A stretch of 32,000 bases of DNA, taken from the NCBI RefSeq assembly GCF_042660085.1, contig NZ_JBHSTI010000008.1, forward strand, positions 1,959,876 through 1,991,875. Direction: 5' to 3'. The notes beneath the pieces are model-generated. The model saw nothing but the letters and a program-made list of their open reading frames with translations, was not told the origin of the DNA and did not search any database. Source of the DNA: Longivirga aurantiaca (lineage in GTDB: Bacteria > Actinomycetota > Actinomycetes > S36-B12 > CAIYMF01). Made by a program: the position numbers and the translations under genes. Positions 1-32,000 of this stretch are shown in pieces (the first letter of the stretch is position 1; each line of letters begins with the position of its first letter).

Positions 1-147
1 CCGGCCATGCCGCCCGGCACGCCGCTCACGCGCGAGCCGACGTACGACGGGGTCTACGTCGCCGGCGACCACCGCGACACCGCCTCGATCCAGGGCGCCC
101 TCGTCTCCGGCCGCCGCATCGCCACCGCCCTCCTCCGTTCTGGATGA
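1..147 (+). CDS. 3' end of a flavin-dependent oxidoreductase (amine-oxidase / desaturase fold), truncated by the window edge
   Basis: Frame 1 is open from base 1 to TGA at 145-147. The translation ...GVYVAGDHRDTASIQGALVSGRRIATALLRSG looks like the C-terminal FAD-binding motif of amine-oxidase-fold flavoproteins. GC3 is high. Confidence 0.45.
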   Translation, partial: PAMPPGTPLTREPTYDGVYVAGDHRDTASIQGALVSGRRIATALLRSG

Positions 148-304
148 AGTCCCCTCCTGACCTCGTCGGCTGCGCCTCCTCGGCAAGCGGGGGCCCACGC
201 ACATCCACGAGAGCCGAACAGACCCGGCCTTCATCGACGCGGTGCGGTGAGGCGGGCGGGCATCGCGAGCGCGCGTCGGCGGCCGCTCGCGTAGGTTCGG
301 CGGC

Positions 305-1045
305 ATGACGACGCGACGCATCCTGGCCACCAGCGGCGGCTTCATGCTGGCCGAGAGCGGGCGCGAGAACGCGCGCCGCCCCGGCGGCACCTTCCTCGAG
401 GCGCTGCGGCTGTCGGGCAAGGACCGGCCGCGCGTGCTGTTCGTGCACACGGCGTCCGGCGACGACAAGAACTACCTCGCCCTGTCGTACCAGGCCACGC
501 GCGACCTCTCGGTGGACGCCGACCACCTCGTGCTCTTCCCCTACCCCAACCAGACGCCGGAGGAGGCGTTCGGCCAGGCCGACGTCGTCTGGGTCGGCGG
601 CGGATCGGTCGCGAACCTCCTCGCGCTCTGGCGCGTGCACGGCGTCGACGAGGCCGCGCGCGACGCGTGGGAGCGCGGCGTCGTCCTCGGCGGCGTGAGC
701 GCCGGCTCGATCTGCTGGCACGTCGGCGGTACGACGGACTCCTACGGACCCGATCTGCGCATCGTCACCGGCGGCCTCTGCCTGATCCCGTACGGCAACG
801 GCGTCCACTACGACAGCGAGGCGCAGCGCCGTCCGATGCTGCAGTCGCTCGTGCGCAGCGGCGAGCTGCCGCTGTCGTACTGCACCGACGACCGCGTCGG
901 GATCCTGTACGAGGGCACCGAGCCGGTCCGCGTGATCACCGACTACGACGTCGACCCCGAGACCGGGCCTGCGGCGTACCGCGTCGAGCGCACCGCCGAC
1001 GGCGGCGTTGTCGAGACCAGGTTCGCCCCCGGCCCCATCGCCTGA
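305..1045 (+). CDS. Peptidase S51 (dipeptidase E-like) / type 1 glutamine amidotransferase-like protein
   Basis: 246-aa ORF with a nucleophile-elbow-like GGVSAGSICW and an overall S51 layout (ILATSGGF..., VWVGGGSVANLL). Confidence 0.7.
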   Translation: MTTRRILATSGGFMLAESGRENARRPGGTFLEALRLSGKDRPRVLFVHTASGDDKNYLALSYQATRDLSVDADHLVLFPYPNQTPEEAFGQADVVWVGGGSVANLLALWRVHGVDEAARDAWERGVVLGGVSAGSICWHVGGTTDSYGPDLRIVTGGLCLIPYGNGVHYDSEAQRRPMLQSLVRSGELPLSYCTDDRVGILYEGTEPVRVITDYDVDPETGPAAYRVERTADGGVVETRFAPGPIA

Positions 1046-1062
1046 CCCGCCTCGAGCATCAC

Positions 1063-1111
1063 CCGTCAAGGACAGGAACCGCCCTTCACGGGCGTGCTCT
1101 GTCCTTGACGG
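1063..1111. terminator. Long hairpin: perfect 13-bp inverted repeat with a nested 5-bp hairpin. Probable terminator or operator between the peptidase and AKR genes.
   Basis: CCGTCAAGGACAG (1063-1075) is the exact reverse complement of CTGTCCTTGACGG (1099-1111). The spacer contains CGCCC-ttcac-GGGCG. No T tract. Confidence 0.4.
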
Positions 1112-1164
1112 AAGAACTCGGGCCGGCGGCGGCACGATCATGGCGGCTGTGGTGAGGTGGGCTT

Positions 1165-2103
1165 ATGAAGACCACCACGATCCCCCTGCTGACCGCCAAG
1201 CCCGTGCCGGTGATCGGCGTCGGTGCGATGCCGCTGTCGAACGCCCGCCCCGACGGCACGACGATGCCGCTCGAGGACGCCATCGCGGTCCTGCACCACG
1301 CGTTCGACGCCGGGCTGCGCCTCGTCGACACCGCCGACATCTACGCGCCCAGCGCGTCCGAGGTCGGGCACAACGAGCGCATCGTCGGTGAGGCCGTCCG
1401 CACCTGGTCGGGCGGCCGCGACCTCATCGTCGTCGTCACCAAGATCGGGATCACGCGTACGCCGGGCCCGCCCGAGAGCGAGTGGGGGCGCGACGGCTCG
1501 CGCGACTACCTGCTGCGAGCAGCCGAGGCCAGCGTGACCGCGCTCGGCTTCGAGCCCGACGTGATCATCAACCACCGCGTCAACCGCGCGCAGCAGCCGT
1601 ACGCCGAGACCGTGCGCGGCATGCTCGCCGTCCGCGACGCCGGCTTCGCACCGGCGATCGGCATCGGCAACATCAACCTCGCCGAGGCCCAGACTGCGTG
1701 GGAGGTCACGCAGGGCACGGTCGGCGCCGTCGAGAACGAGCGCAGCCCCCGCTACCGCGGCGACACCGACGTGTTCGAGTGGGCGATCGCGAACAACGTC
1801 GCGTTCTTCCCGTGGTCGCCGTTCGGCGGAGGCGACGACGCCAAGAACCTGCCGACGGCGTACCCCGAGTTCGCCGCCGTCGCGGCCGAGCTCACGGAAT
1901 CGACCGGCACCGAGGTGACCGCGCACGAGGTGGCGCTCGCGTGGCTCATCGCGCAGGGCCCGACCGTCGTGCCGATCCCGGGGTTCACCCGGTTCGCCAC
2001 GGCCGACTCCGCCGCGCGGGCGGCGTACCTCGACCTCAGCGCCGAGCAGCTCGCCCGCCTCGACGCCACCGAGGGCACCAACGAGTCGGTCTACCCCGAC
2101 TGA
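1165..2103 (+). CDS. Aldo/keto reductase family oxidoreductase
   Basis: 312-aa ORF with AKR-like segments (DTADIYAP, GHNERIVGEA, PWSPFGGG, IPIPGFTR). GAGGTGGG Shine-Dalgarno lies upstream of the ATG. Confidence 0.85.
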   Translation: MKTTTIPLLTAKPVPVIGVGAMPLSNARPDGTTMPLEDAIAVLHHAFDAGLRLVDTADIYAPSASEVGHNERIVGEAVRTWSGGRDLIVVVTKIGITRTPGPPESEWGRDGSRDYLLRAAEASVTALGFEPDVIINHRVNRAQQPYAETVRGMLAVRDAGFAPAIGIGNINLAEAQTAWEVTQGTVGAVENERSPRYRGDTDVFEWAIANNVAFFPWSPFGGGDDAKNLPTAYPEFAAVAAELTESTGTEVTAHEVALAWLIAQGPTVVPIPGFTRFATADSAARAAYLDLSAEQLARLDATEGTNESVYPD

Positions 2104-2143
2104 GTACCTATCGGTGAAGGCCGGAACTGTTGCGCTCTCAGCA

Positions 2144-2173
2144 GCGAAGGCCCCTACCGGGCGGGGGCTTCGC
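2144..2173 (+). terminator. GC-rich hairpin downstream of the AKR gene
   Basis: GCGAAGGCCCC ... GGGGGCTTCGC forms an imperfect stem about 40 nt after the stop at 2103. No T tract. Confidence 0.35.
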
Positions 2174-2276
2174 CCATCGTCGCCCGGCGGGGGCCCACCC
2201 TTCATCGCAAACCCGGGGGTACGCCGAGAGCGAGCGGGTGGGGCGGTGCGGCGGGGGCGGGCTTAGGCTGGCCGTC

Positions 2277-3044
2277 GTGACTGCGGAGACGACGACGTAC
2301 GCCGGGCTGCTCGCTGCGCCGAGCACCGCGCTGTCGTACCGCGTCGTCGGCCTCGGGCCCGGGCTCGTGCCGTACGCCGACGCCTGGGACCTGCAGCGCG
2401 CCACGCACGACCGCGTCGTCACCAGCGGCTCCCCCGGCGAGATCCTCCTGCTCGAGCACCCGCCCACCTACACCGCCGGCAAGCGCACCCGCCCCGCCGA
2501 CCGCCCGACCGACGGCACCCCCGTGGTCGACGTCGACCGCGGCGGCCAGATCACCTGGCACGGCCCCGGCCAGCTCGTCGGCTACCCGATCGTGCGTCTC
2601 GCCGAGCCCGTCGACGTGGTCGAGCACGTCCGCGTGCTCGAGGACGTCCTCATGAAGGTCTGCGCCGGCTTCGGCCTCGAGACGATGCGCGTCGAGGGCC
2701 GCACCGGCGTCTGGGTGGCCGCCGACACCCCGCTGCAGGGCACGCGCCCCGAGCGCAAGGTGGCCGCCGACACCCCGCTGCAGGGCACGCGCCCCGAGCG
2801 CAAGGTGGCCGCGATCGGCGTCCGCGTCAGCCGCGGCGTCACCATGCACGGCTTCGCGCTCAACTGCGACTGCGACCTCAGCTGGTTCGACCGCATCGTG
2901 CCGTGCGGCATCGAGGACGCCGGCGTCACGAGCCTCACCGCCGAGCTCGGCCGCACCATAACCGTGCAGGACGCCCTCGGCCCCGTCATCGCGGGGCTCG
3001 CCGCGCAGTACGGAACCCTCGTCGAGCAGAACCAGGAAGGCTGA
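2277..3044 (+). CDS. lipB: Octanoyltransferase LipB (lipoyl(octanoyl) transferase)
   Basis: Translation has [55 protein letters not shown] and IVPCGI, all typical of LipB. It lies directly upstream of lipA. I chose the GTG at 2277 because the 2130-2276 part of the ORF is Arg/Gly-rich and covers the upstream hairpin. The start is uncertain. Confidence 0.9.
2715..2804 (+). repeat. Perfect 45-bp tandem duplication (2 copies) inside lipB
   Basis: GTGGCCGCCGACACCCCGCTGCAGGGCACGCGCCCCGAGCGCAAG occurs at 2715-2759 and again, identical, at 2760-2804. The next 8 nt (GTGGCCGC, 2805-2812) repeat the unit start. Confidence 0.95.
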
Positions 3045-3045
3045 C

Positions 3046-4056
3046 GTGACCGACTCGGTCGGAACGACCACGCCCAGCCACGACGACGTCGTGCAGACCG
3101 CACCCGACGGCCGCCGCATGCTGCGGATCGAGGCGCGCAACGCCGAGGTGCCGATCGAGCGCAAGCCCAGCTGGATCAAGACCACGCTGAGGACCGGCCC
3201 GGAGTTCCAGCGCATCAGCGGCATGGTGAAGTCCGAGGGCCTGCACACGGTGTGCCAGGAGGCGGGCTGCCCCAACATCTACGAGTGCTGGGAGGACGCC
3301 GAGGCCACGTTCCTCATCGGCGGCAGCCAGTGCTCGCGCCGCTGCGACTTCTGCCAGATCGACACCGGCCGCCCCGACCCCCTCGACCGCGACGAGCCCC
3401 GCCGCGTGGCGGAGTCGGTGGCCACGATGGGCCTGCGGTACGCCACGGTCACCGGCGTCGCCCGCGACGACCTCCCCGACGAGGGCGCCTGGCTCTACGC
3501 AGAGACGGTCCGCAAGATCCACGAGCTCAACCCGGGCACCGGCGTCGAGGTGCTCATCCCCGACTTCTCCGGCAAGCCCGAGCTCCTCCAGCAGGTGTTC
3601 GACGCCGCCCCCGAGGTGCTCGCGCACAACGTCGAGACCGTGCCGCGCATCTTCAAGCGCATCCGTCCGGCGTTCCGGTACGACCGGTCCCTCGACGTCA
3701 TCACCCAGGCCCGTGCCGCGGGGATGGTCACCAAGTCCAACCTGATCCTGGGCATGGGCGAGGAGATCCCCGAGGTCGTGCAGGCCCTGCACGACCTGCA
3801 CGACGCCGGCTGCGACCTGATCACCATCACGCAGTACCTGCGGCCGAGCCCCAAGCATCACCCGGTCACCCGCTGGGTGAAGCCCGAGGAGTTCGTCGAG
3901 CTCGCCGAGACCGCTACCGCGATCGGCTTCGCCGGTGTGATGAGCGGCCCGCTCGTGCGCTCGTCGTACCGTGCCGGGCGCCTGCACCAGCAGGCGCTCG
4001 AGGCCCGGGCCACGGGCGGGGCGGCCACGATCGTGACCGGCGGAGCCACCGCCTGA
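3046..4056 (+). CDS. lipA: Lipoyl synthase LipA (radical SAM)
   Basis: 336-aa ORF with [13 protein letters not shown]-type and [10 protein letters not shown] radical-SAM cysteine motifs. GGAAGG lies upstream of the GTG start. Confidence 0.95.
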
Positions 4057-4138
4057 CACCTGTGCCGGGGCGGTTCGTCGCGGGCCTCCGAGGCGTCTAC
4101 CCTGGGGGCCTCACCATCGACCACCGGAGCGCACACCC

Positions 4139-4813
4139 GTGAGCAGCAACGCGCCCAGCCCGGCCCCCCGCGGCCGCATCGCGCAGATCCGCGAGACGTA
4201 CAAGCTGACCCGTCGCGCCGACCCGAAGATCCCGTGGATCCTCGCCGGTGTCTTCCTCGGCGTCCTGCTGGTCATGGTGGCGCTCGGCGCCGTGTTCGGC
4301 CCGCTGTGGTTCTGGATCGTGCTCGGCGTCCCGACCGCCCTGCTCGCAGCCACCTACATCTTCGCCCGCCGCGCCGAGTCGGCGGCGTACGCCTCGATCG
4401 AGGGGCAGGCCGGCGCCGCCGCCTCCGCGCTCTCCACGCTGCGCTCGGGCTGGTACGTCACCCCGGCCGTCGCCGTCACGAAGAACCAGGACGTCGTGCA
4501 CCGCGTGCTCGGCCGTCCGGGCGTGATCCTGGTGTCCGAGGCCCCCGCGAGCCGTGCGGCGAACCTGCTGGCCAACGAGCGCAAGCGGCACGCACGCTAC
4601 GTCGGCGAGACGCCGATCATCGAGGTGCAGTCCGGCAACGAGCCCGGCCAGGTGCCGATCCGCAAGCTGCAGCGGCACGTGATGAAGCTGCCGCGCTCGC
4701 TGAAGCCCGCACAGGTCAGCACGCTGCGCAAGCGCCTCGACGCCCTCACCACCACACCGCTGCCGATCCCCAAGGGCCCGCTGCCCAAGGGCACCAAGAT
4801 CCCCCGCAGCTGA
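4139..4813 (+). CDS. DUF4191-type conserved actinobacterial membrane protein (Rv2219-like)
   Basis: 224-aa ORF with two adjacent TM helices near the N-terminus (ILAGVFLGVLLVMVALGAVFGPLWFWIVLGVPTALLAATYIF). It sits immediately after lipA, the position of the mycobacterial homologue. Confidence 0.75.
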   Translation: MSSNAPSPAPRGRIAQIRETYKLTRRADPKIPWILAGVFLGVLLVMVALGAVFGPLWFWIVLGVPTALLAATYIFARRAESAAYASIEGQAGAAASALSTLRSGWYVTPAVAVTKNQDVVHRVLGRPGVILVSEAPASRAANLLANERKRHARYVGETPIIEVQSGNEPGQVPIRKLQRHVMKLPRSLKPAQVSTLRKRLDALTTTPLPIPKGPLPKGTKIPRS

Positions 4814-4862
4814 TCCCTCCGCCGCCCGGACAATTGCCCCCGGAACTGTTGCTTCCCGAGCC

Positions 4863-4888
4863 GTTCGGTCGTGACTTCACGACCGAAC
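4863..4888 (+). terminator. Hairpin downstream of the DUF4191 gene
   Basis: GTTCGGTCG-tgacttca-CGACCGAAC, a 9-bp perfect stem 50 nt after the stop at 4813. Confidence 0.4.
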
Positions 4889-4922
4889 CGGGGGCACATT
4901 CCCGGCGCAGGAAGGTGCTGGC

Positions 4923-5108
4923 GTGACGGCCCTGCCGAACATCGGCGCCCCGGCGACGCGCGCGCTCACCATCGAGGGCATCACCACGCTCGAGTCGGTC
5001 GCCGGCCGTCCGGCGCGGCGGCTGCTCGCGCTGCACGGCGTCGGGCCCCGCGCGATCCGCATCCTCTCCGAGGCGCTCGAGGCCGCCGGCCTCGAGCCCC
5101 TCACCTGA
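4923..5108 (+). CDS. Small helix-hairpin-helix DNA-binding-like protein
   Basis: 61-aa GTG-initiated ORF with very high GC3. LLALHGVGPRAIRILSEALEAAGL resembles an HhH / RNAP-alpha-CTD-like motif. Confidence 0.6.
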   Translation: MTALPNIGAPATRALTIEGITTLESVAGRPARRLLALHGVGPRAIRILSEALEAAGLEPLT

Positions 5109-5150
5109 GCGCCTGCCCCTCGGGCTGCCCCAGACCTCAGGCTGACGCCG

Positions 5151-5741
5151 ATGCAGGGCCGCAGCACCGACGACATGCTCGGCATCGGGCAGCTCGCCCG
5201 GCTCGCCGGGCTGTCGGTCGGCGCGCTGCGCCACAACGACGAGGTCGGCGCGGTCATCGCCGAGGACGACCCCGCCGTACGCCGTGCGCTCCTCGCCCGG
5301 CACCGCGACCCGGTCGCCACGCGGGTCACGCCGCTCCAGCGGGTCCTGCACCGGCTCACCCACCTCGTCGACCCCGACCAGGGGCACGACCACTCCCCCG
5401 AGGAGCACGTCATGTCGCAGACCACCACCGGCAGCCTCGACGCCGGCCCGCAGACCGCGCTCGCCAAGGCCCTCTACAACCGCGTGTGGGAGCCGCTCGA
5501 GAAGAGCGACCGCACAGCGGCGGACGACGAGGAGCTCGTGCACACCGCGCACGCCTCCCGGCACTTCTGGACCGCGGTCGGCACCGAGAAGAACGAGGCG
5601 CTCGCCCGCGCGTACGCCGTCGCCGGCGACAAGGCCGCGGCGGTCGAGTGGAAGGCCAAGGCCGTGGCGCGCCTGGCCGAGGTGGACGACACCGACGACC
5701 GCGAGATCGTCGCGGGCGACCTGACCACGCTGCCGGTCTGA
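5151..5741 (+). CDS. Hypothetical protein with a degenerate MerR-type HTH segment at the N-terminus (alternative start at ATG 5412 gives a 109-aa product)
   Basis: High GC3 throughout. Residues 9-33 (MLGIGQLARLAGLSVGALRHNDEVG) look like the MerR HTH, but the wing (GYRxY) is absent. The C-terminal 109 aa (...ELVHTAHASRHFW...ARAYAVAGD...DDREIVAGDLTTL) resemble a conserved actinobacterial hypothetical family, from memory. Confidence 0.5.
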   Translation: MQGRSTDDMLGIGQLARLAGLSVGALRHNDEVGAVIAEDDPAVRRALLARHRDPVATRVTPLQRVLHRLTHLVDPDQGHDHSPEEHVMSQTTTGSLDAGPQTALAKALYNRVWEPLEKSDRTAADDEELVHTAHASRHFWTAVGTEKNEALARAYAVAGDKAAAVEWKAKAVARLAEVDDTDDREIVAGDLTTLPV

Positions 5742-5753
5742 GGTCGGGCCGCG

Positions 5754-6263
5754 TCAGCGGCGGACGAGCACCAGACCGAGCGAGCGGTCGTGCAGGCCCC
5801 GCATGTCGCGGTCCCAGATCACGGCCGGGACGAGCAGGCACACCTGCAGGCTGCGCAGGAACGCGCGGCCGAAGCCCGGGGGCATGCCGTCCAGGCGCAG
5901 GACGCCGATCCCGAACACCCGCTGGCCGAACGACGATCCCGTCGCCCAGGTGAGCAGCGTGAGCTGCACCAGGAACACGCCCATCGTGGCGAAGCTCGAC
6001 TCCGGGGTGCCGTAGGCGAGGCCGGAGAACAGCAGGCGCACGAGCAGCACGCACGCGAACCAGTCGAGGAACAGGGCGCCGATCCGGCGGCCCCAGCGGG
6101 CGATCGAGCCCGGGCCGTCGTCGGGGAGACCGAGGCGCTGCCCGGGGTAGTCCTGCGTCGGCGGCAGCACCGAGCCGGGGCCCGACAGCCACGACCCGAG
6201 GTCGCGCCTGGTCAGCCCGCGCGACTGCTGCTCTCCGTCGGGTGCGTTCTGCTCACCTGCCAC
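5754..6263 (-). CDS. RDD family membrane protein (Rv2219A-like)
   Basis: 169-aa GTG-initiated ORF. ARWGRRIGALFLDWFACVLLV followed by further TM segments and RLDG is typical of RDD-domain proteins. Its position next to glnA matches mycobacteria. Confidence 0.8.
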   Translation of the reverse strand: MAGEQNAPDGEQQSRGLTRRDLGSWLSGPGSVLPPTQDYPGQRLGLPDDGPGSIARWGRRIGALFLDWFACVLLVRLLFSGLAYGTPESSFATMGVFLVQLTLLTWATGSSFGQRVFGIGVLRLDGMPPGFGRAFLRSLQVCLLVPAVIWDRDMRGLHDRSLGLVLVRR

Positions 6264-6317
6264 CGGGCAAGGCTAAGCGGCGCACGACGACCCCGCCGAC
6301 CGAGGTCCGGTCGCCCC

Positions 6318-6368
6318 GCGTCAGGGCGGCGTCAGGGTTCCCGCCACGGCGTCAGGATCGCGTCAAGA
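6318..6368 (+). promoter_or_regulatory. Four phased direct repeats GCGTCA(G/A)G in the divergent RDD / permease promoter region. Candidate OmpR-family response-regulator boxes.
   Basis: GCGTCAGG at 6318 and 6329 and at 6349, GCGTCAAG at 6360. Start-to-start spacings are 11, 20 and 11 bp. The repeats lie 41-91 bp upstream of the GTG at 6409. Confidence 0.45.
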
Positions 6369-6408
6369 TCGCGCGAACCACCGGCCTCGGCGGGCGTACG
6401 ACGTAGTC

Positions 6409-8334
6409 GTGAGCATCCTCAAGCGCGCCTTCGTCGGCAGCCCCATCGACTCCTCCGAAGGCCACCGCACCCTGCTGTCCAAGCGCCTCGCACTGCCGAT
6501 CTTCTGCAGCGACCCGCTCTCGAGCGTCGCCTACGCGACCGACCAGATCCTCCTGGTGCTCGTGCTCGGCGGCGCCGCAGCCCTGATGTTCACGCCGTGG
6601 GTCGCCCTGGCCGTCATCGCGCTGCTCGCGATCGTCGTGACGTCGTACCGGCGCACGGTGCACGCCTACCCGAACGGCGGCGGAGCGTACGCCGTAGCCC
6701 AGGACAACTTCGGGCAGCGCACGGCGCTCGTCGCTGCGAGCGCGCTCATCGTCGACTACATCCTGACCGTGGCCGTGTCCGTGACGTCCGGGGTCGCCAA
6801 CTTCACCTCGGCCTTCCCCGATCTCGCCCCGTACACCGTGGAGATCAGCGTCGGCCTCGTCATCGGCCTCACGCTCATGAACCTCCGCGGCGTGCGCGAG
6901 TCCGGCAAGGCGTTCGCGGCACCGACGTACCTCTTCATCATCAGCGTGGTCGTGCTCATCGTGGTGGGCGCGGTGAAGATGCTGCTCGGCCAGCCGGTGG
7001 TGGCTGAGTCGGCTTCGCTCACGTCCGACGCCGCCCAGGCCACAGGCGCAGCTGCGATCTTCCTGCTGCTGCGCGCGTTCGCCTCGGGCTGCACCGCGCT
7101 CACGGGTGTCGAGGCGATCTCCAACGGCGTCCCCTACTTCAAGCCGCCGAAGTCACGGAACGCCGCCGGCACGCTGCTCGCCATGGGCGTGCTCGCCATC
7201 ACGATGTTCGGCGGTGTCACCTGGCTCGCGATCGCGTCCGGCGTCAAGCTCTCCGAGGACAACGCGACCCTCGGGCTCCCGGCCGACGTCGTGCAGCCGA
7301 CCGTGCTGGCGCAGCTCGGGACGGCCGTCTTCGGGAGCGGCTCGATCGGGTTCTTCGCGCTGCAGATCTTCACCACCGCCGTGCTCGTGCTCGCCGCGAA
7401 CACCGCCTACAACAGCTTCCCGATCATGGCCTCGGTGCTCGGCCGCGACGGCTACCTGCCCCGTCAGTTCGGACGCCGCGGCGACAAGCTCGTCTTCAGC
7501 AACGGCATCCTGTTCCTCGCCGGCTCGTCGGTGCTGCTGATCGTCGCGTTCGACGCGAGCGTGACCCGGCTGGTGCAGCTCTACATCCTCGGTGTCTTCC
7601 TGTCGTTCACGATCTCCCAGTCCGGGATGGTCAAGCACTGGTCGCGCCAGATGCGCACGGCGCCCGCGGCGGAGCGTCGCCGCATGGCCCGCGACCGGAT
7701 CATCAACGGCCTCGGTGCCTCCGTGACCGCCGTGGTGCTCGTGATCGTGGTGGTCACGAAGTTCACCCACGGCGCGTGGCTCGTGATCATCGCCGTGCCG
7801 CTCTTCTACGCCGTGATGGTGGGCATCCACCGCCACTACCGGTCGCTCGACGAGCGGATGTCGCCCGCGCCGGGCGGCGTGGTGCTGCCGAGCCGCGTCC
7901 AGGCCCTCGTCCTCGTCTCACGGCTGCACGCGCCGGCGATGCAGGCGCTGGCGTTCGCGCGCGCCACCCGGCCCGACCACCTCGAGGCCGTGCACGTCGT
8001 GACCGACCGCAGCGACGTGCCGAGCCTGCAGCAGGCCTGGGCCGACCGCGGGATCCCCGTGCCGCTGGTGTGCCTGGAGTCGCCGTACCGCGACCTGACC
8101 CAGCCGGTGCTCGAGCATGTGCGGCAGATGCGTCGCACGAGCCCGCGCGACATCGTCGCGGTCTTCGTGCCCGAGTACGTCGTGACCCACTGGTGGGAGG
8201 CGCTGCTGCACAACCAGAGCGCCCTCCGGCTCAAGGTGCGCCTCCGTCAGGAGAAGGGCGTCATCGTGATCTCGGTGCCGCTGCAGCTCGAGGACGCGCC
8301 CATCGAGGGCCCGGTCGAGGCGGCGGTGCGGTGA
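6409..8334 (+). CDS. APC-superfamily permease with a C-terminal cytoplasmic domain (KimA/YdaO-like putative K+ or amino-acid transporter)
   Basis: 641-aa ORF. N-terminal LKRAFVGSPIDSSEGHRTLLSKRLALPIFCSDPLSSVAYATDQILLVL, about 12 TM segments, then a roughly 170-aa soluble tail. No Shine-Dalgarno precedes the GTG, so the mRNA may be leaderless. Confidence 0.8.
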   Translation: MSILKRAFVGSPIDSSEGHRTLLSKRLALPIFCSDPLSSVAYATDQILLVLVLGGAAALMFTPWVALAVIALLAIVVTSYRRTVHAYPNGGGAYAVAQDNFGQRTALVAASALIVDYILTVAVSVTSGVANFTSAFPDLAPYTVEISVGLVIGLTLMNLRGVRESGKAFAAPTYLFIISVVVLIVVGAVKMLLGQPVVAESASLTSDAAQATGAAAIFLLLRAFASGCTALTGVEAISNGVPYFKPPKSRNAAGTLLAMGVLAITMFGGVTWLAIASGVKLSEDNATLGLPADVVQPTVLAQLGTAVFGSGSIGFFALQIFTTAVLVLAANTAYNSFPIMASVLGRDGYLPRQFGRRGDKLVFSNGILFLAGSSVLLIVAFDASVTRLVQLYILGVFLSFTISQSGMVKHWSRQMRTAPAAERRRMARDRIINGLGASVTAVVLVIVVVTKFTHGAWLVIIAVPLFYAVMVGIHRHYRSLDERMSPAPGGVVLPSRVQALVLVSRLHAPAMQALAFARATRPDHLEAVHVVTDRSDVPSLQQAWADRGIPVPLVCLESPYRDLTQPVLEHVRQMRRTSPRDIVAVFVPEYVVTHWWEALLHNQSALRLKVRLRQEKGVIVISVPLQLEDAPIEGPVEAAVR

Positions 8335-8356
8335 CGCCGGTGGAAGACTCGACGGC

Positions 8357-9733
8357 GTGACCAACGGACGACCGGACGCCGGTGCGCTCGCCGCGCGCGG
8401 GCGACCTGCCGTGCGCGTCGCCTCCTTCGTGGTCGGCATCACCCTCGTGTGGGTCGGGGCGGCCACAGCCTCGGCCGGGAACCCGCTCGACCTCGCTGCC
8501 GTGCTCCTGGTGATGCTCGCCGCCGTCGTGGCCCTGGCGCTCGTGACCGGCCCCGTGCTGGCGGTGCTCGCCTCGCTCGCGGTGGTCGGGATCGTCAACT
8601 GGTACCTCGTGCCCCCGTACGGCACCTTCTCGGTCGCGAGCACCGAGAACCTCGTCGCGCTGGTCGTCTTCCCGTTCGTCGCCGCTGTGACGGCAGGCCT
8701 CGTCGAGCTCGCCGCCCGCGCCCGGTCGCGCGATGCGGCGTCGGCGTCGCGCGCCGAGCTCATGGGCGACGTCGCATCCGCCCCGGCCGCCTCGCTCGAC
8801 CGCGTGCGCCGCGCGCTCGACCTCGACGAGGTCCGTCTCGTCCGCGACGGCGAGGTGGTCGCGGCGAGCGGCGCGAGCGAGGGGGCCGGCGTCGTGCTCG
8901 ACGCGACCGGCCCCGACGGCTTCCGGCTCGTCGGCACCGGTGCTCCGCGCATGGCGGAGGATCCCGACTTCATCGCGTCGCTCACCGCCGCGGCCGTCCG
9001 GGCGCACGAGAGCGAGGAGCTCGATCGCGAGCGCGCACGCGCCGCCGGGCTCGCCGCTGTCGACGACGCGCGGTCGGCCCTGCTGGCCAGCGTCGGGCAC
9101 GACCTGCGCACGCCCCTGGCGGGGCTGCGCCTGGCCATCGACACGCTGCGCTCCCCCGACGTCGAGCTCGACGACGACGCGCGCACGGAGCTGCTCGGCA
9201 CGGTCGACGCGTCGACCACCCGCCTGGACGAGCTCATCTCCAACCTGCTCGACATGAGCCGGCTCGAGGCCGGAGGGCTGCCGGTGCGGCGCGAGGCCGT
9301 GGCGCTGTACGGCGTCGTCTCGTCCGCAGTCACCGGGCGCGCACCGGGCGCGGTGACGGTGCATGTGGACGAGGCGCTCCCCCTGGTCTCGACCGACCCG
9401 GTGCTGCTCGAGCGCGTGGTCGAGAACCTCGTCTCCAACGCGCTGCGGCACGGTCGCGCGGGGGCGGGCCGGCCGGTCGAGGTCCGCGCCGTCCCGCGCA
9501 CGTCCGCGGTGGTCGTCGACGTCGTCGACCACGGCCCCGGGCTCGGCGCGACGGCAGCCGCCGCGCCCGCCCTGTCGGCCTCGAGCAACGCCGACGGAAG
9601 CACCGGCCTCGGGCTCGAGATCGCGCGCCGCTTCTGCGTGGCGATGGATGCCGCGCTCGAGCTGCGCGAGACCGAGGGCGGCGGGCTCACCGCGCGCATC
9701 ACCCTGCCGCTTGCCCGGGGAGGCGCGCGATGA
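8357..9733 (+). CDS. Sensor histidine kinase, KdpD C-terminal-type (DUF4118 membrane module + HisKA + HATPase), lacking the N-terminal KdpD/Usp domains
   Basis: 458 aa. It has four N-terminal TM helices, including VNWYLVPPYGTFSVASTENLVALVVFPFVA (DUF4118-like), an H-box SVGHDLRTPLAGL, and N/G boxes (NLVSNALRH, DHGPGLG, GLGLEIAR). Confidence 0.85.
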   Translation: MTNGRPDAGALAARGRPAVRVASFVVGITLVWVGAATASAGNPLDLAAVLLVMLAAVVALALVTGPVLAVLASLAVVGIVNWYLVPPYGTFSVASTENLVALVVFPFVAAVTAGLVELAARARSRDAASASRAELMGDVASAPAASLDRVRRALDLDEVRLVRDGEVVAASGASEGAGVVLDATGPDGFRLVGTGAPRMAEDPDFIASLTAAAVRAHESEELDRERARAAGLAAVDDARSALLASVGHDLRTPLAGLRLAIDTLRSPDVELDDDARTELLGTVDASTTRLDELISNLLDMSRLEAGGLPVRREAVALYGVVSSAVTGRAPGAVTVHVDEALPLVSTDPVLLERVVENLVSNALRHGRAGAGRPVEVRAVPRTSAVVVDVVDHGPGLGATAAAAPALSASSNADGSTGLGLEIARRFCVAMDAALELRETEGGGLTARITLPLARGGAR

Positions 9734-10425
9734 CCGAGCTCCTCGTGGTCGAGGACGACGAGCAGCTGCGCAGGGCGCTCGTGCTCACGCTGCGCTCGCG
9801 CGGGCACAGCGTGACGGCGAGCGGGTCCGGCGTCGAGGCCGCGGCGCTGGCCACGAGCAGGCGGTTCGACGTCGTGATCCTCGACCTCGGCCTGCCCGAC
9901 CTCGACGGCATCGCGGTGATCGAGCAGGTGCGCGCCAGCAGCGGGGTGCCGATCGTGGTGCTCTCGGCACGACGCGACCAGGCCGACAAGGTCACCGCGC
10001 TCGACGCCGGGGCGGACGACTACCTCACCAAGCCGTTCGGCATGGAGGAGCTGCTCGCACGCATCCGCGCGGCCCAGCGCCGCGCCGGGCCGGTGACGAG
10101 CGCGGGCACCGTCACCACGCCGGACTTCGCGGTCGACCTCGGCCGGAAGTCCGTCCGCACCACGGACGGCACCGAGGTGCACCTGACGCCCACCGAGTGG
10201 GGCGTCCTCGAGGTGCTCGTGCGCGCCGACGGCCTGCTCGTGCCGGGAGCAGACCTGCTCGCGCAGGTGTGGGGGCCGGCGTACGGCAGCCAGACCAACT
10301 ACCTGCGGGTCTACCTGGCGCAGCTGCGCCGCAAGCTCGAGCCGGACCCGTCGCACCCGCGGTACCTCATCACCGCGGCCGGGCTGGGCTACCGCTTCGA
10401 CGTGACCGGCTCGGGGAGCGCCTGA
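9730..10425 (+). CDS. OmpR-family response regulator, KdpE-like
   Basis: 231 aa. Receiver (LLVVEDDEQL...DVVILDLGLPDLDG...LTKPFG) plus winged helix (LTPTEWGVLEVL...VWGP...YLRVYLAQLRRKLEPDPSHPRYLITAAGLGYRF). ATGA overlap with the kinase stop at 9730-9733. Confidence 0.9.
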   Translation: MTELLVVEDDEQLRRALVLTLRSRGHSVTASGSGVEAAALATSRRFDVVILDLGLPDLDGIAVIEQVRASSGVPIVVLSARRDQADKVTALDAGADDYLTKPFGMEELLARIRAAQRRAGPVTSAGTVTTPDFAVDLGRKSVRTTDGTEVHLTPTEWGVLEVLVRADGLLVPGADLLAQVWGPAYGSQTNYLRVYLAQLRRKLEPDPSHPRYLITAAGLGYRFDVTGSGSA

Positions 10426-10519
10426 TCCCGACCCCGCCGGACGTCGCCGGAACGGCTCTGGCAGGCTGTGCCCCGACGCGCGGCGACGGTGCCGCGGGCC
10501 CGTTCGGCGGGTCCCGCGT

Positions 10520-10550
10520 GTGGGCCCCCGGTCGGCCCGCGCCCACTTTT
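10520..10550 (+). terminator. Intrinsic terminator after the permease-kinase-regulator operon
   Basis: GTGGGC...GCCCAC stem with an internal GGGCC/GGCCC pairing, followed by TTTT (10547-10550). A T tract is rare in this GC-rich sequence. Confidence 0.5.
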
Positions 10551-10556
10551 CGCGGC

Positions 10557-10605
10557 TGTCACGCTCGGAAACAAGGTCGAAACAATCGGGACACCGACGG
10601 GAAAT
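10557..10605 (+). promoter_or_regulatory. GlnR-box-like array upstream of glnA
   Basis: tGTCAC (10557-10562), GAAAC (10568), GAAAC (10579), GACAC (10590) and GAAAT (10601). The last four starts are exactly 11 bp apart, matching the actinomycete GlnR consensus gTnAc-n6-GaAAc repeated. The array lies 106-154 bp upstream of the glnA ATG. Confidence 0.55.
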
Positions 10606-10710
10606 CCCGCCCCCGTAGGTTCCCCGTGAACGCTGAGGCGAGCCCGTCGCAGCTGCCAGTGATGCCCCCACAGTCCGTCGGCTCAGCCGGGGACCCCGCG
10701 AGGAGGATGG

Positions 10711-12135
10711 ATGTTCAAGAACGCGGAGGAAGTGCTCCGGTTCATCCAGGACGAGGACGTTGTCTTCGTCGACGTGCGCTTCTGCGACCTGCCCGGCGTG
10801 ATGCAGCACTTCAACGTTCCGGCGAAGTCGGTCGACGAGGCGCTGTTCACCGAAGGTCAGATGTTCGACGGTTCGTCGATCCGTGGCTTCCAGGCCATCC
10901 ACGAGTCGGACATGAAGATCGTGCCGGACGTGAAGACGGCGTTCCTCGACCCGTTCCGCAAGGAGAAGACGCTCGTCATCAACTTCTCCATCCAGGACCC
11001 GTTCACCGGTGAGCCCTACTCGCGCGACCCGCGCAACGTGGCTGCCAAGGCCGAGGCCTACCTCGCCACGACGGGCATCGCGGACACCGCGTTCTTCGCC
11101 CCCGAGGCCGAGTTCTACATCTTCGACGACGTCCGCTTCGAGACCAAGCAGAACGCCGGCTACTACTTCATCGACTCCGTCGAGGGCGCCTGGAACACCG
11201 GCCGCTCCGAGGAGGGCGGCAACCGCGGCTACAAGCCCCGCTACAAGGGCGGCTACTTCCCCGTCCCGCCGGTCGACCACTTCGCCGACCTCCGCGACGC
11301 GATGGTCCTCGGCCTCGAGCAGGTCGGCCTCTCGGTCGAGCGCGCTCACCACGAGGTGGGCACCGCCGGTCAGCAGGAGATCAACTACCGCTTCGACACG
11401 CTGCTCCAGGCCGCCGACGACGTCATGAAGTTCAAGTACGTCATCAAGAACGTCGCCTGGCACGCCGGCAAGACCGTGACCTTCATGCCGAAGCCGCTCT
11501 TCGGCGACAACGGCTCGGGCATGCACGTGCACCAGTCGCTCTGGAAGGACGGCGTCCCGCTGTTCTACGACGAGCTCGGGTACGGCGGCCTCTCGGACAT
11601 GGCCCGCTGGTACATCGGCGGCCTGCTCAAGCACGCGCCGTCGCTGCTCGCCTTCACCAACCCGACGGTGAACTCGTACCACCGTCTGGTGCCGGGCTAC
11701 GAGGCGCCGGTCAACCTGGTCTACAGCCAGCGCAACCGCTCCGCCTGCATCCGCATCCCGATCACCGGCTCGAACCCGAAGGCCAAGCGCATCGAGTTCC
11801 GCTGCCCCGACCCGTCGAGCAACCCGTACCTCGCGTTCGCGGCGATGCTCATGGCCGGCCTGGACGGCATCAAGAACAAGATCGAGCCGCCGCAGCCGGT
11901 CGACAAGGACCTCTACGAGCTCCCGCCGGACGAGGCCGCCGCGATCCCGCAGGTGCCCGCGTCGCTGACCGAGGTGCTCGACGCGCTCGAGGCCGACCAC
12001 GACTTCCTCCTCGAGGGCGGCGTCTTCACGCCCGACCTCATCGAGACGTGGATCGAGTTCAAGCGCACGATGGAGGTCGACCCCATCCGCCTCCGTCCGC
12101 ACCCGCACGAGTTCGAGCTCTACTACGACATCTGA
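10711..12135 (+). CDS. glnA: Glutamine synthetase type I
   Basis: 474 aa. The sequence is unmistakably GSI ([58 protein letters not shown], with the adenylylation-loop context). GAGGAGGA lies upstream of the ATG. Confidence 0.97.
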
Positions 12136-12156
12136 GCCGTACCCACCCGGACACCC

Positions 12157-12187
12157 GGAAGGCCCGCTCCCCGGGGGCGGGCCTTCC
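12157..12187. terminator. Bidirectional GC-rich terminator hairpin between convergent glnA and the small membrane-protein gene (repeat copy A)
   Basis: GGAAGGCCCGC (12157-12167) pairs with GCGGGCCTTCC (12177-12187). The similarity to copy B extends to 12194. Confidence 0.6.
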
Positions 12188-12211
12188 GCCGTCCGGGGGC
12201 GGCGCACCCGG

Positions 12212-12535
12212 TCAGAACACCGGCCCGTGCTTCAGGTGGGCGTCAGGCTGGTCCTGGTACTCCGCGGGCAGAGCCGGCCCTTGCGGCGTGGAGATCGCGG
12301 CAGGTTCGATCCGCGTCTCGAACGGACGCACGAAGCCGCCGGCGACCTTGTCCGTGGTGTCGATACGCACGACCTCGTGCGTGCCCGCGGTGGTCGGCCC
12401 CGCGAGCATCGGCGCGTTCGCGACGGCGACCGCGAGCCCGGCGACAGCGACGGCGAGAGCGAGCAGCGCCATCCAGAGCGCCGCCTTCGCGAGCGTGCCG
12501 TGCTGGATGGACGGCGTGTGCAGCGTGGTGCTCAT
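12212..12535 (-). CDS. Small N-terminally membrane-anchored protein of unknown function
   Basis: 107 aa from the ATG at 12535 (GAGGGGG 5 nt upstream). One TM helix (AALWMALLALAVAVAGLAVAVA). Very high GC3. It lies 95 bp downstream of, and co-directional with, the LAL regulator gene. Confidence 0.65.
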   Translation of the reverse strand: MSTTLHTPSIQHGTLAKAALWMALLALAVAVAGLAVAVANAPMLAGPTTAGTHEVVRIDTTDKVAGGFVRPFETRIEPAAISTPQGPALPAEYQDQPDAHLKHGPVF

Positions 12536-12629
12536 GACGACCCCCTCGATGGGTTCCTGTCCTCCTGCAGCTGCCACGCTGCTCAGGACGACGAACCGGG
12601 AAATCGGGGGAACCCCTAACCTTCCGCCC

Positions 12630-15392
12630 TCACAGCGGCCCACCGGCAGGCGCCGATGCCATCATCCGCACGAGCTCGCTGCGCCCCCGGACGCCGAGCT
12701 TGCGGTACACGTGCGTGAGGTGGACCTCGACCGTGCGCGGCGAGAGGAACAGCCTGCGCGCGACGTCGTCGTTCGTGATGCCCTCGGCGACGGCCTCGGC
12801 CACCCGGCGTTCCTGGGCCGTGAGGCTCCCCGACACGTCGTAGCGGTCGCGCCGTGCGACACCGGCCCCGACGGCCGCGAGCTCGTCCGCGCAGGTCTGC
12901 GCCCACGTGGCGCAGCCGAGGTCGAGGAAGACGGACCGTGCCCGTTGCAGCCTGGCTGCTGCCTCGCCCCGCCGACGACGTCGGCGCAGCCACCGTGCGT
13001 GCCGGAGGCGCGTCATCGCCAGCTCGAAGACATGCACGCCGCCACCGATGCGCTCCTCCGCCCGGCAGAACAGCTCGTGCGCCTGCGGGTCCGGGGCCAG
13101 GGCAGCACATGCGCGGTCGATGAACCCCTCGCCGAGCAAGCTCGTCGTCGGCTGAAGGAGCGCGATCAGGCGGTCCCGCTCCCCCGCAGCCGCCTCGACC
13201 TCACCTCCATCCGCGAGCAGCTCTACGAGCGTGACCAGGTGGTCGGCGTACACCGTGTGCGGGACGAGGCGGACCATCGAGTCGAGACGCTCCGAGGCCA
13301 GCAGCTCGCGCGCCTCCTCCGGCCGGCCGAGGCTGAGCGCGAGCATCGCCCGCTCCCCGGGGAGGGCGCCCGTCCAGAAGTCCATGCCGGCCTCGCCCAT
13401 GACCTTCTCGGCGCGCTCGAGCGTCGGAGCGAACAGCCGCTCATCCGCCCTTCTGCTGCACAGCTGGAGCCTCATGGCATCGGAGTAGAGGTCCGCCCGG
13501 CCGAGCGCCAGCGACAGCTCGACGGTCTCGTCGATCTCACTCTCCAGCTCGTCCCAGCGCCCCTCCCAGAACGACACCAGAAGGTCGATCCCGATCCCGT
13601 CCAGCCGCCGGCGCGGGTCGCCTGAAGCGACCAGGGCCGACACGACCTCGCGCAGCACCGGACCGCTCACCTCGAGGCCGACGTCGAGGCCGGCGTTCAC
13701 CACCGACTCCGTCGCCCAACCTGTCGCAGTCGCCTCATGCACCGTGATCGTCGCGAACGCGCTCTGCAGGTGCGGCCTCGTGTCGAGGTCGCCCACCTCG
13801 TGGTCGTACGCGTGCGCCACCAGGAGGCGGTCGATCGGCGCGAGCTCGGCGAGGGGGCCGAGCTCCGCCGCCAGCACAGGGATCTCCACCTGGCGCTCCG
13901 AGGTGATGTCCTGCGCGAAGATCAGGTCACGCACCGCCTCACGCCGCTCGTCGCCATCCAGGAGGTCGAGCGACTCCCGGAGCAGACGGCAGCCGAGCGG
14001 GGCATCCGACACCCGGGCGGTGGCTAGCCCGGCGATGCGCAGGAGACGACCCCGTGTCGTAGGCGCGGGCTCGCGCGACAGCCCGACGAACGCGATCCTC
14101 GCAGCCGCGCCGTCGTCGAAGTCGTCGAGCGCCATCGAGGAAGCCCTGCACAGCATCTGCGCCGCGACCTCCGCGTCCGCCTCAGTCGCGGCAGCCAGCT
14201 CCAGCACGTCGGCGGCGGATCGCTTGGCCCCGAGTCGTTCGAGGGCTGCGGCGTCCTCGCAGAGCGACCGTGTGAGTTCGGCATCCGGTGCGAGCGCGGC
14301 GGCTGCCCGGTGGCAGGCGCGCCGGTGCACCCGCCGTGCGGTGGGCGCCAGGACCGAGACGGCGGCGAGCGCGGCGGCGTGCGCATCGCGCACCTCGTAG
14401 GGGGATGCCTGGGCGAGGACCGCGACACGTGCCAACGGGTGCCCGAACCGTGGCCGAGAGCCACGGACCACCACGAGCCCCGCGCGCTCCGCAGGCTCCA
14501 GGTCGGCGCGCGAGCTGCCGGATTCGGCCAGCGCGGCATCGACAGGGTCCTCCTCGCCCGTCACCGCGAGGACGACCAGTGCCCGACGGGTGGCGTACGG
14601 CAGCAGCTGGACATCGGCGGCCCAGCGCTCCACGACACCTGATCCCACCCGGAGGTCGTCCGGAAGCCGTGTGCGGCCGGCCCGCTCATCGGCGTCGAGC
14701 CGGACCACCGCCTCCAGCACCGCCAGGGTGTTGCCCTCCACCGCGCGCCATACCGCCTGCGCGACGTCGTCCGCCGTGCCGCTCGCGACCGTGCGGGCGA
14801 GCTCGCCGGCTTGCGTCAGCGGCACCGGGCCGACGTCAAGCCGTGGCAGGCTCGCGATCCCTCGGTCGTCCATGAGCTCGGTCCTTCCCGCACCGATGAT
14901 GGCCACGGGGTCGCATGCGAGCCGCCGGGCGGCGAACACCAGCGCCACCTTCGACGGCGCGTCCCACCAGTGCAAGTCGTCCGCGACGAGCAGCGTCGTG
15001 CCGTCGAGACGGGACAGGACCTCCAGGAGCGCGGTCGGGTCGGGACTCCCTGTCCGGGTCAGCGGCTCCACGGCCTCCGGGGGTGACCCTGCGTCCGCGA
15101 GCCTGGTCGCGAGCACCGCGAGCGCGGCACCCGGGATCCCCTTCTCCGCAGGAACACCGACGACCTCGACCGTACGGATGCCGCGGGCGCGCGCCGTTCC
15201 CGCCAACTCGTCGAGGAGAGCGCTCTTGCCCACGCCCGCCTCGCCTACCACGACGACGGCACCGGCACGGCCTGCGACGGCGGCATCGACCAGGCCGGTC
15301 AGCGCCAGGAGCTCCTCGGCCCTCCCCACGACCACACCCGATCCTCGCGCACCCGGGCCGGGCGTTGCGCGACGGCCGGCGATGCACCGCAT
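12630..15392 (-). CDS. LAL-type (large ATP-binding) LuxR-family transcriptional regulator
   Basis: 920 aa. N-terminal Walker A GEAGVGKSALL and Walker B-like LLVADDLHWWD, a long helical repeat middle region, and a C-terminal LuxR HTH (LTAQERRVAEAVAEGITNDDVARRLFLSPRTVEVHLTHVYRKLGV). The exact start is uncertain (ATG 15392 or an internal GTG). Confidence 0.85.
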   Translation of the reverse strand: MRCIAGRRATPGPGARGSGVVVGRAEELLALTGLVDAAVAGRAGAVVVVGEAGVGKSALLDELAGTARARGIRTVEVVGVPAEKGIPGAALAVLATRLADAGSPPEAVEPLTRTGSPDPTALLEVLSRLDGTTLLVADDLHWWDAPSKVALVFAARRLACDPVAIIGAGRTELMDDRGIASLPRLDVGPVPLTQAGELARTVASGTADDVAQAVWRAVEGNTLAVLEAVVRLDADERAGRTRLPDDLRVGSGVVERWAADVQLLPYATRRALVVLAVTGEEDPVDAALAESGSSRADLEPAERAGLVVVRGSRPRFGHPLARVAVLAQASPYEVRDAHAAALAAVSVLAPTARRVHRRACHRAAAALAPDAELTRSLCEDAAALERLGAKRSAADVLELAAATEADAEVAAQMLCRASSMALDDFDDGAAARIAFVGLSREPAPTTRGRLLRIAGLATARVSDAPLGCRLLRESLDLLDGDERREAVRDLIFAQDITSERQVEIPVLAAELGPLAELAPIDRLLVAHAYDHEVGDLDTRPHLQSAFATITVHEATATGWATESVVNAGLDVGLEVSGPVLREVVSALVASGDPRRRLDGIGIDLLVSFWEGRWDELESEIDETVELSLALGRADLYSDAMRLQLCSRRADERLFAPTLERAEKVMGEAGMDFWTGALPGERAMLALSLGRPEEARELLASERLDSMVRLVPHTVYADHLVTLVELLADGGEVEAAAGERDRLIALLQPTTSLLGEGFIDRACAALAPDPQAHELFCRAEERIGGGVHVFELAMTRLRHARWLRRRRRRGEAAARLQRARSVFLDLGCATWAQTCADELAAVGAGVARRDRYDVSGSLTAQERRVAEAVAEGITNDDVARRLFLSPRTVEVHLTHVYRKLGVRGRSELVRMMASAPAGGPL

Positions 15393-15510
15393 GCCTGCGC
15401 CCGCTCACGCACTCGGCCGACCACGACTCCCTCCTCGCGAGCGGCGCCCTCACGCGGCCGCGCCCACGCCAGGCATATGGGCCGTACTCACGGGGCCACC
15501 GCGTTCATCA

Positions 15511-15545
15511 GGAAGGTCCGCTCCCCGCGTGGGGGCGGGCCTTCC
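15511..15545. terminator. Terminator hairpin downstream of the ArsB/NhaD permease gene (repeat copy B, near-identical to 12157-12194)
   Basis: GGAAGGTCCGC (15511-15521) pairs with GCGGGCCTTCC (15535-15545). It lies 19 nt beyond the minus-strand stop at 15564. The similarity to copy A extends to 15553. Confidence 0.55.
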
Positions 15546-15563
15546 GCCGTTCCTGGCCTACGG

Positions 15564-16853
15564 TCAGGCGTAGCGAAGGAGCAGGTACGGCACGCAGATG
15601 GCGATCGACATCGCGGCCGTGGGCACGCCGTACTTCAGCCACTGCACGAACGAGATGTGCAGGCCGTTGCGCGCCGCGATGCCCACGATGACGACGTTGG
15701 CACTCGCGCCGACGAGGGTCGCGTTGCCGCCGAGGTCCGCCCCGAGGGCCAGTGCCCACCACAGAGCGCCGTCCTGGCCGAGCGCAGGGTACGTCGTCAC
15801 CAGGGACTCCACGACAGGCGACATCGCGGCCACGTACGGGATGTTGTCCACGACGGCGGAGATCACCGCCGACGCAACGAGCATCAGGGTGAGCGTCGGC
15901 CCCACCTCACCGCCGGTGGTACGGGCCACGACGTCGGCCAGCGCCTCCAGTGCGCCCACGTGCACGAGCGCGCCCACGAGGACGAAGAGCCCCATGAAGA
16001 ACAGGAGCGTCTCCCACTCCACGTCGGCCACGAGGTCCTGCGGCCGCAGCGGCGACAGCAGGATCAGCACTCCGGCCCCCACGATCGCGACCACGGACGG
16101 GGCGACGCCCGTCTGCCGCTGCAGCAGGAACCCGACCAGGATCAGCGCGAGCACCACGCCGCTGCGCCGCAGGAGGCGGTGGTCGGTGATGGCCTCGCGC
16201 TCGTCGAGCGCCATCAGGGCATCGGCTCTCGTCGGGTCACCCACGAGCGCCGACCGGAAGAGGAATCTCGCCAGCAGCAGGAAGGCGCCGAGGATCACGA
16301 GCACGATCGGTGCCAGGTGCACGAGGAAGTCGGCGAAGGTGAGCCCGGCCCGGCTGGCGATGATGATGTTGGGCGGGTCACCTACCAGGGTCGCGGTGCC
16401 ACCGATGTTCGAGGCGAGCGCCTCCGCGATGAGGAACGGCACCGGGTTGAGGCCGAGGCGGTCGCAGACGAGGAGCGTCACGGGCGCCACGAGCAGCACG
16501 GTGGTGACGTTGTCCAGGAGCGCCGAGGCGCCGGCGGTCACGAGCACCAGCAGCACGAGCACGCGGTAGGGCCGCCCGCGGGCGAGCTTCGCCGACCGGA
16601 TGGCGAGGAACTCGAACACCCCCGTCCGCCGGATCACGCCCACCACGAGCATCATCCCGAGCAGCAGGAAGATGACGTCCCAGTCGATGCCGGTCTCGCG
16701 CGAGTAGAAGGCCTCCTCGGACCGGACGACCCCGAAGCCGAGCACGAGCGCGGCTCCCCCGAGCGCCGCCGCCACCCGGTGGATCCGCTCGGTCGCGATG
16801 AGGATGTAGACGCCGACGAAGAGGCCGACGGCCGCCCAGGCGATCGGGGTCAT
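15564..16853 (-). CDS. ArsB/NhaD-superfamily (CitMHS/SLC13-like) anion permease
   Basis: 429 aa, polytopic. Family-typical segments include IDWDVIFLLLGMMLVVG, SALLDNVTTVLLVAPV, ASNIGGTATLVGDPPNIII and GGNATLVGASANVV. Confidence 0.85.
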   Translation of the reverse strand: MTPIAWAAVGLFVGVYILIATERIHRVAAALGGAALVLGFGVVRSEEAFYSRETGIDWDVIFLLLGMMLVVGVIRRTGVFEFLAIRSAKLARGRPYRVLVLLVLVTAGASALLDNVTTVLLVAPVTLLVCDRLGLNPVPFLIAEALASNIGGTATLVGDPPNIIIASRAGLTFADFLVHLAPIVLVILGAFLLLARFLFRSALVGDPTRADALMALDEREAITDHRLLRRSGVVLALILVGFLLQRQTGVAPSVVAIVGAGVLILLSPLRPQDLVADVEWETLLFFMGLFVLVGALVHVGALEALADVVARTTGGEVGPTLTLMLVASAVISAVVDNIPYVAAMSPVVESLVTTYPALGQDGALWWALALGADLGGNATLVGASANVVIVGIAARNGLHISFVQWLKYGVPTAAMSIAICVPYLLLRYA

Positions 16854-17314
16854 GCGATGAGTCGATCGACCAGGCCGTTGACGGTCACGACGCCGAGGAA
16901 CCGTCCGGCGTCCACGACGGCGACGAGCGGCACATGGGCGGCGGACATCACCGCGGCGATCTCCACCACGGTGGCATCGCCGTCCACCGCGGTGTCAGGG
17001 GCGCGCTCGGGCCGGTCGAGCGCTCGCACGAGGTCGGCCACGGTCAGCGTGCCGAGAGTTGCCGAGAGGGCGTCAGCCGACGACTCGTCCCAGACACGTG
17101 CGAGCGAGGGGTCGTCGCGCACGTAGGTCGGCAGCGCGACCCGGAGCACCTGCGACGCCGGGATCACGAGGAAGCGACCGCCCGCGTCCACCACCAGGCC
17201 GGGAAGCCCGGCGGAAACGAGGGCGCGCAGCGCGTCGGTCAACGGCTGGCCGGTAGCGACCACCGGTGCCGGTACGACGATGTCTCGGGCTCGCACGCCG
17301 CGAGTCTGCCGCAC
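16850..17314 (-). CDS. CBS domain pair protein
   Basis: 154 aa with two CBS-like units (...LPGLVVDAGGRFLVIPASQVL... and ...HVPLVAVVDAGRFLGVVTVNGLV). ATGA overlap with the permease start, implying translational coupling. Confidence 0.75.
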   Translation of the reverse strand: MRQTRGVRARDIVVPAPVVATGQPLTDALRALVSAGLPGLVVDAGGRFLVIPASQVLRVALPTYVRDDPSLARVWDESSADALSATLGTLTVADLVRALDRPERAPDTAVDGDATVVEIAAVMSAAHVPLVAVVDAGRFLGVVTVNGLVDRLIA

Positions 17315-17425
17315 ACCGCCCTCAAGCGTGGCAGCTCGTCGGAGACGGGACTCGGGGCGTCATGGACGCCGCAGCCGGGGCGTGGTTGAGTCGCGTGCCG
17401 ACCGCGAGCCCGAGGAGGTGCCGGC

Positions 17426-18361
17426 ATGACGTCGCCCGCCCTGGCCTGCTTCGACGCCGAGTCCGTGCTGGCTCTCGGGTACGCCGCTGCCACGGACGCG
17501 ATCGTGCGCGCGCTGCGCGACGGCCTGGACCCCGCGATCGGGCCCGCACGCAGCAGCGTCGACCTCGCCCATGGGCAGATGCTGCTCATGCCGGCCGAGA
17601 CGACGACCGCCACGGGCATCAAGGTGGTGACGGTCGCCCCCGGCAACCCGGCGCGCGGCCTCCCCCTGGTGCACGCGCAGTACCTGCTCTTCGACCGCGC
17701 GACGCTCGTGCCGACCGCCGTTCTCGACGGCACCGCGCTGACCACGCTCCGCACCCCGGCCGTCTCGGTGGCCTCCGTGCTCCACCAGCTCCCCGACCGG
17801 CCGTTGCACGTGGCTGTGATCGGGCACGGCCCGCAGGCCCAGGGTCATGTCGCGGCGTTCGAGGCGGTCCGGCCGCTCGCGGGAGCGACGTACCTCGTGC
17901 GCGATCCCGCCCGCGCGTCGGTCGAGGGTGTGGCGCTCGGCAGCGCCGATGCCCGCCGACGCCTGCGCGAGGCCGATGTCGTCGTGTGCGCGACCAGCGC
18001 GCGCATCCCGGTGCTGCGCAGCGAGGACGTGCGCGACGACGCGATCGTCGTCGCGGTCGGGGCGTACGAGCCGGACGCCCGCGAGCTCGACGGCGCGCTG
18101 CTCGGCAGGTCGAGCGTCGTGGTCGAGGACGTGGCGACGGCCCTGCGCGAGGCCGGCGACGTCGTGCTCGCGGTCGCCGAGGGCGCGCTGGACGCAGCCA
18201 CCCTCGTGAGCATGCGCGACCTCGTGCTCGGCACGATCTCCCCGCCTCGCGACAGGCCGCTCGTGGTCAAGACGGTCGGCATGGCGTGGGAGGACCTCGC
18301 CGTCGCGGAGGCCGTGGTCGCACGCGACGGGCGTCGCCCCGGCACGGGCGCGGCGGAGTAA
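17426..18361 (+). CDS. Ornithine cyclodeaminase / mu-crystallin family protein
   Basis: 311 aa. It has GIKVVTVAPGNP, LTTLRTPAVS, a Rossmann-like VAVIGHGPQAQGH and VVAVGAY. GAGGAGG lies upstream of the ATG. Confidence 0.8.
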   Translation: MTSPALACFDAESVLALGYAAATDAIVRALRDGLDPAIGPARSSVDLAHGQMLLMPAETTTATGIKVVTVAPGNPARGLPLVHAQYLLFDRATLVPTAVLDGTALTTLRTPAVSVASVLHQLPDRPLHVAVIGHGPQAQGHVAAFEAVRPLAGATYLVRDPARASVEGVALGSADARRRLREADVVVCATSARIPVLRSEDVRDDAIVVAVGAYEPDARELDGALLGRSSVVVEDVATALREAGDVVLAVAEGALDAATLVSMRDLVLGTISPPRDRPLVVKTVGMAWEDLAVAEAVVARDGRRPGTGAAE

Positions 18362-18376
18362 TACCCCCCAGGGTGT
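18361..18376. promoter_or_regulatory. Imperfect palindrome ATACCCC-CCA-GGGTGT, second copy of the CsoR/CstR-like operator motif
   Basis: It overlaps the OCD-family stop codon and lies 59 bp upstream of the malic-enzyme GTG. 13 of 16 positions are identical to the palindrome at 20197-20212. Confidence 0.35.
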
Positions 18377-18434
18377 CTGCAGGATCACGTCGCGAAGCCG
18401 CACGTCCCCCGCCCGACCGGCCTACGGTCGAGAG

Positions 18435-20162
18435 GTGACCACGCGAACCGAGCCCGAGCACGTCATCCGCTGGAACTCCGACTCCGACGCGTGGGAGACC
18501 ACGCTGCGCGGACGCGCGGTCCTGGCCGAGCCACGGCTCAACAAGGGCACGGCGTTCAGCACCGAGGAGCGCGAGCGGCTCGGACTCGTCGGCCTGCTGC
18601 CGCCGCGTGTGCTCACCCTCGACCAGCAGGAGAGCCGCGCCTACCGGCAGTACCTCGACCAGCCCACCGACCTCGCGAAGAACGTCTTCCTCACGGCGCT
18701 GCACGACCGCAACGAGGTGCTGTTCTTCCGCCTGCTCGGCCGGCACCTGCCCGAGATGCTGCCGATCGTCTACACGCCCACGGTCGGCGAGGCGATCCAG
18801 CGCTACAGCCACGAGTACCGCCGCCCGCGCGGCGTCTACCTCTCGGTCGAGGACCCGCACAGCATGGAGGACGCGCTGCTCGCGACCGGTCGCGCGCCCG
18901 ACGACGTCGACCTCATCATCGCCACCGACGCCGAGGGCATCCTCGGCATCGGCGACTGGGGCGTCGGCGGTATCGAGATCGCGGTCGGCAAGCTCAACGT
19001 CTACACCGCGGCGGCCGGCATCAATCCCGCGCGCACCCTCGCCGTGATGCTCGACGTCGGCACCGACCGGCAGGAGCTGCTCGACGACCCGCTCTACCTC
19101 GGGGTCGCCAAGCCGCGCATCGGCCGCGAGGAGTACGACGCCTTCATCGACCGCTACGTCACCGCGGCTAAAGCGCTCTTCCCCCACGCGATCCTGCACT
19201 GGGAGGACTTCGGCACGTCCAACGCGCGCCGCATCCTCGACCGCTACCGCGACGAGGCCCTCACGTTCAACGACGACATGCAGGGCACCGGCGCGGTCAG
19301 CCTCGCGGCCGTCCTGTCCGCGAGCGACGTCAGCGGCGTGCCGCTGTCGGAGCACCGCGTCGTCGTCTACGGCTCCGGAACCGCGGGCATCGGCATCGCC
19401 GACCAGATCCGCGACGCGATGGTCGTCGCCGGTGTGCCGAAGGACGTCGCCACCCGCCAGTTCTGGTGCGTCGGACGGCACGGCCTGCTCACCGACGCCC
19501 GACCCGACCTGCGCGACTTCCAGGAGCCGTTCGCCCGGCCCGTCGCCGAGGTGGCCGGCTGGGACGTCGACGCCGAGTACGGCGGCGCCAGCCTCGCCGA
19601 GGTCGTACGCCGGGTGCAGCCCACGATCCTCATCGGCACGTCCGGGCGTCCGCAGGCCTTCACCGAGGACGTCGTCCGCGAGATGGCCGCGCACGTCGAG
19701 CGGCCGATCATCATGCCGATGTCGAACCCGACGGTCCTCGCCGAGGCGTTCCCCGCCGACCTGCTCGCCTGGACCGACGGCCGCGCGCTGGTCGCGAGCG
19801 GCAGCCCCTTCCCGCCCGTGACGTACGCCGGCACCACGTACGAGATCGCGCAGGTCAACAACGCGCTCGTCTTCCCCGGTCTCGGGCTCGGCGTGATCGT
19901 CGCCCGCGCCGCCCGCATCACCGACGGCATGCTGCTCGCAGCCGCCGAGGCCGTGGCGGGGAAGGCCGACGCCCACGGACCCGGCGCGTCGCTCCTCCCC
20001 CGTGTCGCCGACCTGCGTGCCACCTCAGCCGTCGTCGCTGCAGCGGTCGCACGCGCGGCGAAGGCGGACGGCGTCGCGACGGCACCGGTCGACGACAGCC
20101 TCGACGCGGCTATCGATCGGGCGATGTGGCGCTGCGCCTACCACCCGGTGCACGCCGTCTGA
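18435..20162 (+). CDS. NAD(P)-dependent malic enzyme (large, oxaloacetate-decarboxylating type)
   Basis: 575 aa. It has LNKGTAFSTEERERLGLVGLLPP, VYTPTVGEA, ATDAEGILGIGD, FNDDMQGTGAV, VVYGSGTAGIGIA and NNALVFPGLGLG. TACGGT lies 7 nt upstream of the GTG, which suggests a leaderless transcript. Confidence 0.92.
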   Translation: MTTRTEPEHVIRWNSDSDAWETTLRGRAVLAEPRLNKGTAFSTEERERLGLVGLLPPRVLTLDQQESRAYRQYLDQPTDLAKNVFLTALHDRNEVLFFRLLGRHLPEMLPIVYTPTVGEAIQRYSHEYRRPRGVYLSVEDPHSMEDALLATGRAPDDVDLIIATDAEGILGIGDWGVGGIEIAVGKLNVYTAAAGINPARTLAVMLDVGTDRQELLDDPLYLGVAKPRIGREEYDAFIDRYVTAAKALFPHAILHWEDFGTSNARRILDRYRDEALTFNDDMQGTGAVSLAAVLSASDVSGVPLSEHRVVVYGSGTAGIGIADQIRDAMVVAGVPKDVATRQFWCVGRHGLLTDARPDLRDFQEPFARPVAEVAGWDVDAEYGGASLAEVVRRVQPTILIGTSGRPQAFTEDVVREMAAHVERPIIMPMSNPTVLAEAFPADLLAWTDGRALVASGSPFPPVTYAGTTYEIAQVNNALVFPGLGLGVIVARAARITDGMLLAAAEAVAGKADAHGPGASLLPRVADLRATSAVVAAAVARAAKADGVATAPVDDSLDAAIDRAMWRCAYHPVHAV

Positions 20163-20195
20163 CCGCGCCGGACGCCCCAGGAGTGGCGTGGGGAA

Positions 20196-20213
20196 TATAC
20201 CCCGGGGGGTATA
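20196..20213. promoter_or_regulatory. Palindromic operator candidate TATACCCC-GG-GGGGTATA, overlapping a TATAGT -10-like hexamer of the thioredoxin operon
   Basis: 8-bp perfect arms. It is the only AT-containing palindrome of this kind in the window besides 18361-18376. TATAGT is at 20210-20215, 42 nt upstream of the trx ATG. The form resembles CsoR/RicR/CstR-family operators (TACCC...GGGTA). Confidence 0.5.
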
Positions 20214-20256
20214 GTGTTCAGCAGGGCGGAGACCACGACACCCCTGGAGGACCACC

Positions 20257-20625
20257 ATGGCCACCCTGACGCTCACCGGCGACACCTTCGAGCAGACCGT
20301 CACCACCGACGGCATCACGTTCGTCGACTTCTGGGCCTCCTGGTGCGGCCCGTGCCGTGCGTTCGCGCCGATCTTCGAGAAGGCGTCGGAGACGCACCCC
20401 GACATCCGCTTCGGCAAGGTCGATACCGAGGCCGAGCAGTCGCTCGCCGCGGCCGCGCAGATCTCCGCCATCCCCACGCTCATGGCGTTCCGCGACGGCA
20501 TCCTCGTCTACCGCGAGGCAGGCGCCCTGCGCGAGAAGGACTTCGAGCAGCTGATCGCCTCTGTGCGCGACCTCGACATGGACGACATCCGCGCCCGGGT
20601 GGCTGCGGCCAGCGCCTCCGTCTGA
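20257..20625 (+). CDS. Thioredoxin
   Basis: 122 aa with the WASWCGPC active site and the thioredoxin fold pattern (IPTLMAFRDG). GGAGG Shine-Dalgarno. Confidence 0.9.
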   Translation: MATLTLTGDTFEQTVTTDGITFVDFWASWCGPCRAFAPIFEKASETHPDIRFGKVDTEAEQSLAAAAQISAIPTLMAFRDGILVYREAGALREKDFEQLIASVRDLDMDDIRARVAAASASV

Positions 20626-20650
20626 CACACCACACGCACCGGAGAGCCTC

Positions 20651-21055
20651 GTGAAGAACCCGCTCCGCCTCCTCGTCCTCGCCGTCGTCGCCCTCGTGGG
20701 CGCGCTCGTCCTCACCAGCTGCGGCGCCGGCAGCAGCGTCACCACGGTCGGCGCCCAGGACTTCCTCACCAAGACCGCCGAGCCCGGCGTGGTGGTGGTC
20801 GACGTCCGTACGGCGGCCGAGTTCGCCGAGGGCCACGTCGACGGCGCGATCAACGTCGACGTCGAGGCACCGACGTTCGACGCGCAGATCGCGCAGCTCG
20901 ACAAGGCCACGACGTACGCCGTCTACTGCCGCACCGGTCGGCGCTCGGGCCTCGCGACCGACGCCCTGGGCGAGGCCGGCTTCACCAGCGTCGTGAACCT
21001 CGACGGCGGCATCGCCGACCTCCAGGCTGCCGGCGCACCGATCGTGGCCGGGTAG
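20651..21055 (+). CDS. Rhodanese-domain lipoprotein (extracytoplasmic sulfurtransferase-like)
   Basis: 134 aa. Signal peptide with lipobox LVLTSC, and a rhodanese active-site loop YCRTGRRSG. GGAGAG lies upstream of the GTG. Confidence 0.85.
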   Translation: MKNPLRLLVLAVVALVGALVLTSCGAGSSVTTVGAQDFLTKTAEPGVVVVDVRTAAEFAEGHVDGAINVDVEAPTFDAQIAQLDKATTYAVYCRTGRRSGLATDALGEAGFTSVVNLDGGIADLQAAGAPIVAG

Positions 21056-21064
21056 CGTCCCCGC

Positions 21065-21547
21065 ATGCCGTTCGACCGCACCGCCTGGTCCGCGCTCGCC
21101 CAGTGGCCCCGACGCCGCTGGGCGGCCGCGGGCCTCGCGGCGATCAGCACCGTCCTCCTCGTCGGCATCCCGACGGTGCTCGTGCCGACGCCGGTCTTCG
21201 GACGCGAGGTGCCGGTGACGGGGTGGGCCTGGCCCGCGCTCATCGTGACGTCGGTACTCGCCGGTCTCGTGGCCGCGACGTACGTCCGCACCGGGGCGCC
21301 GTCCGCGGGCGACGACGTCAGCCGTGCGGGACTGGTGGGCGGGTTCCTCACCTACCTCGCCGTCGGCTGCCCCGTCTGCAACAAGATCGCGCTGCTGGCC
21401 CTCGGCTACACCGGTGTGCTCCAGTGGTTCGCACCCGTGCAGCCGTTCCTCGCCGTGGCCGGCATCGCACTGCTCGCGTACGCCCTGCGGCGCCGCCTCG
21501 AGGGCGAGCGGTCCTGCCCGGTCCCGGACCGCACGCCCGTCGCATGA
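21065..21547 (+). CDS. Four-TM membrane protein with an intramembrane CPVC motif, family not recognised
   Basis: 160 aa with four predicted TM helices. GCPVCNK sits in the third helix, and there is an additional C-terminal SCPVP. Confidence 0.65.
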   Translation: MPFDRTAWSALAQWPRRRWAAAGLAAISTVLLVGIPTVLVPTPVFGREVPVTGWAWPALIVTSVLAGLVAATYVRTGAPSAGDDVSRAGLVGGFLTYLAVGCPVCNKIALLALGYTGVLQWFAPVQPFLAVAGIALLAYALRRRLEGERSCPVPDRTPVA

Positions 21548-21897
21548 GCCCCGCCTCGGGCGCCGTGCTCGACTCCCTTCTCGAGGAGGCGGCGACCGCC
21601 CTCGGCTGCCTCGCGGGCGGCGCCGCCGTCTGCGCCTTCAGCCGTGCGGGCGTGCCCGTCCCGGGCATCACGTACGCCGAGGGCCGCTGGGCGGCGCTCC
21701 GCGACGTGCAGCGCGCGACGTCCTACGGAGCCGCCGTCGAGACCGCGTCGGCTGCCGCGCTCGTCACCTGGGAGGCGGAGCTCGAGTCGGCCGTCGCCCG
21801 CGGCGCGGGTTGCGACTGGGTGGCCTACCGGACCGGTGGCGTCGATGCGCTCGGTGCGCTGCTCGACCGACCGGCATCGGCACGGCCTTCTGGTTGA
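21544..21897 (+). CDS. Cys-containing hypothetical protein, translationally coupled to the CPVC membrane protein
   Basis: 117 aa. ATGA start/stop overlap at 21544-21547. High GC3. No recognisable domain. Confidence 0.5.
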   Translation: MSPASGAVLDSLLEEAATALGCLAGGAAVCAFSRAGVPVPGITYAEGRWAALRDVQRATSYGAAVETASAAALVTWEAELESAVARGAGCDWVAYRTGGVDALGALLDRPASARPSG

Positions 21898-21930
21898 GCG
21901 GGTGCCTGGGGCATTGCCCTGCAACACCCC

Positions 21931-21947
21931 GCCTGCTGTGGGCAGGC
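21931..21947 (+). terminator. Weak hairpin after the thioredoxin-rhodanese operon
   Basis: GCCTGC-tgtgg-GCAGGC followed by TGTT. Confidence 0.25.
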
Positions 21948-21980
21948 TGTTCCCCAGCACACCCACACCAGGAGGAACCC

Positions 21981-22172
21981 ATGTTCGGGATCGGCGGCTT
22001 CAGCGGCGGCAGCAAGAACGGCGAGCACTACGACATCGAGGTCAACGAGGGCTCGGTGAACATGAAGCGGTTCAGCGCCGTGGCCAACGAGCGGCACTCG
22101 AACGGCTACCGCATGGCGCACGTGTTCATGCAGGAGGGCAACACCATCGTCGTGTGGGAGAAGGTCGGCTGA
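21981..22172 (+). CDS. Small conserved-looking hypothetical protein (63 aa)
   Basis: Perfect AGGAGG 6 nt upstream of the ATG. Essentially all third positions are G/C. Gly-rich N-terminus, then ...NERHSNGYRMAHVFMQEGNTIVVWEKVG, which is vaguely DUF4177-like. I cannot confirm that resemblance. Confidence 0.7.
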   Translation: MFGIGGFSGGSKNGEHYDIEVNEGSVNMKRFSAVANERHSNGYRMAHVFMQEGNTIVVWEKVG

Positions 22173-22199
22173 GCCGCCCGGCGCCGCGGCGCGGGCGAA

Positions 22200-23543
22200 G
22201 TGCCCGCGCCGCGCGATGATGGTGCGGTGGAGCGCATCAGCGGAAGGGCCTGGATCATCTGGGCCGTCGCTGTCGGCGCCTACACCGTGGCCGTGCTCCA
22301 GCGCACCTCGCTCTCGGTCGCGGGGCTCGACGCCGCCGCGCGCCTCGAGGTGTCCGCGGGGGTCCTCGGCACGTTCGCCGTCGTCCAGCTCCTCGTGTAC
22401 GCCGGCATGCAGGTGCCGGTCGGCGTCATGGTCGATCGGGTCGGCCCGCGCGTGCTGGTCGTCACCGGTGCCGTCCTCATGGCGCTCGGCCAGGTGAGCC
22501 TGGCGCTCGCGCAGTCGTTCCCCGCGGCGCTCGCCGCACGGATCCTCGTCGGCGCCGGCGACGCCATGACGTTCATCGCGGTGCTGCGCCTCGTCACCGC
22601 GTGGTTCCCGCCCCGGCGCGTGCCGCTCATGACGCAGGTGACCGGTCTCGTCGGCCAGTCCGGCCAGCTCCTCAGCATCATCCCGCTCGCCGCCCTGCTC
22701 CACGGCCCCGGGTGGACGCCCGCCTTCCTGTCGGCCGCGTCGCTGTCGGTGCTGTTCGCCGTCCTCGCCTTCGCGGTCGTCCGCGACACCCCCACGGGCA
22801 ACCGCACCGACGAGGCCTCGCCCTCCTGGTCGCAGGTGAGGCACGACCTCGTCTCCGCGTGGCGGCATCCGGGCACGCGCCTCGGGCTCTGGACGCACTT
22901 CACGACGCCGTTCGCGAGCGTGGCGTTCCTGCTGCTGTGGGGCTACCCCTTCCTCGTGTCGGCGCAAGGGATGAGCCGCGGCGAGGCGAGCGTGCTGTTC
23001 TCGGTCATGACCGTCGTCGGGCTCGTCGCGGCACCGTTCCTCGGCGAGGCGGTGGCCCGGCACCCGCTGCGACGTTCCTGGATCGTCCTCACGATCGTGG
23101 GCTCCACGATCGTCGTGTGGACCGCCGTGCTGGTGCTTCCCGATCCCGCTCCCCGGTGGCTCCTGCTGCTCCTCGTCGTCGTCCTCGCGGTCGGCGGCCC
23201 GGCGTCGATGATCGGTTTCGACTTCGCGCGCACGTTCAACCCTCCCAACCGGATCGGGACGGCGACCGGCATCGTCAACGTCGGCGGCTTCTTCTCCGGG
23301 CTCGTCCTCATCCTGGCCGTGGGCGTCCTGCTCGACCTGACGGGCAGCGGCGAGTCGTACTCGCTCGAGGGCTTCCGGATCGCCTTCTCCGCGCAGTACG
23401 TGATCTGGGCGATCGGCATCGCGGGCATCCTGCGCACCCGGCGCATCCTCCGGGCCCGGCTGGCCGCCGACGGCGTGGTCGTGCCGCCGATGCGCGACGT
23501 GGTGCGACGGCGCCGAGCGGCCCGGCGCGGCACGCCGCGCTGA
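22200..23543 (+). CDS. MFS transporter
   Basis: 447 aa with about 12 TM helices and the MFS signature-like GVMVDRVGPRVLVV between TM2 and TM3. The start (GTG 22200 or 22227) is uncertain. Confidence 0.85.
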   Translation: MPAPRDDGAVERISGRAWIIWAVAVGAYTVAVLQRTSLSVAGLDAAARLEVSAGVLGTFAVVQLLVYAGMQVPVGVMVDRVGPRVLVVTGAVLMALGQVSLALAQSFPAALAARILVGAGDAMTFIAVLRLVTAWFPPRRVPLMTQVTGLVGQSGQLLSIIPLAALLHGPGWTPAFLSAASLSVLFAVLAFAVVRDTPTGNRTDEASPSWSQVRHDLVSAWRHPGTRLGLWTHFTTPFASVAFLLLWGYPFLVSAQGMSRGEASVLFSVMTVVGLVAAPFLGEAVARHPLRRSWIVLTIVGSTIVVWTAVLVLPDPAPRWLLLLLVVVLAVGGPASMIGFDFARTFNPPNRIGTATGIVNVGGFFSGLVLILAVGVLLDLTGSGESYSLEGFRIAFSAQYVIWAIGIAGILRTRRILRARLAADGVVVPPMRDVVRRRRAARRGTPR

Positions 23544-23593
23544 TCCCCGGCTCCCGCGCCGCTGTCGCGTACGGTCGCTCGCGGAGGTTGCGC

Positions 23594-24247
23594 ATGAGCA
23601 CGGAACGAGAGGGCGAGCGCCGCTACCCGATGGCGCTCGCGGTCCTGGCCGTCGCCGGTCTGTACGAGTTCATCCCGGACGACTTCCGGCTCACACCGTC
23701 GTTCCGCTGGATCTTCCCCGTGTTCCTCGTCGTGTTCCTGCTGGTGCTGGTGATCGGAGATCCGGGACGCATCGACCGCGAGGTGCGGTGGCTGCGGATG
23801 GTCACGACCGCGATGATCGGGTTCATCACTCTCATGACGATCATCGCCGCCGCCCGGCTCGTGGTCGGGATCCTCGACAACTCGCCGTTCGCGAGCGCGA
23901 GCCAGCTCCTCGTCATCGGCGGCATCATCCTCTTCACCAACATGGTCGCCTTCGCGCTCTGGTTCTGGCATCTGGACGCCGGCGGCCCCGCAGCGCGCGC
24001 GCACGGTCGTACCGATGTCCGCCCGGCGTTCGTCTTCCCCGAGCAGCACCAGCCCCAGCTGGTCGCCGACGGGTGGTACCCCCAGTTCGTCGACTACTTC
24101 GCGGTGTCCTTCAACACCTCGACGGCCTTCAGCCCCACCGACGTGTCCGCGGTGCGGCACTGGTCGAAGCTGTTCATGATCGTCGAGTCGTCGACGTCGC
24201 TGCTGCTCGTCGCCCTCGTCATCGCCCGGGCCATCAACATCCTCTGA
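23594..24247 (+). CDS. DUF1345 family membrane protein
   Basis: 217 aa with 4-5 TM helices. The C-terminal part (FVFPEQ...WYPQFVDYFAVSFNTSTAFSPTDVS...) is typical of DUF1345. GGAGGT Shine-Dalgarno. Confidence 0.75.
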   Translation: MSTEREGERRYPMALAVLAVAGLYEFIPDDFRLTPSFRWIFPVFLVVFLLVLVIGDPGRIDREVRWLRMVTTAMIGFITLMTIIAAARLVVGILDNSPFASASQLLVIGGIILFTNMVAFALWFWHLDAGGPAARAHGRTDVRPAFVFPEQHQPQLVADGWYPQFVDYFAVSFNTSTAFSPTDVSAVRHWSKLFMIVESSTSLLLVALVIARAINIL

Positions 24248-24311
24248 CCGCGGGACACGGGCCGCGGGCACACGGCAGGCTCTACAGCGGCAGGACGAGG
24301 GAGGGAGCCCG

Positions 24312-25142
24312 ATGAGCGCATCGACCGACCTGGAGGGGCGCTGGTCGCTGGTCCGCGGCACGCCGGTCTACCACCGCGCCCGCGAGGTGGCCGATGCCCC
24401 CGTGATCCTGCATCTGCACGGCTTCGCCATCTCCGGCAGCTACATGGTGCCGACGGCGTCACTGCTGGCCGACGAGTTCACGACGTACGTGCCGGACCTG
24501 CCCGGCTTCGGTCGCAGCCCTCGCCCCGACCACGTCCTCACCATCCCGGAGCTGGCCGACTCCGCCGCCGCGTTCCTCGACGCCGTCGGTGCCGAGCGAG
24601 CGACGGTGGTCGGCAACTCGCTCGGCTGCACGGTCCTCGCCGCCTTCGCCCAGCGGCATCCCGACCGGCTCGATCGCGCGGTCATGGTGTCGCCGGCCGG
24701 CGGGAAGCAGAGCCAGCCCCTGGGCCGTGCGATCTGGCAGCTCGTGCAGGACACCCCGCGTGAGCCACCGTCGATGGCGACGGTGGCCGTGCCCGACTAC
24801 GTGAGCTTCGGCGTCGTGACGACGTACAAGCTGTTCGTGGCCATGACGCAGTTCCCTGCGTTCCAGGCGCTCATCGAGGTCGACAAGCCGCTGCTCGCCG
24901 TGCTCGGGGTGCGCGACCCGCTGCTCCCACCGGCTGCGCGCATCAAGGAGGTCGTGCGGCAGATGCAGGTGGAGCACCTCACCATCGCCGTCCTCAAGGA
25001 CGCTGCGCACGCCATCAACTACAGCCATCCGCGCGAGACCGCCGACCTGATCCGCGGCTTCGTCCGGGGCGAGCCCCTGCGCTCGACGCTGGAGCCCGTC
25101 GACGGCCGCAGCCCGGTCGCCGTGATCAGCCGCGGCCCCTGA
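24312..25142 (+). CDS. Alpha/beta-fold hydrolase
   Basis: 276 aa. HLHGF oxyanion region, nucleophile elbow GNSLGC, and a C-terminal AAHAINYSHP with the catalytic His. GAGGGAGGGA Shine-Dalgarno. Confidence 0.85.
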   Translation: MSASTDLEGRWSLVRGTPVYHRAREVADAPVILHLHGFAISGSYMVPTASLLADEFTTYVPDLPGFGRSPRPDHVLTIPELADSAAAFLDAVGAERATVVGNSLGCTVLAAFAQRHPDRLDRAVMVSPAGGKQSQPLGRAIWQLVQDTPREPPSMATVAVPDYVSFGVVTTYKLFVAMTQFPAFQALIEVDKPLLAVLGVRDPLLPPAARIKEVVRQMQVEHLTIAVLKDAAHAINYSHPRETADLIRGFVRGEPLRSTLEPVDGRSPVAVISRGP

Positions 25143-25156
25143 CGGCTCGCGAGCCG
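25143..25156. terminator. 14-bp perfect palindrome between the convergent hydrolase and anti-sigma kinase genes
   Basis: CGGCTCGCGAGCCG lies in the 25-bp convergent gap. It is weak as a hairpin because there is no loop. Confidence 0.25.
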
Positions 25157-25167
25157 GACGTCGTGGC

Positions 25168-25566
25168 TCAGGCCGCGGGGACCAGCTCGAACCACACGCT
25201 CTTGCCGTCTGCGCCCTGGATGACACCCCAGCGCGAGGCGATTCGGTTGACGATCTCCAGGCCGCGGCCCGACGTCGCTGTGGGGTCTGCGTGACGCTGC
25301 ACCGGCTCGTCGGTGTCGTCGTCCAGCACGCAGACCCGGAGCACGCGCGTGGACGGGGTCCAGCACGCGCCGACCACCATCGTGGTGCGTGCGTGGAGGA
25401 CGGCGTTGGACGCGAGCTCACTCACCAGGAGGACTGCGTCATCGATGAGGTCGCGCAACGCCCATCCGACAAGGGCCTCGCGCACGAAGGCACGGGAGCG
25501 GGAGGGGCTGTCCATCGACGCGGGCAGGCAGACCCAGCGGGTGCCGGCGATCACGGTCGATGTCAT
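25168..25566 (-). CDS. RsbW/SpoIIAB-type anti-sigma factor serine kinase (HATPase_c_2)
   Basis: 132 aa with N-box LVSELASNAVLHA and G-box SGRGLEIVNRIASRWG. GGAGGT Shine-Dalgarno. Confidence 0.85.
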   Translation of the reverse strand: MTSTVIAGTRWVCLPASMDSPSRSRAFVREALVGWALRDLIDDAVLLVSELASNAVLHARTTMVVGACWTPSTRVLRVCVLDDDTDEPVQRHADPTATSGRGLEIVNRIASRWGVIQGADGKSVWFELVPAA

Positions 25567-25634
25567 CCGACCTCCCAGGACGGTCCGTGCAGGTGGGTGG
25601 GTGGGACGGTCTCCCGCCGCGGCGCACCCGCGCG

Positions 25635-25961
25635 CTACTCCAACGCGCGCAGGTACGCCCGGGCAGAGTCGACGTCATCCTCGTATGGAAGGACGGCGTC
25701 GAGCCGCGTGATGGCCAGCACCCGGCGTACGGCACCGTGCGCGCCGGCGAGCACGAGCCTTCCACCGGCCACCTCGCGGCGGCGCAGCGCCCGCACGAAG
25801 CGGGAGAGGGTCACGGAGTCGACGAACTGCACCGCGGACAGGTCCACGATGAGCCGACCGTCGGGCGGGACCGAGTCGAGCATCGCGTCCACCTCGTCGA
25901 GGCGGGTGATGTCGAGCTCGCCCACGGGCGCCGCCACGACGACCGGCTGCTGGTGCATCAC
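25635..25961 (-). CDS. STAS-domain anti-sigma-factor antagonist (RsbV/SpoIIAA-like)
   Basis: 108 aa. LIVDLSAVQFVDSVTLSRFV carries the phosphorylatable Ser context, followed by LVLAGAHGAVRRVLAITRLD. Confidence 0.85.
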   Translation of the reverse strand: MMHQQPVVVAAPVGELDITRLDEVDAMLDSVPPDGRLIVDLSAVQFVDSVTLSRFVRALRRREVAGGRLVLAGAHGAVRRVLAITRLDAVLPYEDDVDSARAYLRALE

Positions 25962-25979
25962 CGCGACCCCTGCGAGGCG

Positions 25980-26585
25980 TCAGCGCAGGCCACCGGGCGC
26001 ACCGGGGCCGTCATGCCTCGGGTCCAGGGAGCCGCCCTCGTCCTCCATGCGTGCGACGGGGCGGTCGGCGGTGTCGACTGTCTCGTCGGCACGGAGCGTG
26101 GAGTCGGTGAGGTCGACCGACGTGATGCCGTCGCCCTCCTCCACCGTGCCGTGCCATCCGCCCTCGGCGGTGCCCCGCTCCTCGATGAACTCCTTGAACT
26201 TCTCCAGGGAGCTGCTGACGGCGGACGACACGATGCCCAGGGCGTCCCCCACGCGCTCGGCGACGCCGTGCGGCTCGAGGTCCATCCGCAGCGTGACGCG
26301 GGTGTGATCCGGGTCGAGGCTCGCGAAGCTCACGCGACCGCCCTGCTCGGGGCCGGTGACGCTCTGCCACGCGATCACCTCGCCGGGGTGCTGCTCGGTG
26401 ATCGTCGCGTCGTACTCGCGCGAGACGCCGCCGACAGAGACCCGCCAGTGGGTCGTCGTGTCGTCGATCTGCCGCACCGACTCGACGTCGTCCATGAACC
26501 GGGGGTACGACTCGAACTGCGTCCACTGGTCGTAGACGGTCGCGAGCGGTCGGTCGACGACCACTGTGTGCTCGTGGCTTGTCAT
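25980..26585 (-). CDS. SRPBCC (cyclase/dehydrase, START-like) family protein with an acidic C-terminal tail
   Basis: 201 aa from the ATG at 26585 (CAGGAGGAG upstream). VVVDRPLATVYDQWTQFESYPRFMDDVESV...WRVSVGG...EYDATITEQHP is typical of SRPBCC ligand-binding proteins. Confidence 0.8.
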   Translation of the reverse strand: MTSHEHTVVVDRPLATVYDQWTQFESYPRFMDDVESVRQIDDTTTHWRVSVGGVSREYDATITEQHPGEVIAWQSVTGPEQGGRVSFASLDPDHTRVTLRMDLEPHGVAERVGDALGIVSSAVSSSLEKFKEFIEERGTAEGGWHGTVEEGDGITSVDLTDSTLRADETVDTADRPVARMEDEGGSLDPRHDGPGAPGGLR

Positions 26586-26634
26586 GTGCTCCTCCTGAGC
26601 TCGACGTGCGCGTGCGCTGGGGGGTGCGGATCGA

Positions 26635-26823
26635 TCAGCTCGTGGCGTCGCGCACGCCGTCCTTGAGCTTCTCCGCACCCTGCTTGAGATCGGCCTTGCT
26701 CTGGTCGACCTTGCCCTCGGCCTCGAGCGACTCGTTGCCGGTCACCTTGCCTGCGGCCTCCTTGATGGCGCCGCCGGTCTTCTGCGCGAGGTTCTTGGCC
26801 TTGTCCTCGGTGCTCATGGTCAT
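26635..26823 (-). CDS. CsbD-family general stress protein
   Basis: 62 aa. KAKNLAQKTGGAIKEAAGKVTGNESLEAEGKVDQSKADLKQ is the canonical CsbD repeat pattern. Confidence 0.9.
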   Translation of the reverse strand: MTMSTEDKAKNLAQKTGGAIKEAAGKVTGNESLEAEGKVDQSKADLKQGAEKLKDGVRDATS

Positions 26824-26864
26824 GCACGTCCCTTCATGTCGTAGTGCGGTGTCGTACCTTCACG

Positions 26865-26889
26865 GTGCCCGGTGGGCGACGCACTAAAC
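26865..26889 (-). promoter_or_regulatory. SigB/SigF-type promoter P1 (drives csbD-SRPBCC-STAS-kinase)
   Basis: Minus strand reads GTTT-agtgcgtcgcccacc-GGGCAC (N15), about 40 nt upstream of the csbD ATG. Confidence 0.5.
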
Positions 26890-27051
26890 GTCATGCCGCA
26901 CAACGGGATCCGGAAGCGGGTCCGGCGGGGGATCCACCGGCGGCGCCGGCACGGGAGGCACGGGCGCTGGCTGCGGAACGGTCGTCGGGGGCACGTCCGG
27001 TCCGGGCTCGAACGGCGGCACGGGAGTCGTGACGCCTGGGTCCTGGGTCAT
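26884..27051 (-). CDS. Unannotated 55-aa proline-rich small protein (candidate)
   Basis: ATG at 27051 is preceded by GAAGGAG (6 nt spacing) and by promoter P2. Translation: MTQDPGVTTPVPPFEPGPDVPPTTVPQPAPVPPVPAPPVDPPPDPLPDPVVRHDV. GC3 is about 78%, lower than neighbouring genes. It falls below the ORF-track length cut-off. Confidence 0.4.
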   Translation of the reverse strand: MTQDPGVTTPVPPFEPGPDVPPTTVPQPAPVPPVPAPPVDPPPDPLPDPVVRHDV

Positions 27052-27080
27052 GGCATCTCCTTCGGCGAGGCACCTCGGGA

Positions 27081-27105
27081 CTGCCCGACCACAGCGGAGC
27101 CAAAC
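27081..27105 (-). promoter_or_regulatory. SigB/SigF-type promoter P2 (upstream of the Pro-rich small ORF)
   Basis: Minus strand reads GTTT-ggctccgctgtggtc-GGGCAG (N15). The -10 element ends 29 nt upstream of the ATG at 27051. Confidence 0.4.
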
Positions 27106-27126
27106 AACGCGTCCGGTCGGCGAGGC

Positions 27127-28323
27127 CTAGCCAGCCGCGAAATCGTCCAGCCGGTCCGACGTAGGGCCCCAGCCGGGCTCGTCGGTCCGCGAAGCGACGG
27201 AGGCGGCGAGCGCGCGGGACATGGTGACCGCGGTGCCGTGGCGGTCGAACCGCTCGACGGCACGTCGGTGGGCCGACCACGACCAGGTGGAGCGGGCCGG
27301 CGTGTCACGACCCACCACGCGCAGCGCCCGGGCGAGGCGGCGTGGCTGGCCGGGCGGCAGCACGAGACCGGTGGTGCCGCTCTCGACGAGCTCGCGCACC
27401 CCCGCGACATCGCTGGCCACGAGCGGGGTCCCCGCCCACATGGCTGTGGCCAGCAGCGAGGTCTCGGGCCTGCCGTGCGGGACGGAGACGACGAGGTCAG
27501 AGGACCGGACCATGACCCGCAGACCCTCGCCAGTCGTGATGCGCACGAACCGGATCCGGTCGCCTGCCCGCAGCCCGGCGGCGAGCCTGGCCCAGCGCTC
27601 CACGGTGTGGCCGCCCGCTGCGGTCGCGGCGTCCACCGCCACGCAGAGCTTCATCTCCGGCAGCACCGCGACGGCACGGATCAGGTCGGCGACACCGGCG
27701 CCGCCCGCGCCCGCAGTCGTGAGGACCGACGTCGCGCACTCGGTCACCTCGCCGAGCGCCGGGGACCCGTGCGCCGGCATCGAGAGCTGCCACGGCACGA
27801 CCTCGCACCGGCCACCGTCGACACCCGCCCTCGCGAGGAGCTCGACCTCGGGCAGGGACCCGACGACGAACCCGTCCGCGTGCCGCGGCAGCCACGGGCC
27901 CACGCAGCCGGGTTCCGATCTGAGGTCGGTGGCCTCGGGGCACCACAGCCACGGGACGCGCAGGTCCGACGACACTCGATCGAGGGTCTCCGCAGCCCGA
28001 CGTCCGACGGCGAGAGCGACGTCGACCGACGCCGGGTCGAGGGCCGCGGCCAGGCCCCGTCGTGTCGAGCAGACGATGGCACCGGGACGGGACGGCCCCG
28101 GCGTTGTGCGCGCCTGCGCCATGCGGTCGAGCGCCTCGAGCGACGGCCCACCCTTCTGACCCCCGCGAGCGAGCGGACGACGGGCCTCCACCACGAGCAC
28201 CTCGTGCCCGAGCGCGGCGAGGTCGTCGGCCAGATCCTCGAGCGGACGGGCGAGGAGTGCCGGGACGCTGTCGCGGTCGGTGTCGGTGTCGTCGGGACGG
28301 TGCCTCACCAGTGCTACGCGCAT
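27127..28323 (-). CDS. Glycosyltransferase (GT-B fold, GT1/GT4-like)
   Basis: 398 aa from the ATG at 28323 (GGAGG 8 nt upstream). The C-terminal domain has PHGRPETSLLATAMWAGTPLVASDVAGVRELVESGTTGLVLPPG (E-x7-E-like motif). The N-terminal domain is divergent. Confidence 0.7.
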   Translation of the reverse strand: MRVALVRHRPDDTDTDRDSVPALLARPLEDLADDLAALGHEVLVVEARRPLARGGQKGGPSLEALDRMAQARTTPGPSRPGAIVCSTRRGLAAALDPASVDVALAVGRRAAETLDRVSSDLRVPWLWCPEATDLRSEPGCVGPWLPRHADGFVVGSLPEVELLARAGVDGGRCEVVPWQLSMPAHGSPALGEVTECATSVLTTAGAGGAGVADLIRAVAVLPEMKLCVAVDAATAAGGHTVERWARLAAGLRAGDRIRFVRITTGEGLRVMVRSSDLVVSVPHGRPETSLLATAMWAGTPLVASDVAGVRELVESGTTGLVLPPGQPRRLARALRVVGRDTPARSTWSWSAHRRAVERFDRHGTAVTMSRALAASVASRTDEPGWGPTSDRLDDFAAG

Positions 28324-28375
28324 GCCCGCACCTCCGTCGTCCTCGCGCTGTCCCGTCCGCACGACGTGCGTCGGG

Positions 28376-28400
28376 GTTTGGGTACATCCGGTGCGGGCAT
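28376..28400 (+). promoter_or_regulatory. SigB/SigF-type promoter P3 (drives the small TM ORF)
   Basis: GTTT-gggtacatccggtgc-GGGCAT (N15), 43 nt upstream of the ATG at 28443. Confidence 0.5.
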
Positions 28401-28442
28401 GGCCAGGGGGCCGAGTCCGACCCCGGCGCACAGGAGGCCTGC

Positions 28443-28649
28443 ATGACCAGCACCACGGCGACGTCCGCGTCGCCCACGCCCTACCAGACCGAGGGCACGG
28501 CGGAGAGCGCGACCGTGACCGGCCTGACGCTCGCTGCGGTGATGCTCGGGATCGTGCTGCTCACGGTCGTGGTCGGGCTGGTGATCCGGGGGCAACGCCG
28601 TCGACCGCCGGCGCCGCCGCACCGCAACCGTCCGTTCGCCAACCCCTGA
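28443..28649 (+). CDS. Small single-pass membrane protein (68 aa, candidate)
   Basis: AGGAGG 5 nt upstream of the ATG. GC3 is above 90%. One TM helix (LTLAAVMLGIVLLTVVVGLVI) is followed by a basic RGQRRRPPAPPHRNRPF tail. Confidence 0.55.
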   Translation: MTSTTATSASPTPYQTEGTAESATVTGLTLAAVMLGIVLLTVVVGLVIRGQRRRPPAPPHRNRPFANP

Positions 28650-28758
28650 CCAGGAGCGGGCAGCCTCCGGGACCGCACCCGACCGGCCCGACAGCGCGAC
28701 AGACGTCATCACCACTCCGCTCTCTCACCGAGACCCGCGACCACGCGGTGTCACCCCT

Positions 28759-28784
28759 GTACCCGCCTCGGGTGATCGGCAAAC
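28759..28784 (-). promoter_or_regulatory. SigB/SigF-type promoter P4, firing leftward (antisense to the 28443-28649 ORF and toward the glycosyltransferase at 28323)
   Basis: Minus strand reads GTTT-gccgatcacccgaggc-GGGTAC (N16). Confidence 0.45.
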
Positions 28785-28825
28785 CGCCCAGCGGACGCCG
28801 GTGGCCCCGACGACACGAGGACCTC

Positions 28826-29017
28826 ATGACAGACCCGACCAAGAACCACACCGGCACCGACGTACCCGAGACCGACGGGCTGACGCCGGCCGAGCAGCCG
28901 GAGCCGGAGGCCTCGTCGGACGGCGATGGCTCGTGGACGGCCGATCCGCAGACCCAGGACCCCGACGAGGACCGGTCCGTCGACGCTGTGATCCGCCGCA
29001 CCTCGCGCGAGGACTGA
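28826..29017 (+). CDS. Small acidic, probably disordered protein (63 aa, candidate)
   Basis: ATG with GAGGA 5 nt upstream. GC3 is about 92%. Translation: MTDPTKNHTGTDVPETDGLTPAEQPEPEASSDGDGSWTADPQTQDPDEDRSVDAVIRRTSRED. Confidence 0.45.
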   Translation: MTDPTKNHTGTDVPETDGLTPAEQPEPEASSDGDGSWTADPQTQDPDEDRSVDAVIRRTSRED

Positions 29018-29061
29018 GCGCCCGCGGTCGGCGGACGGCAATGGAGGCCGCCCGCTGATCG

Positions 29062-29086
29062 GTTTGGCAGTGGCGGCTGCGGGTAC
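29062..29086 (+). promoter_or_regulatory. SigB/SigF-type promoter P5 (drives GT4 glycosyltransferase + YtxH-like)
   Basis: GTTT-ggcagtggcggctgc-GGGTAC (N15), 37 nt upstream of the ATG at 29123. This is the best match to the consensus. Confidence 0.6.
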
Positions 29087-29122
29087 CTCGATGGTCCCCA
29101 CCGAGCACAGAGGAGTCCGAGC

Positions 29123-30274
29123 ATGAGGATCGCGCTGATGGCTCCGCCCTGGTACGCCGTACCGCCTCGTGCGTACGGCGGGGTCGAGCTCCTCGTCTCG
29201 GGCCTCGCGGACGGTCTCGTCGCGAGCGGGCACCAGGTGCTCCTCGTGTCGGCCGGCGCCCACGGCACGCTTGCTCAGGGGTACCGCACCCTCGACGCCC
29301 CCTCGCCCGACCGGCTCGGCGACGAGGTCGTCTCGCTCCTGCACGCCAGCATCGGCGAGGACGCGCTGCGTGACTTCGACCCCGACGTCGTCAGCGACCA
29401 CACGCTGCCGGGGCTTTCCGCCGCGGAGCACCGCAGCTGCCCCACCGTCGCCACCGTGCACGGCCCGCTGCACGGGGCGTACGCCCGCCTCGTACGGCGC
29501 GCGGACAGCGCGGACCTCATCGCGATCTCCGAGGCCCAGCGACGCAGCGCACCGGACATCTCCTGGCGGGCGACCGTGCCGAACGGGATCCCGGTGCAGT
29601 CGTACCCGTTCTCCGATCGCAAGGACGACATGCTGTTCTTCCTCGGCCGCATGCACCCCGACAAAGGCGTCGCGCAGGCCATCGAGGTCGCCGAACGCTC
29701 CGGCTCACGGCTCGTGATCGCGGCGCGGATCCACGGCCGCGAGGAGGAGGGCTACTTCGAGACCGTGGTGCGTCCGCGCCTCTCCCCGACCATCGAGTTC
29801 GCGGGCGAGGTGGGCTTCGGCGACAAGGTACGTCTGCTCGGCTCGGCCAAGGCCCTGCTGTTCCCGCTGCAGTGGGAGGAGCCGTACGGCCTCGTGGTGG
29901 CCGAGGCGCAGGCCTGCGGCACACCTGTGCTGTCTCTTGCGCGCGGCGCCATCCCTGAGCTCGTGCAGCACGGCACCACCGGCTGGGTACGCGACCACCA
30001 CCTCGAGCTGGTGGAGGACGTCGCCCGACTCGACGAGCTGTCCGCGCGCGACTGCCGAACGCATGCCCTCGACCACCTCGACATCGGCCGGACCGTGCGC
30101 GGTTACGAGGCCGTGTTCGCCACGACGGTGGCCTCGGGCGCCAACCGTGCCCGGCCCCAACGCCTCCCCCTACCGCCTCGACAACGCGGCCATGAGCCGC
30201 TCGCCGACGTACGGACCGCGGCCGTCGACCTGACGTTGCGGGTGCCCCAGCTCATCCCCAAGGAGAACTCATGA
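29123..30274 (+). CDS. Glycosyltransferase family 4 protein
   Basis: 383 aa. N-terminal MRIALMAPPWYAVPPRAYGGVELLVSGLADGLVASGHQV, and C-terminal ...PLQWEEPYGLVVAEAQACGTPVLSLARGAIPELVQHGTTGWV (E-x7-E). Confidence 0.88.
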   Translation: MRIALMAPPWYAVPPRAYGGVELLVSGLADGLVASGHQVLLVSAGAHGTLAQGYRTLDAPSPDRLGDEVVSLLHASIGEDALRDFDPDVVSDHTLPGLSAAEHRSCPTVATVHGPLHGAYARLVRRADSADLIAISEAQRRSAPDISWRATVPNGIPVQSYPFSDRKDDMLFFLGRMHPDKGVAQAIEVAERSGSRLVIAARIHGREEEGYFETVVRPRLSPTIEFAGEVGFGDKVRLLGSAKALLFPLQWEEPYGLVVAEAQACGTPVLSLARGAIPELVQHGTTGWVRDHHLELVEDVARLDELSARDCRTHALDHLDIGRTVRGYEAVFATTVASGANRARPQRLPLPPRQRGHEPLADVRTAAVDLTLRVPQLIPKENS

Positions 30275-30582
30275 AGAAGCTCATCCTGATCGGCATCGGC
30301 GGAGCCATCGGCTACGTGCTCGGCGCCCGCGCCGGACGACCCGCGTACGACCGGCTCCGCGACGGCTGGCAGGGCCTCACCCGCCGCGCAGGGCTCGACG
30401 ACCTCGCCACCACGGCCAAGGAGGCAGCCGTGGACGTCCGTGACGTCGCCGCCGAGCGTGCATCCGACGCCATGTCCAAAGGCGCCGACGACCTCGCCCG
30501 GCGCATCGACAACCTCGCGCCGAACCGCAGCAACGACGCGCACCGCACAGGGTCTGACCTCCCCCTTCCCTCCGGTCCGTGA
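30271..30582 (+). CDS. YtxH-like small stress protein (N-terminal membrane anchor)
   Basis: 103 aa. MKKLILIGIGGAIGYVLGARAGRPAYDRL resembles the YtxH N-terminus. ATGA overlap with the glycosyltransferase stop. Confidence 0.6.
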   Translation: MKKLILIGIGGAIGYVLGARAGRPAYDRLRDGWQGLTRRAGLDDLATTAKEAAVDVRDVAAERASDAMSKGADDLARRIDNLAPNRSNDAHRTGSDLPLPSGP

Positions 30583-30608
30583 CCGGCAGGCCTCGGACGA
30601 CCGGGCGC

Positions 30609-30634
30609 GTTTGCCGGGCACCGTCAGCGGGCAT
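30609..30634 (+). promoter_or_regulatory. SigB/SigF-type promoter P6 (would give a leaderless mRNA for the 30644 ORF)
   Basis: GTTT-gccgggcaccgtcagc-GGGCAT (N16). The -10 element ends 9 nt before the ATG at 30644. Confidence 0.45.
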
Positions 30635-30643
30635 CCAGCGGGC

Positions 30644-30835
30644 ATGACCGAGCAGATGCACGAGCCGGACGCCGTGGCCGACGAGAAGGCACGCGCCCAG
30701 AAGGTCGAGCGCGAGGCCCTCGCCGACGGCGGCGGCCGTGCCTCGCCCGCCGACGAGGCAGCCGACGACGAGTCGAGCTATTCCACCGAGGCGGAGCAGG
30801 GCGCTGCTCAGCCCACCCCCGACGGCCGGCACTGA
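30644..30835 (+). CDS. Small acidic protein (63 aa, candidate leaderless gene)
   Basis: No Shine-Dalgarno, but the ATG sits at the expected TSS of P6. GC3 is about 90%. Translation: MTEQMHEPDAVADEKARAQKVEREALADGGGRASPADEAADDESSYSTEAEQGAAQPTPDGRH. Confidence 0.4.
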   Translation: MTEQMHEPDAVADEKARAQKVEREALADGGGRASPADEAADDESSYSTEAEQGAAQPTPDGRH

Positions 30836-30851
30836 CCACTGCGTCACCCAG

Positions 30852-30876
30852 GTTTAGCCCTGGCCTGCCAGGGAAC
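30852..30876 (+). promoter_or_regulatory. SigB/SigF-type promoter P7 (drives glsB-like + ferritin-like genes)
   Basis: GTTT-agccctggcctgcca-GGGAAC (N15), 48 nt upstream of the ATG at 30924. Confidence 0.5.
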
Positions 30877-30923
30877 CGCTGAGGTCGCGCCACCGGACGG
30901 GTGGCGGAAAAAAGGAGAAGGAC

Positions 30924-31193
30924 ATGCTCTGGTTCATCATCGTCACCATCGTGATCGGCTTCGTGGCCGGTCTCATCGCCCGTGCGATCCTGCCCGGCAA
31001 CGACTCGATGGGTCTCCTGGCGACGACCGCCCTCGGCATCGTGGGGTCGCTGCTCGGCGGCTTCCTCGGATACCTGATCACGGGTAGCGACCGCGCGGAC
31101 GGCGCGTTCCAGACGTCCGGGCTCATCGGCTCGGTGATCGGCGCGGTCCTCGTGCTGCTGCTGGTCCGGATGCTGCGTCGTGCTCGCGCCTGA
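30924..31193 (+). CDS. GlsB/YeaQ/YmgE-family stress-response membrane protein (transglycosylase-associated)
   Basis: 89 aa. FIIVTIVIGFVAGLIARAILPG...GLLATTALGIVGSLLGGFLG...GSVIGAVLVLLL is the canonical family pattern. AAAAAGGAGAAGG Shine-Dalgarno. Confidence 0.9.
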   Translation: MLWFIIVTIVIGFVAGLIARAILPGNDSMGLLATTALGIVGSLLGGFLGYLITGSDRADGAFQTSGLIGSVIGAVLVLLLVRMLRRARA

Positions 31194-31767
31194 CCGGGGC
31201 GTCACGCCCCTGCGCCCCGCCGAGGACTTCATCCGCGACGTCGAGGCGTTGCGCACCCAGGCCCGGGAGAACCTCGACCGGGGCGCGGTCTCCGCGGCGT
31301 ACGGCGCGGACCTCGAGCGGGTCGTGCAGATGCTGCAGACGGCGCTTGCCACCGAGCTGGTCTGCGTCCTGCGCTATCGCCAGCACCACTACGCCGCCAC
31401 GGGTATGGACGCCGAGCCGATCGCGGCGGAGTTCCTCGCCCACTCCGAGGAGGAGCTGGGGCACGCCGGCCTCATCGCCGCGCGCATCAGCCAGCTCGGG
31501 AGCAACCCGGACTTCTCGCCGTCCACCCTCGAGGGGCGGGCGCACAGCGAGTACGTCGAGGCCGACTCGCTGCGCGCGATGGTCACGGAGAACCTCGTGG
31601 CCGAGCGGGTGGCCGTCGCCGCGTACACCGACATCATCGAGTGGCTCGGGTCGTCCGACCCGACCACCCGGCGCATGCTCGAGCAGATCCTCGCCGTGGA
31701 GGAGGAGCACGCCGACGACCTCGCCTCGATGCTCGACGGCCTTCCGGCAGCGACCGGCCCGGCCTGA
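31180..31767 (+). CDS. Ferritin-like (bacterioferritin/Dps-superfamily) protein
   Basis: 195 aa. ALATELVCVLRYRQHHY...AEFLAHSEEELGHAGLIAARI...ENLVAERVAVAAY...EQILAVEEEHADDL matches ferritin-like di-iron helix motifs (ExxH). The start at 31180 overlaps the upstream gene by 14 nt and is uncertain. Confidence 0.82.
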   Translation: MLAPDRGVTPLRPAEDFIRDVEALRTQARENLDRGAVSAAYGADLERVVQMLQTALATELVCVLRYRQHHYAATGMDAEPIAAEFLAHSEEELGHAGLIAARISQLGSNPDFSPSTLEGRAHSEYVEADSLRAMVTENLVAERVAVAAYTDIIEWLGSSDPTTRRMLEQILAVEEEHADDLASMLDGLPAATGPA

Positions 31768-31771
31768 TCGA

Positions 31772-31792
31772 CGCGCCGGCATCCCCGGCGCG
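31772..31792 (+). terminator. Hairpin after the ferritin-like gene
   Basis: CGCGCCGG-catcc-CCGGCGCG, an 8-bp stem starting 5 nt after the stop. Confidence 0.4.
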
Positions 31793-31812
31793 AACCACTC
31801 TGGAGGCACACC

Positions 31813-31968
31813 ATGATCATTCTCGGACTCATCCTCGTGATCGTCGGCTGGCTCACCAGCACCTCGATCCTCATCACCCTCGGGGCCATCCTCGCGGTGG
31901 TCGGCGTGGTGCTCGCGCTGCTCGGCGGCACGGGCCGCCCGGTGGCCGGCAGGGCGCACTGGTACTAG
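31813..31968 (+). CDS. Small two-TM hydrophobic protein (51 aa)
   Basis: GGAGG 6 nt upstream of the ATG. MIILGLILVIVGWLTSTSILITLGAILAVVGVVLALLGGTGRPVAGRAHWY matches a recurrent actinobacterial mini-protein pattern (two TM helices plus GRPVxGRxHWY), from memory. Confidence 0.65.
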   Translation: MIILGLILVIVGWLTSTSILITLGAILAVVGVVLALLGGTGRPVAGRAHWY

Positions 31969-32000
31969 GAGGACCTGAGCCTCGCACGACCTGGCTCACC

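Follow-up and report, generated by a model that had tools for sequence, protein, structure and literature searches.

The window analysed here, a stretch of 32,000 nucleotides from the Longivirga aurantiaca genome, contains four tightly packed genes on the forward strand. The first (trx, 20257 to 20625) encodes a cytoplasmic thioredoxin of 122 amino acids, with a WCGPC motif and without a signal peptide. After a gap of 25 nt follows a gene with a GTG start (20651 to 21055) for a rhodanese of 134 amino acids, which has the lipobox LTSC and the catalytic loop CRTGRRS. Nine nucleotides further lies the gene of a membrane protein of 160 amino acids and four helices (21065 to 21547), with GCPVCNK in helix 3 and a cysteine, C151, in its tail. 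The start of the last gene (21544 to 21897) overlaps this stop codon (ATGA), and its product, of 117 amino acids, is predicted to be a cytoplasmic four-helix bundle with a beta-hairpin carrying C30. Re-reading the sequence confirmed the first-pass annotation in its account of four co-directional genes, their gaps and the overlap. The thioredoxin and the rhodanese that it had recognised were borne out by profile matches, to PF00085 (E 3.4e-24) and TIGR01068 (98.7 bits, cut-off 96.8) for the former and to PF00581 (E 4.1e-19) for the latter. Neither Pfam nor NCBIfam gave a family for the 160-aa protein, for a 63-aa protein or for the 117-aa protein, the last of which had already been described as lacking a recognisable domain.

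Ahead of trx lies an inverted repeat of 8+2+8 nucleotides, TATACCCC-GG-GGGGTATA (20196 to 20213), a candidate CstR-type operator of the form TAC-N8-GTA. Its 8-nt arms are perfectly complementary, while the GG centre is not palindromic. The right arm forms the candidate −10 element TATAGT (20210 to 20215, forward strand), and the overlap between palindrome and promoter element reported earlier is thus real. TATAGT also follows the operator of cstR1. Scans of positions 20100 to 22300 found neither a full sigma-70 consensus promoter nor a terminator, so that both the promoter and the end of the operon are predictions. The pattern ATACCC-N4-GGGTAT, matched at no fewer than 11 of its 12 positions, occurs eight times in the 3.67 Mb genome and not once in the reversed-sequence control, and the palindrome is not a chance occurrence.

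The N8 form also precedes, in the same genome, cstR1, SQR, PDO-rhodanese/TauE, CoADR-rhodanese/cstR2/rhodanese and SQR2/DsrE, whereas the copper genes carry TAC-N9-GTA. Only two N9 sites exist in the genome, one before csoR-copZ and one before the gene of a His-rich DUF4396 protein. This split agrees with published sites, as the N8 operator matches the EMSA-defined site ATACC-N6-GGTAT of the persulfide-sensing ScCsoR of Streptomyces coelicolor (PMC7533328), and the consensus of the copper CsoR of S. lividans is N9 (PMC3902906). As a predicted discriminator between sulfur and copper, the spacing is a correlation. Outside the operon, all non-intragenic N8 sites stand before sulfur genes, except for one that precedes a malic-enzyme gene. 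An N8-like site at C8:305355, inside a SIS-domain gene, is probably there by chance.

The window holds no CsoR-family gene, as had been stated before, and a whole-genome profile search found three PF02583 genes elsewhere. One of the paralogues has the C-H-C signature and lies before copZ/copA, as a copper-type CsoR. The other two are x-C-x-C proteins, in which positions X and Z are cysteines and the histidine position, Y, is occupied by Ser or Gly. An x-C-x-C signature without the Cu(I)-ligating histidine is what sets the CstR type apart (PMC8643695). The copper CsoR was rejected as regulator of the operon, because the copper genes carry N9 and the non-intragenic N8 sites precede sulfur genes, with the malic-enzyme exception.

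The same operator accompanies the membrane protein gene well beyond this genome. In 61 of 79 related loci, the 300 bp ahead of the membrane-gene homologue contain an N8 site, where 0.012 per locus would be expected, and none of the 79 has an N9 site upstream of this gene. Neighbours across the related loci include SQR, TauE, cstR, trx, rhodaneses, PDO-rhodanese and CoADR-rhodanese/DsrE. The operon is therefore very probably switched on by reactive sulfur through a persulfide sensor, a prediction that is strongly supported by its sharing the N8 operator with sulfide-oxidation genes and by the recurrence of this operator in related loci. The earlier guess of a CstR-type sensor in place of a copper CsoR gains strong support from the genome's own regulon and from these 79 loci. 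From the comparative data we infer that CstR binds the operator and that persulfide releases it. Taken as a prediction, the assignment of the four genes to one operon of the actinobacterial regulon of CstR, the persulfide-sensing member of the CsoR family, is well supported. The actinomycete branch of CstR (“cluster 3”) has been described as largely uncharacterised, with only the repressor, the persulfide dioxygenase and TauE studied in Streptomyces (PMC7533328, PMC8643695).

In other genomes, the same operator is followed by trx-rhodanese-PDO operons whose first gene encodes an orthologue of this thioredoxin (73–91% identity). Thioredoxins reduce persulfides (PMC6196236, PMC6831875). The rhodanese combines its domain and a six-residue loop containing the catalytic cysteine with a lipoprotein signal, and the signal peptide and lipobox are kept in all eight orthologues examined. 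It is thus predicted to be exported and anchored at the outer face of the membrane. Its match to the PspE model NF007627 (E 2.9e-12) stays below the cut-off.

The membrane protein belongs to a large unnamed family, with 2713 relatives that form 872 clusters at 50% identity. In the AlphaFold model (pLDDT 80.7), CPVC (residues 102–105) sits where the third membrane helix is kinked, and C151, within SCPVP, lies in the cytoplasmic tail roughly eight residues past the membrane, in line with the topology and motifs first read from the sequence. GCPVCNK is kept in 80 of 80 homologues. The tail cysteine is found at the aligned position in all of them but one, and this exception is an apparent frameshift. 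These three are the only conserved cysteines of the protein, and none lies in its predicted outer loops. Arg47 and several aromatic residues are also conserved and cluster on the predicted outer side.

The HMM and structure searches proposed in the first-pass annotation placed neither the 160-aa nor the 117-aa protein in a family. Foldseek against the PDB, using the AlphaFold models of the 160-aa and 117-aa proteins, returned only noise (best E 1.3 and 1.8, TM at most 0.47), and profile searches of PDB sequences with the two proteins gave no match. The first-pass annotation was right to separate the membrane protein from CcdA, DsbD, VKOR and MauE. A homology of its C-terminal half to MerT had been missed. 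Among 120 diverse family members, 29 have sub-threshold matches to PF02411 (MerT), the best at E 2.3e-5, and the next most frequent family was hit five times. The 160-aa protein itself does not reach the Pfam gathering score for PF02411 and has no Pfam match at E ≤ 0.1; NCBIfam MerTP matches it at E 0.062. Alignment of the membrane family to MerT with hhalign scored 92.8% (E 4e-7, 62 columns), compared with 0.6% for reversed controls. With MerT of R100 as reference, residues 90–152 fall on MerT 12–77, C102 on C24 and C151 on C76. At the level of sequence profiles, the last two helices and the tail cysteine are homologous to MerT, and they mark the membrane protein as a distant MerT relative.

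The likeness extends over a cysteine pair in the first helix of the hairpin, LVLxALGxSGA, a P-x-x-P turn, the second helix and then the cytoplasmic cysteine. The general layout is also that of MerT/MerP/MerA, with an exported cysteine protein outside and thiol proteins inside. However, MerT has three helices, a vicinal pair in CC-LGP and two cytoplasmic cysteines, where the protein studied here has four helices, CPVC-NK and a single cysteine in the tail. The company differs as well, since merR, merP and merA are absent here and the operator is of the persulfide type. Our literature searches turned up neither the CPVC membrane family nor any CstR regulon with a MerT-like member.

The 117-aa protein has 31 relatives, all of them unnamed, and an AlphaFold model with a pLDDT of 90.2. 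C30, on the beta-hairpin, is its one invariant cysteine. In 22 of 80 loci, its gene is the one that immediately follows the membrane gene. It may be a cytoplasmic one-cysteine partner whose translation is coupled to that of the membrane protein.

Beyond the closest relatives, the membrane family keeps the company of other envelope thiol proteins. A membrane-anchored DsbA-like protein and CcdA lie next to it in 8 of 20 more distant loci, and exported DsbA-like or TlpA-like proteins adjoin it in other actinomycetes. At locus L118, the order is operator, ArsR-rhodanese, membrane gene, DsbA-like protein and CcdA, and in one case (P0155) CcdA and the membrane protein are fused. CcdA is next to the membrane gene in none of the 93 closest loci and appears only in the more distant ones. 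The more distant homologues (39–56% identity) mostly lack the N8 operator and are found with other palindromes and BlaI/BlaR-like regulators. A role of the family in envelope thiol chemistry is supported by this context. This part of the trans-envelope relay suggested by the first-pass annotation stood; the specific chain from thioredoxin through the CPVC protein to the rhodanese is conjecture, the four genes being separable modules. As to its question whether the four genes occur together elsewhere, the partners recur in relatives, but the membrane gene and the rhodanese are often apart.

The best explanation in our view, in which our confidence is about evenly balanced, is a CstR-regulon operon that includes a MerT-related cysteine relay for exported thiol proteins. 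Without reactive sulfur, a CstR-type tetramer, formed by either of the x-C-x-C paralogues, would occupy the TAC-N8-GTA operator, which also serves as the −10 element. Cross-linking of its two cysteines by persulfide or polysulfide would then release CstR, allowing production of the cytoplasmic thioredoxin, the lipoprotein rhodanese at the outer face, the small membrane protein and the cytoplasmic one-cysteine partner. These steps of regulation and production are well supported. The membrane protein would consist of two extra N-terminal helices, then the MerT-like hairpin with CPVC in place of the CC of MerT, ending in the cytoplasmic cysteine aligned with C76. As in MerT, a thiophilic group could be passed from cysteine to cysteine across the membrane, which would connect the exported rhodanese outside with two cytoplasmic proteins, the thioredoxin and the 117-aa protein. 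What is handed over might be reducing equivalents, with the exported enzyme reset by thiol-disulfide or persulfide exchange, or it might be sulfane sulfur as such. For this relay, and for what it would carry, we rely on inference. The small number of conserved cysteines, three in all, and the position of C151, from which a direct exchange with CPVC is not obvious, count against the relay. Furthermore, because CcdA adjoins the family elsewhere, it may carry the electrons there instead, and the membrane protein may not be an electron conduit.

A rather unlikely alternative is that the operon is a recent fusion of three regulon modules whose products each counter reactive-sulfur stress alone, with no relay. 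The thioredoxin would then clear cytoplasmic persulfides, the rhodanese would deal with thiosulfate or polysulfide on the outside, and an unrelated role would fall to the membrane protein and its partner. Rhodanese orthologues stand alone with the operator directly upstream at seven loci, the membrane gene has no neighbour among the partner genes searched for at about 45 of 80 loci, and modules standing alone carry their own operator. Most relatives have the order membrane gene, 117-aa gene, second operator, trx, rhodaneses and PDO, and streamlined genomes of 1.3–1.5 Mb keep the rhodanese without the membrane gene. Yet the conserved partners of the membrane family, where it has any, are an exported cysteine protein, be it a lipoprotein rhodanese or a DsbA-like or TlpA-like protein, and a way to supply reducing power from the cytoplasm, and the family was fused once to CcdA. 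In a class-wide sample of 401 genomes, 36 encode the membrane protein, 54 a similar rhodanese and 22 the two together; hence this rhodanese type accompanies the membrane gene in 22 of 36 genomes, compared with 32 of 365 genomes without it, related genomes not being independent in this count.

Two other roles for the membrane protein were considered. An oxidase resembling DsbB or VKOR, which we regard as improbable, would use CPVC near the outer leaflet to re-oxidise exported thiol proteins (DsbA-like proteins, or the sulfenate or persulfide of the rhodanese), pass electrons to menaquinone and mend disulfides attacked by sulfide. DsbA-like neighbours in 9 of the 20 distant loci and the outer cluster of conserved Arg47 and aromatic residues fit such a role. 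However, neither Pfam nor the fold comparison matched the protein to DsbB or VKOR, whose second, loop-borne cysteine pair it lacks, CcdA and thioredoxin among the partners belong to reductive pathways, and the conserved cytoplasmic cysteine would be left unexplained. Very improbable is a transporter that imports or exports one of the thiophilic metals (Hg, Cu, Ag, Cd, Zn) under a palindrome read by a copper CsoR, despite the homology to MerT and the fact that CsoR-type palindromes also serve copper regulons. The intramembrane Cys-Pro motif does resemble the CPx motif of metal ATPases. Against a metal stand the N8 spacing, which is that of the sulfide-oxidation genes and not of the copper genes, and the lack of a metal-binding family among the 25 most frequent Pfam families of 128 neighbour proteins. 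The invariant Asn-Lys after the cysteine pair, where MerT has Gly-Pro, would also disfavour a cation. A mercury operon was rejected, since the genome contains no MerA above cut-off and no canonical MerT; nor do mer genes occur among the families listed for the neighbours.

Among the nearest known systems is the circuit of ScCsoR in S. coelicolor (PMC7533328, PMC8643695), which shares the x-C-x-C repressor, the ATACC-N6-GGTAT operator and control of persulfide dioxygenase and TauE. In L. aurantiaca an operator of this form likewise stands before these genes, and the thioredoxin, lipoprotein rhodanese, CPVC protein and 117-aa protein lie outside the published circuit of repressor, PDO and TauE. 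The logic of DsbD/CcdA, in which a cytoplasmic thioredoxin, membrane cysteines and an exported thiol protein cooperate, is similar to the relay that we favour. However, CcdA, a frequent neighbour of the family elsewhere, is absent from this operon, and the membrane protein has no Pfam match (PF02683, DsbD_TM), Foldseek match or sequence similarity to these proteins, which place one cysteine in each of two pseudo-symmetric helices, unlike the CxxC in one helix here. PspE, the periplasmic rhodanese of Escherichia coli, is likewise small, single-domain, single-cysteine and outside the cytoplasm, but it is soluble and belongs to the phage-shock regulon, whereas the rhodanese described here is a predicted lipoprotein of a monoderm under a CstR-type operator. 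The cst operons of Staphylococcus aureus and Enterococcus faecalis, to our knowledge, have cytoplasmic rhodaneses and do not include a MerT-like membrane protein. These CstR regulons, with the thioredoxin-like TrxP/TrxQ (PMC6196236), are alike in the persulfide-sensing repressor, the rhodaneses, PDO or CoA persulfide reductase, and persulfide reduction of the thioredoxin type.

The actinomycete CstR regulon thus gains two conserved members that would act at the membrane or beyond it, namely the lipoprotein rhodanese, predicted to be exported, and an unnamed membrane family of 872 clusters. Both suggest that the reactive-sulfur response has an extracytoplasmic side, which is missing from current models. 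The homology to MerT offers a concrete, testable mechanism for the membrane family, and the recurring DsbA-like and CcdA company links it to envelope thiol homeostasis more broadly. Because this MerT relative travels with exported cysteine enzymes across actinomycetes, it is a candidate for a new trans-membrane cysteine relay, and one that can be tested. Tentatively, the family could even represent a new minimal class of trans-membrane cysteine relay built on the MerT hairpin, moving sulfane sulfur or reducing equivalents, and not mercury, between exported thiol enzymes such as the lipoprotein rhodanese or DsbA-like proteins and cytoplasmic thiol proteins, with the 117-aa protein providing the counterpart of the second cytoplasmic cysteine of MerT. 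If so, the reactive-sulfur response of actinobacteria would have an arm outside the cytoplasm, and trans-membrane thiol chemistry would have a third solution besides DsbD/CcdA and DsbB/VKOR.

Tightly packed and co-directional, as the first-pass annotation had described them, the four genes are separated by 25 nt, then 9 nt, and finally joined by an ATGA overlap. The first starts 42 nt downstream of the inverted repeat TATACCCC-GG-GGGGTATA (20196-20213, read from the sequence), whose right arm extends into TATAGT at 20210-20215, an overlap also claimed earlier and present in the window sequence. A thioredoxin (20257-20625; PF00085, TIGR01068) is followed by a rhodanese (20651-21055; PF00581) that carries a signal peptide and the lipobox LTSC, which bears out both earlier assignments. 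Pfam and NCBIfam scans returned no family for the 160-aa hydrophobic protein (21065-21547) or the 117-aa protein (21544-21897). A 63-aa open reading frame (21983-22171) with a strong Shine-Dalgarno sequence and no Pfam or NCBIfam family lies 85 nt past the operon end; since no terminator was predicted in between, it might be co-transcribed.

The window holds no CsoR-family gene, as previously noted, and the genome carries three outside it. The contig 18 gene shows the C-H-C signature of copper sensors, with copZ and then copA downstream. In the two on contig 8 (cstR1 and cstR2), both cysteine positions are occupied by Cys, and the copper-ligating His is replaced by Ser or Gly. This pair matches the x-C-x-C signature, a marker of persulfide-sensing CstR proteins in Fakhoury et al. 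(PMC8643695), who describe the actinomycete CstR group, “cluster 3”, as largely uncharacterised.

A genome-wide scan for ATACCC-N4-GGGTAT (TAC-N8-GTA, hereafter N8; 11/12 positions or better) retrieved eight sites, against none in the reversed sequence used as control. Perfect or near-perfect N8 sites precede cstR1, a sulfide:quinone oxidoreductase (SQR) gene, a persulfide dioxygenase-rhodanese fusion with TauE, a CoA-disulfide reductase (CoADR)-rhodanese fusion with cstR2 and a rhodanese, a second SQR with a DsrE-like gene, and the operon itself. The one-base-longer TAC-N9-GTA form (N9) occurs only twice in the genome, before the copper csoR-copZ-copA genes and before the gene of a DUF4396 membrane protein whose tail is rich in His. 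The operon's operator resembles the N8 site ATACC-N6-GGTAT, mapped by EMSA for ScCsoR, the sulfane-sulfur sensor of Streptomyces coelicolor (PMC7533328), and differs from the N9 consensus of the Streptomyces lividans copper CsoR (PMC3902906). The N8 form shared with sulfide and persulfide genes, the N9 form at copper genes, and the published sites therefore give good support, at the level of operator sequence, for assigning the operon to a persulfide regulon under a CstR-type switch, and not to the copper regulon.

Further sites were seen during the scans. The two N9 sites of the copper CsoR regulon belong to the loci C8:241082-241653 and C18:966-1340, both outside the window. Upstream of the DUF4396 gene (PF14342, E 1.1e-42), whose product ends in a C-terminal HDDHSA repeat, the palindrome extends to 35 nt. 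In the window, ATACCCCCCAGGGTGT (18361-18376) is a second operator-like site, 11/12 to the N8 consensus, that closely follows the stop codon of the preceding gene and is separated by 59 nt from the GTG start of an NAD-malic enzyme gene (18435-20162); this gene may be under the same repressor, or the site may be a decayed one. An 11/12 match at C8:305355, within a SIS-domain coding sequence, is probably due to chance.

The association between operator and membrane gene extends to related genomes. We fetched 80 loci of membrane-protein relatives (51-88% identity) from one-genome-per-species contigs, 79 of which extend far enough upstream to be scored. In 61 of the 79, the 300 bp upstream of the membrane-gene start contain an N8 palindrome (11/12 or better), 43 being perfect, compared to a chance expectation of 0.012 per locus from the remainder of the same loci; none of the 79 has an N9 site near this start. 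The four closest loci have the identical four-gene order, with the operator preceding trx. Most others begin with the operator, the membrane gene and the 117-aa gene, after which a second operator is followed by trx, between one and three rhodaneses (the final one a lipoprotein) and persulfide dioxygenase-rhodanese. SQR, TauE and cstR also occur nearby, as does a divergent CoADR-rhodanese-DsrE-TusA fusion. In five loci (L037, L039, L047, L063, L083), proteins of 823-849 aa with pyridine-nucleotide disulfide reductase, rhodanese, DsrE-type and TusA domains are divergent from the membrane gene and share an intergenic operator with it.

The signal peptide and lipobox are kept in 8/8 lipoprotein-rhodanese orthologues, and where an orthologue stands alone in another genome (n=7) the operator lies directly upstream of it. 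Thus, judging from operator placement, conserved N8 targets include both the exported rhodanese and the membrane protein. The published Streptomyces ScCsoR circuit includes neither. Very small actinobacterial genomes (1.3-1.5 Mb; L091; G068, G094, G117 and similar) retain the lipoprotein rhodanese, and the membrane gene was not found in them. In L091, the only locus of this group to be fetched, one operator precedes SQR, cstR, rhodanese, CoADR-rhodanese and trx, all on the same strand.

The membrane family comprises 2713 relatives at 90% clustering (872 clusters at 50%), with no Pfam domain in any member. Near-invariant are T37, R47, G67, A99, G101, C102, P103, C105, N106 and K107, as well as G114, G117, A118, P124 and P127. 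C151 is kept at the aligned position in 79 of the 80 closer homologues, the exception being an apparent frameshift, and is retained in 76% of distant members. The AlphaFold model (pLDDT 80.7) has helices at 16-39, 55-71, 87-101/103-114 and 119-150, the third kinked at CPVC. By the positive-inside rule both termini would be cytoplasmic; the CPVC pair would then sit inside the membrane, on the outer-leaflet side, and C151 would be cytoplasmic.

Foldseek and sequence searches of the PDB returned nothing for this protein. A Pfam scan of 120 diverse members gave sub-threshold MerT matches in 29, any other family reaching at most five. In a profile-profile comparison with an alignment built from plasmid R100 MerT, the family matched at 92.8% probability (E 4e-7; reversed-sequence controls 0.6%), residues 90-152 aligning to MerT 12-77, C102 to C24 and C151 to C76. 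Both proteins have the motifs LVLxALGxSGA and P-x-x-P. The profile match, the aligned cysteines and the low controls thus show the protein, by sequence comparison, to be a distant homologue of the MerT hairpin carrying two additional N-terminal helices. A functional MerT was rejected: the score is below gathering, and the protein has CPVC-NK and one tail cysteine, in contrast to CC-LGP and two in MerT. The genome has no merA above cut-off and no canonical merT.

Among 20 more distant loci (39-60% identity) fetched from the class sample, five have an N8 match (11/12 or better) and a sixth an N9-type match. In eight, the membrane gene adjoins a membrane-anchored DsbA-like protein (CPFC or CPYC), then CcdA, often accompanied by genes for a BlaI-like repressor and an M48 BlaR-like peptidase and by CTATG...CATAG palindromes; in one, a TlpA/AhpC-like protein replaces the DsbA-like protein. 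In one database protein, CcdA and the membrane protein are fused. Three loci (L110, L112, L113) have tandem palindromes, TCTATGCAGCATAGA or GACTATC-N-GATAGTC, upstream of the membrane gene, between it and a divergent dsbA-like-ccdA pair, adjoining the BlaI-like repressor and M48 peptidase genes; the arrangement has the look of an additional, unstudied mode of regulation for the family. Locus L118 combines the N8 operator with the DsbA-like and CcdA context: behind the operator come an ArsR-rhodanese fusion, the membrane gene, a DsbA-like protein and CcdA. The fusion, an ArsR-type HTH-rhodanese (L118:3306-3983), is the first gene of its operon, about 270 bp downstream of the operator. Wherever the membrane family has conserved partners, these comprise an exported cysteine protein together with a path for reducing power from the cytoplasm.

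Among 401 genomes sampled evenly across the class, searches found the membrane gene in 36, a similar rhodanese (E 1e-18 or better, some non-lipoprotein forms included) in 54, and both in 22. About 45 of the 80 loci have the membrane gene without any searched partner gene nearby. With 31 clusters, the 117-aa protein is far less common, and its gene always directly follows the membrane gene. Because the modules occur apart across genomes and loci, the four genes are modules of one regulon, fused here into an operon, and not an obligatory four-part machine. The 117-aa protein is confidently modelled (pLDDT 90.2) as a four-helix bundle plus a beta-hairpin bearing its single invariant cysteine, C30; no PDB relatives were found. 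Given the translational coupling, and one cytoplasmic cysteine in the membrane protein versus two in MerT, we speculate that it supplies the second cytoplasmic thiol that MerT has itself.

The thioredoxin and rhodanese are, with good support, consistent with the known chemistry of persulfide removal. Under a CstR-type persulfide switch, the membrane protein could connect the exported rhodanese with thiol proteins of the cytoplasm by passing a thiophilic group from one cysteine to the next; the cargo would be reducing equivalents or sulfane sulfur. Two observations favour thiol-disulfide exchange or an anionic sulfur species over a metal cation: an invariant Asn-Lys follows the cysteine pair, and no metal-binding family is among the 25 most frequent Pfam families of the 128 neighbour proteins scanned. 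A strict relay is disfavoured by the separability of the modules, the distance from C151 to CPVC, and the possibility that CcdA is the true conduit elsewhere. With the exported rhodanese and the membrane protein, the N8 operator appears to have targets outside the published Streptomyces circuit.
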